A DNA stretch of 52,057 nt from Thermoproteota archaeon (lineage in GTDB: Archaea; Thermoproteota; Methanomethylicia; Methanomethylicales; Methanomethylicaceae), in NCBI GenBank assembly GCA_030055575.1, contig JASFYL010000003.1, forward strand, positions 1 through 52,057. The letters run 5' to 3'. The position numbers were made by a program, and so were the translations under genes. The notes under the pieces are model-generated. The model saw nothing but the letters and a program-made list of their open reading frames with translations. It had not been told where the DNA came from and did not search any database. Shown in pieces: positions 1 through 52,057 of the stretch. Position 1 is the first letter of the stretch; the number at the start of each line of letters is the position of its first letter.

Positions 1-1
1 T

Positions 2-118
2 ATGGCTGTACGCGTGCAGAAACGGGTTTACAGATGTCCTATATGCAAGAAGGAGGTCAAGATCGGCGACAGCCAGTGCCCGAATGGGCACGCATTGAAA
101 TGGGAAGGTGTAGTATAG
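2..118 (+). CDS. Small zinc-ribbon-like protein (38 aa, may extend beyond the window edge)
   Basis: MAVRVQKRVYRCPICKKEVKIGDSQCPNGHALKWEGVV*, with CxxC...CxxxH; its TAG abuts the next ATG at 119. Below the ORF-track length cutoff. Confidence 0.6.
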   Translation: MAVRVQKRVYRCPICKKEVKIGDSQCPNGHALKWEGVV

Positions 119-349
119 ATGTCCGAGACTGCGGCAACGAAAACATCTGAACCAGTGACACCAATCGTATCAACAGAGCTGGTACTGGACCGCAATGTCT
201 TGTACCTTTACGTCCTAATCGTGAGCATACTCGGATTGGCTCTGATGTATAGCCTCTATCTGGGCGAAAAGTACCAGACGTTTTCCAGTGCAATAATTAC
301 AGCACTCACCACAATAGCAGGCTTCGCTATAGGAGTCAATACGAAATAA
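119..349 (+). CDS. Small membrane protein (2 predicted TM helices)
   Basis: 76 aa with two hydrophobic stretches; start abuts the upstream stop. Confidence 0.65.
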   Translation: MSETAATKTSEPVTPIVSTELVLDRNVLYLYVLIVSILGLALMYSLYLGEKYQTFSSAIITALTTIAGFAIGVNTK

Positions 350-571
350 GAATAGCGGCAAAGCTACGACCGGACAATCCCCTAGAAAAAGCAAGGTTTG
401 TTGATTGTATTTTGGAAGTTCGATCCGTCGATACAGCGTGATCCAGGGGCGATGCAGACAGCCATTAGTAAATAAAAAAACGAAATTTTGCTTTGTCATC
501 CCAATGCCGTAAAGGATAGCGGTTCAACGATTCATTGGATTGTGCATCAAAAATGCCTGTAAAAACCAAGG

Positions 572-705
572 TGCGGGGAGTGGGATTTGAACCCACGAAG
601 GCCTTCGCCACAGGATAACCCATCCGAAGCCTTCCAAGCCCGGATCTTAAGTCTGGCACGCCCTGAGGGCGCCCTGCCCCGTTGTCCTGACTTGGGGATC
701 CCCGC
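572..705 (-). tRNA. tRNA-Leu(UAA) with two introns (30/31 at 653-672; canonical 37/38 at 617-645)
   Basis: Acceptor GCGGGGA/TCCCCGC, T-arm GTGGGTTCAAATCCCAC, long variable arm. Removing both introns gives a perfect CAGGA-CTTAAGA-TCCTG anticodon arm. Confidence 0.92.
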
Positions 706-788
706 CCTGATTTGATATGCCTGTCAGATATTTAGACTTTAGCGATTACAGAAATATTTATTGGAACATCCCATGTCATTCTGTTGGG

Positions 789-866
789 GGGTCCGTGGCG
801 CAGACTGGACAGCGCGTTGGCCTTCTAAGTCAATGGTCGGGGGTTCGAATCCCCCCGGACCCGCCA
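789..866 (+). tRNA. tRNA-Arg(UCU)
   Basis: GGGTCCG/CGGACCC acceptor, TTGGC-CTTCTAA-GTCAA anticodon arm, GGTTCGAATCC T-loop, encoded CCA. Confidence 0.96.
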
Positions 867-1393
867 TCAAGCTTTTTTGTTCGTGAAAATGGATTTGATA
901 AGAAAGAGTTTTTTAACAATGGGAAAGGCAATTATATCACCAAGAGAAACCAAGAATGCATTTGGTAGAGTTCTTCACAAAAATGTTCCTGAGCATTTTC
1001 AAGAGCAGGGAACATGATTCCCGAAGCATTGAAAGATGATAAGAGCCAAATTTTGAAACTCAAGGAATTAAGCGCGGAAAGATCTTTGGAATGCCAAAGT
1101 ACGACCACCACCAACAAAAAAGGGAAGGACAGCCATGCGCTCCAGTAAATGTGCTTGTCTTCAGGAGATAGAAAGGCTACTCAATGAGCCACTATCGAGA
1201 CTCGTCATTTTGGAAGATCTAGTAACCGCATATGCGAAACAAAGATCAGACGTGCCAGGGTACCAAGTCCCAAAAAATTATGAGCGCGCAATCTGATCGA
1301 TTAGCCGACTACAATTCAATAACGCCAAGAGCCACAACAAAAATCAAAAAAATTATGTAGTAATAATTATAACTTAATTTAAACATATTCTAC

Positions 1394-1450
1394 TTACTGT
1401 GGCGGCTTTGTCTGCTTCTTCTTCTCCTTCTTTGGAGCTGGAGTTGACAT
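1394..1450 (-). CDS. Possible 18-aa Lys/Pro-rich micropeptide
   Basis: MSTPAPKKEKKKQTKPPQ*, with GAGG 7 nt upstream of ATG in an otherwise AT-rich gap. Confidence 0.25.
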   Translation of the reverse strand: MSTPAPKKEKKKQTKPPQ

Positions 1451-1682
1451 TTTTTCGCCTCTTAGGGGGTGACCCCCCACTTATGCAGATTATTACGGTT
1501 CAGGATATAAGGATTTTGAATAATTTTTTTAAAGGATCACCTAAACAGGCTCCAAAACGCAATAAAATCGGCAACGATTTAAACCTCAACATGTGGAATA
1601 GACAGAGTGTCCGCGCATTCTCGAAAACGCATTAAACAAACCTTATAGGAGGGTTAGTAATCAAAGGATTGAGGTGACTACG

Positions 1683-1880
1683 ATGCCGGAGGGCAAGTTT
1701 GCAAATAGGGCAGAAGCCAAGCAGGGTGCAACGCAGCCAGCGATAGACCTGAAAAAGATGACCTGCAAAGAATGCGACCTTTTCACGGCGATGGGAAAGA
1801 GCGGACAGGGATACTGCAGGAAGACTGCTGCAAAAAAGAGCGCCACAAGCAAGGCTTGCAACTTCTTCAAGAAGAAATAA
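1683..1880 (+). CDS. Small Cys-rich basic protein (CxxC-x13-C-x13-C)
   Basis: GAGGTG SD-like motif before ATG 1683; 65 aa with four Cys and a Lys/Ala-rich tail. Confidence 0.7.
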   Translation: MPEGKFANRAEAKQGATQPAIDLKKMTCKECDLFTAMGKSGQGYCRKTAAKKSATSKACNFFKKK

Positions 1881-1895
1881 CGCTGAGATTACGGC

Positions 1896-3260
1896 TCAGA
1901 AACTTGGTTCCAAGTGTATTGAGACCGACTCTACTGCGTGGTATTTGGATCTAAGCTCTGCTTCGATTTTCGTGGCAATGCTGTGGGCGTCTTCTAAGGA
2001 GATTTCCTTTCCGAACAGGCAACAGAACGTTACTGCGAACTTCCCAGAGATCTTCTTTACATCCAAGTCCCTCGTACATGCCACTTCTGGAAACCTCGCC
2101 ACGATTTCCTTCAGGGATTTTTCCAGTTCGTTCCGCATGGAAACGGCGGTTTCGCTTGAGTTGATGTTGTTCCTAAATGGCTCTATGTGGGATGTAACGT
2201 TGGATATACGCCCGTCCAGGCGCTTTATCCGTTCCTCTAATCCGGTCGCAACCTCGTGCGCCTTTTTTAACTCCATTTCTTCCACTTCTATGTCGAACTC
2301 CACATCAATTCTGCTACCCTGCTCCGAGACCTGTATGTTGCTTATGCTCCGAACATCTTTAGTCAGCATCGCCTCATGCCTGATCTTCTCTGTAAGCGTT
2401 AGATCATGCTTAGAGATCGGTTCTGCATGAACCACGACATCAGCTCCTGGAACCGTTGACTTGATCTTGTCAACGACCGAATCGGTCAAATTATGGGCTT
2501 CCTCTAGGTTCAGATCGCCATCTACGTTTACATCGAGATCGACGAACGTTTTTGGCCCACACTCGCGTACTCTGACTCTCCCGACTTTACGAATCCCGTC
2601 GACTGATTCCGCGCTTTCGACAATTCTGTCGATAACTCCGTAAGGTGCCCCGTCCATAAGGGTGTGGACAGATTTTTTTAAGATACGATATCCGATGAAG
2701 GCGGTAACGAATGCCACCCCGATGCCCGCATATGAATCGAATGCGACGTAGCCCATCATTGTTGCCAATATACCTATTATTACTACCGAAGACGATATGA
2801 GATCCGTAGAGAAGTGTATCGCGTCCGCCTCCAGGGCTTGGCTTTTGTACTCTTTGGCAGTCCTCATCAGTGCACGGGAGCGGCTAAAATCGATGATCAT
2901 TGATATGCCCATGACAAACAGGGCAGATAGCCCGAGATCAACTTCAACTTCCTTGAACAAAAGCCGGGATACCGCCTCATACAAAATCCACCCGCAAGTC
3001 ACGAATAAAAGGGCAGTTTCCACAAGGCTCGCCAAACTCTCCACTTTTCCATGACCGTACATGTGATCAGAGTCGGGCGGAGAGTCGGCTATCCTGACCG
3101 CGTAGAAGGTGGTGAATGCTGCGATCAAGTCAATCGCGGAGTGGAGGGCTTCACTAAGGACGCCCAAGCTGTTTGTCACAATGCCGACCACTAACTTCAT
3201 GGAGGTGAGGGCTACCGCCGCCAGTACAGAGGATAGGGCAACCTTCTGCTTCTTTGACGT
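1896..3260 (-). CDS. Cation diffusion facilitator (FieF-like) with repeated C-terminal dimerisation domains
   Basis: SEALHSAID, HMYGHGKVE, ALEADAIHFSTD and VHAEP/SHIEP/IHLEP motifs. The first ATG is at 3200 but TM1 lies upstream; inferred start is ACG at 3260. Confidence 0.88.
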   Translation of the reverse strand, partial: TSKKQKVALSSVLAAVALTSMKLVVGIVTNSLGVLSEALHSAIDLIAAFTTFYAVRIADSPPDSDHMYGHGKVESLASLVETALLFVTCGWILYEAVSRLLFKEVEVDLGLSALFVMGISMIIDFSRSRALMRTAKEYKSQALEADAIHFSTDLISSSVVIIGILATMMGYVAFDSYAGIGVAFVTAFIGYRILKKSVHTLMDGAPYGVIDRIVESAESVDGIRKVGRVRVRECGPKTFVDLDVNVDGDLNLEEAHNLTDSVVDKIKSTVPGADVVVHAEPISKHDLTLTEKIRHEAMLTKDVRSISNIQVSEQGSRIDVEFDIEVEEMELKKAHEVATGLEERIKRLDGRISNVTSHIEPFRNNINSSETAVSMRNELEKSLKEIVARFPEVACTRDLDVKKISGKFAVTFCCLFGKEISLEDAHSIATKIEAELRSKYHAVESVSIHLEPSF

Positions 3261-3321
3261 ATCTTGAGCCTCTCTAAGAGATTTTAATAAAAAAGATAAA
3301 AAGGTTTCTGAAATTTTAAAC

Positions 3322-3759
3322 TCAGATATCCATCAAATTGAGGGCCGTGGTTTCGTCGTATTTTCTGCGTATGTTCTGCCTAAATGCCCGCAAGTGTGCT
3401 TCTCCCGCAAAAACGAGCGACCCCTCTGCCAGGTGACCGCCGAAGCACCTGCCATCCTTGTCTGCGAGGACCACATGGCAGTGGACGACCGTCTCACCGT
3501 CTTTTGATGCGATATTTCCGATCCCTGAGGCAATTTCTAGGGGCGTATCAAAAGTGTTTTTCCAGTACCTTTTCTCATCCTGCAGATAGTAGTACAAGGT
3601 TGCTTTCTTCAGTGCGCCTATAACTGTGAATACTCCAGCTCCGATCCTCAGCCCCTCCGCGGCATCCCTGATCGAGACCAGCAGGTCGGAATCGTGAGGG
3701 ATCTTGATAAAATATTCCCCAGCAAAATCCACTTCTCTTATCCCCAAATCACTCACCAA
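3322..3759 (-). CDS. PPC/DUF296 domain protein
   Basis: IGAL..., LEIASGIGNI, VHCHVVLAD, FGGHL and VFAGE motifs. Confidence 0.9.
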   Translation of the reverse strand: MVSDLGIREVDFAGEYFIKIPHDSDLLVSIRDAAEGLRIGAGVFTVIGALKKATLYYYLQDEKRYWKNTFDTPLEIASGIGNIASKDGETVVHCHVVLADKDGRCFGGHLAEGSLVFAGEAHLRAFRQNIRRKYDETTALNLMDI

Positions 3760-3810
3760 AATAATTATCTTTTTGGGCGCAAAAATGGTTTTACCCGTCT
3801 GGTGTGGCGC

Positions 3811-4887
3811 TTGCTCTTCTTCGTCCTTACAACTGGGAGGTGCAACCTCCTTTGCAAGTACTGTGGTGGGAGCTTCCCTGAGAGGCTTGTGCCTACCAGA
3901 CCGACTTACGACCTGCTGCTACTGAAGGAACTGATTGAGAGCGACAGTAACCCAGCAGTAGCTTTCTATGGCGGGGAGCCGTTACTACAACCCAAAGTCG
4001 TAAAAGAGGTAATGGACAGAATAGATGCAAAGTTCTTGATCCAGACCAATGGCACTCTTTTTGAAGGGCTCGAATGGGAGTACTGGAAAAGAATGGATTC
4101 GATCCTCCTCTCGATCGACGGAACCAAGGAGACAACGGACGGCTACAGGGGGGAAGGAACCTACTCTAAGGTGGTCTGGGCTGCAGAGCAGCTTAGGAAA
4201 AAGGGATATAGCGGGGATCTCATCGCCAGGATGGCCGTATCGGAGAAGACGGACATTTATAGAGATGTGTGCCACCTCGCAGGGCTGGGGCTTTTTGACC
4301 ACATACACTGGCAGTTGGATGTTGGATGGAGCGATTCCTGGACGGATTTTGAAGGTTGGTGTGCACGCAGCTACGAGCCCGGGATCCTCAGGTTAATCGA
4401 CCTCTGGATAAGAAGGCTTAAGAGGGGTGAAGTAATGGGGCTCGTTCCGATATTGGGGATACTAAAACGGCTCAGAGAGCCTTGCACAAACCCCCCTTGT
4501 GGGGCAGGGGTAGATTCGATAGCAGTCATGCCAAATGGGGATCTCAGGGCATGTCCAATCGCATACGATGCAGATTGGGCATTTCTAGGAAGAATCGGGG
4601 AAACCGACCTACGCGAGCTGATCTCCAAGCTGAGGAGGTGCAGGATAACAGGGGAGTGCCTAGCATGCAACCATTTGAAGGGCTGTGGAGGCAGATGCCT
4701 GTACATGAACAGGGAGAGGCTCTGGGGGCAGAGTGGCTTCAAAAAGATATGCGAAGTAACTAAATTTACCATCGATGCCATAGCCGAAATCCAACCTGAG
4801 GTTGAAGAGGCGTTGATCAGGGATGATGCGATACGTCAATACCTCGACTACCCAAAATACAACAACAGTACAGAGATCGTTCCATAA
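3811..4887 (+). CDS. Radical SAM/SPASM protein (resembles the AF0577-type putative peptide-modifying family)
   Basis: CNLLCKYC (CxxxCxxC), FYGGEPLL, CGAG, CPI, CxxC-x5-C-x3-C (CLACNHLKGCGGRC), C-terminal YPKYNNSTEIVP. Likely TTG start after GGTG. Confidence 0.88.
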   Translation: MLFFVLTTGRCNLLCKYCGGSFPERLVPTRPTYDLLLLKELIESDSNPAVAFYGGEPLLQPKVVKEVMDRIDAKFLIQTNGTLFEGLEWEYWKRMDSILLSIDGTKETTDGYRGEGTYSKVVWAAEQLRKKGYSGDLIARMAVSEKTDIYRDVCHLAGLGLFDHIHWQLDVGWSDSWTDFEGWCARSYEPGILRLIDLWIRRLKRGEVMGLVPILGILKRLREPCTNPPCGAGVDSIAVMPNGDLRACPIAYDADWAFLGRIGETDLRELISKLRRCRITGECLACNHLKGCGGRCLYMNRERLWGQSGFKKICEVTKFTIDAIAEIQPEVEEALIRDDAIRQYLDYPKYNNSTEIVP

Positions 4888-4932
4888 AGCAAATATAATA
4901 ATAAAATATTAGAAAAATACGGGGGCTAATTC

Positions 4933-5361
4933 TTGAAAAGAGTAAAGGATCTTATGTCGAAGAGTGTGATCACAGTGAACAAGGAGCAGACTGTGGTGGA
5001 GGCAGCGAAGATTTTGAGTGAGCGGAACATAGGATGTCTTGTGGTCATGGATAATGGAAATCCGGTGGGAATGCTCACCGAGCGAGACATAATCACAAGG
5101 TGCATAGCCTCTGGGTGCGACCCCGCAAAGAAAAAAATCGGCGAGATAATGTCTTCTCCGGTGATAAGCGTCGAGCCGGAAACGACCGTCGTTGACGCGG
5201 CAAGGCTCATGGTAAGCAAGATGATAAGGAGGTTACCCGTGACCGAGGGCAATAAGCTTGTTGGAATTATAACCTCTTACGATCTAATTAAAGAAGTCTC
5301 TAAGGGCAAAAGGAAAGAAGACTCGTTGATTTATCTTGCCGCAGAATACGAGGTCTTTTAG
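4933..5361 (+). CDS. CBS domain pair protein
   Basis: VKDLMS...VITV, IGCLVV, VGMLTERDI, IRRLPV, LVGIITSYDL. Confidence 0.93.
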   Translation: MKRVKDLMSKSVITVNKEQTVVEAAKILSERNIGCLVVMDNGNPVGMLTERDIITRCIASGCDPAKKKIGEIMSSPVISVEPETTVVDAARLMVSKMIRRLPVTEGNKLVGIITSYDLIKEVSKGKRKEDSLIYLAAEYEVF

Positions 5362-5701
5362 AGACCGATTTCCTTTCTTTTTTAAAGTTTCCGAAAGATA
5401 TAGAAGTCCACGGATCCGGCGCTTTGTTAATGTTTTTCAGAGTAGTCGAACATTGTAAAAGTAGATAATTCAAACAACCAGACCGGCAAAAAGTTTGCCA
5501 GATTCAACTTGTAGCAGATTAGGACCTCATCTCTATATAACGACCCTGATCACTAATCTGTTCATCTCTGCAGTCCTTGAAGAGCACCAGATACAACTTG
5601 AGGGACTCGATCTGACGCCGCCCTAACAAACGGGCACCGTTCCGAGTGCAAATTTAAATCAAAAAGCGTTTACCAAACATCTTTGACGCCTAAAGTTTCT
5701 T

Positions 5702-5777
5702 TGGTGGGCCGAGCCGGATTCGAACCGGCGACCACCGCCGTGTAAGGGCGGGATCCTAACCGCTAGACTATCGGCCC
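5702..5777 (-). tRNA. tRNA-Val(UAC)
   Basis: Reverse complement GGGCCGA...CCGCC-CTTACAC-GGCGG...GGTTCGAATCC...TCGGCCC-A-CCA. Confidence 0.96.
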
Positions 5778-5811
5778 TCCTACAAGCGTAATCGCTTTCA
5801 GGTTTAAAACT

Positions 5812-6315
5812 TTATCCTGATTCCTGAAGGTTCTCCTCGATCTCGCGGATCTTCTTTTCCAATATGAAGATTATCTCCTGATTGTTCAGACTCTCAAGCT
5901 TTCCTCCACACGTCGGACATTGGAAATTTGTCTCCATGGCATCCTCGAAGGAGAGCCTGAGGCTGTCCTTAGAACATACGAAGAAAACATTACTTGTCTC
6001 GTACTGGAGCCGCTCTTTCAATCGGTTCAAGATCTTCTTCTTCTTCGAGTTCAAAAGTATGTTTAATCCAGTTTTGTTTATCCTCCAATAGTATTTGAAC
6101 CACCCTGCTTCCTTATCCCTGACGCGCCTATAAGATACCAAATTCTGCTCGAATAACTGATACAGCAATTTACGTAGGTTATTGAGCTTCATTCCCGTCT
6201 TTGCGATGAGCTCGTCATCAGTGGTCTCTTCTTGCTCTGACAGCAGCTGGATGAGTTGGACAGCTTCCTCACCCACCAATTCCTTGACAATGGCTGCCAG
6301 AGCCTCGTTTGGCAT
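5812..6315 (-). CDS. tfe: Transcription factor E alpha (TFE)
   Basis: wHTH (TDDELIAKTGMKLNNLRKLLYQL...GWFKYYW) plus zinc ribbon FxC...FQCPTCG. Confidence 0.95.
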   Translation of the reverse strand: MPNEALAAIVKELVGEEAVQLIQLLSEQEETTDDELIAKTGMKLNNLRKLLYQLFEQNLVSYRRVRDKEAGWFKYYWRINKTGLNILLNSKKKKILNRLKERLQYETSNVFFVCSKDSLRLSFEDAMETNFQCPTCGGKLESLNNQEIIFILEKKIREIEENLQESG

Positions 6316-6445
6316 CAATCCTCACCGCATCATCGTTTCTGACCTGGCTAATACACTAGTGAACCACTACTCTGAAAAAGCTTTTCTTCTGCACCTAATC
6401 CTTTCTTCGGAATAGCTTACTCTGAAGGGCTAGCCTGAAAGTTTT

Positions 6446-6994
6446 TCATTTGTCCAACTCTTCGACGACCTTGCCCCTCTCGGATGCCACGATGCGAAGC
6501 TTTGCATTTTCAAATTTGAGATTTTCCCACCTACCGCCGGTCACCCTGTCCAAGAAGACAGCTATTGCAGCCACTTCGGAGTGCGGTTGGCTGCCGACGG
6601 CGATGTTGAAGTCGGATAGCGAGAAGTATTCAGGAGGGACCTTCTCTCCTCCAACAACGACCAACAGGTCTTTTTCTTTCGGGATCCGCAATACAGTTTC
6701 ACCTAGCGGGAGACCGTACATTGTTAAATGCGCAACGCAGCCTCCCGACGCCTTCCAATCGTGGACGGCTTTCAGCGGGCTCTTCACAAACTCAACCCAA
6801 AAGCCCCCGCCCCATACCCTCACGATCTTCTCTACGGATGACCTAAGCGAAGGGTCACGCGTACCGGAAATGTAGACTCCGCTGGCCCCGAAAGCCCTTG
6901 CAGTCAAGCACACGTGGGTCGTGATCCGCTTATCCCTGAATGCCCTGTGACCAAGCCTCAGGACAACAATACTTCTGGGGGGCATCATGTACAC
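6446..6994 (-). CDS. trm56: tRNA (cytidine-56-2'-O)-methyltransferase
   Basis: LRLGHRAFRDKRITTHVCLTARAFGA, HLTMYG, VGGEKVP, QPHSEVAA. Confidence 0.96.
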   Translation of the reverse strand: MYMMPPRSIVVLRLGHRAFRDKRITTHVCLTARAFGASGVYISGTRDPSLRSSVEKIVRVWGGGFWVEFVKSPLKAVHDWKASGGCVAHLTMYGLPLGETVLRIPKEKDLLVVVGGEKVPPEYFSLSDFNIAVGSQPHSEVAAIAVFLDRVTGGRWENLKFENAKLRIVASERGKVVEELDK

Positions 6995-7022
6995 CTGGAG
7001 CTGGTCTTTCAGGAGCTTCGGT

Positions 7023-7517
7023 TCAGGACTTTCCGTCTTTAAGCACAGCGATATCGCCCAAGGTTGTACCTGATGGTAAGGGTGACTGCACGGTGTCGAC
7101 TCGCTCCACGGTTGTCCTGAGTCTGATCTTGAGGAGGCGCTCTATCCTCTCGGTGAGGGAAGCGTCCGGATACATCTCACCGCCTTCGATCCTCCTGATC
7201 ACAGACTCCTTCTCCCCCAGCCGCTTTGCCAGCTCGTCACGGCTCATCCCAACGCGCTCCCGTGACTTCCTGATCATCTCACCGTAATTCTCTATAAGGA
7301 TGAACTCCTCAAACTTCTCCTTGGGTTTTTTGATTGTGAGTCGCTTAGGCCCGGGTCTAGGACTAGTCGTTTCGAATCGCTTGACCGTCGCTTTATCAAC
7401 CTTAGTCCCGAACTTAGAGCATTCTTGACAGACTAGCAAAACGGACCGCTCGATGGAGACCCGGGCAGGGAATCCGACAATTTTTTTGCCGCATACCTCA
7501 CAATTCATAAAAGCCAC
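7023..7517 (-). CDS. mbf1: Multiprotein bridging factor aMBF1
   Basis: N-terminal CEVCG...VCQECSKFG zinc ribbon plus Cro-type HTH; TLGDI C-terminus. Confidence 0.93.
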   Translation of the reverse strand: MAFMNCEVCGKKIVGFPARVSIERSVLLVCQECSKFGTKVDKATVKRFETTSPRPGPKRLTIKKPKEKFEEFILIENYGEMIRKSRERVGMSRDELAKRLGEKESVIRRIEGGEMYPDASLTERIERLLKIRLRTTVERVDTVQSPLPSGTTLGDIAVLKDGKS

Positions 7518-7579
7518 TGTTCCGAATCTAATGCAGTAGAGGATAAATCTAAACCTATCCCCAGCGAGTGTAGGGAGAG

Positions 7580-8767
7580 ATGGCTGAAAATATTAGCTTG
7601 AAGGAAGACAGCACTTACCTGCTAATGCAGATAAAGAAGCTTGAGCAGAGAGCACAAGAGTTGGAAGCTGAGAAGAGGGACTGGATCTTCGAAAGGGAGA
7701 GGCTCCAGAGGGAGATCCAGTTGCTCAGGTCTGAGATAGAGAAGATCACCGTTCCGCCATATATTGAGGGATATGTCACTGACATTCTCCCTGACGGTCG
7801 CGCGGTGGTCAAGAGTTCAACTGGACCGTCATTAGTCGTTAACGTAATGAGGACCGTCGATGCCTCCCAACTTGTGCCTGGCAAGAGAGTGTCGCTTAGT
7901 CAGAGGAACTTTGCGATTATAGAGGTCTTACCGGACAACCTCGATACTTATGTACAGGTCATGGAGGTAGTCGAGTCCCCAAAAGTCTGTTATGAAGAGA
8001 TCGGAGGGCTAGACGAGCAGATACGGGAGCTCAGGGAGCTCGTCGAGCTGCCGCTTATCAACCCGAGGATCTTCGAAAAGATCGGCATAGATCCGCCAAA
8101 GGGGGTCCTCCTTTATGGACCGCCGGGATGCGGGAAGACTCTCATGGCGAAAGCGGTGGCAAATGAAACGAAGGCTAGGTTCATAAAAGTGGTGGCATCG
8201 GAGCTCGTCCAGAAGTACATAGGCGAAGGTGCTAGGATGGTCCGAGAGCTCTTCCAGATGGCAAGGGCAAAGTCCCCTAGCATAGTCTTTATCGACGAAA
8301 TAGACGCAATAGGTAGTCGAAGAGGGGACATAAACATCAGCGGGGAGAGGGAGGTCCAGAGAACCCTCCTCCAGTTGCTCAGCGAACTGGATGGATTCAG
8401 TGCAAGGGGGGACGTAAGGATCATCGGGGCAACCAACAGGATAGACTTGCTCGACCCTGCGCTGCTGCGCCCAGGCAGGTTTGACAGGATTCTGGAAATA
8501 CCGCCTCCCGATGTCAATGGCAGGGAAGCCATCTTCAGGATCCACCTCTCGAAGATGAACATCTCCGATGATGTGAGTGTAAAGCGCCTCGCCTCACTAA
8601 CAGACGGGGCTACCGGTGCCTCAATAAAAGCAGTGTGCACCGAAGCGGGGCTTTTTGCAATCAGGGAAGGCAGGGATCAGGTCGCGCTTGAAGACTTCAT
8701 TAGGGCGATCGGCAAGGTCCTGAGGAAGGAGGGAGTAAAGAGTGCCCCGAGCGGGACCTACATTTGA
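7580..8767 (+). CDS. pan: Proteasome-activating nucleotidase
   Basis: Coiled coil and OB domain, GVLLYGPPGCGKT, SELVQKYIGEG, IDEID, ATNRIDLLDPALLRPGRFDR, C-terminal HbYX motif (TYI). Confidence 0.97.
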   Translation: MAENISLKEDSTYLLMQIKKLEQRAQELEAEKRDWIFERERLQREIQLLRSEIEKITVPPYIEGYVTDILPDGRAVVKSSTGPSLVVNVMRTVDASQLVPGKRVSLSQRNFAIIEVLPDNLDTYVQVMEVVESPKVCYEEIGGLDEQIRELRELVELPLINPRIFEKIGIDPPKGVLLYGPPGCGKTLMAKAVANETKARFIKVVASELVQKYIGEGARMVRELFQMARAKSPSIVFIDEIDAIGSRRGDINISGEREVQRTLLQLLSELDGFSARGDVRIIGATNRIDLLDPALLRPGRFDRILEIPPPDVNGREAIFRIHLSKMNISDDVSVKRLASLTDGATGASIKAVCTEAGLFAIREGRDQVALEDFIRAIGKVLRKEGVKSAPSGTYI

Positions 8768-9242
8768 GACCCCCACTTCAGAAGAGCTGAGGAGGCTTAG
8801 GGGGGTAGCGGATTATCAGTTCGGGAGGGGTGCTGGTGACGCACTCTTCCCCGATGGGATTCAGGTGATCAGGTCTAAGAAGACCGGCAAGATCAAGGGC
8901 ATTCTCGTCAGGGGTGAACTCATCGCAACACTCAAGCCCTCTGACGGATACCTGGCTTTGAGCATAGCGGGGGGAAAGGCGCTAATGGAGGCACTTCCTC
9001 CGCCGAAAAGCAGGGTGGTGGCGATGGACGAGGTATCTGATTTTATCAAGGAGGGCAGGAACCTGTTCGCTAAGCATGTGGTAAGCGCAGACCCAAACAT
9101 CAGACCCGGGGATGAGGTGGTTATAACGAATTCCAACGGTACGCTGTTGGCCGTGGGAAGGGCTGTGCTCAATGCGAGAGAGATGAAGTATTTTAAGACA
9201 GGACTTGCAGTAAATGTTAGAAGAGGAAACGGCTCCGAGTGA
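8742..9242 (+). CDS. PUA-domain protein (pre-PUA+PUA, like the C-terminus of archaeosine TGT)
   Basis: ADYQFGRGAG, SKKTGKIK, GRNLFAKHV, IRPGDEV, LAVGRA. Confidence 0.88.
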   Translation: MPRAGPTFETPTSEELRRLRGVADYQFGRGAGDALFPDGIQVIRSKKTGKIKGILVRGELIATLKPSDGYLALSIAGGKALMEALPPPKSRVVAMDEVSDFIKEGRNLFAKHVVSADPNIRPGDEVVITNSNGTLLAVGRAVLNAREMKYFKTGLAVNVRRGNGSE

Positions 9243-9598
9243 TTGAAATGAAGAAGATGAGTCAACGGGAAATGAAGCGGATTATGCAAAAGATGGGCAT
9301 GGGGCTCGAGGAGCTGCAAGGTGTTCTGAAGGTGACTATCCATTTCCGGGACAGGAGGCTGGTGATTCCAGACCCGCAAGTTACGCAGATGAAGGTCAGC
9401 GGTCAGACCATCTATCAGGTGGTAGGGGAAGCATTCGAAGAGAAGGAGAAGACAGAAACCAAAATCGAAATCTCTGAAGAAGATGCCCAACTGGTCTCCG
9501 CCCAGACCGGGGCTACAATCGAGCAGGCAAAGAAGGCCCTGGAGGCGTCGAATGGGGACCTAGCGCAGGCCATAATGCTGCTGACCTCTAAAGCATGA
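9239..9598 (+). CDS. nac: Nascent polypeptide-associated complex protein
   Basis: MKRIMQKMGM, P.V..M...GQTIYQVVG, and the UBA-like EEDAQLVSAQTG...NGDLAQAIM. Confidence 0.95.
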   Translation: MIEMKKMSQREMKRIMQKMGMGLEELQGVLKVTIHFRDRRLVIPDPQVTQMKVSGQTIYQVVGEAFEEKEKTETKIEISEEDAQLVSAQTGATIEQAKKALEASNGDLAQAIMLLTSKA

Positions 9599-11837
9599 AG
9601 CGCTGCATTGTGGTTGCGAACTCCCTCTCTTGGTTGCTCCATTTTCTTGATGGCTTGTATCTGCCATAGACGCGCGTGTATTTCACAAGTCGGTCCCCAG
9701 AGCAGGGACATCTGGGGCATTTCTCATTGAGTCCGGCCGACACCTCTCCGCAACCCCAACAATAGGTGTAGTCTTTCGTGAAGCTGAAGAGTCCTATGTT
9801 CGCTGTCTCAAAGATCCGCCGCGCCTGGTTGCAGATGATCTCCGGGGTAGGGGATGGCTCATCTAGGCGGATATTGAAGAAATGGCCCCCCACCATCATG
9901 CTCTGGAATTGCTCCTCAACTTGGAGCCTCTTCTTCAGAGGGATGGGTCTGGTGAGCGGCAGAACCGAATGCTCAGTGTAGGGCGCAATAACCTTTGCAT
10001 TCGCGAGACCGCTTGATATGTCCAGGCTGGTCAGCCGGTGAGCCGCGGGCTCGAAGGTTACGTATGAAGGCATGAGTCGGAGCTGCGGCATCTCTTTCGA
10101 ATATTCCAACATGCTTTCCACAATCTTCTTCGAAATATTGAGTGGGAGCGGATCGTCCAAAATGTCAAGACCAGTGTGGAATTGAACTGCCTCAGGGAGC
10201 CCCACAAAACTGATCACTCCCGCCGAGTCATCAACCCGATAATACGGCGATCCCGATACCTCTTCCTGGAATAACGGGAGGAGCCTGTCTTTCATGCGAT
10301 CTCGGATGACTTGTCGCTTTATCGTCAAAGCCTCCTTCGATATCTCCATCAGCTCTCTTAGGCGCTCCAGTAGCAAGTCGTCGTTCCCTTTGGCGGCATA
10401 GGCTATTCTGGGTAGGTTGATCGTTATATTTTCCAAAACTCCAGTTCTCAAGGTTCCAAGCTCGCTGCCCTTCCATGCCGAATCCAGCCTTGACAGACTA
10501 GCGTTGTATGCCACATTCTCTGTCTGCCAAGAGAGATCTTGGTTAACGAAATAGGGCGTACCCCACTTCCCAGCCATCTCACAGGCCTTTTCTAGGCAAC
10601 TGCACCCTTCTTCTGCCACGAGTGTTTTCTTTCTGATTTTAAGGAAGATGGCAGGGTTCATAAAGGGTTTTCCAGATCCGTCTTTTGAACCCATGACCTC
10701 CAGCAGGAGGCGGGCTATGCGGAGGGACTCGTCGTGGAAATCTCCGTACTTCAGCCCTTCAGTATCGCCGACCGGGGCATCCGAAAGAAAAGCGGGCATG
10801 TCGGTCTCCAATTGAACCGCCACAGGAACTGAGCAACCTGCAATCGTGTTCAATAAGTAAACAAAGTCCCTCAAAGCACCCTTAACTTCGTCGTCGCTCA
10901 TGCCAGAAGAATATGGAGCCAAGAATATGTTGAAGAAAGGGAGAGCTTGGGAGTTCGACACCAGTTCGGTGGAGACTTTTACGAGGTTGAGAATAGCATA
11001 CAACGCCCCCTTTAGGGTTTTGGGGGCATGATGAGACGGAGCGATCGAGCCGTTCGGATCTGCGGCAAGCTTTCCGGAGAGCACAGGACGGAGGTCGTGT
11101 TGCACATCTGCTGGCCTGAGGATCCAATAATTTGCATTGTTCAAGTGAATCGCGCCGCTAAGGTGCGCGTCGGCTATGGTCCTGGGCAGTACCTTAAGCA
11201 GAAGGTACTCCTCGTAAACTGAGTCTCCTGCCAGAGAATGCACCTCTGCCGGAGAGTAGTACCCCACGTATGATGCGTTTTGTATTGTAGAGGTAACATC
11301 GTAGACAGGCTGTCCAAGTCGCGTAAGTGAGTGCCTATATTCCTCAAGCCCCTTCTCCAAGAGGATGGCATTCACGAACTCACGGATTAGGGCCGCGGTC
11401 AGGTATTTGACCTGTACCTTTCTAAGTCGCTCTTCTGCTTCCTTGGATATCGACTCTGCCAGTTTTCTGGGCACATTCGCCTCGCGAATTAATGCCTGAA
11501 CTATCTTCTTCCTGTCGAAAGGCTCTATTGTGAGGCTCGAGGTCCTGACCTGCATCTCCCCTTTTTTTCTTCTGATAGCATCTTCCACACCATAAATGAA
11601 GCTGGCTACATCTTGGCCCAGGAGGGTAAGGTAATACTTTCCTGTGGCTTCATCTGAGGCGATGAGTTCCGAGTCGATCAAGGTCCTGAGGTGGTAACCA
11701 AACTTGCCCGCATCGCTCTTTGGAGCCATATTCAGCCGTTCCATGATCTCAGTGAATGAAAGCGACCCTCCCATACTCAACATCTTCAGGATTTCAGCCC
11801 TGATCTCGTTTGAGAGAGCGGAGAGTATGGACTCCAT
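9588..11837 (-). CDS. ArsR-like wHTH + ATP-cone + class III ribonucleotide reductase (NrdD)-like protein, apparently lacking the catalytic Cys residues
   Basis: HTH (IRAEILKML...SFTEIM...GKFGYHLRTL), ATP-cone (VRTSS...EPFDRKKI...LIREFVNAIL), NrdD motifs (DAHLSGAIHL, FNIFLAPY, LRTG...TINLPRIAY, ISFVGLPE, GGH, CxxC-x11-CxxC, TRVYG). Likely start ATG 11837. Confidence 0.88.
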   Translation of the reverse strand: MESILSALSNEIRAEILKMLSMGGSLSFTEIMERLNMAPKSDAGKFGYHLRTLIDSELIASDEATGKYYLTLLGQDVASFIYGVEDAIRRKKGEMQVRTSSLTIEPFDRKKIVQALIREANVPRKLAESISKEAEERLRKVQVKYLTAALIREFVNAILLEKGLEEYRHSLTRLGQPVYDVTSTIQNASYVGYYSPAEVHSLAGDSVYEEYLLLKVLPRTIADAHLSGAIHLNNANYWILRPADVQHDLRPVLSGKLAADPNGSIAPSHHAPKTLKGALYAILNLVKVSTELVSNSQALPFFNIFLAPYSSGMSDDEVKGALRDFVYLLNTIAGCSVPVAVQLETDMPAFLSDAPVGDTEGLKYGDFHDESLRIARLLLEVMGSKDGSGKPFMNPAIFLKIRKKTLVAEEGCSCLEKACEMAGKWGTPYFVNQDLSWQTENVAYNASLSRLDSAWKGSELGTLRTGVLENITINLPRIAYAAKGNDDLLLERLRELMEISKEALTIKRQVIRDRMKDRLLPLFQEEVSGSPYYRVDDSAGVISFVGLPEAVQFHTGLDILDDPLPLNISKKIVESMLEYSKEMPQLRLMPSYVTFEPAAHRLTSLDISSGLANAKVIAPYTEHSVLPLTRPIPLKKRLQVEEQFQSMMVGGHFFNIRLDEPSPTPEIICNQARRIFETANIGLFSFTKDYTYCWGCGEVSAGLNEKCPRCPCSGDRLVKYTRVYGRYKPSRKWSNQEREFATTMQRFML

Positions 11838-11867
11838 CAATCTCTCGGACGACAAAACTCCGCACCA

Positions 11868-11899
11868 ATGTAAAAGAAGGTTAGCATGTAAAAAAAGGT
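11868..11899. promoter_or_regulatory. Tandem 14-bp direct repeat upstream of the HTH-NrdD-like gene
   Basis: ATGTAAAAGAAGGT (11868-11881) and ATGTAAAAAAAGGT (11886-11899): 13/14 identical, 18-bp period. Confidence 0.5.
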
Positions 11900-11911
11900 G
11901 TAGGTGTGCCA

Positions 11912-12304
11912 CTATAGTCTTGGTCGGAATTTTATCGCGTATTCGATAATTCCGGAGTCCCCGTCCTCCATGACCTTTCGTAAGACTGCTTCGACAGGGA
12001 TCCCCGCTTTTACCTCTTCGGGTTCTATGTCCGTGATCTGCGACATGATGGTTGTCCCGTCCTCCAGTTTCACGAGACCGATAATATACGGCGAAGCCTT
12101 CTCGAACCATTTTGGGGGGTTCCTAACAATGGTGTAGGTAACGAGTGTCCCAGTCTCGGGGAGCCTGTATGCCTCAAACTCTACCGAGCCGCACTTAGCG
12201 CATCTACATCGTGGAGGGTAAACCACCGCGCCGCAGTCCTTGCACTTTGCAGCCTCCAGTCGAGACCTTCTGGGTATCTCTCTCCAATACCTGGGAACAG
12301 ACAT
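11912..12304 (-). CDS. DUF35 zinc-ribbon/OB-fold protein (thiolase/HMGS scaffold)
   Basis: CKDCGAVVYPPRCRCAKCGS plus OB fold (PYIIGLVKLEDG); directly follows the thiolase. Confidence 0.93.
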   Translation of the reverse strand: MSVPRYWREIPRRSRLEAAKCKDCGAVVYPPRCRCAKCGSVEFEAYRLPETGTLVTYTIVRNPPKWFEKASPYIIGLVKLEDGTTIMSQITDIEPEEVKAGIPVEAVLRKVMEDGDSGIIEYAIKFRPRL

Positions 12305-12306
12305 GC

Positions 12307-13461
12307 TTATCCTCTCCTGAGTATGCTCACGAATGCACAGGACCCCGACCCACCGATATTCTGGGCAAGACCCACTGTTGCATCTGGGACCTGCATTCTG
12401 CCTGCCCTTCCAGTCAACTGTAAGAATATTTCAGCTATCTGATATGCGCCTGTTGCCCCTACAGGATGTCCCCTCGACTTCAACCCTCCGCTTGGATTAA
12501 TGGCGACCAGACCTCCCGGTTCAAACGCACCGTTCTCCATCATCTTGTGGAACTTCCCCCGCTCGCAGAATCCGAGATCCTCTAGGGAGATCGCACCGGT
12601 AATTGTGAATGTGTCATGGATCTCCGCGACATCTATGTCGGACGGAGTGACCCTTGCCATGCGGTATGCGCGGTCCGCTGCCACGACAGTCGACCTAAAC
12701 GTCAAAAGGTCATCCCTCGAGGCGATGTTGATTGTATCGCTCGCCCCTGCGACCCCCGCCACCTCTACGTAAGCATCAGAATATCTCTTCGCATCCTCGA
12801 GAGGGCAGAGTACGACGGCAGCGGCGCCGTCCCCGACCGGCGCGCAGTCGAAGAGCGTGATTGGGTCGGAGATCATGTCAGAGTTCAAGACGGTCTCCCG
12901 CTTAATCTCGAAAGGCAACTGGGCGAATGGGTTCTTTGACCCGTTCCTGTGCATCATTACCGAGAGGTCGGCGAAAGCCTCTCTTGGTACACCATAGAAT
13001 CCCATGTAGTGGCGCATTATGAGGGCGTTTAAAGAGACGAAGCTCGCGCCATAAAACAGTTCGTACTCAGCATCAGCAGCTTTTCCAAGCGAGAAGGTCG
13101 TGTTCCCCCCCACTCCGTCTGTGAGCTTTTCTACACCGCCAGTCAAAACGACATCATAAATTCCAGATGCAACTGCGGTATAGGCAGCCAAGAAGGCCGC
13201 CCCTCCAGACCCGCATGCAGCCTCCACTCGGTAGGCTGTTGTGGGGTTCATTCCCAAGTAATCCGCTAGAAGCGATCCTATGTTGTTCTGATCGGAAAGG
13301 TCAGAAGCACACATATTTCCCACTATCAGCGCGTCTACCTTGGGCGCGCCACAGCCGCTTAGCGCCGCAGTCCCAGCCTCTCCAAACAGCTCTTTTAGCG
13401 ACCTTCTCCAGTGTTTGTCGACTTTTGTCATTCCTGCACCTACAATAGCTACTTTACGCAT
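12307..13461 (-). CDS. Acetoacetyl-CoA thiolase (archaeal type)
   Basis: VEAACGSGG, GGVEK, DGAAAVVL, AEIHDTF, NPSGGLKSRGHPVGATG, NIGG. Confidence 0.95.
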   Translation of the reverse strand: MRKVAIVGAGMTKVDKHWRRSLKELFGEAGTAALSGCGAPKVDALIVGNMCASDLSDQNNIGSLLADYLGMNPTTAYRVEAACGSGGAAFLAAYTAVASGIYDVVLTGGVEKLTDGVGGNTTFSLGKAADAEYELFYGASFVSLNALIMRHYMGFYGVPREAFADLSVMMHRNGSKNPFAQLPFEIKRETVLNSDMISDPITLFDCAPVGDGAAAVVLCPLEDAKRYSDAYVEVAGVAGASDTINIASRDDLLTFRSTVVAADRAYRMARVTPSDIDVAEIHDTFTITGAISLEDLGFCERGKFHKMMENGAFEPGGLVAINPSGGLKSRGHPVGATGAYQIAEIFLQLTGRAGRMQVPDATVGLAQNIGGSGSCAFVSILRRG

Positions 13462-13472
13462 GGATGAACCCC

Positions 13473-14537
13473 CTAAAGGACGATCTTTCTTCGCATCTTT
13501 GCGTAGATGGAATATTCCAAGTTCTTCTTTCGGCGAATATAATCAGACACTTTCGGCGCCTTGTTTCGTCTAGAAGTTATCCCATCTCCCACGATTAGGC
13601 TGAAAGCGTCGCTTCCAGCCCCTGACCCGAAGCTCGCAAGAAAGATGCGATCGCCAGGCTTTGCGATGTCTAAAACTGCAGAAAGTCCAGTTACCGATGA
13701 CCCGGCGTAGAGGTTCCCTATGCACGGGACCAAGAAACCGGCCTCGATCTGCTCTCTTTTAAATCCCAACAGCTTTGCTGCCCTTATCGGGAACTTTCCA
13801 TTTGGCTGGTGGAAAACCGCGAACGAAAAGTCTTCGGGTTTCAAAGATAGCTCCTCCATCAATAGTTTCCCGGCGCTGATCACGTGTTGGAAGTAGGCTG
13901 GCTCCCCCGTAAAGGCCTCTGCGTGGGACGGATAGTCTTTCTTCGGTCTTCTCCAGAAGTCTGGAGTGTCAGTCACATAGGATACTGAAGCCTCGAACTT
14001 GGCTACGGGCTCTGTGTCTTTGTCCCCCCTACCCAAGATGATCGCGGTGCCACCACATCCGGCAGAGAACTCCAGCGCATCAGCCGGCGCGCCCTGCGCA
14101 GTGTCGGCTCCGATCGCCATCCCGTAGTCGATCATGCCCGACCCGACCAGCCCTATGCAGCACTGAATGGCTTCTGTACCCGCCTTACACGCGAATTCAA
14201 GGTCAGCTGCCAGCAACCGAGGGGTTGCGCCGAGCGCTTCGGCTACGATCGTGCCAGTGGGCTTCACTGCGTACGGCTTTGACTCTGATCCCACAAATAT
14301 CGCGCCCAAATTGCTTGGCGCTACGCCGGCACGCTTGATGGCATTCTTGGCTGCCTCGACAGCAATGGTTGCCACATCCTCGTCCTGACCTGCGACCGCC
14401 TTTTCGTCTATTAGCAAGTCCTCTCTGAAATGCTTGGCAGACTTACCCCAGACCTTCGCGATCTCTTCAGCAGAGACCCGATATCTTGGGATGTAAGACC
14501 CCCAACCCGAAATAACTACATCTATAATCGGGCGCAT
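13473..14537 (-). CDS. mvaS: Hydroxymethylglutaryl-CoA synthase (archaeal)
   Basis: [55 protein letters not shown]. Confidence 0.95.
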
Positions 14538-14630
14538 TGGCTCACCACGTTCACAGTTTAAGACACACTTAACGAGGCAATATATTAGGACTACGTTTTT
14601 TGACTTATTTTATAATCGACTTTTGACGAA

Positions 14631-15335
14631 TCAACCACGTAGCGCATGTAATGACTTGACGAGTTCTTCGACAGTTTCCTTTTTTGATAGCACCATAGGG
14701 ATATTTTCAGCCTTTGCGAGCTCCACTGCAATTCTGTCCAGCCGCGTAACCCCGTGAAGGATGATCGCTGCAGGCTTCAGAGGCGTAACTCTCACCGCAA
14801 CCATTGGAGACCTCCCTGTGCTTGTCTTTGTGAAAATCAAAGCCCTTTCAGCAGTAGATCCCATAAGCTGGTAGAAGTCTGCGCCTGACATTGAGAGTAT
14901 CGCCCTTATGCTGTCGACCACAGTATATCCGAGTATCTTTTTATCCGAACAAGATGTGCATGTAAGGAACTCACCGTCTACCGCTTGAGAAACCTCGGAG
15001 AGAGAGAACGGAGAGGGGAACTCATACAGGTCGATTATAGCGTCTGAAGTCGTGCGCATGATGGAAGAAAACTGCCTTATCACCCTCCCCCCATGGAGGC
15101 TATCGATCGCTACAAGACCGACGACAAATTTCTTTATGAAGAGCGCGCCTGGCGACCTTCTTCTTCCGCCTTCATAATCGCTGATAACAGAGGGGGAGAT
15201 CCCCATCTTTTCGGAAATTTCTAGCTGTGTGATCCCAAAGATCTCCCTCCACCTACGCATGATCTCGCCAGGTTCGTTTGACAGAATGATCTCTCCGATT
15301 ATGCGTTTCATAAGGAGCTCCTTTGCTGCCTCCAA
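14631..15335 (-). CDS. XRE-family HTH transcriptional regulator with DRTGG-like C-terminal domain
   Basis: GEIILSNEPGEIMRRWREIFGITQ...SPSVISDYEGGRRRSPG; YQLMGSTAERALIFT...GRSPMVA. Confidence 0.88.
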   Translation of the reverse strand: MEAAKELLMKRIIGEIILSNEPGEIMRRWREIFGITQLEISEKMGISPSVISDYEGGRRRSPGALFIKKFVVGLVAIDSLHGGRVIRQFSSIMRTTSDAIIDLYEFPSPFSLSEVSQAVDGEFLTCTSCSDKKILGYTVVDSIRAILSMSGADFYQLMGSTAERALIFTKTSTGRSPMVAVRVTPLKPAAIILHGVTRLDRIAVELAKAENIPMVLSKKETVEELVKSLHALRG

Positions 15336-15426
15336 TCAGTACACCGCCGAAGCATTGTCTCTAGTAGTGAAAATCAATTTCTATAAAAAAGTATAAAGAG
15401 CTGCCTTTTTTCTTTATTCTCTCTAA

Positions 15427-15504
15427 GGGGCTGTAGGCTAGCTTGGTCTAGACTGTCAGGCTCGGGCCCTGGTGACCCCGGTTCAAATCCGGGCAGCCCC
15501 ACCA
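15427..15504 (+). tRNA. tRNA-Pro(CGG)
   Basis: GGGGCTG/CAGCCCC acceptor, TCAGG-CTCGGGC-CCTGG anticodon arm, GGTTCAAATCC, encoded CCA. Confidence 0.95.
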
Positions 15505-15922
15505 GCCTCTGGGCTTAAGGATCGCCTAGACAAGTAGCAATAGGCAGCAAAAGCCGTTACGATGCAGCACAGTTCTCCGGGAAAATCCAGTTGTGGAGAA
15601 ATAGTCAAAGGTCATGCACGCCCATTGATCAGCTTGAACTGAATTCCTCGAACCCTGATCTTGAGAGAATATGCGTGATGGGAAATGTTTGAAAAGTGCG
15701 AGCAGAGCAATCTTTGGAAAATATGAGAAGTGCAAATATGGCTATAAGCCTGACGGAAAAGAACAGTTGGGCTAATGTTAACAGAAGAGAATGCATTGGC
15801 TTGAGATCGAAAGGCATAAGCTTAAAGCAAACATAATTCAAATTCACAATGCTTCAAAACCACACAAAATGCAGTGACCAAAATATTTTACTGCTACATT
15901 AAACTAAATTTATATAAACATT

Positions 15923-15950
15923 TTTTCTTATAAAAAGAATTATGTTATAT
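15923..15950. other. Possible dif-like Xer recombination site (11-6-11)
   Basis: TTTTCTTATAA-AAAGAA-TTATGTTATAT. The right arm matches E. coli dif XerD arm TTATGTTAAAT at 10/11; the AT-rich context weakens the call. Confidence 0.3.
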
Positions 15951-16335
15951 AAAATTTTATAGAATAAAACAAAAATAATTCGATATGATTGTGTAGACTG
16001 AAAACATAGACATGTGCCATCTTTCCACCACCATGGTTTGCACAACACCAGTCTAGCGGCTTAACAAATGCGCCTAAGTGGTATGGGCTCTGAAGAGGAG
16101 AAATTAAAGCCGTAAAAGAAAGGAGCAATATTATAAACATATTACGTCCCAACTTGGCAATCTCATATGATTTGGTCAAAATGCTCTAGCTCACGTCGTT
16201 AATCCGCCGTGCTATTCTGTCCGTCTGGACGGCTCCATCTGTTTTGAAACAAAAATCACTCTATTTTAACAAAATTTAATATATTTACAACCCATCAATA
16301 CAAATAATAAACTAGTTATTACAAAAATTATAAAA

Positions 16336-17148
16336 TTATAGTGGTTTGCCGCACTTAGGGCAGAACTTCGAGCCTGGCTCTATCGAAGCGCCGCAACTGC
16401 TGCAGAAATTGACAGTTTGCTGAGATGTAACCGAAGGTGGGGGCGGAGGGGGAGGTGGCGGGTATGTCGACTGCGAGGTTCCAGGCGCAACGGCAGATCT
16501 CCTCCCTTCAGTGTAGACCAAAGCAGCCGACCTGAAGATGAAGACGCTTACCGCTGGTGAGATTATAATCGAGAGCAGCCACCCGATTATCGGTATAAGC
16601 CCGATAAGCCCTACGATGAAAACGATTACGAGCAAGGCTATGACCCATAAGATGTACGCCCCCCACCCCACGCTCCGGATAATGTCGAAGATCTCACCAA
16701 ATGCAAATGCCTTCCCAAAGTCTTTCTGTTTGATCATATTGATGACAGCCATGTAGAAGACTATGCTCAGAAGGAAGGCTAGAACCACGCCTGCAATCAA
16801 TGCAACGATAGCGAAACCTCCAAGGATAACCCCCGGGGTAGGACCCACTAGAGGTATCGAGGAAATAGCGAAGAGTGATGGGCCCAGCAGAAGGAGTGGC
16901 ACGATCATGTAGATTATCCCTGCGATCAATACCTTGAGACCCTCAATAAAGAGGGAGGAATAACCGCTCAGTGGAGGAGGCGCGTTATTCTCTGGAGTTT
17001 CACTCGCTACCCTTGCCGCATAACCGACCACAATAAAGTTCACAATAGGGATTATGCTGAATATCACCAGCAGCAAAAGTCGCCCCAGATCACTGAATAA
17101 TTTTTGCGCATACTCAAATGAGTCGCTTAAGTTTTTTCCTAGATCCAT
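16336..17148 (-). CDS. DUF4013 membrane protein with poly-Pro linker and C-terminal double zinc ribbon
   Basis: IPIVNFIVVGY, FIEGLK, AFAFGEI, P9 run, FCSSCG...FCPKCG; GAGGAG SD before ATG 17148. Confidence 0.88.
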   Translation of the reverse strand: MDLGKNLSDSFEYAQKLFSDLGRLLLLVIFSIIPIVNFIVVGYAARVASETPENNAPPPLSGYSSLFIEGLKVLIAGIIYMIVPLLLLGPSLFAISSIPLVGPTPGVILGGFAIVALIAGVVLAFLLSIVFYMAVINMIKQKDFGKAFAFGEIFDIIRSVGWGAYILWVIALLVIVFIVGLIGLIPIIGWLLSIIISPAVSVFIFRSAALVYTEGRRSAVAPGTSQSTYPPPPPPPPPSVTSQQTVNFCSSCGASIEPGSKFCPKCGKPL

Positions 17149-17216
17149 GTTAAACTCCTCATTAAACATCAAAACATATGTTATATATAACCCTATCAAC
17201 AAAAGCAGTCAAAAAA

Positions 17217-18608
17217 TTACAGTAAGGATTCCTTTTTCAGAATCCCCCTGCCTGCGATGATGCCGTTGGCTGCCGCGCCTACAATTCCCCTCGAGAGTCC
17301 GACCCCGTCTCCAGCCACAAAGAGGTTTTCGACATTCGTCTCGAGGTCTTTGTTCACCTGGAATTTGTTTGCGGAGAATTTTATCTCTGGTGCATAGAGG
17401 AGAGTCGATGAGCTCGCCACACCGGGAATGATCTCATCGAGCTTTTCCAGACCTTCGATGATGTCTGAGACGATCCTGTGAGGCATAGCCATCGCTATGT
17501 CCCCAGGCGTGGCCGAGAGCAGCGTCGGCTTAATTTGGCTGTGGGAGATCCTCGTCCAAGTCGACCTCCTACCCATGCGCAGGTCGCCCAACCTCTGGAT
17601 GAGCGGCTCCCCGCCCCCTAGTATCGTCGCTTGCTGGACGACCGAGCGCCCGTAGGCGGTGGTGTCCTCCACCGGCTCCGTCAGGACCACCCTCACCAGG
17701 AATGCAAAATTGCTGTTTTCGGAGGTCGTCTCTGTCATCGAGTGTCCATTTACACCCACAAACCCGTCGTAAACCTCCTTCACAACATACCCCTGGTGAT
17801 TCACGCAGAAGGTCCTCACGAAGTCGTCGTATGTGTCGGTGTAGATGTGGAACTTCGGATCTCGGTTTACCTGAATGATTGGCTCCATAACGAATGCCGG
17901 CACCTCAACCCTTACGCCGATGTCGATCGGCTCGTGCTTTGCCGGAATCGAGAGCCGTTTGGCGATCTCAGCAGCCCAGTTTGCACCCACCCTGCCCGGC
18001 GCCAAGAGGATGTATTTTGCGGTCTTTTCGGAACCGTCTTCGAGGATAACCCTGCCTAGCTTTACATCATTGACGCGGGTCCCCAACTGAAATTTTACGC
18101 CTTTTCTCTCAAGGTCAGACTTGAAGTTGTTAATCACCTTTGGTGCGCCGTCGCTCCCCATATGCCTTTGGGTGATGGGGAGAAACTTTATCCCTACGGA
18201 TGCAGCCCTCCGTTGCAGATTCACGGCCTCATCTACGTCGCCACTATAGACTTTTTTCGGGGCGCCATATTTGACGAAGATCGAGTCCACATAGTTGACC
18301 AGATCCCATGCTTCTTTCTCGCTGCTCGTAAACTCGCCGAGGTCGCCACCTATGTCTGGCCTGAGGTTCAAGAGACCGCTCGAAAGGGTGCCTGCGCCGC
18401 CGACCCCGCTCATTATGCTGCAGACACGGCACTTGGTACAACTCTTATAATTCTGGACCGGGCACTTCCTCTTGTCCACGTCGTATCCCTGATCTATGAC
18501 GAGGACGGAAAGCTTCCCCTGTGCCTTTTCAGCAATCTCGTAAGCCGCAAACATACCTGCCGGACCCGCACCGACGATGATCACATCGTAATCCAAAGAC
18601 GACACCAC
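17217..18608 (-). CDS. Uncharacterised FAD-dependent dehydrogenase with N-terminal Cys cluster
   Basis: IVGAGPAG Rossmann motif, C-x6-CxxCxxC, GVGGAGTLS, VRTFC, LYAPEIKF, LFVAGDGVG. Confidence 0.9.
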   Translation of the reverse strand: MVSSLDYDVIIVGAGPAGMFAAYEIAEKAQGKLSVLVIDQGYDVDKRKCPVQNYKSCTKCRVCSIMSGVGGAGTLSSGLLNLRPDIGGDLGEFTSSEKEAWDLVNYVDSIFVKYGAPKKVYSGDVDEAVNLQRRAASVGIKFLPITQRHMGSDGAPKVINNFKSDLERKGVKFQLGTRVNDVKLGRVILEDGSEKTAKYILLAPGRVGANWAAEIAKRLSIPAKHEPIDIGVRVEVPAFVMEPIIQVNRDPKFHIYTDTYDDFVRTFCVNHQGYVVKEVYDGFVGVNGHSMTETTSENSNFAFLVRVVLTEPVEDTTAYGRSVVQQATILGGGEPLIQRLGDLRMGRRSTWTRISHSQIKPTLLSATPGDIAMAMPHRIVSDIIEGLEKLDEIIPGVASSSTLLYAPEIKFSANKFQVNKDLETNVENLFVAGDGVGLSRGIVGAAANGIIAGRGILKKESLL

Positions 18609-18671
18609 AGAGGTTCAGATGAACAGACAGTTATTTATTTTGTTGCCAAGATTACTTCAGAAGTGTTTCAG

Positions 18672-19049
18672 ATGGATGACTCCCACATGACAGCTCAAAA
18701 CGGGATGCCTGGGCTCAGGGAAGGAGAGGCTCCGAAGAGCAACGAACAGAGAATATCAAAGGCATTAGAAGCTGTGGAGAGCGGGGCTGTGAAGAAGTAT
18801 GTATTCAAACCCAGCATGAGGACTGTTTGGATCGTGGTTGGGAAAGAAAGAGAGTACCAAGTGATACCAAAACTGTATTGTCAGTGCGATGATTTTTACA
18901 TAAATGTCGTCATAAGAAGGAAGGCGACTGCATGCTACCATCTAATTGCTCAGGAGATCGCCGAAAGTCAGGGCAAATACGAGAAGTATAATGCCACGGA
19001 TACCGATTTTTTAAGGCTCAATAAAGAATGGAAGAGGCAAACAGCCTAG
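18672..19049 (+). CDS. SWIM zinc-finger protein
   Basis: WIVVG...EY...YCQCDDF...CYH (CxC-xn-CxH). Confidence 0.85.
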   Translation: MDDSHMTAQNGMPGLREGEAPKSNEQRISKALEAVESGAVKKYVFKPSMRTVWIVVGKEREYQVIPKLYCQCDDFYINVVIRRKATACYHLIAQEIAESQGKYEKYNATDTDFLRLNKEWKRQTA

Positions 19050-19125
19050 GTGAATAGATTTTGATGCATACTCCTGCATGGATTACCTCCGGAACGATGG
19101 AGATGTGGGGGAGATGGTGATCCCT

Positions 19126-20199
19126 ATGAGCGATTTCGACAGACTATTCAGTTCCCTTAAAGAGAAATCAGGACTCATCGAAACCGAACTCAAAAGTCGG
19201 ATAGAGGATAAAAAAAGTTCTTTAGGACATCTAGTTAATGATGATGTCGCACTGAGGTTGGTGGCGAAGGATCTTGGCGTGAACATTTATGAGGAACAGA
19301 CCGAGAAACCTGCGGTTAAGATCGAGGATCTGATACCAGGGCTGAGCAACATATCTGTCTCAGTCAGGATCCAAAGGGCTGGAGAAATCAAGGAGTTTAC
19401 CAGAAAAGACGGCAGTCGTGGGAAGGTAGCGAGGGTTAGGGTGGCTGACGAGACTGGATCTGCTACGCTTGTCCTCTGGGACGAAAGCGCATGCATCGTT
19501 TCCGAGCTGGTTGAGGGCACCACAATATCAATCCATTCTGCATATACCAAACAGGGGTTCAATGGCGTTGAGCTGCACATAGGTCAGAAAGGCAGAATCG
19601 AGATCATTTCGAAATCTGAGAATACGCTAAAAGGAACCGTCGTAAGGGTTTACGACCCAATCGATTTCACTAGCCGAGATGGAAGACATGGCAGGGTTGT
19701 CGCGTTCACCGTTAGAAACGAGCAGGAATTTAAGGTACTGGTCTGGAACCCTTCAGACAACATTGTGTTGAATATTAAGGAAGGGATTGTCGTTGAGATC
19801 GTAGGTGGAACCAGGAAGAGGGGGCTAAACGGGGAACCCGAGATCCACATAAATAACGAAAAGATCATCAAATTTCTTAACCAAACTTCGGACATTGATC
19901 AGATGAAAGCCAAGAGGTTGTCCGAGATAAAAGACGAAGAGAAAGACCTAGTCGTGGAAGGGATAATCGAAAGCGAATCGAACCTCTGCGATACCCAGAG
20001 TGGGAAACAATACGTCAGATTACTTCTTAGAGACCAGGAGGCGACCCTCCCAATAACATTCTGGAACGAAAAGGCGGAAAGAATCGCAAGGATGGCGAAG
20101 AGAGGTATGCGGATGAGGATCGAGGGCTGCAGTTCGAGATTCACCCCCAACGGCCTTGAAATAATAGTCAATAGATGGAGTAGAATTATATTGAATTAA
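19126..20199 (+). CDS. Replication protein A-like multi-OB-fold ssDNA-binding protein
   Basis: N-terminal helical segment then three OB folds (EFTRKDGSRGKVARVRVADETGSATLVLWD); GGTGA SD before ATG 19126. Confidence 0.88.
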   Translation: MSDFDRLFSSLKEKSGLIETELKSRIEDKKSSLGHLVNDDVALRLVAKDLGVNIYEEQTEKPAVKIEDLIPGLSNISVSVRIQRAGEIKEFTRKDGSRGKVARVRVADETGSATLVLWDESACIVSELVEGTTISIHSAYTKQGFNGVELHIGQKGRIEIISKSENTLKGTVVRVYDPIDFTSRDGRHGRVVAFTVRNEQEFKVLVWNPSDNIVLNIKEGIVVEIVGGTRKRGLNGEPEIHINNEKIIKFLNQTSDIDQMKAKRLSEIKDEEKDLVVEGIIESESNLCDTQSGKQYVRLLLRDQEATLPITFWNEKAERIARMAKRGMRMRIEGCSSRFTPNGLEIIVNRWSRIILN

Positions 20200-20267
20200 A
20201 CCGACGGATACAGAAAGGTTCTTATTTGCTATTTTTAGAGGGTAAGACGTTCAGAGAGATGATGGTC

Positions 20268-20528
20268 GTGGGAGGTAGAAAGAGGAAGAAGGTAGTAAGG
20301 CGGATGAAAAGAAGCATACCCAAGATATTTTCCTGCCCCAATTGTGGTGAAAAGACGCTTGCAGTCGAGATCAACAGGGAAATGGGCATAGCCGAGATCA
20401 AATGCGGCAAATGCAAAATAAACTACTCGCTGGAGATCTCGTCTGTGGAGCACGCGGTCGATGCATATGGAAAGTTTATCGACAAGTACTACAGCGAGGA
20501 AAAGGAGGATAGAAATGAAGAGGGTTGA
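20268..20528 (+). CDS. elf1: Transcription elongation factor Elf1
   Basis: GGRKRKK basic N-terminus, IPKIFSCPNCG, CGKC, VDAYGKFID. Start uncertain (20259-20268). Confidence 0.92.
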   Translation: MGGRKRKKVVRRMKRSIPKIFSCPNCGEKTLAVEINREMGIAEIKCGKCKINYSLEISSVEHAVDAYGKFIDKYYSEEKEDRNEEG

Positions 20529-21276
20529 AGAGTACATAAATGAAAAGATAAAGTCAAAAGGATGCATACACATGGCGCTTGTCGACCCAGACAAGTGCAC
20601 TCCGGAAGAGGCGCGCTCAATTTCGCAAAATTGCCAAGAGCTCGGGAGCTCGGCATTGATGATAGGAGGATCCACCTGTGTGGGAGGGGGGCCCCTAGAT
20701 GAGACGGTAAAAGGCCTGAAGTCTGGCTCTGGGCTGCCCGTCATCTTGTTCCCAGGAAGCCTCTTCGGATTGAGCAGATACGCGGACGCAGTCTGGTTCA
20801 TGTCGGTGCTGAACTCCACAAACACCTACTACATGACCGGGGCACAGGCGATAGGTTCGAGGATGGTGAAGGAATACGGTTTGGAGGCGATCCCGCTCGG
20901 ATACATCATAATAAGCCCCGGAGGTACCGCTGGCTTCATAAGCCAAGCTATGGCGGTTCCCTACGACAAGCCAGAGGTGGCATCCATCTATGCACTTGCT
21001 GCCCAGTACATGGGTATGCGCTTTGTCTACCTAGAGAGAGGCTCTGGTTCAGATTCCCCGGTATCCCCCAAGATGGTTCAATCGGTTAAGCAAACCGCCT
21101 CCAATGTAAAACTGATTGTCGGAGGCGGAATAAGGACGAAGGAGCAGGCCAAGGAACTAGCTAAGGCTGGTGCAGACATAATAGTGACCGGAAATATAAT
21201 CGAAGAAAAGGGCATCAACGAGCTGAGAGATATCATCGGGGGAATCGAGGAAGGAGTAAATGAAAGAAGCGTTTAG
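20515..21276 (+). CDS. Geranylgeranylglyceryl phosphate synthase (GGGPS)
   Basis: HMALVDPDK, MIGGS, PVILFPGS, SVLNS, YLERGSGS, VGGGIR, IVTGN. Confidence 0.95.
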   Translation: MKRVEEYINEKIKSKGCIHMALVDPDKCTPEEARSISQNCQELGSSALMIGGSTCVGGGPLDETVKGLKSGSGLPVILFPGSLFGLSRYADAVWFMSVLNSTNTYYMTGAQAIGSRMVKEYGLEAIPLGYIIISPGGTAGFISQAMAVPYDKPEVASIYALAAQYMGMRFVYLERGSGSDSPVSPKMVQSVKQTASNVKLIVGGGIRTKEQAKELAKAGADIIVTGNIIEEKGINELRDIIGGIEEGVNERSV

Positions 21277-21850
21277 GAGAGAGCTCCTGAGGAAAACAAT
21301 ACATCTATCCGGTATCACCGTCCCCATTGTCTACTACTTTTTCAATCGAGAGTATGCACTTCTTTACACATCTGCATCCCTACTACTATTCGTTTTTCTG
21401 GAGTATGTGAGGATTCGCGCACGCTCCATATTTCCATTTTTGAGGACGGTTAACGCCATTCAGAGGCAGAGGGAAAAAACAGCAATGGCTGCGAATGTCT
21501 ATTTCTGCGTCGCAGCGGTAATTTCGATATACTTCATGAGCGGCCCGGCGAGTATAATCGGGCTCGGCACAGCCCTCGTATCGGATGCCGTAGCAGCTAT
21601 AGTCGGAACAGGGCTCGGGAGGCATCTTTTGAAAAAAGGGAAGAGCCTCGAGGGAAGCTCGGGCGGTGCATTGTCCAGCATATTTATATCGTACATAATG
21701 GGAGCCGATCCAGTTACTGCGCTCGCGCTCGGGGGCATCTTTTTGTTTGTAGACCTGAATGATTTTGGGTTTGATGACAATTTTACAATGCCTTTACTAA
21801 TGGCAGTTACCGTTGAGTTGATGAGGGCACTCCCATGGGTTCAGGGATGA
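21260..21850 (+). CDS. Dolichol/phytol kinase-like (CTP-dependent polyprenol kinase family) membrane protein
   Basis: ELLRKTIHL, SDAVAAIVG, KSLEGS, DDNFTMP. Confidence 0.85.
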   Translation: MKEAFRRELLRKTIHLSGITVPIVYYFFNREYALLYTSASLLLFVFLEYVRIRARSIFPFLRTVNAIQRQREKTAMAANVYFCVAAVISIYFMSGPASIIGLGTALVSDAVAAIVGTGLGRHLLKKGKSLEGSSGGALSSIFISYIMGADPVTALALGGIFLFVDLNDFGFDDNFTMPLLMAVTVELMRALPWVQG

Positions 21851-24800
21851 GTGAGAACTATTTCACCTGGCTGGAAGAGAAGACCTCAGAACTTTATGCG
21901 CTTGCAGAAAAGGCAAGAAAGAAAGGGCTGGATCCGAAGGATACCGTAGAGATTTATAAGGCGCAAGACCTCGCTTCAAGAGTAGAGGGGCTTATCGGCT
22001 TAAAGGGGATTGCTGAAAGGATACGGGAGCTTGACCTCAAGTTCTCAAGAGAGCAGACCGGATTTACAATAATTGAAGAGATAATCAACGGAAGGTTTGG
22101 GAAGTTCGAGGACGAGGTGGCGGCGGAGTACGCTATGAGGACTGCGCTAGCAATAGTCACCGAAGGAATAACTGCCGCGCCTTTACAAGGTATTGATAAG
22201 GTAAAGATCAGGACAAATGCAGACGGCACCAAACACCTTGCAGTATACTACGCCGGACCGATGAGGTCGGCTGGGGGCACCGAGCAGGCACTTACAGTCC
22301 TCTTCGCAGAGAAGATCAGGAAGTTGCTGCACCTCGACAGGTACAAGATAACTGAAGAGGAGATAGGAAGGTTCATCGAGGAGCTCAGGCTGTATGAGAG
22401 GAAGGTATCGAATTTCCAGTATCACCCTTCTGATGAGGATCTCAGGAGGATCCTCCCAAACATACCAATCGAGATTACCGGCCCACAGACCGACGACATC
22501 CAGGTTTCAGTTTATAGGAACCTGCCAAGGATAGAAACGAACAGCGTGCGCGGTGGAGCGCTGCGAGTCGTAAATGACGGAGTGTATGGGAAGGCTTCGA
22601 AGTTAAAAAAAGTCGTCGACAAGTTGGGATTCACTGACTGGGAGTGGCTGACAAGAATTAAGAGCGGGGAGAAAAAAGAAGAGAAGGACTTCATGGGCAT
22701 CACACCAGACATAAAATACCTGGTGGATATAGTTGGAGGGAGACCGATATTCTCCCACCCCTCAAGGTTCGGCGGATTCAGGTTGAGGTATGGCAGGTCC
22801 AGGAACACCGGACTGGCTTGTGTGGGGATAAATCCCGTAACCATGATAATTCTTGAGAGTTTTATTGCGGTTGGTACGCAGCTCAGGGTGGAAAGACCGG
22901 GCAAGAGCGCCACCATAACCCCTGTGGACGGCATTGAAGGACCGGTTGTGAGGTTGAAGAATGGGGATGTGTTGAGGCTAGAGGACGAAATCACAGCTGA
23001 GAGGGTAAAGAACGACGTGGAGAAGATACTTTTTCTTGGGGACATGGCTGTCGCGGTGGGCGAATTCCTTGAGAATAATCACAGACTGATGCCTGCAGGT
23101 TACTGCGAGGAGATTTGGTCAGAGGAGCTCGGGCAAAAAATCAAGGATAAATTTAATGGGCGTTATGATCTTGCGTCGGTTCACCTTGGGATAATGGTGG
23201 AGAGGCTCAGTAACTTCGTCAACCTTCCAACCTTATTGAAGCCATCCCCAGAAGAGGCGCTAAAGATATCAAGGTCGCTTGGTGTGCCGCTCCACCCAAG
23301 ATACACGTACTTTTGGGAGAGGCTCCACGTCGAAGAGCTGAGAAAGTTAAGGGCATGGTTCAAAACATGGCGAACAAGTAACGGACTTGAGCCTATTCCG
23401 GAGATCAAGAGGCTACTTGAAACGGCATGTGTTCCACACCGACTCGTAGGAGGGAAGGTAGTATTCGAAGATTTTCCAATAATGGAAGCCCTCTTCGGCA
23501 CCGAGAATGACTCGAACCAAAGGAGTCCCTTGGGCTTCCTGTCAGAGATCTCCGGCTTGTGTCTGAGAGAGAAGGGCAGAAGCTTCATCGGTGCCAGGAT
23601 GGGAAGGCCGGAGAAGGCCCGTGAGAGGATGATGAGCCCGCCGACGCATGTGCTCTTCCCAGTGGGCTTGGCTGGAGGGCCTCAGCGCGATCTCGCAAAG
23701 GCAGCTTCGGGAGGAAGTTTTGTAACAGCCATAAACATCAGACACTGCAAAAATTGCAGCAAAATCGTATTTGAAAGAGTGTGCCCTGATTGCGGGGGGA
23801 GGACCACTAAAGTCTACACTTGCCCCAACTGCAACCAGAGAGAATATTTCACGTGTGATGATGGAACAGGGTCCTGCCCAAAATGCGGTTCGAAAGCCGT
23901 GCCCTACGAGGAAAGATCGATATGCCTTGAATTGTTTCCCAAGCTACTCAAAAAGCTTGAGGCGAACAAGGACCTAACAGTCAAAGGAGTCAAAGGGCTT
24001 TCTAATCCAACAAAGGTTCCAGAAACCCTTGAAAAGGGGATCCTGAGGAGCAAACACAAAATCTATGTCTATAAAGACGGAACGGTAAGATACGACATAA
24101 CTAATGCGCCGCTGACACATTTCAAACCATGTGAAGCACATGTCAGCATTGAGAAATTGAAGGAGCTCGGATACACCAAAGACATCTTCGGAAGAGAGCT
24201 CGAAGATGAAAACCAGATACTTGAATTGAAGGTTCAAGACATAATCGTCCCCTTCAGCTGTGGGGAGTACCTCTACAGGACGTCGAAGTACGTCGACGAA
24301 ATGCTAATCAAGATCTACGGCAAGGAACCGTTCTACAATCTGAGGAGCCGCGAGGAACTACTTGGGCACATAGTGATAGGGCTCGCCCCGCACACATCGG
24401 CGGGGATCATCGGAAGGATCGTTGGATTCACCGAGGCGCGTGTCTGCTACGCGCATCCATTCTGGCACGCAGCCAAGAGGAGAAATTGCGACGGAGACGA
24501 AGACGCGATCATGCTTGCGCTCGAGGCGTTCATAGATTTTTCAAAGGAGTACCTGCCAGACAAGATAGGCGGTCTGATGGATGCCCCCCTTGTAGTCACG
24601 ACGACCATAGACCCCACCGAGGTCGACGACGAGTGCCACAACATGGAGACCACCGTACCCCTCCCACTCGAATTTTACAGGCTTTGCGAGGAATACAAGG
24701 AGCCCAAGGAGGCACTCAAGTGCTTAAAGATCGTGAAGGACCAGCTCAGGACAGCAGAGCAGTACAGCGGGTTGAGGTTTTCTATACAAACCGACAGAAT

Positions 24801-25275
24801 TGACCGCGGACCGCTGACAACCCTATACGACAAGATAAAATCGATGGTGGACAAAGTTGAAAGGCAGCTTTGCCTGGCTGAGAAAATTTCTGCGGTCGAC
24901 TGCAGAGATGTCGCAGAGAGGCTCCTAAAACACCACTTCATCCCGGACCTAGCAGGTAATCTAAGGGCGTTCTCGACACAGAGGCTGAGGTGCACCAAAT
25001 GTGGGGCGCGCTACAGGCGGATACCGCTCAAGGGCGTCTGCGTCCGCTGCAATGGGAACATAATCCTCACAGTTCACGAGGGCAACGTTAAGAAGTATCT
25101 TGAGGCTGCCACTTCGTTGGCAGAAAAGTACAACCTCAGCCCGTTCGTCAAGCAGCAGATCGCGCTTATCGGTCGTGGGCTCTATGCGCTAATCACAACA
25201 CAAGAGGAAAACGGCGCCAAAGAGGATGAGGACAGCTACGAAATTGGCTTGAGCCAATTTATGGGGTCACAGTGA
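21847..25275 (+). CDS. polC: DNA polymerase D large subunit DP2
   Basis: YYAGPMRSAGGT, GGFRLRYGRSRNTG, IGARMGRPEK, HAAKRRNCDGDED, GGLMDAP, C-terminal zinc fingers; no intein. Confidence 0.98.
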   Translation: MSENYFTWLEEKTSELYALAEKARKKGLDPKDTVEIYKAQDLASRVEGLIGLKGIAERIRELDLKFSREQTGFTIIEEIINGRFGKFEDEVAAEYAMRTALAIVTEGITAAPLQGIDKVKIRTNADGTKHLAVYYAGPMRSAGGTEQALTVLFAEKIRKLLHLDRYKITEEEIGRFIEELRLYERKVSNFQYHPSDEDLRRILPNIPIEITGPQTDDIQVSVYRNLPRIETNSVRGGALRVVNDGVYGKASKLKKVVDKLGFTDWEWLTRIKSGEKKEEKDFMGITPDIKYLVDIVGGRPIFSHPSRFGGFRLRYGRSRNTGLACVGINPVTMIILESFIAVGTQLRVERPGKSATITPVDGIEGPVVRLKNGDVLRLEDEITAERVKNDVEKILFLGDMAVAVGEFLENNHRLMPAGYCEEIWSEELGQKIKDKFNGRYDLASVHLGIMVERLSNFVNLPTLLKPSPEEALKISRSLGVPLHPRYTYFWERLHVEELRKLRAWFKTWRTSNGLEPIPEIKRLLETACVPHRLVGGKVVFEDFPIMEALFGTENDSNQRSPLGFLSEISGLCLREKGRSFIGARMGRPEKARERMMSPPTHVLFPVGLAGGPQRDLAKAASGGSFVTAINIRHCKNCSKIVFERVCPDCGGRTTKVYTCPNCNQREYFTCDDGTGSCPKCGSKAVPYEERSICLELFPKLLKKLEANKDLTVKGVKGLSNPTKVPETLEKGILRSKHKIYVYKDGTVRYDITNAPLTHFKPCEAHVSIEKLKELGYTKDIFGRELEDENQILELKVQDIIVPFSCGEYLYRTSKYVDEMLIKIYGKEPFYNLRSREELLGHIVIGLAPHTSAGIIGRIVGFTEARVCYAHPFWHAAKRRNCDGDEDAIMLALEAFIDFSKEYLPDKIGGLMDAPLVVTTTIDPTEVDDECHNMETTVPLPLEFYRLCEEYKEPKEALKCLKIVKDQLRTAEQYSGLRFSIQTDRIDRGPLTTLYDKIKSMVDKVERQLCLAEKISAVDCRDVAERLLKHHFIPDLAGNLRAFSTQRLRCTKCGARYRRIPLKGVCVRCNGNIILTVHEGNVKKYLEAATSLAEKYNLSPFVKQQIALIGRGLYALITTQEENGAKEDEDSYEIGLSQFMGSQ

Positions 25276-26130
25276 CTTGATCAGATCAACATCGTAGATT
25301 ATTCCTACAACCTCGTCCCGGACATTTGTGACGGGCAGCTGATCTATGTCGTGCTTCAACATCTTGTTGGCGCACTCAGATATGGTTGATGATTCGCTGA
25401 TGGTGATGCATGGAGTGGACATAACCTGATGGATCGGGAAGGACGGCAATGAAATCTTTTGTTTCGATATGTAGAGGACGGAAGAGGTCTCCCAATCCCA
25501 TTCTTGGGACTCTGACCCGGATTTGAGCACAGACTTCTTTTCCTCGATCTTCGTCTCGACAAGGCGTATCAAGTCCGTGTTAGAGACTATGCCGGCGACT
25601 CTCTCTTGGTTGTCGATGATCAAGAGGGCGTATTCTGATGCCATGCGCATGACCCTGTTTACGATATTCACTGGAGTATTGCCCCAGCAAGAAAGAACCC
25701 GACGGCGCATATAATCGGATACCTTAGCGCTAGACTGGGAGTTGGCGATCACCTTGTGAACCAGATCGCCGACGGTAATTATTCCCTTTAGTTCGTTGTT
25801 GGAGACTACGGGCAGGCGACGAAACCCCTTCCTCTTCATCGTATCGAGGCACTCATCGAATGTGGCATCCAAGTCTACAGAGACGACTTCTCGGTTCATG
25901 ATCAGCGCGATTTGCTCTTCGTCAGGATGCCGCAAGATGTCCTCTCTCGTTATGATGCCTATCAATTGCCTGGTCCCTTTCTTGACGACAGGCATGCCCG
26001 ATATACGCTTCTCCTTCAGCACCCGCAGCACCTGCTCCCTGCTACCGGGAACCTCGGCATAGATCACGTTTGGATTCATCAGCTCAGATGTCTTCAAGCC
26101 CCCATCCCCAACCAACCCATCCCTGCCCAT
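25267..26130 (-). CDS. Tandem CBS-domain protein (4 CBS)
   Basis: ISGMPVV, FRRLPVV, GIITVGDL, GIVSNTDL, DIDQLPV; WDWE motif. Start uncertain. Confidence 0.9.
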   Translation of the reverse strand: MGRDGLVGDGGLKTSELMNPNVIYAEVPGSREQVLRVLKEKRISGMPVVKKGTRQLIGIITREDILRHPDEEQIALIMNREVVSVDLDATFDECLDTMKRKGFRRLPVVSNNELKGIITVGDLVHKVIANSQSSAKVSDYMRRRVLSCWGNTPVNIVNRVMRMASEYALLIIDNQERVAGIVSNTDLIRLVETKIEEKKSVLKSGSESQEWDWETSSVLYISKQKISLPSFPIHQVMSTPCITISESSTISECANKMLKHDIDQLPVTNVRDEVVGIIYDVDLIKSL

Positions 26131-26153
26131 CCCAACTCAATAGCTCTTCAGCG

Positions 26154-27482
26154 TCACCTTATCTTAACATGGGCGTAGGCTTCAGTGTCGCTTGAGAAAC
26201 AATAGCGAACTTTCTGGAACGGACTCCGCAGCTCTGAAACTCGCAGCGAGATCTCCTTTGGGTCAGAATTGTCCACTATGATTGCCTTCATCAGGTCTGC
26301 GATCTCTACCATCTCCGACTTCCCCATTCCTAGGCGCGTGAGCTCCTGAGTGCCTATCCTTATGCCGCCGGGCGCACGGTAGTCTCTGCCCATCCTCTTG
26401 TCATATGGAAGAAGGTTCCTGTTCACAATGATGCCGGCTTCTTCAAGCCTCTTCTCTATTTCAAAGCCGTTTCCGTATTTTGAAACATCGACCAGCATCA
26501 TGTGGGACTCGGTGAACCCCTTCTTTTCGTAAAGCACCTCGATGCCGCGCTCGTACAGTGCCTGGGCCAAGGCTTTCGAGTTAGTCACAATCGCCCTCGA
26601 ATAATCACTATAGAACTCCAATGCCTCGGCGAAAGCAATGGCTACCCCTGCCACCGCGTGGAGGTGGTGGTTGCTAGAGAGACCCGGGAAAACTGCTTTC
26701 TTCAATGGTTCCGCATACTCTTCCCATGAAACGATGGTCCCATGCTGGGGACCTGCCAGGGTTTTGTGGGTGCTCATTGTCATGGCATCCACTCCGTCTC
26801 TCAGCGGATCCTGGAATATGCCTCCCGCGATTAGCCCTGCAACATGGGCGGCGTCGTACACCACCTTTGCGTCATATGTCTTTGCAAGGTCAACGACCTC
26901 CTTGACTGGATGGGGGAAGAGGAAGACGCTTGCGCCGAGGACAAAGATGCGTGGGGGCTTTCCCTGCGAGTCGAGCTCTCGGACAATCTTCTCGGTCCCG
27001 TCCAAGTCGATGTTGAACTCCTCCTCGTCGAAGGGATAGCTGTTCACATCCAACTTCCTGACCAGTCCCGCCGTCCCCCCCAATTTCTCCTTTGCATGGC
27101 TGATGTGCCCACCGGTGGGGATAGAGAAGGACATCATTACATCGCCCGGATTGGAGAACGTCGAGAAGACTGCCAAGTTGGCAAATACCCCGGAAATCGG
27201 CCTTACGTCAACAAACTCTCCCTTAAAAAGCGCCTTCCCGAGCTCGATCGCAAGGCGTTCTGCCTCGTCCAAATACCTGCACCCAGCGTATACCCTTTCT
27301 CCAACCCACCCCTCAGCGTAACGGTTTCCGAAATCGCTAGCCAGTGCTTCCCTCACTGCCGGGCTGGGTACATTCTCGCTGGCTATCATGGGCAGCGAGT
27401 TCCTTATGGCGTTATGGTGATCCTCAATACTTTTCAAGATGGCTTCATACGACTGCCTACCTGCAAGTCTTTTCCCTGGCAC
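26154..27482 (-). CDS. glyA: Serine hydroxymethyltransferase
   Basis: MIASEN, RYAEG...YAGC, GGHISH, YDAAHVAGL, STHKTLAGPQHG (PLP lysine), GIRIGT. Confidence 0.97.
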   Translation of the reverse strand: MPGKRLAGRQSYEAILKSIEDHHNAIRNSLPMIASENVPSPAVREALASDFGNRYAEGWVGERVYAGCRYLDEAERLAIELGKALFKGEFVDVRPISGVFANLAVFSTFSNPGDVMMSFSIPTGGHISHAKEKLGGTAGLVRKLDVNSYPFDEEEFNIDLDGTEKIVRELDSQGKPPRIFVLGASVFLFPHPVKEVVDLAKTYDAKVVYDAAHVAGLIAGGIFQDPLRDGVDAMTMSTHKTLAGPQHGTIVSWEEYAEPLKKAVFPGLSSNHHLHAVAGVAIAFAEALEFYSDYSRAIVTNSKALAQALYERGIEVLYEKKGFTESHMMLVDVSKYGNGFEIEKRLEEAGIIVNRNLLPYDKRMGRDYRAPGGIRIGTQELTRLGMGKSEMVEIADLMKAIIVDNSDPKEISLRVSELRSPFQKVRYCFSSDTEAYAHVKIR

Positions 27483-27583
27483 AAAAATTACCTCCAGCTG
27501 TCTAAAACAGAACTATATAGTACTACGAGCGTAATATACATAATGTTTAATAACACCAACAGGCAGTAAATCCCAAGGTGGTA

Positions 27584-27757
27584 ATGGTGCCAGCCAAAAA
27601 ACAGAAGGAAAGGGCGCCGATGCCAATGTCAGGGGCAGGGTTGATGCGGTTCTTCGAGGACGAAACCCACGGCATAAAGATCAGACCCCACTACGTCGTA
27701 CTGGGTTCGGTAATACTCATGAGCACCGTAATATTGGCACACGTGCTCTTCGGCTAG
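27584..27757 (+). CDS. secG: Preprotein translocase subunit Sec61beta (57 aa; absent from the ORF track)
   Basis: MVPAKKQKERAPMPMSGAGLMRFFEDETHGIKIRP followed by one TM helix; AGLMRFF..E...IKI.P is the Sec61beta signature. Confidence 0.93.
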   Translation: MVPAKKQKERAPMPMSGAGLMRFFEDETHGIKIRPHYVVLGSVILMSTVILAHVLFG

Positions 27758-28755
27758 TGCTCCAAGGGCTCAGCATCGAACCCCATTCTCTTAAGCTTGT
27801 TTGCGAAGAGCCCAGCGTACCCATGAACGGTGTAAACTTTCTTAGGGCCGCACTCTTCCACAAACCGCAGCAGCTGCGCATAGTCGGCATGACTGCTAAG
27901 AACGAACGTGGCATCAGCAGCTCTCTTTCCGAAACGCAACCCCCACCCAGTAACCATTGCCACTTTGGCATCTGGATGCACCAGCTTCACTGTCTTCAAG
28001 TTCAAGGAAGTAGGGAACAGGCAAACACAGTTCTTGGATCTAAGCAACTCCTCCCCTTCTTTTGCCATGTCATAAAATACCAAATCCCCCCCAAACGAGT
28101 TCACTGTGCGGTTAGTCTTGGTTATTGAGGGGTGGGTCACCACTGGTATCGAGGTGTAAAGGTTGAAAAGCCGGGTAATCTCCTGTGCCTTCCCTACAGG
28201 GTATACGAAAAAGCAAGGAACATGACCTTCCATTATGGTCGTTGCTGCCCATTGCACGATCGAGTCATAAACCTCCTCGCGATTCGGGAACACGAAGTCG
28301 GGACGACCGTATGTCGTCTCAATCGCGAGCACGTCACAATCACACGGGGAAATAGCCCGCTGGGTCAGCGAGTCTGTAAAATTAAAGTCCCCCGTATAGA
28401 AAAAAGTCACACCGTCACCATCGAGAAGCAGGGCTGCCGAACCAAAAACATGCCCCGAATTTACTGCCTTTAGCTGGAAATCATGGACCGGGATACTTTT
28501 ACCATAAAGGCATGGTACGACATTTCGCGGTTTCCTGTCTGAAACAGCCTCGTAGAGGGCGGTCGTCTCCCTCGTCGAATATTTGATCTTGACAGGATCC
28601 GTGAAAGCGACGGTATGATCCATGTGTGCATGGGATACGAATGCAAAGTCATAGTTGGGAGTTTTCTTTAAGGGATCCAGGATTATCGAGGCACTCTCCG
28701 ACGTAACAAGAATGCCATTCTGCCACTTGACAGAGAACAACCCCGCCCCCCCCAA
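27754..28755 (-). CDS. MBL-fold beta-CASP nuclease (Cft2-like)
   Basis: SHAHMDH, NSGHVFGS, YTGD, ETTYG, YPVGKAQE, LSSHADY, TVHG. Confidence 0.9.
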   Translation of the reverse strand: MGGAGLFSVKWQNGILVTSESASIILDPLKKTPNYDFAFVSHAHMDHTVAFTDPVKIKYSTRETTALYEAVSDRKPRNVVPCLYGKSIPVHDFQLKAVNSGHVFGSAALLLDGDGVTFFYTGDFNFTDSLTQRAISPCDCDVLAIETTYGRPDFVFPNREEVYDSIVQWAATTIMEGHVPCFFVYPVGKAQEITRLFNLYTSIPVVTHPSITKTNRTVNSFGGDLVFYDMAKEGEELLRSKNCVCLFPTSLNLKTVKLVHPDAKVAMVTGWGLRFGKRAADATFVLSSHADYAQLLRFVEECGPKKVYTVHGYAGLFANKLKRMGFDAEPLEH

Positions 28756-28826
28756 CGCACTGATGTTCTGCGGAATAAGTTTTTAACTTTTATCGAGGCT
28801 TTGATTAGCCATGAGATGAAGAAACA

Positions 28827-30617
28827 TTGGACTTTACCTCGCAACTTGTAAAGCGCTACAAGTCCATTTTCAGCCTGCCGAGCCAAAACACACTCACTTT
28901 TGAGATCCTGGTCCTGAGCGTCCTAGCAGGGGTCGCCTCTTATTGGATGGCAATTGGGGCGGATGGATGGAAAATAGGTCTTGTAGATGGGCTGATCTCT
29001 TTCGCGGCAACTGGATTTGCGTGTTCCGCGATAATCAGCAGGTCCAAGTTGGAAGAAAGATTCCTGACACTCAGAAGGTCGCTGGGGTTTATTTTATTCG
29101 GTATCCTTTTCACGTATGTAGGGATTTTGATGGGCAGCTTTTTTTCCAGGCTGCTTGCTGATCCCTTGATCTTGGAACGGGTTTACTATCTATCTTGCGG
29201 GGTCGTCGTCGCATACTCTTATGTTGTTATGTCATCGGTATCCAATTCGCCCACACATAAGATCCTCCTCAAGAGTGTCCTGCAGCCGTTCTCCATAGTT
29301 ATAGCCCATTCTGCGGTCATATTATGGATCAAGCAGGAGTTTTATCCCGAACGCATCCTCGCATTCTTCCTGGTGGCGTTAACATCCCTGATCGCCTCAA
29401 AGTGGTTTTATACAAAACTAGAGACGGTAGGCGAGAGGACTTCGGGCTTAGGGAGCATCTCCCTCTTTAAGTCATTTATAGGTTCCCTAATTTTGGAAGA
29501 CAATGAGTTATTGGAGAAGGACCTACAAAAGATCTCAGTAGTAAAGGATGTGGAAGTAAAAACAATCACGTTAAAAAACAGGGAAGGGGAAGCTATGCTC
29601 GTAGCCCCCTTGGTGCACCCGGGTCCTTTCAAGAATGTGGGGGGGGCGTCCCTACCCACGAAAATCGCCGAAAAGCTAGGTGAGACAGGCAAAGTTCCTA
29701 TAATATTCCACACCCCCACAACCCACGAACAGGATCCTATCCTTAGTGGGGATTGTGAGAGAATTACAGAAGCCATTCTTAGAACCCAGAATGCAAGGGG
29801 CATGTCGACAGCATCGGCTGCAACCAGCGTCAAAGTCGGGAACATCACAGCAACAGTGCAAATATTCGGCGATACCCCCCTGGCTGTGATAAGCAGGTCA
29901 CCCATCCCTACAGAGGATCTGCCCTACGAAATTAACGAGATTTGCCTGAAAAAGATGAGGGAATTTGGCTATTCTGATGGAATCGTAGTGGATGCCCATA
30001 ACTCGATGGAGGCGACTTACGAACCACTCACATCTGAGGACTGCTCAAACATAGTTATGGCACTGGAAAGGGCGCTGGAGGGGATAAGTCCGAATGGAAA
30101 ACTCTCCGCTGGGTTTGCGCAGCTTAAACTAGAGGAGTTCTCACGAAGGGAAGGAATTGGGGAGGGAGGGATAATGGCGCTAGTAACAGAAGTTGACGGG
30201 AGAAAGTCGGCTTTCGTTTCCATCGATGGGAACAATATGATCAGCGGACTACGCGAGAAGATTTTAGCAAAACTCCGCGTCGCGGGTTACGAAGTGTCCG
30301 AGGTTGCAACCACGGACACGCATGTCGTTACGGGAACGACTGGGGGGCAAGGCTATTTCATCCTAGGAAAAGCCATCCCTGAAGCGATCATCCTGGAAAA
30401 GGTGTTGCAGGCAGTCCGCTTAGCGGAGTCTAATAGATCCGACTGTTTAGTCGATTTCTCTAAAACTAGAGTCGAGAGCGTGCACCTTCTCGGCGAGGAA
30501 GGGCTCAAAGTCCTATGGCGCACTACCGAGAAAACGATAGTCAGCGCAAAGCGCAACCTAATCATACTGCTAGGCGCCCCGATATCGGTGGCGCTAATTT
30601 TGTATCTTCTCTTTTAA
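28827..30617 (+). CDS. DUF2070 family membrane protein
   Basis: N-terminal multi-TM region, HPGPFKNVGG, FHTPTTHE, VVDAHNS, DGNNM, TTDTHVV. Confidence 0.88.
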   Translation: MDFTSQLVKRYKSIFSLPSQNTLTFEILVLSVLAGVASYWMAIGADGWKIGLVDGLISFAATGFACSAIISRSKLEERFLTLRRSLGFILFGILFTYVGILMGSFFSRLLADPLILERVYYLSCGVVVAYSYVVMSSVSNSPTHKILLKSVLQPFSIVIAHSAVILWIKQEFYPERILAFFLVALTSLIASKWFYTKLETVGERTSGLGSISLFKSFIGSLILEDNELLEKDLQKISVVKDVEVKTITLKNREGEAMLVAPLVHPGPFKNVGGASLPTKIAEKLGETGKVPIIFHTPTTHEQDPILSGDCERITEAILRTQNARGMSTASAATSVKVGNITATVQIFGDTPLAVISRSPIPTEDLPYEINEICLKKMREFGYSDGIVVDAHNSMEATYEPLTSEDCSNIVMALERALEGISPNGKLSAGFAQLKLEEFSRREGIGEGGIMALVTEVDGRKSAFVSIDGNNMISGLREKILAKLRVAGYEVSEVATTDTHVVTGTTGGQGYFILGKAIPEAIILEKVLQAVRLAESNRSDCLVDFSKTRVESVHLLGEEGLKVLWRTTEKTIVSAKRNLIILLGAPISVALILYLLF

Positions 30618-30837
30618 GTCACACCATTGACCTCGCTAAATCACAAATGCTGATCAATCACGCCTCCGATAAAAAACAACCATGTTCCATAGGATCATCA
30701 TTAAATGATGATAAAAATGAAACTGCGCAATCATTCAAAGGAGATCGATGGCAACTTCTGATGGTCTTTTGATGGTCGCCAGGAAGCCGTCCCGGGAAAA
30801 GCTATTCCCAGTTTAAAACGCCAATAGTCCAAGTCCC

Positions 30838-33192
30838 TCAGATTTGTGATTCGTGATGTATGTCACAGAATTTGGTAGATGCCACGACTGCCTGTCCCAA
30901 CGAGATGCACCCATCTCCACAAGGATATTTTTTATGCGTTATAAAGGTTTTATTATTTTTTGAAATAACATCTTTTATATAAAAGTTTAATATCGAATTC
31001 ACTGCAGCTCCACCTGAAAGCCCTATCTCCTTGCAACCAAACTCGTCTGCGAGCGCACATGAGAGCTCTCCGAACGCAGTGCCAATGCTCTTATGGATCG
31101 CCAATGCAACATCCTTACATGAATTGTAACTCATATGTTCCAATATGGAACACAAAAAGTTTGAAGTGTCGAAAACATATTTTCCATTAATTTTCCGGCA
31201 CTTTAACTCAAGATTTACAGAGGCAGGATTACCCAATGAGGCTAGCGCTTCTAGGCGCATCGGCGGCTCCCCCTCGTAAGTCCTCAGCCAGCAGATGTCC
31301 AAGACTACGGCCAAGGCGTCGAGTAGACGACCCAAACTTGAAGTTTTTATTGTGCTGCTTTCTTTGCTCTGTTTTAAAACATAGTGCAACTCATCCAAAC
31401 CATGCTTAAAATATTTTGATGTGTTCTTTTCAAAGTATTGTTCTATTTCTGATTCAGACATGAAGGAGGATAAAATTGCAGCCAGCATCCGGGCAGGGTA
31501 GTAAGTGCAGAGATCCCCGCCTGGCATCGGGTGGTACTCAAGACTTGCCAAACGCTCGAACCCGGAGTATCCAGCCAGGAAAATCTCCCCACCCCAAACA
31601 TTCCCGTCCAGCCCGTACCCAGCACCATCAATTACGATTGAGATGATCTTCGAGCCGACTCCGAACGAATTTTCCGCCATCAGCGCAGCAGCATGGGCGT
31701 GGTGATGTTGAACCTGCGCCAGGTCGCATTCCAGCTCGGCAGAGAGCTCTTTAGCCCTGCGGGTCGTCAAAAAGGCAGGGTGCATATCAGACACAATCAA
31801 ATCTGGATTTTTTATGTCATAGACATTTTGTATAAAACGAATGGTGTTCATCATATAGTCCAAAGTCTCGAGATCGTCGACATCGCCTATGTGCTGAGTG
31901 GTAATTATTCGGTCTTGGACGAAGAGGGATGCGTTATTATTCAGCTCACCTCCGAGTGCCAAAATCTGGTGGTTTTTAACAGACCAGCTAGGCTTTAGGT
32001 AAGAAGGGGAGTATCCCCTAGACTTCCTTAGAAAGACCGGATTTCCATCGAGGACTTTAATCACAGAGTCGTCACAACGATTAATTATTTCCCGGTTGTG
32101 GACGAGGTAAAAATCCACGACCCCCATAAGCTCCTTCCGGACCTCCGTCTCATCGACCGTGATCGGCTTTCCCGGAAAATTCGCGGAGGTCATTACGAGA
32201 GCCTCCTTCTTGAAGTACTCAAGGAGCAAGAGGTGGAGCCCGGTGTAGGGCAGCATCACTCCAACCGTGTCCAGACCAGGAGACACTGATTCAGCCAAAC
32301 AATAATTTTTAGATTTTTTCAAAACTAAAATCGGTCTTGCTTGATCTGTCAATAACTTTTCTTCGGCGTCTCCGACACAGGCATACTTGCGAATCTGATC
32401 GATAGAAGAAGACATCACTGCAAAAGGCTGGTTTGGGCGGCGGCGCCTCCTCCGGAGCTCCGTAACTGCCGATTCGTTTGTGGCGTCGACAGAGAGGTGA
32501 AACCCACCAACCCCTTTTACTGCGATAATAGAGCCTTCCAAGAGCAGCCTAGCGGCTTCTTTGATCGGGTCTTCCAGCTGCATATCATTCCCTTGGGAAT
32601 CCAACAGAGTCAATCTCGGTCCACACCTGGGACACGCGAAGCCTTGAACGTCGTACCTGCGGCTGCCCGGGTCAAGGTAATCCCTTTCGCAGTCTGGGCA
32701 GAATGGAAAAGATGCCATGGCAGTATTTACACGATCGTAAGGAAGTTTTCGAATCATTGTGAACCGTGGACCACAGTGAGCGCAGGATGTGAAGGGATAG
32801 CAGCGGAATCGGGTTTGCGATTTCATTTCCGTGATGCAACAGTCACATATCCCCAAATCCACAGGTATCACAGATCTCACAGATAATTTGCTTTCCTGGC
32901 TCTTGGATATGGAGAAGTCTCCAGATTCGTTTCTGGGAACCTCCCAGTTTAATTCGATCTCATCGATCCGGGATACGGGTGGCTTCTTTAGGGGAATCTC
33001 TCTGATGAATGAGTCCAGTGCAGCCTCCTCTCCTTCAGCGACTATCTCCACGCCAGCATCCCCGAGATTCGAAACATAGCCCCTAAGACCTTTTGATCTT
33101 GCTAGGTTGAAAATGAAAGGTCTGAACCCCACCCCTTGAACGAAACCTCTGATGAACAAACGGGCTCTTCGAATGGACATCTTGCGTACCAT
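30838..33192 (-). CDS. hypF: [NiFe]-hydrogenase maturation carbamoyltransferase HypF
   Basis: Acylphosphatase domain (VQGVGFRPF), two CxxC-x18-CxxC fingers, YrdC domain (KGVGGFHL, MTSAN), Kae1-like domain (QHHHAHA, DGAGYG, GDGCISLGQ). Confidence 0.97.
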   Translation of the reverse strand: MVRKMSIRRARLFIRGFVQGVGFRPFIFNLARSKGLRGYVSNLGDAGVEIVAEGEEAALDSFIREIPLKKPPVSRIDEIELNWEVPRNESGDFSISKSQESKLSVRSVIPVDLGICDCCITEMKSQTRFRCYPFTSCAHCGPRFTMIRKLPYDRVNTAMASFPFCPDCERDYLDPGSRRYDVQGFACPRCGPRLTLLDSQGNDMQLEDPIKEAARLLLEGSIIAVKGVGGFHLSVDATNESAVTELRRRRRRPNQPFAVMSSSIDQIRKYACVGDAEEKLLTDQARPILVLKKSKNYCLAESVSPGLDTVGVMLPYTGLHLLLLEYFKKEALVMTSANFPGKPITVDETEVRKELMGVVDFYLVHNREIINRCDDSVIKVLDGNPVFLRKSRGYSPSYLKPSWSVKNHQILALGGELNNNASLFVQDRIITTQHIGDVDDLETLDYMMNTIRFIQNVYDIKNPDLIVSDMHPAFLTTRRAKELSAELECDLAQVQHHHAHAAALMAENSFGVGSKIISIVIDGAGYGLDGNVWGGEIFLAGYSGFERLASLEYHPMPGGDLCTYYPARMLAAILSSFMSESEIEQYFEKNTSKYFKHGLDELHYVLKQSKESSTIKTSSLGRLLDALAVVLDICWLRTYEGEPPMRLEALASLGNPASVNLELKCRKINGKYVFDTSNFLCSILEHMSYNSCKDVALAIHKSIGTAFGELSCALADEFGCKEIGLSGGAAVNSILNFYIKDVISKNNKTFITHKKYPCGDGCISLGQAVVASTKFCDIHHESQI

Positions 33193-33236
33193 AAGCCGAA
33201 TAATAATAAATAGATATTGATCAAAGTAGTTTTTAT

Positions 33237-33800
33237 ATGGTCTCTCTGCCCACGCCAAGTGAATTGAGGGCAATGAGGAAAAGGCTTGGAATAACCCAAA
33301 AGGAGCTGGCGTCCGCGGCAGGAGTGAGCCAGGCACTAATTGCCAGGATAGAGGCAGGCACCATCGATCCTCGCCTCTCGACATTGCGTAAGATAATGAA
33401 TGCATTAAACAAAAAAGAATTGAACCAGCCCAAAATCAAAGACATAATGCATTCACCAGTACTGAGCGTGGGAATAGACGAGCCCCTCGAGAACGCGGTG
33501 CAATTGATGTGGAAAAACGGAATTTCCCAACTCCCGGTTTTCAGAAAAAGCAAAGTCGTGGGCAGCATAAGAGAGGACAACATCCTAAAGGAATTTGCGA
33601 AGGGCAATGTGAAAGACCTGCTGAAAAGACCGGTTGCTGATTTCATAGAAGAAAGCTTCCCGGTTGTGAGCATTGACTCTGACATCGAAGAGGTCTCAAG
33701 ACTACTGTCTGCAAAAAATCCGGCCGTCCTAGTGAGCGACCATGGAACGATGGTGGGGATCATCACTAAAATAGATCTCATTGCGAAATTTTTCTTGTGA
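33237..33800 (+). CDS. XRE HTH + CBS pair transcriptional regulator
   Basis: LGITQKELASAAGVSQALIARIEAGTIDPRLST plus two CBS motifs. Confidence 0.93.
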   Translation: MVSLPTPSELRAMRKRLGITQKELASAAGVSQALIARIEAGTIDPRLSTLRKIMNALNKKELNQPKIKDIMHSPVLSVGIDEPLENAVQLMWKNGISQLPVFRKSKVVGSIREDNILKEFAKGNVKDLLKRPVADFIEESFPVVSIDSDIEEVSRLLSAKNPAVLVSDHGTMVGIITKIDLIAKFFL

Positions 33801-33941
33801 TTGTGAGTTATATGTGATATATAATCACAATGGTGTGAGACATACTGAACCACTAAATAAACCTTAGTGATGGTAAGTCACTCACAACCAAAAACCTTAA
33901 AACATCAAAATTACAAAGAAGTACTGAGACGTGTTACAAAG

Positions 33942-34583
33942 GTGTCACGAGTGAGCTTCCAAGATAGAAGCGAGCGAGTTGTGGAAGAGTTTAAAGTCGA
34001 ACTCACGCTTCTAAGGAGAGACTTAGTTGAAAGGCTCAGACGGATAGAAGAGTACATTACGTTTCTGGAATCGGACATAGGCAGAATCAGGCTGGACCTT
34101 CAAAGGATAAGCGACAAAATAAGCGATTTGACCGTCAAAGAAATGCCAGCCACACCAAAAGTTGAGCCGTTTATGGCCAGACCGCAAGAGATCCCCAAGG
34201 TCGAAGTGGCACACCCATCCATCCCTGGCACGCCGCAACCAGTGGCGACAGAAGCCCCCAAACCGCAGGAAACGCTCCCGCAGCAGCTCCAAGTCCAAAA
34301 GAGTGCGGAAAGGAAAGATTTGCTCAACCAGACGGAGATAGCGATAATCAAGTACCTGATCGAGAATCCCGGGACTAAGAGCGCTACGCCCATAGCCACT
34401 GCCATAAACAAAGCCAGGGAACACGTCGCTAGGACTTTGAAGAAACTTTCAGATGAGAAGAAGATCATAAGGGACGAGACAACATGGCCCTACAGTTACA
34501 TAGTCCCTGATGAGATCAAGAAGCTTGTTTTTGAGAGCACGCAGAGCGCTACGCCGTCTACCGACAACATCACAACTCATTGA
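33942..34583 (+). CDS. Coiled-coil + Pro-rich linker + C-terminal winged-HTH protein
   Basis: Heptad-like N-terminus; LNQTEIAIIKYL...IATAINKAREHVARTLKKL...WPYSY wHTH. Start uncertain (33867-33942). Confidence 0.8.
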   Translation: MSRVSFQDRSERVVEEFKVELTLLRRDLVERLRRIEEYITFLESDIGRIRLDLQRISDKISDLTVKEMPATPKVEPFMARPQEIPKVEVAHPSIPGTPQPVATEAPKPQETLPQQLQVQKSAERKDLLNQTEIAIIKYLIENPGTKSATPIATAINKAREHVARTLKKLSDEKKIIRDETTWPYSYIVPDEIKKLVFESTQSATPSTDNITTH

Positions 34584-34983
34584 CCACCAGGTCGATCTGG
34601 TTGGCGGATACGTTTGAGACTAGGCGGTATTGCCAACAGGAACGGTTGCCTTTCCTCTCCAAGTACCCATTGGAATAAAGCCGGGTCAAGTAAGTCGATA
34701 TAGTGCTTGCCTTGATCGGCTCACGGTATCGTTCCTGATACAGCAAGGACAGATCCTTGCTGGTGAACCAGACCTTGTTGAGATCTGCCGTGATGATGCC
34801 CATCAACTTCTCTTTTGTGGTCTTCAGCACGGAGGACTTCTGTGGCGCTGGGGTGGACGGATCTTCGAATATTTGAAGGATCTGGAGAAGCTTTTCCTTT
34901 GACATTTGCCCACTCATGGCTACTGTGATTTGTTCGCCGTTCGTATCACAGATCTCTATCTTTATCTTCTTCACCCGGAACAC
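34570..34983 (-). CDS. Small protein with C-terminal winged-HTH
   Basis: WFTSKDL...YREPIKASTISTYLTRL...GYLERKG...WQYRL. Confidence 0.8.
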   Translation of the reverse strand: MFRVKKIKIEICDTNGEQITVAMSGQMSKEKLLQILQIFEDPSTPAPQKSSVLKTTKEKLMGIITADLNKVWFTSKDLSLLYQERYREPIKASTISTYLTRLYSNGYLERKGNRSCWQYRLVSNVSANQIDLVVNEL

Positions 34984-34999
34984 CCACAGCAGCGAAAAT

Positions 35000-36100
35000 A
35001 AGTTAACTTCTGCACAGGTATATGAGCGTATTGTAGTCTACATAGTGTTGTTAATTACGGCATTTTTTCATGATAATCATGGTAAAAAAAGCCAAAATTC
35101 CAGACTTTTCCAGTTATCTAGCTAAAATGGAGTGAATTACAGTGAATCACGCCAAAATAGATTACATTCACAATTCTCGAGTGGAAGTGAAGGGGTGAAT
35201 CGAAAGGTGTAACATTGTAGTGGCGGTGATGAAGCGTCACAGTGTGACAATGATAAAAAACCGGTTACAAACGCAAGATTTTTTGCGCCCTCACTCTGGA
35301 ATGAACTAATACAACATCACTATTCAGGGGCAAAAGGTTGACGAGCTAGATCTTTTGCTCCCAGAACCGTCTAATCTGATGATCTCTTTTCACCATCAAT
35401 TGACAAAAATCACCATCAACTTGCATTCTAATGATAGATAACTTTAAATATTAGAGTTTATGATGTCGCTGTGAGTCAAAAATAGACCACAAACCAATAG
35501 TTTATTTTATCTAAAATTGATGGTGGAGTGTAACTAATAAGTTACATAAATAAAGAGAATTTTGGGGGAAATCAGAGTCTGAAAACCCCCAATTCTTACA
35601 AAAATTATGTTACATAACAGTTACATAAATTAGAGTTAACAGCACCAAAAACAATGAACTAAAACGGCCCTAAAGAGCACGCAAGAAGATCCAGTAAAAA
35701 GCACTAGCCAGTTGTGGCTTAGAAAGGAGGGAAAGCAGCCCATTTGTAGTATGTTTGTAGTCAGACGGGGGTTTTGGCTGGAAAGTCCTTAGCTCATATG
35801 TAAAAATTTCCACTGGAACGGTTTTTTATATGACTGTTTAAAAAGCACAGGATTATGTTTAAATAACACAGCGTGCCCCAATAAGAGTTTCTTAGTTCCC
35901 TGGCACCCCTAAGTTTCGCCTGGAAGTGTATATCACTTAAGTGTTATTTTCTACCTTTAAAAGAAAGACAGTGTAAATGTTAATACATGGTCGTCTATAT
36001 AAAAGTGTTTCAGTCGAAAAATCTAGAAAGAAACCTCTTAAATTTACTTGTCTACCTCTTTTCCAGCCTATGAAGGTCATTGGACTCCAATCGAAAATCA
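35000..36100. other. Candidate archaeal replication origin (oriC)
   Basis: ~1.1 kb with no credible ORF. Contains TTTCCACTGGAAC (35807-35819, reverse complement of the ORB core GTTCCAGTGGAAA), an ORB-like motif with G-string (35174-35196), six TTCCAG/CTGGAA copies and an AT-rich core at ~35440-35640. Confidence 0.62.
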
Positions 36101-36149
36101 GGGGTCACCCTCTTATAATTCCGGGCTTTAGTATTATCCGGTCACCAAA

Positions 36150-36455
36150 ATGTCCCGGACCAACGCCTCTACAGAGACATTGCTGCTAATATCCCAATAC
36201 ATTCCCAATGAGTACCGAATTCTCTTGTTGAAGAACCTCCTAGAGGTTTATGGCTCGATATACAAAACATCGAAAATGACAAAGATTTCAAGAACTCAGC
36301 TTTACAGGTACTTGGCAACGGATAAGAAATGTTATCCTAATGACGAAGTAACAGCCAGGATCCTCCAGGCTTTGTTGGAGATTAAGCGGGCGTGGACGAA
36401 AGATCAGCTCAAACAACTTTCAAAGGAGTTCAGCGACGTCATTAACAAGATATAG
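36150..36455 (+). CDS. Small HTH protein
   Basis: YGSIYKTSKMTKISRTQLYRYL...YPNDE resembles an HTH; AT-rich coding sequence. Confidence 0.65.
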   Translation: MSRTNASTETLLLISQYIPNEYRILLLKNLLEVYGSIYKTSKMTKISRTQLYRYLATDKKCYPNDEVTARILQALLEIKRAWTKDQLKQLSKEFSDVINKI

Positions 36456-36680
36456 CTAAAGCTGAAACCATAATCGTCTCTTCTCGGTCAACTAGAGTTG
36501 CGTCGCCTCCCATGCCTGTTTGCTCTCTTCCCACACGAATAACGAATCCCTCGCTGCTCTGTTATCCTTACTGTTGCCAGGGTTCGGTCAGATAATCAAC
36601 GGCCAAGTGGGCGGTAACTTACTTATGCTGTCGCTAATCGCTACTCGTTAATCTAAATGCCTACTGTTGGTTTAGAAACT

Positions 36681-37073
36681 TCATTCCTTGTTCAGTAACC
36701 TCTTCATCTCTTCCATGTGTTCCTTATACCCTGGGTAAATCATCCCCACAGTTTCCCAAAAACGCTTTGTGTGCCTCTTTACTGCCAGGTGTGCCAGCTC
36801 GTGGGCTATGATGTACTTAAGCACACCGTCAGGGAAGTCCTTCGCCTTCATGCTGATGTAGATCCTGTTCCCCTTGATGAGCGCCAGGTCTTCTATGTCG
36901 ACCACCTCAAACCTCAGCTGCCCAAAGACTTCCAGGCGGCGGCTCTCGAGGAGTTCATGGGCTATCCTCCTCACTCTTTCCCTGAATCCTTCCGCAGCGG
37001 GCGCTTCTTCCTCATCCGTACTTTTCTTCAAGCCTTGAGTATATTCTATTGACGATCTAATCAATCTCATCAA
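36681..37073 (-). CDS. YgjP/M48-like zinc metallopeptidase domain protein
   Basis: LKYIIAHELAHL...HTKRFW (HExxH). The 5' end is uncertain and may include the frameshifted tail of the upstream pseudogene. Confidence 0.75.
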   Translation of the reverse strand: MMRLIRSSIEYTQGLKKSTDEEEAPAAEGFRERVRRIAHELLESRRLEVFGQLRFEVVDIEDLALIKGNRIYISMKAKDFPDGVLKYIIAHELAHLAVKRHTKRFWETVGMIYPGYKEHMEEMKRLLNKE

Positions 37074-37909
37074 CCAAACCGTAGTTATTTATCACGTGCT
37101 CCCGGATGACCCTCTTGATCTCCTTCTTCTGCGCCTTCTTCAAAAAGGATTCCTTGCTTAGGAGTTTCCTCTTCTCTAGCTCTTCGAAGATCCCTTGGGA
37201 GACCTTGGGAACCCTGGCGTCCAAGAAGTAATCCCTCATGACATCGAAGACCGGGAATGCCCCGCCGTGCTCCCTCCTCTCTGCCTCTGTTTCTTCGAAC
37301 TTCCTTCTGACCTCCTTTATCCTCTCTATGACTTCCTTGGTCACGCTTTTTGTCTTTCTCATCTCCTCGTAGATTGCCTCTATCTCTTCCCTAAGTTTTA
37401 TCATGTCCGAGCCAAACTCCGAGATCCTGGCATCTAAGGCGCCAAGAACCCTTGCCGCGCCTCTTTGGGCTACTCTCGCGCTCAAGCCTCTTCAGCTCGG
37501 TCTCGAGTTCGAGCTCACCCAACTTCTCTATCCCGAAAACTACAATGGTTCTCTGGATCAATTCGTGGGTCTTCTTCGCGGTTTCCTCGATCTTTGCGAG
37601 ATCCAGACTTTCCTTCTCAGCCTATTCAGTGCTAACGAGATGCGCAGTATCGACGTGTATAGATCCACGTACTTACACGTCACCTCGCTCGGCGATAGGA
37701 GTTCGTAGAGCGAGACGAGGCGCTTTGCCCTTTCTGCAAGAATCCTCCTCTCATTTCATTATCAGCTTAGCCACCAAAGCGTCGGCTTCTTCCATGTTCC
37801 CGACCTCGCCGCCCCCAAGGAGCCTCTTCATGCCCTCCGCGCATTCTTCAAACTTGCGCTCCTTTTCCTTCAGGTTCCTGATAGAACTGTTGGCGCTGTT
37901 TGGATGCAT
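37057..37909 (-). pseudogene. Frameshifted remnant resembling the C-terminal region of a type I restriction subunit HsdR
   Basis: Protein-like segments in successive frames (…EEADALVAKL / ERRILAERAKRLVSLYELLSPS… / LDLAKIEETAKKTHELIQRTI… / …EIKRVIREHV), directly upstream of a YgjP-like peptidase, the usual hsdR neighbour. Confidence 0.45.
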
Positions 37910-38099
37910 AGAAAGTGGTTTTGATATTCGTCCGTTGATGAATCATGATCAGCCGTAGCTAATTGATGAGAACTTGTGGCTTTAATATAAGCACGCATCC
38001 GGGGGCAAGCACCATTTCCAAGAAAGGCAGACCAATTAGTATAATTAATTACGCTTAGTTTGCGATTTGTTACTCATTGTCGTGCCGTGGGACTTCACC

Positions 38100-38273
38100 T
38101 CACTTGAGCATCCTGCCGCACCTGGGGCAGACCGGGCGGTCCGAGATCAGCCCCTTCCTCTTCGGTACGCACTTCTTACAGTAGATCCTCCCGCATCCCT
38201 CGCATCTCCATGCCCTCTCCTCGAACAAACCCCCTATGTTCTTGAGACAGACGCAGCAGACGCCTTTCACCAT
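38100..38273 (-). CDS. 57-aa 8-Cys zinc-finger protein (FYVE/RING-like spacing)
   Basis: CCVC-x14-CEGCGRIYCKKC-x13-CPRC. Confidence 0.75.
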   Translation of the reverse strand: MVKGVCCVCLKNIGGLFEERAWRCEGCGRIYCKKCVPKRKGLISDRPVCPRCGRMLK

Positions 38274-38371
38274 ATCGATCGAGAGAACTTGCGGCACAGA
38301 GAATAAAAACCTTTCACGAGGTTCATTCCGCTTGATTTTTAAACGCCCGCCATTCACCGGGGCAACGAAAG

Positions 38372-38944
38372 ATGGGGGTCACCATCCACTATAGGGGGGT
38401 CGTCTACTGCTCAGAGGAGTACATCTCGAAGATATTGATGCAGATAGGGGATATGCTCAAGGAAAGGGGCGTGTCAGACTACAGGCTCCTGAACGGATTC
38501 GAGTCCGAGGAGGACTTCAGAAAAGCCAGGGAACTGGTCAACCTAAAGCCCGTGCCGTCTTGGGTCCAGAAGGGCTCGTTCATTTACACCTTCAAGCCCA
38601 ACTCTAAGGAGCCAAGGACGCCGACCAGGAAGATGGGGATCCGGGCCAACATCCACCCCGGCTGCGAGACCTTCGATGTGACCTTCTACGAGCTGGGGGG
38701 CGAGAGTGTCTGGCAGATTCCCTACACCTTCGTGAAGACCCAGTTCGCGCCGGTCTCGGTCCATATCGCTATCTGCGAGATACTCTGGTCCGTGGACGAG
38801 ATGCTGACACACAAGGGCGGAAACTTTTTGGTCAACGACGAGGGCGACTACTACTACACCAAAGACCTGGAAAAGCTGAAAGAGAATTTCGGGAAGGTCA
38901 ACCTGCTGATAGGGAGAATCATCGGCGCCCTGGCTATGGTCTGA
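38372..38944 (+). CDS. Hypothetical protein (MGVTIHYRG…VKTQFA type)
   Basis: 190-aa ORF with coding-like GC3 bias; no function recognised. Confidence 0.75.
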   Translation: MGVTIHYRGVVYCSEEYISKILMQIGDMLKERGVSDYRLLNGFESEEDFRKARELVNLKPVPSWVQKGSFIYTFKPNSKEPRTPTRKMGIRANIHPGCETFDVTFYELGGESVWQIPYTFVKTQFAPVSVHIAICEILWSVDEMLTHKGGNFLVNDEGDYYYTKDLEKLKENFGKVNLLIGRIIGALAMV

Positions 38945-38956
38945 GCGCCCCGTCGC

Positions 38957-39226
38957 TCATTTTTTGTGCGCCATCAGTGCCCGCTTCAGGCTCTCCCTTT
39001 CCTTAACGCTGTCCCATTCATAGACCCGGTTCCCTATCCGGATCACAGGGACCGAGTCCAAGTTTAGCATCAGGAGATCAGCCAGGGCATCGCTGTCATT
39101 GTCGATGTTCCTTTCCAAGACGACCCCGCCGTAGTCCTCGCCGATCTCCTTCAAGACTTCCTTCAGGTTCTTCTTCAGCATCCTGCAGTTTACGCAGGTG
39201 TCGCTGGTGAAGAGCTCGAGTTTCAT
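38957..39226 (-). CDS. Glutaredoxin/thioredoxin-like protein
   Basis: MKLELFTSDTCVNC (CxxC), cis-Pro motif SVPVIRIG. Confidence 0.85.
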   Translation of the reverse strand: MKLELFTSDTCVNCRMLKKNLKEVLKEIGEDYGGVVLERNIDNDSDALADLLMLNLDSVPVIRIGNRVYEWDSVKERESLKRALMAHKK

Positions 39227-39460
39227 AGTAGCAGATATGACACAAGATCTTATAGGGATAACTGCTCCCGGGGAAATCGACGCAGATTGGAAATAACTGG
39301 GCGCCGTTGTTGACCGCGTCTTTTGTGGACGGTGAATTTCGTTATTGAAGAAAAACAAACCCAAAAGCACCCCCTTGGCAGTCCCTGCAGGTCAGAAGTC
39401 AAAAATCGGTACTTCCCCTCGATGGTTCGCTTAGTTCTTTGTAGGCGCGTTGATGGAGTG

Positions 39461-39796
39461 TCAGGCTTGGGATGCGCGGTATACCGTGTTGATCCTCTCC
39501 TCAAGGTCGTTTTCCATGAACCACTTGGGGTTCCTGTGGTAGGGGTGCAGCGCCCTGAACCCCATCTTCCTGTAAACCGCCATCAGTTCCCGAAAAGAGG
39601 GCGCCGCTCTGCTCAGGTGGGCCAGCCTCACCGGGATCCCCTTGAACTTCTCTCCGGGGAATGCGTCGAAGACCCACAGGTCAGCTTTGACCCCCTCGCG
39701 TGTCTCGAGAACCTTCAGGAAGAACCTCTCTTCGCCCTTTGCAAGGGGCAAGAGTTTCCCTTCCTTTACTATGTGGTCGATTGCCCGCATCTGCAT
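39461..39796 (-). CDS. Hypothetical protein
   Basis: 111-aa ORF with plausible composition, co-oriented with the redoxin gene. Confidence 0.6.
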   Translation of the reverse strand: MQMRAIDHIVKEGKLLPLAKGEERFFLKVLETREGVKADLWVFDAFPGEKFKGIPVRLAHLSRAAPSFRELMAVYRKMGFRALHPYHRNPKWFMENDLEERINTVYRASQA

Positions 39797-39938
39797 CTCT
39801 ATAGATTATTCGTCTCCACCGCTTAATCTCTTATTCCGTCTTCCGTTAATCCCGCTACGTTGCCCCCAAAGGGTGGTTATGAAAAGTTTATAAGAACCGC
39901 ATAGTTTTCTTTTTTGAAAACGGTCCTTTTACATGAAC

Positions 39939-40034
39939 AGCGGGGTGGGGTAGCCAGGTTATCCCGCGGGGCTCATAAGCCCCGTCGGTTGAGAAACCCC
40001 GAGATCGGTGGTTCAAATCCACCCCCCGCTACCA
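39939..40034 (+). tRNA. Initiator tRNA-Met(CAU) with canonical 37/38 intron (39978-39995)
   Basis: A1-U72 pair, CGGGG/CCCCG anticodon stem, BHB central helix CTCA/TGAG, encoded CCA. Confidence 0.95.
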
Positions 40035-40085
40035 AAATTAAACACTTAAAACCCGGATGCGACCTCTAATGATCGAGGCTCGGAA

Positions 40086-40376
40086 TTGATAGTTCTCCTC
40101 TCTGGAAATGGGAAATATTTCGTGCCCCCTCAGTATCAGGAGGAGGTCGTAAAAACCGGAAAAGCGCTCTTCAAGAAGTTGGAAAGTAGGGATGACCAAG
40201 CGTTTTCGGGCATGCTCAGGGACCTCCACGCCTTCGTTTCCTCAAAGGGGACCCCAGTCGAGATCATCAAGCCGGCGGACGTGGTCGTCCCGCCAGTTGA
40301 TCTAGAGCCGGGGATCCTCCGCAGGGTGTTGGGGATTGAGGCTCCCAAAGAAACGCCCGACAGTCCCGTCCCATGA
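40086..40376 (+). CDS. Hypothetical protein
   Basis: 96-aa ORF; its 3' end overlaps the 3' end of tiaS by 75 nt. Confidence 0.5.
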   Translation: MIVLLSGNGKYFVPPQYQEEVVKTGKALFKKLESRDDQAFSGMLRDLHAFVSSKGTPVEIIKPADVVVPPVDLEPGILRRVLGIEAPKETPDSPVP

Positions 40377-41654
40377 GAGCTTCTCCAACCCAAGCCTACG
40401 GGGGGGCTTAGCCAAGTGTCTCAGAGACCTCGGAGGGGGGAGGTAAGTCCCTTTCCTGACCTGCCTCGGGATATTTTCAATAACTGGCGACTCGGACTTC
40501 TTACCGCACTTCTCGCACTCGAACCCCTTGTTCCTACCCTTCGCCTTCATCCTCACGCCGCACCTTGGGCAGAGGGGGTTCCTCTTTACTGAGTCTACTA
40601 GCTCCAAGACGTCGAGCCTCTCCAGGTTCAGGGTCAGCTTCCCTCCAGCTTCACCTTCATCAAGGACCCTCACCCCGCCATACACGCGGACTATGTCCCC
40701 TGGCAAGAGCGCCCTAGCCGCCCTCTCTATGTCACCCGACTGCTGGTAAGCTGCTGCGTCTATGCAGCCGGAGCCGTCGGCGACCTCCACTATGGTGTGC
40801 CCACCGCGCAGGGTGACGGGTTTTTTCGAGACCGCGCCCTCGATCACCGCCGCCTGGTAGGGGGTCAGCGATGATATCTTTGGTCTGTTGATCATATGCG
40901 CGTCCGTTCCTTGGTTTGAGCGGTATATTATCCACTTCTCCCCTTCTTCGAAGACCAGCTTCCCTAGAGCATCGATCACTACGCCGGGGGACTCGCCCCT
41001 GATCCCGAAGAGGATGGGATCCGGTCCGTGTGGAGTGATCAGGATCCTGTTGGTTTCTGGGTCGATGTTGTTAAATGTGTGCGGTGCCGTCTCCTTGTCC
41101 ATGCTCCTGACGCTCTCGGCATCCACCTTCCTGGGCGACCCCCACGCATCCCTCTTTCTGTACACTATCAGCTCGAACGTATGGTCCGCCTCGAGGGTGT
41201 TGCCTATTGCAGCCACAGCGCCAATGAGTCCCCTTCCTCCCCTTATCGTCCTGAACCCAATCTTCGACTGCGCGGCAACCCTGTAGGCTTCTTCGAGAGA
41301 AAGCACATCAAACAAAGCCCTCCTCCCGAACTCCTTCACCTGCGGCGGCACCTCCCCTTCCAGCAGAGCTATCCCTGGCTGGTTCTTCCCATCGAGGCGA
41401 TCCCTGTTCTCCTCCACGATACTCGCGGCGAGCTCAAGGATCTCTCCTTCGGTTCTTGCCGAAGAGAACCTTAGGCAGACCGCCGCATTCCCGCGGGACT
41501 TCCAGGGGACGTTTGGGTTGAGCCTTATCAGGTTCGGGTAGTCTACGAATCTCGCCTCAGGAAGCAGCCTCTCCACTATAAGCGCGCCAACGTAAGTCGT
41601 GCATCCCATTCTGAGCGAATCCGTGTCATCGATGGCGAGGTGGTAGGTCGGCAT
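40302..41654 (-). CDS. tiaS: tRNA(Ile2) agmatinylcytidine synthetase
   Basis: AIDDTDS...GCTTY, LIRLNPNVPWKSRGNAA, GRGLIGAVAAIG, PHGPDPILFGIRG, OB fold and zinc ribbon, RHLAKP. Confidence 0.96.
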   Translation of the reverse strand: MPTYHLAIDDTDSLRMGCTTYVGALIVERLLPEARFVDYPNLIRLNPNVPWKSRGNAAVCLRFSSARTEGEILELAASIVEENRDRLDGKNQPGIALLEGEVPPQVKEFGRRALFDVLSLEEAYRVAAQSKIGFRTIRGGRGLIGAVAAIGNTLEADHTFELIVYRKRDAWGSPRKVDAESVRSMDKETAPHTFNNIDPETNRILITPHGPDPILFGIRGESPGVVIDALGKLVFEEGEKWIIYRSNQGTDAHMINRPKISSLTPYQAAVIEGAVSKKPVTLRGGHTIVEVADGSGCIDAAAYQQSGDIERAARALLPGDIVRVYGGVRVLDEGEAGGKLTLNLERLDVLELVDSVKRNPLCPRCGVRMKAKGRNKGFECEKCGKKSESPVIENIPRQVRKGTYLPPPRSLRHLAKPPRRLGLEKLSWDGTVGRFFGSLNPQHPAEDPRL

Positions 41655-41890
41655 TGCAAGAAACCTCCCGAGTATCCTTTTTCAAACCTCCTCCCTCTTT
41701 ACCATGCCTCCTTGGGGGCTCCGTTCGACTCGAATGCTGCTAAGGGCGAGCTGTTCGCTGGCGCCTCCTCTCGGGTCACCTTGATGTATCATCTGGTGAT
41801 TCCCTCGCTCGACCTTTTCTCAGCAGGGTTGCTTTCCCCAATCAATATTAGCTTGAGTATGTATCTCTATCGTGAGAACGGGACAGCCGC

Positions 41891-42433
41891 TTGCCTGAGA
41901 TCTACATTTACAATAAGCGCGAGTGCGACACGAAGAAATGCACTGCCGCTAAACTGGGCAGGCTGCGCCTTGCCAAGTTAGTGTACCACATACAGAAGAT
42001 CCCGCGCTCATCCGTGATCCTGTACCCGTTCAGCGATTGCGTCGTCTCGCCCGGAGACAGGGAGCAAGCGGTCAGGGCGTCCCTTGCTGCCATAGATTGC
42101 TCTTGGAATTCGTTCCAGCCTATCAAGATGCCCGGGACCCTCCTCGCGAGGAAGCTCCCCTTCCTGCTGGCTGCAAACCCGACCAACTACTCGATCCCAT
42201 ACAAACTGAGCACCCTGGAAGCGCTGGCTGCAGCCCTCTACATAATGGGCTTCAAGGAGCAGGCGCAGGAGCTCCTATCGAAGGTCAAGTGGGGTGGCAC
42301 TTTTCTGACGCTCAACGAGGAGCCGCTCTACCTGTACTCGAGTGCGTCCAACCCTGCGGAGATCCTGGAGATAGAGAAGGGCTACCTCAGCGAGTACTCG
42401 AACCAGAAGGTGAGGAGTTCGACAATAGTCTAA
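41891..42433 (+). CDS. tsr3: 16S rRNA aminocarboxypropyltransferase
   Basis: ECDTKKCTAAKL, AIDCSW, RKLPFLLAANPTNY, LSTLEALAAAL, KWGGTFLTLN. Confidence 0.95.
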   Translation: MPEIYIYNKRECDTKKCTAAKLGRLRLAKLVYHIQKIPRSSVILYPFSDCVVSPGDREQAVRASLAAIDCSWNSFQPIKMPGTLLARKLPFLLAANPTNYSIPYKLSTLEALAAALYIMGFKEQAQELLSKVKWGGTFLTLNEEPLYLYSSASNPAEILEIEKGYLSEYSNQKVRSSTIV

Positions 42434-42493
42434 CTTTCTGTCGTCTTTTGCCTTGGATCAACATTAAATACTTCGACAGCAAATAATGTAGTG

Positions 42494-42634
42494 ATGAAAA
42501 TGGCTCTGGTATTGAAAAGAAGGATCCCAAGCATAAGGAGAAGAAACCTCCGCAGGTCTAACTCCAGGAGGAGCATAGAGGAGAGGATCAAGCGCGCTTG
42601 GGAATCGCCGGAGACATACGAGCCTCAGATCTGA
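42494..42634 (+). CDS. Possible 46-aa Arg-rich micropeptide
   Basis: MKMALVLKRRIPSIRRRNLRRSNSRRSIEERIKRAWESPETYEPQI*; fills the gap between tsr3 and the convergent ECF gene. Confidence 0.35.
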   Translation: MKMALVLKRRIPSIRRRNLRRSNSRRSIEERIKRAWESPETYEPQI

Positions 42635-43329
42635 CCGCTTGAGGGGCCGTCCAAGTCCAATTTTCTAAAAGCAATCAATAGTGGCACCCCTATAATGGTG
42701 GATGCTGCAGATATCGCAAGCCTTTCGACCAGCATCACCGGAAACAAGCCCAGGAAGAAGAGTGGGTTCGGGTCGAAAGCAGCGATAAAGACCAAATTCC
42801 CCAGCATGTTTCCCGTCATCGTGGCGATGTAGCTTACCAGGGCTAGACCCAAGGTTATCTTCGCTTTGCTCTCGCTCTTCAGCATCCCTGAAATTCCCCC
42901 CCCAAAAAGGAGCGCCATTAATGCCGCGGCGACATGAGGCGCAGCATAGTGAGGCACGCTCTGCCCGTGCGGCGTCGCGAGCCAGGCTACGATTAGCACC
43001 AGCAGTAGGCTCCCTGAGAGTGCCCCACCAGGGATCTTGAAGATCTTTTTCTTGGATATGGCCGCCGAGGAGAAAGTGGAGACAAGTGCAAGTGGCGTGA
43101 AGATCAGCCCTCCCATTTCGCCGCTCACGACCTTCCCAATTACTGCTCCGGTGAATGCGGAGAGCGGCCCTAAGGCTGCGCCGAGGGCTATCCCGTAGCT
43201 TGGCTCAAGGCTCCTCGCCAGGTCTATTTCGGCGCCGGGGGCTCCTATTACAGGAAAGCCTGGAAGAAGGCTGACTGCCGCGTACACTGCTGCCATGAGT
43301 GCTACTTTCGTTATCGCTCTGGTTTGCAT
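42625..43329 (-). CDS. ECF transporter S-component-like membrane protein
   Basis: About 6-7 TM segments; N-terminal ALMAAVYAAVS and G..LG...G...AFxGAxIG pattern. Confidence 0.75.
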   Translation of the reverse strand: MQTRAITKVALMAAVYAAVSLLPGFPVIGAPGAEIDLARSLEPSYGIALGAALGPLSAFTGAVIGKVVSGEMGGLIFTPLALVSTFSSAAISKKKIFKIPGGALSGSLLLVLIVAWLATPHGQSVPHYAAPHVAAALMALLFGGGISGMLKSESKAKITLGLALVSYIATMTGNMLGNLVFIAAFDPNPLFFLGLFPVMLVERLAISAASTIIGVPLLIAFRKLDLDGPSSGQI

Positions 43330-43478
43330 GGGCTACGTTGGTTCATACTCACTTTTTATGTTTTTGCGTTGTTAGTCTACGATCATGTAACTGGATATGC
43401 GCTTGTGCGTCATGCGGGGGATTCAGGAACTGACATAACCCTTTATGATTTTTATATGAGCTATAATGTGCATTAAAG

Positions 43479-43503
43479 TTTAAATATATACTTATACGTA
43501 TAA
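43479..43503 (+). promoter_or_regulatory. trp operon promoter (TATA box) with adjacent 12-bp palindrome
   Basis: TTTAAATA at 43479-43486; perfect palindrome TTATACGTATAA at 43492-43503. Confidence 0.55.
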
Positions 43504-43524
43504 ATTAAAGTTGTGATGGTGCAA

Positions 43525-44956
43525 ATGGGGAATAGGCTTTGGATTACCTGAGTTTTTAAGAAAGTCTCCGACATTTGTAAGGATTAAAGGAGAAGTACCT
43601 CCTCTAGAACTATTCACAAAGATCTGCAACCATTACGACTATGCGTACATTCTGGAGTCTGTCGAAGGTCCCAGTAAACTCGCCAAATACTCTTTCATAG
43701 GCTTCAACCCGCCCGTAGTCTTGAAGGTTAAAGACGGAAAGCTTGAGGTCCACTATAGAGTTAGCGGGGAAAGAACCGTCTACGATGTCGAAGACCCGCT
43801 GCTTTATTTGAGGCGTTTCGTTGGAAGATCAAACTCTCTTCCACAAAGGTTCCGGCTAATAGGCGGCGCTGTAGGTTACATTTCCTACGATGCAGTTCGT
43901 TACTGGGAGCCGATACCAAGCATGACGGTCGATTGTTACAAGTTCCCCGACTTTGAAATGGGGATATTCCGCGACGGTATAGTTTTGGACCATAAGACAA
44001 GGGAAGCTTTCTACTATCACATGGACAAAAGCCGATTATCCGAACTACTTAGCCTAACTAACGAAGGGTACGGGGATGGGACATTTGTATGCTCCGAACC
44101 AAAGGCAAATGTTGCAAAAGAAGAGTTCGAAAGAAATGTAGCCAAGGCTAAAGAATACATATGCGCCGGGGACATTTTCCAGGTCGTCCTATCCAAACGC
44201 CATGAGTTCAGGTTCAAAGGGAGTCTAATGCCCTTTTACAGGGCGTTGAGAGAAATCAATCCGTCCCCTTACATGTACTTTCTGAAAATGGGAGAACGCC
44301 AAATCGTCGGCTCGAGCCCAGAGATGCTCGTCAGAGTTGAGAACGACCGAATCGAGACCTTCCCGATCGCGGGGACGCGCCCCCGCGTCGGAGTCGCGCC
44401 AAAAGATAGAGCGCTGAGAAAGGAGCTTCTTGACGATCAAAAGGAACGCGCAGAGCACGTAATGCTTGTGGATCTAGCCAGAAACGACATCGGAAAAGTC
44501 TCAGAGTTTGGCTCAGTTACGGTCCCGGAATTCATGAGAGTTTACCAGTAAAGCCACGTCCAGCACATGGTATCGAAAGTCTCCGGGAGGCTGCACAAAG
44601 GCTGCGATTGTTTTGATGCGCTGAGGGCTGTTTTCCCGGCCGGGACTGTGTCCGGGGCCCCGAAGGTCAGAGCCATGGAGATCATAGAGGAGTGCGAGCA
44701 CGCCAGGAGGGGGCCATACGCAGGCGCTGTAGGCTACTTTTCCTACAACGGAAACGCTGATTTCGCCATAACCATAAGGACACTGATCGCGTGCAGGGGC
44801 TCCGCCTATGTCCAAACTGGGGCTGGGATAGTCGCGGATTCCAACCCTGAAAGGGAATGGCTCGAGACGGAGCACAAGGCTACAGCGCTGCTCAATGCCC
44901 TCCAGCTTTCTCGGGAAGGTGAGGCACATGAAAGTTCTGGTTATCGACAACTATGA
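43525..44956 (+). pseudogene. trpE: Anthranilate synthase component I, disrupted
   Basis: LESVEG…KYSFIG, GDIFQVVLS, NPSPYM, SSPE, PIAGTRPR, ERAEHVMLVDLARND. In-frame TAA at 44549-44551 where Tyr (Y-SHVxH) is expected; ATG 43525 is out of frame by one base. Confidence 0.93.
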
Positions 44957-45509
44957 CTCGTTTGTCTACAATCTCGTGCAATGCTTGGGAGCGCTCGGGG
45001 CGACCCCGATAGTGTACAGGAACGACCAGCTTACCCTGAACGAGGCTTTGGAAATCGATCCGGAAAGGGTGGTCATCTCGCCCGGACCAGGCACGCCCGA
45101 GGAGAGCCGCTACTTCGGGATCTGCGGTGAAGTCTTGCGGGTCCTTGGTCCAAGAATCCCGACTTTAGGCGTCTGCCTCGGGCATCAGGGGATAGCCTCC
45201 GTTTTCGGCGGCAAGATCGTCCAGGCGAGGAGGCTGATGCACGGGAAAACGAGCTACGTTATGCATGACGGGGAGGGTCTCTTCAGGGGCTTGAAAAACC
45301 CAATCAAAGCCATGCGCTACCACTCGCTGGTTGCGGAGAAGGGGTCGCTTCCTAAATGTCTGGAGATTACAGCGATGGCTTTGGACGATGGGGAAATTAT
45401 GGGGATCCGCCACTCGAGATACCCAATCGAAGGGGTTCAGTTCCATCCGGAATCCGTCTTGACGGACTGCGGCAAGAAAATCTTTGAGAACTTCCTCAAG
45501 GGGTGGTGA
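44928..45509 (+). CDS. trpG: Anthranilate synthase component II (glutamine amidotransferase)
   Basis: IDNYDSFVYNL, ISPGPG, LGVCLGHQ, RYHSL, GVQFHPES. Confidence 0.96.
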   Translation: MKVLVIDNYDSFVYNLVQCLGALGATPIVYRNDQLTLNEALEIDPERVVISPGPGTPEESRYFGICGEVLRVLGPRIPTLGVCLGHQGIASVFGGKIVQARRLMHGKTSYVMHDGEGLFRGLKNPIKAMRYHSLVAEKGSLPKCLEITAMALDDGEIMGIRHSRYPIEGVQFHPESVLTDCGKKIFENFLKGW

Positions 45510-45517
45510 ATGGATCG

Positions 45518-46582
45518 ATGATCCAACGAATCATTCAGAAGCTCGTGGAAAAGCAGGACCTAACGCACGCCGAAGCCTGTGGAGCCGTGAGTGAGATCAT
45601 GAGTGGGGAAGTAGCCCAATCCCTAACCGCCTCTTTTCTGACTGCCCTGAGGATGAAGGGCGAAACAGTGGAGGAGATATCCGCCTTTGCCTCCACGATG
45701 AAGGAGTTTTGCCACAAAATTAGACCGAAGGTGAATGGTCGCCTCGTTGACACGTGCGGGACTGGAGGGGATCGGATAAAAACCTTCAACGCAAGCACCA
45801 CCGCCGTCTTCGTTGCTGCGGGGGCTGGAGTAGCCATCGCCAAGCATGGGAACCGCTCGGTCACGAGCACCTCCGGTAGTGCCGATGTCCTCGAAAGATT
45901 GGGGGTCAACCTGAAAGTAAAGCCTGATACCGTCGAAAGTACCATTGAAAGGATCGGGGTAGGCTTTATGTTCGCCCCGGCTTTTCACCCGGCGATGAGG
46001 AACATAGCCGAAGTGCGGAAGGAACTGGGCATAAGGACAATATTTAATGTTCTGGGGCCTTTGGTGAACCCCGCCGGCGTGGACGCACAGGTAGTCGGCG
46101 TCTATGAGGAAGCGCTCGTGGAAAAAGTAGCAATGGTGCTCAGGAGCCTAGGCATAAAACATGCCATGGTTTCCCACGGTTTGGACGGGCTCGACGAGAT
46201 ATCGACCGTAGGGAAAACATTGATGGCAAGGCTAGAGGAGGGGGAAATAAAATCACGGGTGGTCGGACCAGAAGATTTCGGCGTGAGGAGAGCCTCTCCA
46301 GAAGAAATCGCAGTGGTCGACCCTGAGGAGAGCGCCGAAATCTGTTTCAAAATCCTCTACGGCATCCTGAAAGACGGGGATCCTAAGAGGGACATAGTGC
46401 TGGTGAACGCCGCGGCAGCGATTGTCGTTGGCGGAAAGGCTGAGGACTATGGCTATGCCATGGAGCTCGGACGGGAATCGATAGAGAGTGGAGCTGCTTA
46501 CAAGAAACTAAAGGGCTTGCTGGCATGCTATGACGGAAGCCGACTATCGACGCTTGAGGGGCTGGAGACCAAATATGGCTGA
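45518..46582 (+). CDS. trpD: Anthranilate phosphoribosyltransferase
   Basis: DTCGTGGD, FNAST, KHGNRSVTS.SGSADVLE, FNVLGPLVNP, GLDEIS. Confidence 0.96.
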   Translation: MIQRIIQKLVEKQDLTHAEACGAVSEIMSGEVAQSLTASFLTALRMKGETVEEISAFASTMKEFCHKIRPKVNGRLVDTCGTGGDRIKTFNASTTAVFVAAGAGVAIAKHGNRSVTSTSGSADVLERLGVNLKVKPDTVESTIERIGVGFMFAPAFHPAMRNIAEVRKELGIRTIFNVLGPLVNPAGVDAQVVGVYEEALVEKVAMVLRSLGIKHAMVSHGLDGLDEISTVGKTLMARLEEGEIKSRVVGPEDFGVRRASPEEIAVVDPEESAEICFKILYGILKDGDPKRDIVLVNAAAAIVVGGKAEDYGYAMELGRESIESGAAYKKLKGLLACYDGSRLSTLEGLETKYG

Positions 46583-47322
46583 TTTCCTCGACACTCTGGC
46601 ACAAGACGCCATATCGAGGGTGAGATCTGGGTACTATTCTGTCCCTGGAGGGGGCGTTCCTAGACCATGCTTGAGCCTAAAAACCTCTATAGAGCGGTGC
46701 GTACACGCGCCGATAATCGCCGAGGTCAAGCCCCGTTCCCCATCCCGCGGCTTTTTGAGAAGGATCGACAGTCCGACGGGAGTTGTAAAGGCAATGGAAC
46801 GGGGAGGCGCTGTTGGAATATCCGTTCTGACGGAACCAAAAAACTTCGGAGGCTCTATCGACTCCCTCAAAGAAGCGCGCAGCAGCACAGAGCTCCCGAT
46901 ACTAATGAAGGACATCGTCGTGGACCCCGTCCAGATAGAGGCTGCATCAAAATTTGGAGCCTCCTGCGTACTGTTCATATTCGAGTTATTCAAAAGGGGG
47001 TATGCACGCCACCCCCTGGAAGAAATGATCGGGCTTGCCCATCGCCTAGGTCTCGAGGTGCTCTTGGAGGCACACACGAAAGAGGAGTTTAGGGCGGCGC
47101 TCGAGACAAATTGCGATCTGGTAGGGATCAACAACAGGGACTTGGGCGTTGGCGGACATGAGAGGTTGTAAGAAAGTCGTTGTAAGCTAGAGCGGAATAC
47201 AAAGCCCAACCGATCTTAGGTATTTGAGGTCCTGCGGCGCCACCGCCTTCCTCGTCGGTTCATCCATCATGCTGACTGAGGATATCGAGACGAAACTAAG
47301 GGAGCTCGTCCAATCATTATGA
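46575..47322 (+). pseudogene. trpC: Indole-3-glycerol-phosphate synthase, disrupted
   Basis: IAEVKPRSPS, SVLTEPKNFGGS, PILMKD, GINNRDL, then a frame change near 47145. The C-terminal part (KVVVS*SGIQS…FLVGSSIM) has TAG at 47188-47190 where the Glu of ESGI is expected. Confidence 0.92.
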
Positions 47323-47972
47323 CTGTAAGGGTCAAGATCTGCGGGTTAACTAGCGAAAAGGACCTTGAAGCAGTCTGCAGATTGGGCGCTGACGCTGTAG
47401 GCTTTGTCGTGGGGGTCCCGGAGTCGCCTCGGAACCTGCCGCTGGAGGCGGCTAAGAGGCTAATTAGGCGGGTCCCGGTATTCGTGAAGAGCGTTTTGGT
47501 GACCGTCCCTAAAAACCAGGAGAGCCTTCTGGATCTTTACGAGGAGCTAATGCCTGACATAATTCAAATCCACGGGCCAGTCCCTTGGATGTCTGATTTA
47601 ATAGAAAAAATTCCAGACGTGATTTTGGTTAGGTGCGTGGACATCAAGTCCGAAAAGTCCGTCCCAGAAGCACTCAAAGCAGCAGAGCTCTTCGACGCCA
47701 TTCTCGCCGACTCTCCTTCTTCTCCCGAGAAGCACGGCGGTACTGGGGTGACCCACGACTGGAATCTGAGTAGGCACATAAGGGATGCAATATACCCTAA
47801 GGCGTTAATATTGGCCGGTGGGTTGAGCGTCTACAATGTTTCTGAGGCTACTGTAACGGTTAAGCCGTACGCGGTAGATGTCTCAACCGGGGTCGAGTCG
47901 AAACCAGGCGTGAAGGATCCTGTTAAGGTCGATGCTTTCATAAAAAAAGCGAAACAGTATATCTGTGATTAA
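47319..47972 (+). CDS. trpF: Phosphoribosylanthranilate isomerase
   Basis: VKICGLT, GADAVGFV, IQIHG, GGTG…DW, LAGGL…NV, VDVSTGVES.PGVKD. Confidence 0.96.
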   Translation: MTVRVKICGLTSEKDLEAVCRLGADAVGFVVGVPESPRNLPLEAAKRLIRRVPVFVKSVLVTVPKNQESLLDLYEELMPDIIQIHGPVPWMSDLIEKIPDVILVRCVDIKSEKSVPEALKAAELFDAILADSPSSPEKHGGTGVTHDWNLSRHIRDAIYPKALILAGGLSVYNVSEATVTVKPYAVDVSTGVESKPGVKDPVKVDAFIKKAKQYICD

Positions 47973-48727
47973 ATTCTTCGGTAATCTGTTTGATAAACGC
48001 ATGAGACGATAAATTTTCTTATGATCGCAGATATGGATCTGCATAACTTCTTGTTGAACAACCTCAGGCGCACTTGACTTCAGGCAAAGTGGAATAAGAA
48101 AAAAATTTGCAGCTGAATCTGTTTTAAACAAGATGTGAGGAAGAACTTTTGGAAAGCTATATGAGAAAAGTATGGTGCAGCATTCTGGAAATTATGGATA
48201 TGGTCGCGGTGAGCACATAGAGTCTAGTGTTTCTCTAAAGCAAGCAGAAATTATAATCCGTTACAAGGTATTTTTCTGGATGTTGGAAAGGGGGAGTCCA
48301 ATTGACCATCGTTAACGCGTGATAAGTCTAGCATTTCGCCTCAGTTGCTAGGTATATTTCAAATGTTTGAGAAGGTGTTGCATGGCGTAATGTTGTGTGT
48401 GGGGCTTTGATGTTATCTCAGAATTAGTCAAGTCGATCACACTTCAGGCACTCTGCCTAGCTGTTGCCAATTCTCCTGTATCTTCACCAGGCAGCGATCT
48501 GGATTTTTTGATTCTGGGGGGTTCAGACACACCAAATTCCTTCAAAATAGCGCCCTGCATGTTATGGACTCTTGATATAGTATGCTTAGACTTTAAAGTA
48601 TTTTGAAATGAATGCCCGTGCAGCTGCCCAAAAAACCTTATGAAAGCATGTCCTCTATAGATAAGTGTGTTTTGAATGGTATATATTTTTAAGTATAATC
48701 GTTTCTAAATTATTTGAGAAATTATGC

Positions 48728-49304
48728 TTGAAGGAGCATCCGTTAAAAAATTATTATGTCAACTTTCAAAAAAAAGAGCTACTTAAATTAGCAAAAAAGA
48801 AGAACCTTCGTGAAGTACCTGAAAATTGGAACAAAGAAAAAATAGTCGACGCTCTTTCACTGTTTGTTACAAAATCAGATCTCTTTGAGTTAACTTCCAA
48901 TGCACTTAAGTCTAAAACTTCTGAAGGAAGAGGATATGAATTAAGAGAAATTGGAGATAAGCTTGGAAAAAAAGGTTCTCTCACTACTAGAAAGTAAAGG
49001 CTACAAATGTGAAAAGAATGTACGGATACTTGGCTCGGAATTTGATATTGTTGGACATAAGAAAGGGGGGATACTTAGAAGTGATGAATGGATATTTGTT
49101 GAATGTAAAAATAAACCTAGAGTCGTCCCATCCGATTTCAAGAAATTCTTAGGAAATTTTGAGCTATTCTGTAAGAAAGAAAAACTTGAAAGGGAACGTG
49201 TTCAAGCAGTTTTCTATACGACTGGATTGTTCGATGTAATGGTCAAAAAACAGGCGAGTGAATTTGCCAATATAAAACTAAAGAGAATAAGTTTAAAATA
49301 TTAA
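48728..49304 (+). pseudogene. Mrr-like PD-(D/E)xK restriction endonuclease, probably split by a frameshift near 48965-48973
   Basis: Overlapping ORFs 48665-48997 and 48951-49304; removing one base gives IGDKLEKKVLSLLESKGY…EFDIVG…FVECK. Confidence 0.6.
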
Positions 49305-49380
49305 ACTTACATAATTCTTAATTGGACTTTAAGATGCCTCCAAAGTTCCTAAAGATGTAATAAAAAATTAAAATTCTGGT

Positions 49381-49681
49381 GGCGTGTTGGTCATAACCCA
49401 CCTTCTGTTTTAGGCGGCATTCGACTATGCAGGCTACCCGGGCCTCGTGTGGACCTCACAGGCCTCTATTTGCCCTTGCTCCCCGCGGATTGGCCGTTTC
49501 AACGTAACCGCCGGCATACTCAACGGCTTGATTGTAACCGCATCACTGACACCCGCCGGCGGGCGTGCCGTTTCTGATCCAAGAGCAGGGGTCTCCCCCT
49601 ATGCCTCGCGGCATCGCGGTTCCACATGGAGGGTGGAGTTTCCTCAGACCTTGCGGTCCGTGAGCCGCCCACCAACTCGCC
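49381..49681 (-). ncRNA. rnpB: RNase P RNA
   Basis: P4 halves GAGGAAACTCCACCC and AACAGAAGGTGGGTTAT; P1 GGCGAGTTGGT/ACCAACACGCC; TGAAACGG and GAGCAAG conserved regions; ~301 nt. Confidence 0.95.
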
Positions 49682-49750
49682 ATTATACACTAGACGATTA
49701 AAGATAAATTCTTTTATACGTACGAGAACCGTGCAAAAATAATTAAAATC

Positions 49751-49776
49751 TTAGTCTGACCAGCTGGTCAGACTAA
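49751..49776. repeat. Perfect 26-bp palindrome
   Basis: TTAGTCTGACCAGCTGGTCAGACTAA equals its own reverse complement. Confidence 0.95.
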
Positions 49777-50173
49777 TTTAGGATTTTTCTGCTTATCGAA
49801 CTACATTTTTTAACACCTTTAACTTTAAATTAAAAATCACTATTATGTACAATGTTAACGCTTTAAATTAAAAAATTGCTATTTAATTCATATAATATGA
49901 AAAATATGTATAACTTTTACTAAAAGTAAAAGTATAAATATTTGTTTAAATTCTAAAATAGATTAAGCTTGATTGCAGCTAATTTGATCTATACTGACAG
50001 ACTTGTTTGGGAGATCGTGATGAAGGAAGTATGCTCTTCAGGCATCTTGTTGATAACGATCGGATTTTTCTTATTCGAAAACCTCCTGCGTATTAGAAAA
50101 TCCGAAGGGCAGGGAAGATTCGTGAGAATTTACTATTAGTCAGAATGATGTAATAAATGGGTTTGTTTCCTGC

Positions 50174-51028
50174 TTGGAGCATAATGATTATTTACTTTCA
50201 TCAACTAACATTCGTCTGGTAAGAGAATATATGATGCTTCAAAAGACCAGAGATTATTTCAAGGATCTTGTTGCTGTATTAAATATTAACAAAAAGCTCT
50301 TTCTCATTATGACATTAAGGATCCCTATTCTGTTGTTTTATTTGGTCGGAGCTGACGTACTGGCAACTAAAATTGATAGTTATTTCCTTAGGCAACCCCT
50401 AAATAATACAACGATTTCTAATGGGACTTTAAAATTTACGTTGCGAGATGTAGAAAGTTTCGTTATTTTGAGAGAAAACACTGAAAAAATGTTCAACAGA
50501 TACTTGACCCCAAAAAAAGGGGATGTTTTTCTGGATGTAGGTGCGCATATAGGCAAGTATACGATCAAAATCGCAAAGATTGTGGGTTCTAAAGGTAAGG
50601 TAATCGCAATTGAGGCTGATCCTAATAACTTTGATTTACTAAAAAGAAATGTCGAGATCAACAAGCTTGAAAATGTAACACTCTTTAATATCGCTGCTTG
50701 GAACTCGGCATGTAAATTGACATTTTACAAAGGTGACAGCTCAGGTCACGGAACCGTTAAAGGTAATAGACAATTCGGGAAATTTGTTTTAGACGCCAGA
50801 CCTATAGATGCCCTTCTTAAAGGAGAAAAGGTTGATTGGGTTAAAATAGACGTTGAGGGAGCTGAATACGAGGTATTGAAGGGGGCTATCCAAACTATTA
50901 AAATTAGTAGACCAAAATTGATTGTAGAAGTTTTCCCACAAAATAGAGAAACTGTTTTTGGGTTTATGAAAGAATTAGACTATCGATGGGATGTAATTTC
51001 TGAATATAATTATTTCTTTTATAATTAA
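50174..51028 (+). CDS. FkbM-family SAM-dependent methyltransferase
   Basis: VFLDVGAHIG.Y, IAIEADP.NF, KIDVEGAEYEVLKG; AT-rich. Start uncertain. Confidence 0.92.
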   Translation: MEHNDYLLSSTNIRLVREYMMLQKTRDYFKDLVAVLNINKKLFLIMTLRIPILLFYLVGADVLATKIDSYFLRQPLNNTTISNGTLKFTLRDVESFVILRENTEKMFNRYLTPKKGDVFLDVGAHIGKYTIKIAKIVGSKGKVIAIEADPNNFDLLKRNVEINKLENVTLFNIAAWNSACKLTFYKGDSSGHGTVKGNRQFGKFVLDARPIDALLKGEKVDWVKIDVEGAEYEVLKGAIQTIKISRPKLIVEVFPQNRETVFGFMKELDYRWDVISEYNYFFYN

Positions 51029-51186
51029 TTCACAACATCTAATATTTATCACTTAAATAAGTGGCATACTTTTTTCCAAAAATTATTGTATTTATAATTG
51101 AGCTTATAATAAAAGCTTAATCAAATGGTCATTTATATATTTAAATATTAAATAAAGATAACAGGCACTTTCATTTTTAAGTAAGT

Positions 51187-51686
51187 GAGCAGCTCATGCT
51201 TTACGCATATCTCCTTGACCCTTGTGGCTCCCCGTCCCTTGTTCTCGACGCAGCTGAGCCCCGTGATTGGCTTGAACCTGTGCTCAATCGAGTCCCACAT
51301 CTTGCTAATCATTTCCTCCTGAATAGCTGGTGTTGTAGCCTACTTGAGGCTCTGGCTAAGCTCTTCGAATGATGCGCCCAAGGCTTAGGCAGTTCCGTGC
51401 TCCGCTCGAATATCGACTCCTTGCTGAGCTTTGGCTGCTCGAGTATGAGTAGGAGAGACATTGCCTTCTAGTACCATTGTCTGAAGCACATACCTTCAAA
51501 TAGCTCGTACTCCTTGGCTAAGCACCTCTGGTGACAGACTGTTGCATCAACGATTGAGTCTGGCACACCAGCAAGTAGCATCTGGGTTATGAAGTTTATG
51601 AAAACTTCCTCAACATGTAGGGTCAAAGCGTGCACCTGCCATCGAGGGCTTCGAGAGTTGAGCTATAGGCCGGTGGACTGTTTCAT
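51187..51686 (-). pseudogene. Degraded unidentified coding remnant
   Basis: Protein-like minus-strand segments (VEEVFINFITQMLL…ELFEGMCFRQWY*…; SFEELSQSLK*…EEMISKMWDSIE) broken by stops and a frame change; GC-richer than its flanks. Confidence 0.35.
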
Positions 51687-51808
51687 AAAGACCCTAGCCA
51701 TAAGGGATTTCGCATTCGCTTTTGGAATAGATAATCTACGTTTTAATCTGTATTTGCCGTAACAAGTTTAATTATTTAGAAAATAAAAAGACGAACATAA
51801 AAATTGTT

Positions 51809-52057
51809 TTAGTATCGCGCGAATATTCTTCTGTACTTGCCCTCCAGGTACTCTGTGAAGTAGGCGGGGTTGACCCCCTCCCCGGTGATTCTCCTAAGGA
51901 GCTCCAACGGGTCGTACAGGTTGCCCTTGGAATGCACATTCTCCTTAAGCCACCCCCTGATCGGTGAGAAATTGCCCCTCCCAACCTCCTCCCAATGACC
52001 CTCGAGCTCCTTTTCAATCCTGGCAAGCATCTGGGCGCAGTAGATGTTCCCGAGTGC
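51809..52057 (-). CDS. M32 carboxypeptidase (Taq-type), 3' end; truncated by the window
   Basis: ALGNIYCAQ…GNFSPIRGWLKENVHSKG.LY.P.ELL..ITGE…YF.EYLE.KY. Confidence 0.9.
   Translation of the reverse strand, partial: ALGNIYCAQMLARIEKELEGHWEEVGRGNFSPIRGWLKENVHSKGNLYDPLELLRRITGEGVNPAYFTEYLEGKYRRIFARY

Follow-up and report, generated by a model that had tools for sequence, protein, structure and literature searches.

Within the 52,057-nucleotide stretch of DNA from a Thermoproteota archaeon analysed here (the window), an open reading frame on the minus strand (9588–11837; stop codon at 9588–9590, ATG at 11835–11837) encodes a 749-aa protein in which the fold of the class III ribonucleotide reductase (RNR) subunit NrdD is preceded by a predicted DNA-binding domain. 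This raises the question of whether the fusion protein is a reductase at all or rather a regulator built from one. The dNTP pools, and with them replication fidelity, depend on RNR control. In bacteria, this is the task of NrdR, an RNR-specific transcriptional repressor of about 150 aa consisting of a Zn ribbon and an ATP-cone, whereas to our knowledge most archaea have no known NrdR counterpart. An initial reading of the locus from its letters alone (the sequence-only reading) had proposed a catalytically dead NrdD scaffold re-used either as a DNA-binding (d)NTP sensor, possibly an archaeal counterpart of NrdR, or as a subunit partnering the true NrdD.

The frame is unbroken over its entire length, as had been stated, and the real start of the gene is probably the TTG at 11853–11855 (MSSERLMES..., 755 aa), since this codon and its GGTG Shine-Dalgarno sequence are kept in 16 relatives while the ATG is not; the database gene call (P0002) likewise comprises 755 aa. 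A TATA-like box, ACCTTTTTTTACAT, is found 30 nt before the TTG (11886–11899) and is conserved within the same genus. A second copy, ACCTTCTTTTACAT (11868–11881), is present in the window only and not in same-genus relatives. The resulting tandem 14-bp repeat was considered as an operator and rejected, the first copy occupying the expected TATA-box site and the second being window-specific. Among the promoter words of the window's genome, T-run/TATA-like 8-mers are the most frequent.

Table 1. Location of the fusion gene, its promoter and the domains and residues discussed, with the evidence used for assignment.
Feature	Position in window	Strand	Evidence
Promoter region of the fusion gene	11856–11899	minus	TATA-like box ACCTTTTTTTACAT, second copy ACCTTCTTTTACAT, GGTG Shine-Dalgarno
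Fusion gene (wHTH-ATP-cone-dead NrdD)	9588–11855	minus	ORF, relatives' start codon, database gene call
Winged helix-turn-helix, ArsR-like (Pfam DUF7347/HTH_5), residues 1–92	11562–11837	minus	Pfam, invariant columns, dN/dS
ATP-cone, residues 95–172, candidate ATP/dATP sensor	11322–11555	minus	Pfam, dN/dS, conserved positions
NrdD-type α/β barrel without catalytic residues, residues 193–690	9768–11261	minus	Pfam, NCBIfam, AlphaFold, Foldseek
HLNN, residues 231–234, replacing the triphosphate-binding (H/Y)xHD motif	11136–11147	minus	Profile mapping
Asp244 codon, position of the reductive bottom Cys (T4 Cys79, T. maritima Cys125)	11106–11108	minus	Profile and joint alignment
Finger-loop hairpin tip AYNASLSRL (Ser449 codon 10491–10493)	10485–10511	minus	Profile alignment, MAFFT, AlphaFold
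Cys4 zinc ribbon CWGC...CPRC (Cys693, Cys696, Cys707, Cys710)	9708–9761	minus	Motif, family alignment
Gly725 codon, glycyl-radical position in RVYGRY	9663–9665	minus	Profile and joint alignment

Pfam searches bear out the predicted order of an ArsR-like winged helix-turn-helix (wHTH), an ATP-cone and an NrdD barrel (Table 1). The wHTH match extends over residues 4–81, with 38.5 bits for DUF7347 (cut-off 27.6) and 22.2 bits for HTH_5 (cut-off 22), and the archaeal ArsR-like structure 1y0u is matched weakly. Within the recognition helix (...DAGKFGYHL...), Gly44, Phe46, Tyr48, and His49 are invariant across the family. The N-terminal 90 residues match the ArsR/SmtB-type wHTH (HTH_5/HTH_20) and DUF7347, including an invariant H-L-x-x-L recognition-helix signature, but the fusion protein adds an ATP-cone and an RNR barrel and shows no evident metal-sensing site; unlike in ArsR/SmtB proteins, its sensor element is presumably the ATP-cone. 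The latter is recognized by PF03477 at residues 95–167 (34.1 bits, cut-off 25.8), retains 13 of the 18 positions conserved in canonical cones, with conservative changes at the remaining five, and holds the classical E-x-F-D-R-x-K-I motif. The phosphate-binding Lys-Arg of most cones is replaced by Thr-Ser, and the Arg of this pair is likewise missing from the cone of the parental archaeal NrdD. The Pfam NRDD domain (PF13597) covers residues 193–736 at about 243 bits, compared to 482 bits for the canonical paralogue of the same genome, and the score of 229 bits for the NCBIfam NrdD equivalog (TIGR02487) is below the cut-off of 326. With the AlphaFold model (pLDDT 88.8), the top 36 Foldseek matches in the PDB are all NrdD at a TM of about 0.7, corresponding to the 10-stranded α/β barrel, in which 37 of the 155 canonical-invariant core positions are retained.

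For locating the catalytic residues, a profile of the family was matched against solved NrdD structures (profile-to-PDB) and combined with the secondary structure of the AlphaFold model, and 118 fusion-family members were compared with 112 canonical archaeal NrdDs. The sequence-only reading had recognized a replaced reductive Cys in the motif RPADVQHDL, which is indeed found at 11091–11117. Asp244 of this motif aligns to the bottom Cys of T. maritima (Cys125) and P. copri in strand βA, a residue present in 112/112 canonical archaeal NrdDs versus 0/118 members of the fusion family. Likewise, the finger loop AYNASLSRL is devoid of the thiyl-radical Cys. According to the family profile, Ser449 aligns to T4 Cys290 of MGCR and to the MGCR of S. 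thermophilus, whereas the joint MAFFT alignment with the 112 canonical archaeal NrdDs sets the double-Cys on Ala446/Ser447 instead. A Cys within the loop was specifically looked for, and the hairpin 440–455 has none under either alignment; in the model, strands 442–444 and 450–452 border the tip NASLS (445–449). The thiyl-radical Cys is found in all 112 canonical enzymes (MGCR/MCCR), while the fusion family has S, C, T, E, H, L, V, or A at this position, followed by an invariant Arg (Arg450 after Ser449). Cysteines upstream of the loop had been raised as a caveat, but Cys412, Cys414, and Cys420 sit in helix 409–424 of the model and are not conserved among the family. Family members from Bathyarchaeia retain a residual GCR motif, which hints at an ancestor of the single-Cys (MGCR) type.

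Degeneration is not restricted to the cysteines. TFEP occupies the PAES site and PYTEH the YYSNG site of canonical enzymes, in agreement with the sequence-only reading (there YYTNS), and the changes go further than had been noted. HLNN stands in place of (H/Y)xHD, a motif with a triphosphate-binding role in NrdD (PMC4493059, PMC11226230). The NxN flap is deleted, with ENANxQ missing from at least 108 of the 118 family members, and so is loop 2 with residues R268, G270, Q271, and F274. The dimer/specificity-interface residues that canonical enzymes keep in helix αA and loop 2 (H213, K216, Q222, R268, and Q271) are lost. Toward the C-terminus, the proposed zinc site and the radical loop RVYGRY are both present as described; the four Cys of the ribbon are invariant in an 87-sequence alignment of the close family, and Gly725 is the counterpart of T. 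maritima Gly621 and P. copri Gly711 in the profile alignment, with Arg in place of the Tyr that is conserved after the radical Gly in enzymes. While the radical position is 100% conserved in the 112 canonical archaeal NrdDs, it is occupied by G, A, S, N, or T in the fusion family (Gly in 69/118 and Ala in 37/118). Interior barrel residues Asn432, Arg450, Asn474 (corresponding to T4 Asn311), and Tyr620 are invariant in the family. In summary of this comparison, the fusion protein is homologous to the NrdDs of T4, T. maritima, P. copri, and S. thermophilus and shares with them the barrel, the N-terminal ATP-cone, the Cys4 zinc ribbon, the Asn of NLPR and a C-terminal loop whose radical position is occupied by Gly, but it differs in lacking the bottom and thiyl Cys, the flap, loop 2 and a cognate activase, in having HLNN for HxHD and Arg for Tyr, and in its additional wHTH and sub-cut-off equivalog score.

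Members of this large family occur in methanogenic Methanomethylicia, Bathyarchaeia, Nitrososphaerales, Aigarchaeota, and Asgard genomes. They and the 112 canonical archaeal NrdDs are reciprocally monophyletic, the two clades being separated by an internal branch with a length of about 1.2 substitutions per site. For the whole gene, dN/dS amounts to 0.044–0.061, indicating purifying selection. Broken down by domain, values are 0.006–0.014 for the ATP-cone, 0.008–0.041 for the wHTH and 0.055–0.076 for the barrel, making the two N-terminal domains, and the ATP-cone most of all, the most constrained parts of the protein. Accordingly, a decaying pseudogene or annotation artefact was rejected and is given a negligible probability: although catalytic residues have been lost and non-synonymous changes accumulate at about 3.3 times the rate seen in the canonical paralogue, the frame is unbroken, dN/dS is about 0.05, and full-length orthologues at 39–73% identity occur in several phyla with kept synteny, promoter and start codon. 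The fusion protein is a pseudoenzyme which has lost its catalytic machinery and is maintained by purifying selection. The earlier description as catalytically dead but selected is thus strongly supported, as the catalytic positions are lost here and vary freely among over 100 relatives, dN/dS amounts to about 0.05, and another RNR is present in the same genome and in every complete genome checked.

Beyond the close family, the wHTH-ATP-cone module is common to 114 further 50%-identity clusters of proteins of at least 520 aa. Among these, 32 stop 7–21 residues past the zinc ribbon, where a Gly loop could hardly be accommodated, if at all, and another 46 are without zinc ribbon and Gly domain. 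Altogether, about two thirds of the distant clusters have lost either the Gly loop or the complete C-terminal radical domain, whereas wHTH and ATP-cone are always kept. Where clusters of these shortened lengths were looked up, members encoded on contigs of 45–540 kb were among them. These deletions also bear on the idea of an enzyme with altered chemistry, i.e., another radical or non-radical reaction on a nucleotide-like substrate, or a reductase employing other residues. Such an activity might be suspected from the barrel dN/dS of 0.055–0.076, the four invariant interior residues and the retention of Gly725 in the window's clade, and finger-loop geometry can mislead, as in the case of T. maritima NrdD (PMC4493059). 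However, the would-be catalytic positions vary freely among members, the triphosphate motif, flap and loop 2 are lost, the Gly loop or radical domain is deleted in so many of the distant clusters while the N-terminal module is always kept, and no dedicated activase was found, which makes this explanation very improbable. Considering its dN/dS of about 0.06 and the invariant Asn432, Arg450, Asn474, and Tyr620, the barrel may still bind some ligand.

In line with a role other than ribonucleotide reduction, the window's genome possesses a canonical nrdD with adjoining nrdG on another contig (C57), so that the search suggested by the sequence-only reading for a second, canonical pair was successful. 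This is the sole clear nrdG of the genome, and none is encoded on the window's contig, extending to the whole contig the statement that no nrdG is nearby. Of 30 class relatives carrying the fusion gene, 29 also have a canonical NrdD and the 30th has a PF02867 RNR. More generally, another RNR was present in each of the 11 complete or large genomes tested, where the fusion protein might otherwise have been the only one. This coexistence, together with the adjacency to canonical nrdD in 24 loci, the kept NrdD fold and zinc ribbon and the retained and constrained Gly loop in the window's clade, would also be compatible with a non-catalytic partner modulating the true NrdD or NrdG, the wHTH then serving for protein contacts. 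Yet, the family also occurs without canonical NrdD, for example in two genomes with only a PF02867 RNR (G047 and G038), i.e., of class II type, and in aerobic Nitrososphaerales. In addition, the interface residues H213, K216, Q222, R268, and Q271 are lost and the recognition helix of the wHTH is invariant across phyla, as expected of a DNA reader. The partner function offered as second option by the sequence-only reading is, hence, disfavoured and appears quite improbable.

The remaining proposal, an ATP/dATP-sensing transcription factor acting as functional analogue of bacterial NrdR, is the one we favour and, judged from sequence, consider reasonably probable. It is preferred because wHTH and ATP-cone are the most constrained parts of the protein, because NrdR is absent (no TIGR00244 match above cut-off in 41 related genomes), and because the gene adjoins RNR genes of two classes. 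Specifically, 24 of the 88 loci have a canonical nrdD in the same orientation 250–740 bp downstream of the gene, in 18 cases with an NrdH-like glutaredoxin gene in between, and a class II-type RNR is found downstream instead in two loci (L121 and L140). Similar to NrdR, the fusion protein would pair a predicted DNA-binding domain with an ATP-cone, its gene is located beside or heading RNR genes in many lineages, as is nrdR in some bacteria, and a regulatory role is proposed for it in organisms lacking NrdR. In contrast to NrdR, however, there is no homology outside the ATP-cone, a wHTH replaces the Zn ribbon, a 550-aa dead barrel is attached, TIGR00244 is not among the NCBIfam matches of the fusion protein, and no NrdR-box-like tandem repeat was found.

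Not all loci show proximity to RNR genes. In the window, the fusion gene lies downstream of an HMG-CoA synthase/thiolase/DUF35 operon and convergent with NAC/PUA genes, with no RNR gene adjacent. Control of another regulon, such as pyrBI or the flanking mevalonate/lipid genes, was therefore weighed. The mevalonate genes are the nearest same-strand neighbours in the window's genome (74 bp upstream), 24 loci, those of the window and of Asgard genomes among them, have the HMGCS-thiolase-DUF35 operon immediately upstream in the same orientation, and HMG-CoA reductase is upstream in two; pyrB is situated within 5 kb in 29/88 loci and pyrI in 26/88. However, pyrB is convergent with the fusion gene, so that both do not share a promoter, and the entire block HTH_3-HMGCS-thiolase-DUF35-X-(grx-nrdD)-pyrB-pyrI-NAC-PUA, with X for the fusion gene, has the appearance of a gene order passed on since ancient times, not of an operon. 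Moreover, the ATP-cone is otherwise known only from RNRs and NrdR (PMC9110341, PMC12176259), and it would be left unexplained why a class II RNR adjoins the gene in L121 and L140. Regulation of such other genes is, thus, regarded as unlikely. The adjacency to canonical nrdD in Bathyarchaeia, for its part, could be a relic of tandem duplication.

For the favoured RNR regulator, the following mechanism can be envisaged. The gene product would be a duplicated class III RNR catalytic subunit that has lost the ability to reduce nucleotides, with the NrdD barrel and the zinc ribbon serving as a structural, probably dimeric scaffold. Binding of ATP or dATP to the ATP-cone might shift cone and wHTH relative to the barrel or change the oligomeric state, switching DNA binding on or off and thereby coupling transcription to the (d)ATP pool. 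RNR or dNTP-supply genes would be the likeliest targets. We infer nucleotide binding, DNA binding, target genes and the sign of regulation alike. The domain constraint, the absence of NrdR and the RNR adjacency favour the earlier proposal of a DNA-binding nucleotide sensor and NrdR counterpart, while the search for an operator linked to the protein yielded none. The idea of the whole scaffold as (d)NTP sensor has to be narrowed, as it applies to the preserved ATP-cone and not to the barrel. Since both the substrate site and the path of communication through loop 2 are degenerate, the cone is the only clearly preserved nucleotide site. Tentatively, the scenario might be extended to a class III RNR turned wholesale into a transcription factor before the Thermoproteota/Asgard split and inherited vertically in the conserved gene block. 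It could then be an archaeal master regulator of dNTP supply whose ATP-cone reads the ATP/dATP ratio and which acts on the RNR promoters of whichever class the host possesses, the barrel being only a dimerisation and signal-transmission scaffold and the radical domain having been trimmed in many lineages.

No description of the wHTH-ATP-cone-NrdD family was found in the literature, and many of the records examined label its proteins as anaerobic ribonucleoside-triphosphate reductase. The fusion protein is most likely an undescribed nucleotide-sensing gene regulator mislabelled as an enzyme in databases. Because of this labelling, class III RNR counts and the deduced capacity for anaerobic dNTP synthesis are prone to inflation in metagenome reconstructions, those of aerobic lineages included. 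A widespread and strongly selected combination of wHTH and ATP-cone on a dead RNR scaffold represents a testable candidate for the archaeal RNR regulator and, if true, an unusual instance of an entire radical enzyme being recycled into a transcription factor.

Promoter regions were also searched for sites possibly recognized by the fusion protein. No motif common to the fusion-gene promoter and RNR promoters was found, with no shared core beyond T/A runs. Promoter blocks of nrdD are strongly conserved but each unique in its genome and, hence, not assignable to the fusion protein. For instance, a 43-bp block of Methanomethylicaceae (C57:36797–36839 in the window's genome) is unique according to nhmmer. 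In Bathyarchaeia, a 15-mer 5′ of the fusion gene (TAATTTTTTAAACTA) has exact matches there and at one second site in a single genome (G050), and the exact matches of a 17-mer upstream of grx-nrdD (TATACAGAATTTTATAC) are confined to this grx-nrdD position. Since the remaining near-matches to the two oligomers occur at about the frequency seen with the reversed-pattern control and the 43-bp block is unique, a shared operator of fusion gene and nrdD was rejected. A co-loss test with genera apparently keeping the nrdD block but missing the fusion gene (G003, G013, G021, and G017) was discarded as well, as these are also without the essential neighbour DUF35 and the region is therefore unassembled, not lost. 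The sole true loss of the fusion gene, in lineage f6, coincides with a different grx-nrdD promoter, f6 being too distant to decide. Upstream of grx-nrdD in Bathyarchaeia, TATACAGAATTTTATAC...CACTAAAAAATTAAATA can be delineated as a candidate element.

The open reading frame of the fusion protein, its domains and the other mapped features are compiled in the table. Both the uninterrupted frame and the three-domain architecture claimed by the sequence-only reading are confirmed, while the NCBIfam NrdD equivalog scores the protein at 229 bits, well below its cut-off of 326. The product probably comprises 755 aa with its start at 11855, as relatives encode Leu at the ATG position and instead share with this gene a GGTG followed by a TTG that lies 18 nt further upstream; the database gene call P0002 agrees with this longer form. 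Residues are numbered here on the 749-aa form. An AlphaFold model calculated from 87 relatives has high confidence (mean pLDDT 88.8), and its best 36 PDB matches are in every case class III ribonucleotide reductases (RNRs; TM about 0.6–0.75).

Positions of features in the window, the fusion protein and contig C57 of the same genome
Feature	Position	Strand	Remark
Fusion ORF	window 9588..11837	-	intact, 749 aa
Winged HTH (wHTH)	residues 4-81	-	Pfam DUF7347 38.5 bits; HTH_5 22.2 bits
ATP-cone	residues 95-167	-	Pfam 34.1 bits
NrdD barrel	residues 193-736	-	Pfam 243 bits
Conserved gene block	window 8742-18608; loci L003-L011, L061-L140		Thermoproteota to Asgard archaea
Second copy of 14-bp TATA-like box, ACCTTCTTTTACAT	window 11868-11881	-	unrelated sequence there in same-genus relatives
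43-bp canonical nrdD block	C57:36797-36839 (locus L001, ~3720-3800)	-	single occurrence in own genome
Archaeal RNase P RNA gene	window 49382-49680	-	Rfam RF00373, 220 bits

A second, canonical nrdD does exist in the genome, encoding a protein of 723 aa (482 bits) next to a radical-SAM activase gene on contig C57. In pairwise alignment with this paralogue, the bottom-Cys motif RPFCQDHDL is replaced by RPADVQHDL, the finger loop CFQCCAYSF by a stretch with no Cys at all, and PAES, YYSNG and the radical-Gly motif RITGYY by TFEP, PYTEH and RVYGRY, respectively, bearing out the degeneration of the latter motifs proposed earlier. Aligning the family profile to solved NrdD structures places Asp244 at the reductive Cys (Cys125 in T. 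maritima; also P. copri), Ser449 at T4 Cys290 of MGCR and Gly725 at the radical Gly (T. maritima Gly621, P. copri Gly711). Placement of the double-Cys motif differs by 2–3 residues among alignments; the hairpin 440–455, modelled as a beta-hairpin with NASLS at its tip, is free of Cys over its full length. Hence, the claimed loss of both catalytic cysteines holds, and the caveat that upstream cysteines might serve the finger loop falls away, since Cys412, Cys414 and Cys420 reside in a modelled helix (409–424) and lack conservation across the family. Elements of published function (PMC4493059, PMC11226230) are also affected: HLNN stands in place of the (H/Y)xHD triphosphate motif, Arg replaces the Tyr following the radical Gly, no NxN flap is left, and loop 2 is either missing or degenerate. 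With near certainty, the protein is a pseudoenzyme.

The same architecture is common to more than 100 full-length proteins (39–73% identity) from Methanomethylicia, Bathyarchaeia and several Asgard lineages, named 'anaerobic RNR' or 'HTH domain-containing protein' in their sources. In a joint alignment with 118 family members, all 112 canonical archaeal NrdDs possess the bottom Cys, both finger-loop Cys, the radical Gly, the PAES Glu and the NLPR Asn, versus 0, 0–1 (in that alignment), 69 (Ala in 37), 52 and all 118 family members, respectively. In about 28 members, the Cys of a GCR motif persists two residues past the finger-loop position, and just three of 120 tabulated ones retain both finger-loop Cys and Gly. 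In the large RNR phylogeny of Burnim et al., the only pertinent remark is a conservation of the betaA Cys of 92.6% among class III sequences. Among 173 columns at least 97% conserved in canonical NrdDs, 50 survive in the family, i.e., 13 of 18 in ATP-cone and linker, the remaining five showing conservative changes, and 37 of 155 in the core. Family and canonical NrdDs are reciprocally monophyletic (support 1.0; internal branch about 1.2 substitutions per site). Loss of the catalytic machinery is a property of the family, not an accident. No published description of this family was found in the literature searched.

Searching 1.84 billion representative proteins with the first 190 residues (wHTH and ATP-cone) yielded 429 clusters at E ≤ 1e-10. 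When the C-termini were surveyed in 114 newly found clusters with a length of 520 aa or more, 31 kept zinc ribbon and C-terminal tail, 32 ended 7–21 residues past the ribbon, leaving little or no space for the Gly loop, and 46 had neither ribbon nor Gly domain. Truncated clusters looked up, among others from Aigarchaeota (Ca. Terraquivivens) and Lokiarchaeota, have members on 45–540 kb contigs, several of identical length, and a Nitrososphaerales cluster of 697 aa labelled 'anaerobic RNR' shows the ribbon without the loop. The N-terminal module is the part retained by evolution, the radical domain being expendable.

Decay of the gene, which the lost motifs might suggest, can practically be dismissed, as dN/dS across five Methanosuratincola genomes is 0.044–0.061 overall, indicative of purifying constraint; the gene is clearly functional. 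ATP-cone (0.006–0.014) and wHTH (0.008–0.041), the predicted sensor and DNA-binding parts, are most tightly constrained, followed by barrel (0.055–0.076) and C-terminal domain (0.05–0.10), while canonical NrdD shows 0.024–0.043 overall and 0.06–0.085 in its own cone. The family ATP-cone keeps the classical E-x-F-D-R-x-K-I signature, partly lost in canonical archaeal NrdD, and carries Thr-Ser in place of the Lys-Arg found in most cones. Constraint on the barrel might reflect a still-unrecognised enzymatic activity, which is highly unlikely given a core with the catalytic residues replaced. In same-genus comparisons (L041-L044 against L034-L039), dS for the same genome pairs is 0.7–1.3 in the fusion gene versus 0.28–0.75 in canonical nrdD, about 1.4- to 3-fold, a hint that codon usage is constrained, or that recombination occurs, at nrdD.

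The fusion gene occurs in 30 of 41 Methanomethylicia genomes, and 29 of these also have canonical NrdD, with NrdD scores being bimodal (431–508 versus 139–287 bits). The exception, G038, has a PF02867 RNR, a kind absent from the genome studied here; the related genome G047 holds only a class II-type RNR and the fusion gene. Canonical NrdD, class II-type RNR or both are encoded in each of the 11 genomes tested, which are complete or large, so the concern that the fusion protein could be the only RNR of a complete genome can be set aside. Its apparent absence from four MAGs (G003, G013, G021, G017) is attributable to an unassembled region, because the adjoining essential DUF35 gene is missing too, whereas the loss is genuine in one family (f6). 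Assembly or binning seems to miss the region around DUF35 repeatedly. NrdR was found in none of the 41 related genomes, while controls matched in nine bacteria. Stand-alone ORFs of about 90–105 aa (in G015, G022, G026, G029, G032, G035, G036 and G040) show weak similarity to the ATP-cone portion of the NrdR model, at 20–28 bits and below cut-off. Canonical nrdD is intein-split in several relatives (G003, G027, G030, G044; P0123, P0136, P0163, P0180), with ORFs of 1100–1220 aa and Pfam intein/LAGLIDADG domains; no intein domain or intein-sized ORF was encountered among the family members seen in passing.

In 88 loci, the gene lies in a conserved block (HTH_3 protein, HMG-CoA synthase, thiolase, DUF35, fusion protein, in part NrdH-like glutaredoxin and canonical nrdD, then pyrB, pyrI, NAC and PUA) of which lineages retain different parts. 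A FAD-dependent reductase gene precedes that of the HTH_3 protein, which is syntenic, about 235 aa long, uncharacterised and itself a candidate regulator. Canonical nrdD comes directly after the fusion gene, on the same strand, in 24 loci, 18 of which have the glutaredoxin gene between the two. The gene order as a whole fits an origin by tandem duplication of nrdD with subsequent vertical inheritance. In two further loci a class II-type RNR gene follows, and these cases argue that the link with RNR is functional, not just ancestral. This vicinity would also suit a partner of NrdD or NrdG that does not bind DNA, a role quite improbable in view of the constrained wHTH. Moreover, pyrB is found within 5 kb in 29 loci and mevalonate genes precede in 24, including the window and Loki, Freya, Jord and Atabey Asgard genomes; a different regulon, pyrBI or mevalonate, is nevertheless unlikely to be the one controlled, considering the RNR genes alongside. 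We rather favour a predicted ATP/dATP-sensing, DNA-binding regulator acting like NrdR, to which there is no kinship outside the ATP-cone; as a best guess, RNR and dNTP genes would be its targets.

Upstream of canonical nrdD, Methanomethylicaceae share a 43-bp block, TATCWATTTTTTTAAAT-N5-CACTCWAAAAAA-N2-TTWTAAA, kept across about nine genera with diverged flanks. A similarly built element, TATACAGAATTTTATAC-N6-CACTAAAAAATTAAATA, unique per genome, is present in Bathyarchaeia grx-nrdD promoters, and the family's own promoter there keeps the exact 15-mer TAATTTTTTAAACTA. The nrdD blocks and the 15-mer are good candidates for specific regulation, the 43-bp block being a candidate operator. Conserved promoter elements largely resemble generic T-run TATA boxes, and no core common to nrdD and family promoter elements, tying them to the fusion protein, was found. 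In the 14-bp direct repeat of the window, one copy is a conserved TATA-like box and the other is peculiar to this genome. The RNase P RNA gene is located in the last 4 kb of the window, which are low in GC (0.38–0.40) and ORF-poor.

Follow-up and report, generated by a model that had tools for sequence, protein, structure and literature searches.

Two conserved winged-helix genes beside a probable ORB-type origin in Methanomethylicia: candidate origin-associated DNA binders

Why should two small winged-helix genes sit at the edge of a probable archaeal replication origin that has no cdc6 gene beside it? The question is raised by a stretch of 52,057 nucleotides from a Methanomethylicaceae archaeon (contig JASFYL010000003.1), hereafter the window. 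A first-pass annotation of this DNA had singled out two convergent ORFs, one described as a coiled-coil plus winged-helix (wHTH) protein and the other as a small wHTH protein, and suggested that they might be origin-binding accessory, initiator or segregation factors. We examined the genes, the adjoining gap and their counterparts across the phylum.

Two single-copy genes with convergent 3' ends

The two ORFs are indeed present and overlap at their 3' ends:

33951 to 34583, plus strand: gene A, an ORF of 210 aa with a coiled coil, a disordered linker and a C-terminal wHTH
34570 to 34983, minus strand: gene B, an ORF of 137 aa with an N-terminal beta-hairpin/helix module and a C-terminal wHTH
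34570 to 34583, no strand: overlap of the A and B 3' ends, 14 nt, with convergent stop codons, read from the sequence
36150 to 36455, plus strand: HTH7, a small HTH gene with a weak HTH_7 match (E 2e-4), syntenic class-wide

The overlap results from stop codons at 34581-34583 (A) and 34570-34572 (B). Among relatives the convergent adjacency of A and B is kept and the overlap itself is variable: it is 2 nt long in the closed genome G004 and replaced by a 15-nt gap in G001, also closed. Judged by their sequences, A and B are real genes. Each occurs once in the genome and has homologues in about 60 to 90 clusters at 45-75% identity. In GC content (0.50) the pair does not differ from the genes around it.

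The neighbours are an HTH3-CBS gene, HypF, the origin, HTH7 and a YgjP-like gene. HTH7 lies across the origin from the pair, at the site of cdc6 in sister classes; cdc6 is absent from the contig carrying the pair, and the assembly has its sole Cdc6_C match on another contig (C10). No integrase was found near the pair, whose flanking genes are housekeeping genes, no BlaR1-type membrane sensor adjoins B among the annotated neighbours, and the 10 kb on either side of the pair in the window contain neither ParA nor ParB. A, B and HTH7 all lack a match above cut-off in Pfam and NCBIfam.

Architecture of the two proteins

AlphaFold2 models agree with the descriptions in the first-pass annotation and place the following segments:

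33957 to 34139, plus strand: A residues 3-63, a single long helix (pLDDT 94-97)
34140 to 34313, plus strand: A residues 64-121, a Pro/Gln/Thr-rich linker (pLDDT below 50; columns unalignable in alignment A2)
34329 to 34544, plus strand: A residues 127-198, wHTH and C-terminal helix (AlphaFold2, Foldseek)
34870 to 34971, minus strand: B residues 5-38, beta-hairpin and helix (AlphaFold2; KIKIEICDxNGEQITVAxSGQ..KE.LLQIL)
34621 to 34818, minus strand: B residues 56-121, wHTH (pLDDT 85-91)

Gene callers and most homologues favour the GTG at 33951 as the start of A (210 aa); further in-frame starts lie at 33867, 33870 and 33942, the last being a GTG that the first-pass annotation had used, and the longest form is 33867-34583 (238 aa). 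The long helix, presumed from the model to be a dimerising coiled coil, carries the conserved heptad-like pattern RRDLVERLRRIEEYITFLESDIxRLRLDLQRI (alignment A2), and the linker varies in both length and sequence among homologues (91 clusters). Modelling with alignments sets the wHTH at 127-184 and the helix after it at 187-198; the wHTH has the invariant signature REHxARxLKKL...RDxxTWPY (alignment A2). Its best Foldseek matches are AspA, MarR and ArsR (E 8.5e-4 to 1e-2), and it matches Pfam HTH_24 weakly (E 0.003, below cut-off). Matches of A to RRF and to a proteasome coiled coil were spurious, generated by the long helix. Outside Methanomethylicia, A starts with a TM helix at its N-terminus, and a coiled coil of 60-110 aa and the same wHTH signature come after it; the A of the window has no TM helix.

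For B, a called GTG at 34974 would shorten the protein to 134 aa. The model comprises a beta-hairpin (5-25), a helix (29-38), a linker, the wHTH (56-121) and a C-terminal helix. The N-terminal module, in which E10, D13, G16 and G25 are invariant in the alignments, gave no structural match with Foldseek against the PDB; we presume a role in oligomerisation or partner binding. The recognition helix, LSTxSTYLxRL, is almost invariant phylum-wide (alignments A1 and A3). The B wHTH matches the MecI profile (E 2e-5 over 50 residues), and some distant homologues are annotated BlaI/MecI/CopY; the PF03965 scores are 15.4 bits for B and 19.9 for N. maritimus B, against a cut-off of 22.6.

Both proteins have the wHTH fold, a three-helix bundle with a beta-hairpin wing (pLDDT 85-94). 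Searched against the PDB with Foldseek, they returned generic wHTH repressors only, many at probability 1.0, and neither resembles WhiP or the Cdc6 winged helix, the structures with which the first-pass annotation had proposed to compare them.

The adjoining gap is very probably oriC

Past B lies an AT-rich gap of 1.17 kb with three recognisable elements:

35176 to 35197, plus strand: ORB1, CTCGAGTGGAAGTGAAGGGGTG, about 195 to 200 bp from the B start
35808 to 35820, minus strand: a mini-ORB, TTCCAGTGGAAAT, to be compared with the Pyrococcus mini-ORB TTCCAGTGGAACT (PMC1904270)
35904 to 35925, minus strand: ORB2, TTCCAGGCGAAACTTAGGGGTG, inverted with respect to ORB1 and kept in relatives

ORB1 and ORB2 have no further copies in the 1.36-Mb assembly. 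The closed genomes G001 and G004 each contain a single inverted ORB pair, and the pair is kept class-wide. Cumulative GC, AT and purine skews in G004 reach their maximum at 1,424.8-1,424.9 kb. The ORBs lie at 1,430.3-1,431.0 kb, which places the skew switch 5-6 kb from them, and gene orientation diverges from the skew peak. Neither ORBs, which we had expected there, nor gaps of at least 350 bp occur within 10 kb of either cdc6 in this genome, G001 or G004. Since the inverted canonical ORB pair is unique in the genome and a skew switch lies nearby in a closed relative, the gap is very probably oriC, in line with its earlier designation as an ORB-type origin candidate. Both genes had been said to flank the ORB region directly; this is true of B, whereas A lies behind it.

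A conserved junction between B and the origin

Is the position of B peculiar to this genome? The B family extends over Methanomethylicia, Bathyarchaeia, Nitrososphaeria and Caldarchaeales, with homologues in 59 clusters (402 cluster representatives among 1.84 billion), and among 301 genomes sampled across the phylum 196 have a single copy of B; the genome-contig profile scan was seeded with a narrower B alignment than the phylum-diverse A3. The order cdc6, ORBs, B, with the two genes divergent across the ORBs, holds at 43 of 43 Bathyarchaeia loci (those with enough upstream sequence) and 10 of 10 in Nitrosopumilaceae (nine of nine loci plus the junction of the N. maritimus SCM1 record). In Bathyarchaeia, the divergent cdc6 is found at -717 to -890 and ORBs near -200, -450 and -630 with respect to B; Nitrosopumilaceae have B, then 488 bp containing the ORBs, then cdc6. 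N. maritimus has one origin according to the literature, and its SCM1 record ends with B (ABX13695.1) as last gene. The first-pass annotation had mentioned similar small wHTH proteins encoded close to cdc6 elsewhere in TACK archaea; this was right and even too modest, as B and cdc6 face each other divergently across oriC in both groups. It had also named a lack of linkage between homologues and origins as grounds for dropping the idea. B homologues are origin-linked, and the linkage therefore stands.

In Methanomethylicia, cdc6 is about 190 kb away while B and A remain at the origin, and B adjoins ORBs in every family sampled, including one without A (f6). The distance from ORB1 to the B start is 154-302 bp across all origin-linked lineages. 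By class, cdc6 or HTH7 borders this unit on one side, and on the other stands A, HypF or a stretch of other genes of about 3 kb; despite these changes, the junction of B and oriC is the constant feature. A is missing from some lineages that retain B at the origin. Caldarchaeum-type genomes provide a second link between B and replication, B being divergent from PCNA.

In the Caldarchaeales families f24 and f35, neither ORBs nor cdc6 lie near B, so origin adjacency is not required for B function; in f35, B is convergent with a ParA/MinD-type ATPase gene plus a small HTH operon. Much of the gene order of the 20-kb neighbourhood is class-wide, and part of the linkage could thus be inertia. The best explanation for these arrangements is an ancestral Thermoproteota order in which cdc6 and B diverged from an ORB-bearing oriC, with A convergent to B and PolD-DP2 a few kb on. 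We found no mention in the literature searched of the N. maritimus locus tags that we tried, nor of a conserved wHTH gene beside thaumarchaeal or Methanosuratincola origins.

Candidate sites at the B promoter and within the origin

Three sets of elements other than ORBs were recognised upstream of B:

35002 to 35040, minus strand: B promoter block, with a TATA box (CATATAC) between CTACAAT and CTGTGCAGAAGTTAAC
35391 (plus), 35411 (plus) and 35517 (minus), spanning 35391 to 35525: CACCATCAA repeats, kept within the genus
35529 to 35546 and 35608 to 35625, no strand: two 18-bp dyads TGTAAC-N6-GTTACA, 79 bp apart

The promoter block, almost invariant among Methanomethylicaceae genera, is a candidate operator for B autoregulation. 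A related dyad, CACAA-N10-14-TTGTG, surrounds the TATA box at 11 of 34 Bathyarchaeia loci (150-fold enriched). The composite GTG(A/C)A-N-GTTAAC has two copies in the genome, one of them at the B promoter block; in its strict form it is not present in the G004 origin. These candidate operator motifs bear a partial resemblance to ORB half-sites (GTGGAA, against GTGAA in the motifs) and may instead be bound by Cdc6.

The 18-bp dyads have conserved arms and a free spacer, and their positions are fixed at eight of nine loci of the family f1. Three of the six genome copies of GTTACATAA fall within the dyad region (35529 to 35625), and CACCATCAA has three of its 21 copies in 35391 to 35525, where 0.018 would be expected by chance. 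The dyads are family-specific and differ between genera, whereas the recognition helices of A and B are constant; they are thus probably not sites of A or B. An attempt to assign them to A or B by covariation failed on the invariance of these helices. HTH7 varies in two of three divergent genera, a weak lead for the dyads that points away from A and B. An unbiased 6-mer enrichment over 18 origins yielded mainly pieces of ORBs and no phylum-wide non-ORB motif; the 6-mers CCATCA and GTTAAC are confined to particular lineages in this set.

Accessory factors, ordinary regulators or a segregation device?

From its conserved position in three classes, B is a strong candidate for an origin-associated factor. 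For the two genes together, we consider it plausible, if somewhat short of probable, that they encode conserved single-copy wHTH proteins acting as origin-linked accessory or regulatory DNA binders, not as initiators. The initiator gene of this Methanosuratincola-like genome would have moved about 190 kb while B and A stayed at the ORB-type origin. B may form an oligomer through its beta-hairpin/helix module, and its recognition helix may contact the dyad that surrounds the TATA box of the B gene, 150-200 bp from ORB1 on the margin of oriC; related GTGAA/GTTAAC-type sites within the origin would probably be bound as well. An oligomer with putative sites at both places would suit an origin-resident accessory or regulatory factor, not the initiator, and B might modulate Orc1/Cdc6 access, origin-proximal transcription, or its own expression coupled to the state of the origin. 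A, the usual partner gene, would encode a protein that dimerises through its coiled coil and so carries two wHTH heads, each on a long flexible linker. In Bathyarchaeia and Nitrosopumilaceae this protein is predicted to be anchored in the membrane; its role would probably be to bridge or position DNA. Reading of the ORBs would remain with Orc1/Cdc6.

A serious rival, which we hold to be possible though doubtful, is that A and B are ordinary BlaI/ArsR/MarR-like regulators with targets elsewhere, located at the origin by synteny or because divergent promoters are favoured there. In E. coli, gidA and mioC at oriC have such origin-proximal, divergently transcribed promoters. The generic folds with repressors as best matches, the synteny of the entire neighbourhood, the Caldarchaeales B genes away from any ORB or cdc6 and the precedent of oapABC (see below) would all agree with this. 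However, the junction of B and ORB1 has outlasted changes on both flanks and the departure of cdc6, in three classes and at a near-fixed distance; strict single-copy occurrence with an invariant recognition helix is unusual for lineage-specific regulators; and PCNA stands beside B in Caldarchaeum.

Could the pair instead position or segregate chromosomes, a membrane-anchored A tethering B-marked origin DNA to the envelope in the manner of Noc or of centromere-binding proteins such as AspA? The TM helix, coiled coil and wHTH of A homologues outside Methanomethylicia, the centromere-binding AspA of pNOB8 as top structural match of A and the ParA/MinD-type ATPase gene convergent with B in f35 point this way. 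We nevertheless find it quite improbable: the A of the window lacks the TM helix, the resemblance to AspA is weak (E 8.5e-4, TM-score 0.3-0.7) and common to many MarR/ArsR repressors, the pair has neither ParA nor ParB nearby in the window, and A is absent from some lineages where B stays at the origin.

The first-pass annotation had drawn an analogy with WhiP, and a non-Cdc6 initiator would account for an origin flanked by wHTH genes without a neighbouring cdc6. This is very improbable, as the origin has canonical ORBs when oriC3 has none (PMC4010727), sister classes have cdc6 right beside this same B gene, and A and B have one generic wHTH each, not a Cdt1-type tandem, with no ATPase domain and no Cdt1 or Cdc6_C signal. 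Their dissimilarity to WhiP/Cdt1 and to the Cdc6 winged helix, together with the ordinary ORBs, argues against A and B as initiators. That they are regulators left behind by an integrated virus or mobile element, as Pro/Thr-rich linkers, an adjoining AT-rich tract and the frequency of small wHTH proteins in archaeal mobile elements might suggest, is hardly credible and is refuted by class-wide synteny: the pair is single-copy, vertically inherited and syntenic throughout the class, as B is throughout the phylum, and GC content, housekeeping flanks and the lack of an integrase agree.

A bolder version of the accessory reading would make A and B the core of a new origin-organising system, ancestral to Bathyarchaeia, Nitrososphaeria and Methanomethylicia, in which B marks oriC at a fixed position next to ORB1, A, a coiled-coil wHTH dimer with an original membrane anchor, links the origin with the cell envelope or another DNA site, and both together control the timing of initiation or the segregation of origins. 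We think this unlikely; we know of no segregation machinery described for these lineages.

To our knowledge, almost no proteins besides Orc1/Cdc6, WhiP and the recently described UBP have been shown to act at archaeal origins, and we know of none outside Sulfolobales and haloarchaea. Here, a family is locked to oriC, about 200 bp from the first ORB, in Bathyarchaeia, Methanomethylicia and the ammonia-oxidising Thaumarchaeota, and it has kept this place where the initiator gene moved away. B is a concrete target for binding and structural work, with N. maritimus and Methanosuratincola in culture, and could serve in annotation as a marker for 'orphan' origins in MAGs, the site lying about 200 bp upstream. 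If A is truly a membrane-tethered DNA binder, it would bear on chromosome positioning and segregation in the archaea that have it.

Comparison with known systems

The nearest sequence relative of the B wHTH is the BlaI/MecI/CopY family (PF03965), in which an N-terminal wHTH precedes a C-terminal helical dimeriser. B scores below the gathering threshold, has the reverse order, with an extra beta-rich module at the N-terminus and the wHTH at the C-terminus, and is not paired with a sensor protease or copper operon.

AspA and the MarR/ArsR repressors, dimeric wHTH DNA binders, are the top Foldseek matches of the A wHTH. AspA, of about 90 aa, shares an operon with parB and parA. A differs in its 60-residue coiled coil, 60-residue disordered linker and ancestral TM anchor and has no partition ATPase nearby; the pair forms no AspA/ParB/ParA operon, a ParA-like gene occurring near B in f35 only.

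WhiP has tandem winged helices. Like B, it is the product of a winged-helix gene adjoining an origin without neighbouring cdc6; it is Cdt1-related and serves oriC3, an origin without ORB and mini-ORB (PMC4010727). A and B have neither tandem Cdt1 domains (no Pfam match to CDT1 or CDT1_C at E <= 0.1) nor an ORB-less origin, and B stands beside cdc6 in sister classes. Neither protein matches AAA or Cdc6_C (PF09079), which sets them apart from Orc1/Cdc6.

The closest positional parallel is oapABC, conserved and divergent from orc1/cdc6 across the canonical haloarchaeal oriC and often last in the chromosome record (PMC7002104). In Bathyarchaeia and Nitrosopumilaceae B is placed likewise, and it closes the SCM1 record. 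It flanks the origin in the sense used for oapABC, cdc6 being replaced in Methanomethylicia and Caldarchaeales being the exception. The proteins are unrelated: OapA is a small GTPase, OapB a DUF2073 protein and OapC a zinc ribbon, without homology to A or B, which are wHTH proteins from another phylum. OapA is the vesiculation GTPase ArvA, and oapABC (now ArvABC) act in the formation of extracellular vesicles (PMC10927574); a conserved place beside the origin is thus no proof of a role in replication.

The functional parallel is Sulfolobus UBP. UBP is a non-initiator that binds an essential non-ORB motif (ucm) of oriC1, an ORB-type origin, alongside Orc1-1 (PMC12141716). It is a nucleoid protein of 111 aa, saddle-shaped and rich in beta structure, with hundreds of sites; its gene is not known to lie beside the origin, as B does. 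UBP has no similarity in sequence or fold to A or B, but it represents the functional class that we propose for B.

Two convergent winged-helix proteins

The window is the entire contig C35 (52,057 bp) of a MAG of 1.36 Mb that is 88% complete; going by the names of its homologues, it belongs to Methanomethylicia, near Candidatus Methanosuratincola. Genes A and B converge on it with overlapping stop codons, so that 14 nt are common to both 3' ends:

33867-34583 at longest, + strand: ORF of A; start GTG 33951 (210 aa) according to the gene call and most homologues
34570-34983, - strand: ORF of B, 137 aa; called start 34974

Both proteins were modelled as monomers with AlphaFold2. From a 34-sequence alignment, A is predicted to form a single helix over residues 3-63 (pLDDT about 95), joined by a disordered, Pro/Gln/Thr-rich linker (64-121) to a winged helix (127-184) with one further helix behind it; conservation in the alignment is centred on the long helix (RRDLVERLRRIEEYITFLESD...) and the winged helix-turn-helix, or wHTH (KAREHVARTLKKL...IIRDETTWPY). 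In the model of B, a beta-hairpin (5-25) and a helix (29-38) are connected through a variable linker to a wHTH (56-121) with a helix C-terminal to it. These folds therefore bear out the first-pass annotation, which had described A as a coiled-coil plus wHTH protein and B as a small wHTH protein. No curated Pfam or NCBIfam model matched A or B at cut-off. The nearest relative of the B wHTH is MecI/BlaI (profile E 2e-5), those of the A wHTH are AspA, MarR and ArsR (Foldseek structure comparison), and a Foldseek search of the PDB with the N-terminal module of B gave zero matches.

Homologues of A were recognised by the wHTH signature (L/T)(S/T)REH(T/V)(A/S)R(L/T)(M/L)KKL preceded by a coiled coil. 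In Nitrosopumilaceae and in some Bathyarchaeia one lies immediately next to B in convergent orientation; other Bathyarchaeia carry it about 3 kb downstream from B. At the N-terminus of these proteins stands a 19-residue segment of strong hydrophobicity (Kyte-Doolittle mean 2.3-3.1), a predicted membrane anchor outside Methanomethylicia; the window A has no such N-terminal segment.

Immediately upstream of A, positions 33237-33800 (+) encode an XRE-type HTH fused with two CBS domains. In family f17 (L041) this gene adjoins B, and in a Nitrososphaeria MAG (L077) it adjoins A. Its product is thus a third DNA-binding protein recurring in the origin neighbourhood, with probable ligand sensing via the CBS domains.

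A probable ORB-type origin beside B

B is followed on its right by a gap of 1,166 bp, most of it without any ORF of at least 60 aa, with a GC content of 0.37 versus about 0.50 in the surroundings. It contains an inverted pair of origin recognition boxes (ORBs) with the archaeal make-up TTCC..GAA..GGGG, and is bounded by a small HTH gene, HTH7:

35176-35197, + strand: ORB1, CTCGAGTGGAAGTGAAGGGGTG
35808-35820, - strand: mini-ORB, TTCCAGTGGAAAT, a near-match to the Pyrococcus 13-mer mini-ORB (PMC1904270)
35904-35925, - strand: ORB2, TTCCAGGCGAAACTTAGGGGTG, inverted relative to ORB1
36150-36455, + strand: HTH7, first gene past the gap

A third ORB-like element, TCCAATCGAAAATCAGGGGT (36086-36105, +), precedes the HTH7 start by about 45 bp, a place kept in family f1.

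Neither ORB 22-mer has a further copy in the assembly with up to 4 mismatches allowed, and the inverted pair is unique in both closed genomes of the same genus (1.52 and 1.54 Mb). In each family of the class that was sampled, the corresponding gap has ORBs of the type TTCCAATGGAAATnnAGGGGT. The nearest cdc6 is about 190 kb from A/B, and neither ORBs nor a long gap were found within 10 kb of the two cdc6 genes of the closed genomes (G001, G004) or the sole cdc6 of the MAG. In G004, rejoined from 77 pieces before skew analysis, the cumulative curves for GC, AT and purine skew all have their global peak at 1,424.8-1,424.9 kb and reach their minimum near 595-597 kb. The ORBs lie at 1,430.3-1,431.0 kb, and on either side of about 1.43 Mb long ORFs are oriented away from it. 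The gap beside B is very probably an ORB-type origin.

The skew sign in G004 is opposite to the bacterial rule, the strand reading away from the ORB origin having C>G and T>A at third codon positions; genes are nevertheless co-oriented with replication. The terminus-side switch falls near 595-700 kb.

Linkage of B to the origin across Thermoproteota

Throughout the class, A and B are single-copy and the gene order is PolD-DP2, CBS4, (SHMT, bCASP, DUF2070, HypF, HTH3-CBS), A>, <B, a gap of 0.8-1.6 kb, HTH7 and TiaS. The agmatidine synthetase TiaS modifies tRNA-Ile2(CAU). In the window its gene (40302-41654) is convergent with an intron-containing tRNA of anticodon CAT (ARAGORN 'cata', 39939-40034), about 270 bp from the TiaS 3' end.

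Searched against 1.84 billion proteins, the B profile retrieved 402 cluster representatives, and it found exactly one full-length B in 196 of the 301 genomes sampled phylum-wide. Named records of the family come from Bathyarchaeia, Nitrososphaeria and Caldarchaeales ('Aigarchaeota'). B is linked to oriC on the scale of the phylum. In Bathyarchaeia, wherever the sequence reaches 976 nt or more upstream of B, cdc6 is divergent from B at -717 to -890 (43 of 43 loci, including closed Ca. Bathyarchaeum tardum), with ORBs at about -200, -450 and -630. All nine Nitrosopumilaceae loci read cdc6, about 490 bp (ORBs TGGAGTGGAAATAAAGGGGT twice plus a T-rich tract), then B. In N. maritimus SCM1, cdc6 is the first gene of the record and B (ABX13695.1, 'hypothetical protein') the last, and the ORBs straddle the junction. 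We take the mapped origin of N. maritimus to lie at cdc6. Only one origin has been mapped there (PMC5333045, PMC4010727).

The B start lies 154-302 bp from the nearest ORB across origin-linked lineages, mostly 170-235 bp. The flanks of this junction vary: cdc6 or HTH7 on one side; on the other A, HypF, or about 3 kb of intervening genes followed by A. In family f6, A is absent and B is still at the ORBs.

Candidate binding sites

The block (C)CACAATACGCTCATATAC(T/C)TGTGAAG..GTTAAC in the B promoter is near-invariant, even between genera that share only 55-75% identity in the B protein. With strict patterns picked after inspection of the sequences, CACAA-N10-14-TTGTG was about 150-fold enriched in Bathyarchaeia (surrounding the TATA box of B at 11 of 34 loci), GTGAA-N-GTTAAC about 120-fold in Bathyarchaeial origin gaps, and a related composite was enriched in Nitrosopumilaceae. 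The window genome has two copies of the GTGAA-N-GTTAAC type, one at the B promoter. These motifs suggest that B may bind the dyad at its own promoter, and perhaps sites within the origin.

Two specific repeats are concentrated in the window origin: of the 6 copies of GTTACATAA in the genome 3 lie there, and of the 21 copies of CACCATCAA likewise 3. The former is part of two 18-bp dyads, TGTAAC-N6-GTTACA (35529-35625), that lie 79 bp apart and combine conserved arms with a free spacer. HTH7 is conserved class-wide and sits where Bathyarchaeia and Nitrosopumilaceae have cdc6. Dyad arms differ in three genera, in which the recognition helices of A and B are invariant; the putative HTH7 helix is altered in two, LYRYL becoming LYSYL and LYKYL with arms TGTAAT and TGTAAA, and the third departs from this covariation. 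Because the arms vary with the HTH7 helix in two genera while the helices of A and B do not change, the dyads are more likely HTH7 sites, a weak lead. Between them lies an imperfect palindrome with G5/C5 cores, GAATTTTGGGGGAAATCAGAGTCTGAAAACCCCCAATTC (35555-35597), present in the window MAG and absent from the three other genomes of the genus.

Possible roles of A and B

Do A and B act at the origin they adjoin? Their position suggests that both may affect its function, and we tentatively favour an origin-linked accessory or regulatory role. The main rival, somewhat less probable, is positional inertia, A and B being ordinary regulators: in Caldarchaeales B is away from the origin, and neither ORB nor cdc6 was found near B there or in family f35 loci. 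In Caldarchaeum-type genomes (L040 11306-12076, L058-L060) B is divergent from PCNA and convergent with pyruvate phosphate dikinase, without an ORB gap. Haloarchaeal oapABC likewise stand opposite orc1 (PMC7002104), yet act in vesicle formation (PMC10927574).

A positioning or segregation role is unlikely. In f35 (L042 10128-11435, a closed 1.55-Mb Nitrososphaerota MAG), a ParA/MinD-type ATPase gene followed by one for a 140-aa HTH protein forms an operon convergent to, and overlapping, the B homologue, a layout resembling SegAB. A similar small HTH protein (L056 9155-9517) is encoded just upstream of the A homologue in N. maritimus. The initiator role also proposed by the first-pass annotation is disfavoured, since the origin carries canonical ORBs, B has cdc6 beside it in sister classes, and A and B have no Cdt1, Cdc6 or ATPase features; other readings keep small remainders. 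For the accessory or regulatory role that we favour, Sulfolobus UBP is an example of an origin binder that is not an initiator (PMC12141716).

Follow-up and report, generated by a model that had tools for sequence, protein, structure and literature searches.

A probable oriC1-type chromosomal replication origin, unlinked from orc1/cdc6, in Candidatus Methanosuratincola

The intergenic region and its sequence elements

The analysed DNA (the window, 52,057 nucleotides of a Methanomethylicaceae archaeon) contains at 34984-36149 an intergenic region that is flanked by the divergently transcribed genes orf137 and orf101. The first-pass annotation had called this the longest non-coding stretch of the window, which is borne out and extends further: the region holds no ORF of 75 aa or more, and no longer internal stretch of this kind exists anywhere in the 1.36-Mb assembly. 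Three full origin recognition boxes (ORBs), each with a G-string, lie within it together with one mini-ORB. The features of the region and of its neighbours are:

33867-34583, plus strand: orf238, gene of a coiled-coil protein with C-terminal winged helix, convergent with orf137
34570-34983, minus strand: orf137, gene of a small winged-helix protein directly beside the candidate origin
34984-36149, no strand: whole origin-bearing intergenic region (oriC candidate), 1166 bp, 37% G+C
35177-35196, plus strand: ORB1, full ORB with G-string, TCGAGTGGAAGTGAAGGGGT
35391-35525: CACCATCAA repeats (35391 plus, 35411 plus, 35517 minus) around the highly conserved block TAATGATAGATAACTTTAAATATTAG
35415-35634: conserved AT-rich core (73% A+T) in which GTTACATAA occurs three times (35541, 35609, 35620)
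35807-35819, minus strand: mini-ORB without G-string, GTTCCAGTGGAAA
35905-35924, minus strand: ORB2, full ORB with G-string, TCCAGGCGAAACTTAGGGGT
35925-36085: most likely duplex-unwinding or helicase-loading spacer between the inverted ORB2 and ORB3, 161 bp, about 68% A+T
35995-36020, plus strand: conserved mid-spacer block CTATATAAAAG..TTTCAGTCGAAAA, first part similar to the Sulfolobus ucm motif
36086-36105, plus strand: ORB3, full ORB with G-string, TCCAATCGAAAATCAGGGGT
36110-36119, plus strand: TATA-like element CTCTTATAAT, located about 30 nt ahead of the ATG of orf101 and probably its promoter
36150-36455, plus strand: orf101, gene of a small HTH protein directly beside the candidate origin, on the ORB3 side

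ORB1, ORB2 and ORB3 each consist of a TCCA...GAA dyad part and a GGGGT G-string. Two elements had been noticed before, a forward ORB-like motif with G-string, which indeed reads TTCTCGAGTGGAAGTGAAGGGGT at 35174-35196 and contains ORB1, and a canonical ORB core on the minus strand, which was recovered at 35807-35819 (forward letters TTTCCACTGGAAC) and is the mini-ORB; the full boxes ORB2 and ORB3 come in addition to these. ORB1 is the genome's top match to the published common ORB motif TCCA[CG]T[TG]GAAA[TC][GA]AAGGGGT (PMC4164010) with two mismatches, and besides ORB1 a scan of the 1.36-Mb genome with this motif returned no site with three or fewer mismatches. ORB2 and ORB3 differ from the Sulfolobaceae motif at four positions each. 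A looser ORB pattern, derived from the same sites, has 3 of its 12 distinct genomic matches within the 1.17-kb region, the mini-ORB sequence occurs once in the assembly, and motif scans found no other ORB cluster in the genome. The hexamer TTCCAG/CTGGAA is present at all positions reported earlier (35108, 35296, 35778, 35813, 35920 and 36061) and additionally at 35098, giving seven occurrences where the genome-wide rate predicts 0.75 (Poisson P = 1.3e-5), albeit only those at 35813 and 35920 fall into elements that are conserved in relatives. Since about one perfect 11-12-mer is expected by chance in 2.7 Mb (both strands), the significance of the boxes does not come from any such single match, and derives instead from their clustering, their conservation and independent genome-scale signals.

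A syntenic spacer of 0.9-1.15 kb with the same flanking genes was found in every family relative examined, and an origin of an integrated plasmid or virus was rejected because the synteny is conserved class-wide. DNA identity of the region within the genus is 67-78%, close to the genome-wide value of about 73% (aligned coding DNA). The boxes are conserved. In all 15 relatives the almost invariant ORB1 retains AGTGGAAGT[G/A]AAGGGGTGA (TCCAGTGG in distant genera), ORB2 retains ACCCC..TTTC..GGA and ORB3 retains TCCA..GAA..GGGG[T/G]C, while the mini-ORB is kept as TTTC[C/T]A[C/G]T[G/C/A]GA in 11 of 15 and is missing in the shorter spacers of the most distant genera. ORB2 (minus) on the left and ORB3 (plus) on the right form an inverted pair with 161 bp between them, and this arrangement recurs across the class as minus/plus ORB pairs 129-191 bp apart, mostly 147-164 bp, accompanied by a distal ORB; a scan of 62 genomes with TCCANNNGAANNNNNGGGGT yielded 71 matches compared to 11 for the reversed control. 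A non-coding RNA was rejected as an explanation of the spacer, since nothing in Rfam matched it even at E = 1. The complete relative G001 (CP186953.1) does not share the GGGGG/CCCCC hairpin at 35563-35604.

Where would such a region be unwound? The AT-rich core that the first-pass annotation had placed between oppositely oriented ORB-like sites is present between ORB1 and the mini-ORB; it contains three of the six genomic copies of GTTACATAA, and 3 of the 21 genomic copies of the 9-mer CACCATCAA lie within 35391-35525. As duplex-unwinding element the 161-bp spacer between ORB2 and ORB3 is a likelier candidate than the 0.6-kb core, and the match of its geometry to Sulfolobus oriC1 makes 35925-36085 most likely the unwinding element. 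Close to the centre of this spacer (5 bp off) lies CTATATAAAAG at 35995-36005, which is conserved in four of four genus members and differs at two positions (one in one genus relative) from the 11-mer of the ucm motif as taken from the probe ATTATACAAAAG in the supplement of PMC12141716. This likeness is statistically insecure (shuffle P 0.02-0.19), the motif is not retained in other families, and the block 35995-36020 could alternatively be a TATA box. The TATA-like element at 36110-36119, conserved as CTCTTATAA and also recovered by a consensus scan, is the probable promoter of orf101.

Does the region mainly control transcription, with boxes and repeats acting as operators of the divergent HTH genes, regulated by Orc1 paralogues or the flanking winged-helix proteins, and with no initiation of replication? 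ORB3 does precede the TATA-like element of orf101 by a few bp, three genes for DNA-binding proteins flank the region, and Orc1-2 is a known transcription regulator in Sulfolobus (PMC9738581). However, a conserved 1.1-kb spacer far exceeds the needs of promoters in a 1.5-Mb genome, and neither the class-wide inverted pair with its fixed spacing of about 150-160 bp nor the chromosome-wide switch of composition and gene orientation at the site, seen in two genomes, is explained by transcription control, to which we give hardly any credence.

Strand composition and gene orientation around the chromosome

For analysis of skew the complete relative G001 served as reference, in which the homologous spacer lies at 796,103-797,178; in CP130488.1 the homologous locus is found at 1,430 kb. 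The cumulative G-C skew of non-coding DNA in G001 has its maximum at 796,925, inside the spacer, and the purine excess at third-codon and non-coding sites peaks at 797,599 with its minimum, the antipode, at about 0 kb, so that the peaks for non-coding and third-codon sites lie within 0.5 kb of the spacer. The orientation-corrected skew maximum ends at the gene 795,059-795,691, and the best two-switch model puts one switch at 10 kb and the other at 800 kb, the 10-kb bins on the left differing from those on the right with P = 4e-20. When the contigs of the window's own genome were ordered on G001 for skew and orientation scans, the cumulative skew maximum fell on position 36,467 of contig C35. 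The inflection that the first-pass annotation had proposed as a check is therefore present at the site in both genomes. In the first 1.2 Mb of a second complete relative, G004, the antipodal switch was found at about 620-660 kb, where it was predicted, but G001 and G004 are syntenic and hence not fully independent of each other.

The orientation of genes constitutes evidence that is independent of base composition. Co-orientation with replication in G001 is optimal for an origin at 790-810 kb, with 57% of the genes co-oriented compared to 44% for an origin at the antipode, and in the window's own genome for an origin at 28.6-48.6 kb of C35 (57.7%). Moreover, directons that are co-oriented exceed the others in size (P = 0.007) and make up 14 of the 18 largest. 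A co-orientation test of highly expressed genes using the codon adaptation index was discarded, as the reference genes share a strand-composition environment and the index selects one skew class. Some observations speak against an origin at this site. A fork coming from 796 kb would meet the only rRNA operon of G001 (808.5-813.3 kb, minus strand) head-on, and the cumulative gene strand bias has its minimum at 686 kb, 110 kb to the left, and is then flat up to 800 kb.

The polarity of the skew also counts against an origin: the leading strand would have few G and A at neutral positions, which is the opposite of bacterial polarity, and the bacterial rule would make the site a terminus. The locus could then be imagined as a zone of termination or fork fusion; replication would start close to the antipode, at about 0-50 kb in G001, and the ORB-like boxes would serve some other purpose. 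The bacterial sign of a terminus, a maximum of cumulative G-C, does fall at the site, the neighbouring rRNA operon would become co-directional, and 64% of the genes most similar to ribosomal protein genes in codon usage would be co-oriented, albeit in a test confounded by the skew itself. In contrast, only the 44% of all genes mentioned above would be co-oriented, forks would run head-on into the clusters for ribosomal proteins and RNA polymerase (577 kb and 601 kb, minus strand), gene orientation diverges at the site, the conserved 1.1-kb ORB array would be unneeded, and the antipode has neither an ORB cluster nor a long conserved AT-rich spacer. In addition, the skew switches abruptly at the site and over about 10-50 kb at the antipode of G001; origins are known to switch composition sharply and archaeal termini broadly (PMC2958812). 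Skew polarity at third positions is not fixed in archaea, its mean correlation with gene strand bias being -0.17 +/- 0.61, and is reversed in Haloferax volcanii, the origins of which have been mapped (PMC12999951). We consider a terminus at this site very unlikely.

A de novo search of G000, G001 and G004 for a conserved 11-6-11 inverted repeat (dif-like) yielded none at the locus and none that is convincing elsewhere, and a Xer-dif site as terminus marker was dropped. In the search for a second origin, an AT-rich spacer of G001 at 49.3-50.3 kb appears by eye to contain a TPP riboswitch-like sequence and possibly a small gene, and the best ORB-like match of G001 near the antipode, at 5,431, lies in G+C-rich, ORF-covered sequence without a long spacer.

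Alternatively, the region may be truly bound by Orc1 and yet be dormant, accessory or one of several origins, with origins of an unrecognized type firing elsewhere. Many archaea of the phylum use two to four origins (PMC4010727), the relatives encode a second Cdc6 paralogue, and the orientation-corrected skew dips at 500-600 kb. But this dip, which has the ribosomal protein operons at its centre, reaches about 7% of the amplitude, the chromosome has a simple two-arm skew that switches at about 800 kb and, nearly opposite, at about 10 kb, and no further ORB cluster was found; for lack of such a cluster a second origin was rejected both for the dip and for the antipodal region. We consider it very unlikely that the site is bound by Orc1 without being the main origin.

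Initiator genes and the relation to known origins

Which protein would recognize the boxes? As stated in the first-pass annotation, the window contains no Cdc6 ORF; the sole Cdc6_C domain match of the assembly is on another contig, C10. The protein encoded at 15139-16341 of C10 matches Sulfolobus Orc1-1 (2QBY_A) with E = 1.8e-130 and Aeropyrum ORC1 (2V1U_A) with E = 3e-127, both structures having been solved in complex with ORB DNA, and it conserves the wing sequence GRYGRTK. This strong Orc1-1 orthologue supports the earlier proposal of an origin served in trans. In G001 the cdc6 genes are located at 986 and 1,060 kb, about 190 and 264 kb away from the origin locus at 796 kb, and the spacing in G004 is the same. 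The two genes of these relatives include a second paralogue of Cdc6, for which Pyrobaculum Cdc6 1FNN is the nearest match. Locating the cdc6 genes, another of the suggested checks, thus placed them elsewhere and uncovered no adjoining origin-like spacer, as no spacer longer than about 150 bp lies beside either cdc6 gene in the complete relatives, and no orc1 occurs within 1.5 kb of the ORB clusters throughout the class. The direct adjacency to orc1/cdc6 that is usual for the oriC1 type is therefore absent here. That archaeal origins usually sit beside these genes is sound as a generalization, but the unlinked case has a precedent in Aeropyrum pernix, and because linkage is lacking there (PMC5333045), the position next to cdc6 is not defining for oriC1-type origins. 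The sequence data support an oriC1-type origin served in trans, as in A. pernix.

The closest layout is that of Sulfolobus oriC1, in which ORB1 is accompanied by ORB2-DUE-ORB3 (PMC12141716). Like oriC1 of Sulfolobus/Saccharolobus, which is bound by Orc1-1 and at its ucm motif by UBP, the region has three ORBs with dyad and GGGGT G-string, two of them inverted around a short AT-rich spacer and the third distal, and the genome encodes the close Orc1-1 orthologue; a motif similar to ucm occurs mid-spacer in this genus, with the statistical insecurity noted above. Unlike in Sulfolobus, orc1-1 is not adjacent but some 190 kb away, and the spacer region is larger (1.1 kb) with the extra conserved repeats GTTACATAA and CACCATCAA. 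Aeropyrum pernix oriC1 shares the ORB type, the Orc1-1 orthologue (2V1U) and cdc6 genes that are not beside the origins (PMC5333045). A. pernix belongs to a different class, however, and here the unlinked state and the trio of flanking genes are class-wide. The Pyrococcus abyssi oriC is similar in its ORBs and mini-ORBs (TTCCAGTGGAAA core), its single origin, the sharp switch at the origin and the broad terminus, but adjoins cdc6. Skew polarity in Pyrococcus is bacterial-like and that found here is reversed.

A different kind of neighbour is seen at Sulfolobus oriC3, where, as here, a winged-helix gene (WhiP) rather than orc1/cdc6 lies beside the origin. WhiP is a tandem winged-helix, Cdt1-like initiator. 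In comparison with WhiP as described, the neighbours here are single, generic wHTH/HTH proteins and the site has canonical ORBs of the Orc1-1 type; no tandem winged-helix Cdt1-like initiator is adjacent (orf137 has one wHTH, orf238 a coiled coil and one winged helix, orf101 one HTH), and domain and fold searches detected no WhiP similarity in the flanking proteins. The model of orf137 (pLDDT 71) matches generic wHTH repressors (MecI, ArsR/SmtB, RosR), and its fold was set aside as uninformative about an initiator role. The orf238 product gives weak matches to HTH_24, Lrs14/Sta1 and ParB-like proteins, and its distant homologues have 164-171 aa and align from about residue 63, which suggests that the true start is probably further downstream than annotated. 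The orf101 product, with 86-87% identity in the genus, has a weak HTH_7 match. In most families of the class a homologue of orf137 lies beside the ORB cluster, homologues of orf101 adjoin it across the class, and orf238 is syntenic with it class-wide. It is conceivable, albeit doubtful, that the three proteins are dedicated origin factors, functional analogues of UBP or WhiP that replace orc1 as the origin-linked gene; the non-ORB repeats GTTACATAA and CACCATCAA and the mid-spacer CTATATAAAAG/TTTCAGTCGAAAA may be their sites. The ubp gene was reported to be limited to Desulfurococcales and Sulfolobales (PMC12141716), and a role of the flanking genes as origin factors would, if true, answer the question of Dhanaraju et al. 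(2025) about analogous origin proteins in lineages without ubp.

Replication from the region and its implications

Taken together, at least two consensus ORBs, an inverted pair flanking AT-rich DNA, a cognate Orc1-1 and a switch of composition and gene orientation, all features of oriC1-type origins, were found. We consider it likely (probability of about 0.8) that 34984-36149 is a chromosomal replication origin of the ancestral oriC1 type of Candidatus Methanosuratincola, and probably the only or dominant one. In the proposed mechanism, ORB1, the mini-ORB, ORB2 and ORB3 would be occupied in trans by monomers of the Orc1-1 orthologue, and the inverted ORB2/ORB3 pair would steer loading of the MCM helicase onto the AT-rich spacer between them. 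Replication would then proceed bidirectionally from the site and end roughly at the antipode.

The Methanomethylicia (Verstraetearchaeota) are methanogens outside the Euryarchaeota and have been cultured only recently. A literature search found no published origin mapping and no paper naming an origin of this class. With an origin defined by sequence, marker-frequency, ChIP and footprint experiments can be aimed at it at once, shuttle vectors gain a candidate for an autonomously replicating sequence, and genome coordinates gain a proper zero point; the conserved winged-helix genes next to it can be tested as possible accessory proteins of the origin. The locus would also offer a clean case of an archaeon whose skew has two arms and is reversed in polarity at neutral sites. 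With it the whole class would join Aeropyrum as a case in which origin and initiator gene are unlinked, and this class-wide separation would weaken the rule by which origin finders search beside cdc6.

Elements of the candidate origin

Judged from its sequence, the spacer at window 34984-36149, located between the divergent genes orf137 and orf101, would be an oriC1-type chromosomal origin of Candidatus Methanosuratincola, very probably the main one, and unlinked to an initiator gene (probability about 0.82). It lacks ORFs of at least 75 aa, has 37% G+C compared to 53% for the genome, and is the longest internal stretch free of such ORFs in the entire assembly (97 contigs, 1.36 Mb, 88% complete; the window comprises all of contig C35). 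A first-pass annotation had proposed an origin at 35000-36100 without adjacent cdc6/orc1, and all of its motif positions were found again. The motif GTTCCAGTGGAAA (35807-35819, minus strand) is single copy genome-wide. TTCCAG/CTGGAA occurs seven times in 35000-36100 (0.75 expected, P = 1.3e-5); of the seven, all but those at 35813 and 35920 lie outside elements conserved among relatives. Since a 12-mer with up to three mismatches is not enriched across the whole window (57 seen, 56.8 expected), the case for an origin rests on clustering and conservation and not on a single perfect box. Alignment of the spacers of 15 family genomes, together with an a priori scan for the published Ori-Finder 2 motifs of the origin recognition box (ORB; PMC4164010), yielded four Orc1-type elements.

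Elements of the spacer and flanking genes
33867-34583, plus strand: orf238, convergent with orf137
34570-34983, minus strand: orf137
35177-35196, plus strand: ORB1, TCGAGTGGAAGTGAAGGGGT, two mismatches to the common ORB motif (PMC4164010)
35415-35634: conserved core, 73% A+T, between ORB1 and the mini-ORB
35807-35819, minus strand: mini-ORB
35905-35924, minus strand: ORB2, TCCAGGCGAAACTTAGGGGT
36086-36105, plus strand: ORB3, TCCAATCGAAAATCAGGGGT, upstream of orf101's TATA-like element CTCTTATAAT
36150-36455, plus strand: orf101

ORB1 is the genome's top match to the common ORB motif, with no second site at three or fewer mismatches, and is almost invariant in 15 of 15 genomes, distant genera reading TCCAGTGG. 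Secondary repeats are found in the core region, which holds three of six genomic copies of GTTACATAA and three of 21 of CACCATCAA. The most telling feature of the spacer is the pair formed by ORB2 on the minus and ORB3 on the plus strand. Searched across the class (62 genomes), the generic pattern TCCANNNGAANNNNNGGGGT has 71 matches versus 11 for a reversed control. The 71 form minus/plus pairs spaced by 129-191 bp (147-164 in most), and a third ORB is often present at a distance of 0.5-0.9 kb. This resembles Sulfolobus oriC1, whose ORB2 and ORB3 lie in inverted orientation on either side of the unwinding element and are each essential (PMC12141716). Together, the class-wide pair and the Sulfolobus layout suggest 35925-36085 as the likely site of unwinding and MCM loading. 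The AT-rich core between oppositely oriented ORB-like sites described in the first-pass annotation is real and conserved, but unwinding more likely occurs outside it. At the centre of the ORB2-ORB3 interval lies CTATATAAAAG (35995-36005), then TTTCAGTCGAAAA. The former is conserved in the genus and resembles the Sulfolobus mid-spacer motif ucm, taken from a probe (ATTATACAAAAG) listed in the PMC12141716 supplement; compared with shuffled sequences the resemblance lacks significance (P = 0.02-0.19), other families lack the motif, and it could instead be a TATA box.

A TTGGGGG...CCCCCAA hairpin within the AT-rich core (35563-35604) is not kept in the closest complete relative and gave only chance-level matches to Rfam (E = 0.8-0.9). 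Other stretches of low G+C (32-38%) at 48000-51000 and 15300-16300 carry no ORB-like boxes and contain the least stable 100-bp duplex segments of the window (49863-49962 and 15880-15979).

Strand composition and gene orientation: origin or terminus

The closest named relatives, found by a scan with the 101-aa product of orf101, belong to Candidatus Methanosuratincola and include two complete genomes, M. verstraetei LCB70 (CP186953.1, 1,521,743 bp), analysed over its full length, and M. petrocarbonis LWZ-6 (CP130488.1, 1,538,194 bp), analysed over the first 1.2 Mb; the two are syntenic and not independent of one another. Genes were called by a crude longest-ORF heuristic, with purine excess at first position in 96% of called genes in M. 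verstraetei. In this genome the homologous spacer spans 796,103-797,178, and the cumulative skews, taken raw, climb to about 800 kb and fall over the next 720 kb. The non-coding G-C maximum (796,925) lies within the spacer; A-T maxima are at 797,619 (non-coding) and 795,932 (third-position), further G-C maxima at 793,725 (second-position) and 807,671 (third-position), and minima of the site-class skews all at 1.5-74 kb. Purine excess at third-position and non-coding sites is highest at 797,599 and lowest near 0 kb, and the orientation-corrected curve peaks at a gene ending 412 bp ahead of the spacer. A two-switch model in 10-kb bins fits best at 10 and 800 kb (arms differ, P = 4e-20), the latter switch being abrupt (bins +311, +58, then -382, -502). 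We estimate that a site named beforehand would be matched this closely by chance in 1.52 Mb with a probability of the order of 0.004 (two extrema, few-kb tolerance). When the contigs of the own genome are ordered on M. verstraetei (93 of 97 placed), the third-position plus non-coding purine-excess peak falls at position 36,467 of C35, and the non-coding-only curve peaks in the same place. The skew inflection named as a check in the first-pass annotation is thus present at the spacer in both genomes. In M. petrocarbonis the sign changes at about 620-660 kb, as expected for the region opposite its spacer (1,430 kb).

Could the spacer be the replication terminus? With an origin there, the leading strand is G- and A-poor at neutral sites, a polarity opposite to that of bacteria if the origin call is right, and the bacterial skew rule would put the terminus at the spacer. 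However, the polarity of archaeal third-position skew with respect to gene strand bias is not fixed (mean correlation -0.17 +/- 0.61, 601 chromosomes), and it is reversed in Haloferax volcanii, a species with mapped origins (PMC12999951). Gene orientation, a test independent of base composition, also argues against a terminus: in a scan every 10 kb of M. verstraetei, co-orientation is best with the origin at 790-810 kb (57.0-57.1% versus 43.7% at the antipode), in the own genome the optimum is at 28.6-48.6 kb of C35 (57.4-57.7%), and directons co-oriented under the origin model are larger (P = 0.007; 14 of the 18 largest co-oriented). Moreover, the antipode has nothing comparable to the ORB array, and the switch is sharp at the spacer but extends over tens of kb at the antipode, the pattern of an origin and a fork-fusion zone (PMC2958812). 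Against an origin, the single rRNA operon of M. verstraetei (808.5-813.3 kb, minus strand) would be head-on, and gene strand bias has its minimum at 686 kb with a plateau to 800 kb; the ribosomal-protein cluster (L2, 577 kb) and rpoB (601 kb), both on the minus strand, would be co-directional.

Neutral-site skew is of the purine/pyrimidine type in M. verstraetei and the own genome, G and A moving together; correlation with gene strand bias is -0.34 for cumulative third-position G-C skew and +0.88 for first-position skew. The 16S-23S operon of M. verstraetei (808,560-813,316; L071:8560-13316) is 11-16 kb away from the origin, with transcription directed towards the latter. The window encodes archaeal RNase P RNA (49382-49680, minus strand), located between origin and rRNA operon, and an intron-bearing tRNA (39939-40034, plus strand; 96 nt, four-letter ARAGORN anticodon cata, Rfam tRNA 51.7 bits, intron presumed), and ends (52,057) about where the rRNA operon would start in M. 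verstraetei. Near the antipode of M. verstraetei, an AT-rich 980-bp spacer contains a stretch that by eye is TPP-riboswitch-like (50,190-50,290; L033:10190-10290; CTGAGA...ACCCTTTGAACCTGA...GGGA).

Initiator and flanking genes

The assembly holds a single Cdc6_C match, on contig C10 (15139-16341), in agreement with the earlier statement that the window has no Cdc6 ORF. Its product is a close orthologue of both Orc1 proteins solved on ORB DNA, Sulfolobus Orc1-1 (2QBY_A, E = 1.8e-130) and Aeropyrum ORC1 (2V1U_A, E = 3e-127), and the DNA-contacting wing is conserved. A second Cdc6 paralogue, nearest to Pyrobaculum Cdc6 1FNN, is present in all 10 relatives searched and was not found in the own, 88% complete assembly. 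Locating the cdc6 genes, as had been proposed, put them at 986 and 1,060 kb in M. verstraetei, 190 and 264 kb from the spacer (same spacing in M. petrocarbonis), with neither a spacer above about 150 bp nor a skew switch beside either gene. Class-wide, orc1 never occurs in the 3-kb loci around ORB clusters, the sole match (L185) being a chance pattern inside a cdc6 gene. The origin would therefore be served in trans, as the first-pass annotation had suggested, similar to Aeropyrum pernix, where neither cdc6 gene adjoins the origins (PMC5333045). At the orc1-1 locus (C10:13681-16965, L001), orc1-1 is convergent with a calcineurin-like phosphoesterase gene, by eye DNA polymerase D small subunit-like, and a single ORF of 191 aa separates the two.

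Every family relative examined has the order hypF, CBS/HTH, orf238, orf137, spacer (0.9-1.15 kb), orf101. Spacer DNA identity within the genus is 67-78%, about the same as the roughly 73% genome-wide between the own genome and M. verstraetei (aligned, mostly coding DNA). Strikingly, linkage of the three genes to the ORB cluster is class-wide, homologues occurring in most of the 3-kb loci (families f1, f2-f4, f6-f9). The orf137 model comprises a small beta unit and a winged helix (pLDDT 71) and matches generic repressor folds, e.g., MecI, ArsR/SmtB and RosR; orf238 combines a coiled coil with a winged helix at its C-terminus, and its matches, Lrs14/Sta1 and ParB-like, are weak; orf101 matches HTH_7 weakly. 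Domain and fold matches revealed no link to WhiP, the winged-helix initiator of Sulfolobus oriC3, or Cdt1. The orf238 gene is probably annotated too long; distant homologues of 164-171 aa start MLNEKEILEELR, and their alignment with the window protein begins only at about residue 63 of the latter.

Implications

A search of the literature yielded no paper in which an origin is named for this lineage; ORB/oriC1-type origins are already known, and the Methanosuratincola member is new. The ubp gene, encoding the ucm-binding protein, is confined to Desulfurococcales and Sulfolobales, and Dhanaraju et al. ask about analogous origin proteins elsewhere (PMC12141716); orf238, orf137 and orf101 are unproven and rather doubtful candidates for such a role. 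The M. verstraetei chromosome as deposited begins inside ORF-covered sequence, about 1-10 kb from the skew minimum at the antipode. A GC-skew rule of the bacterial type may have been used to rotate the record, in which case the terminus region would be mislabelled as the origin.
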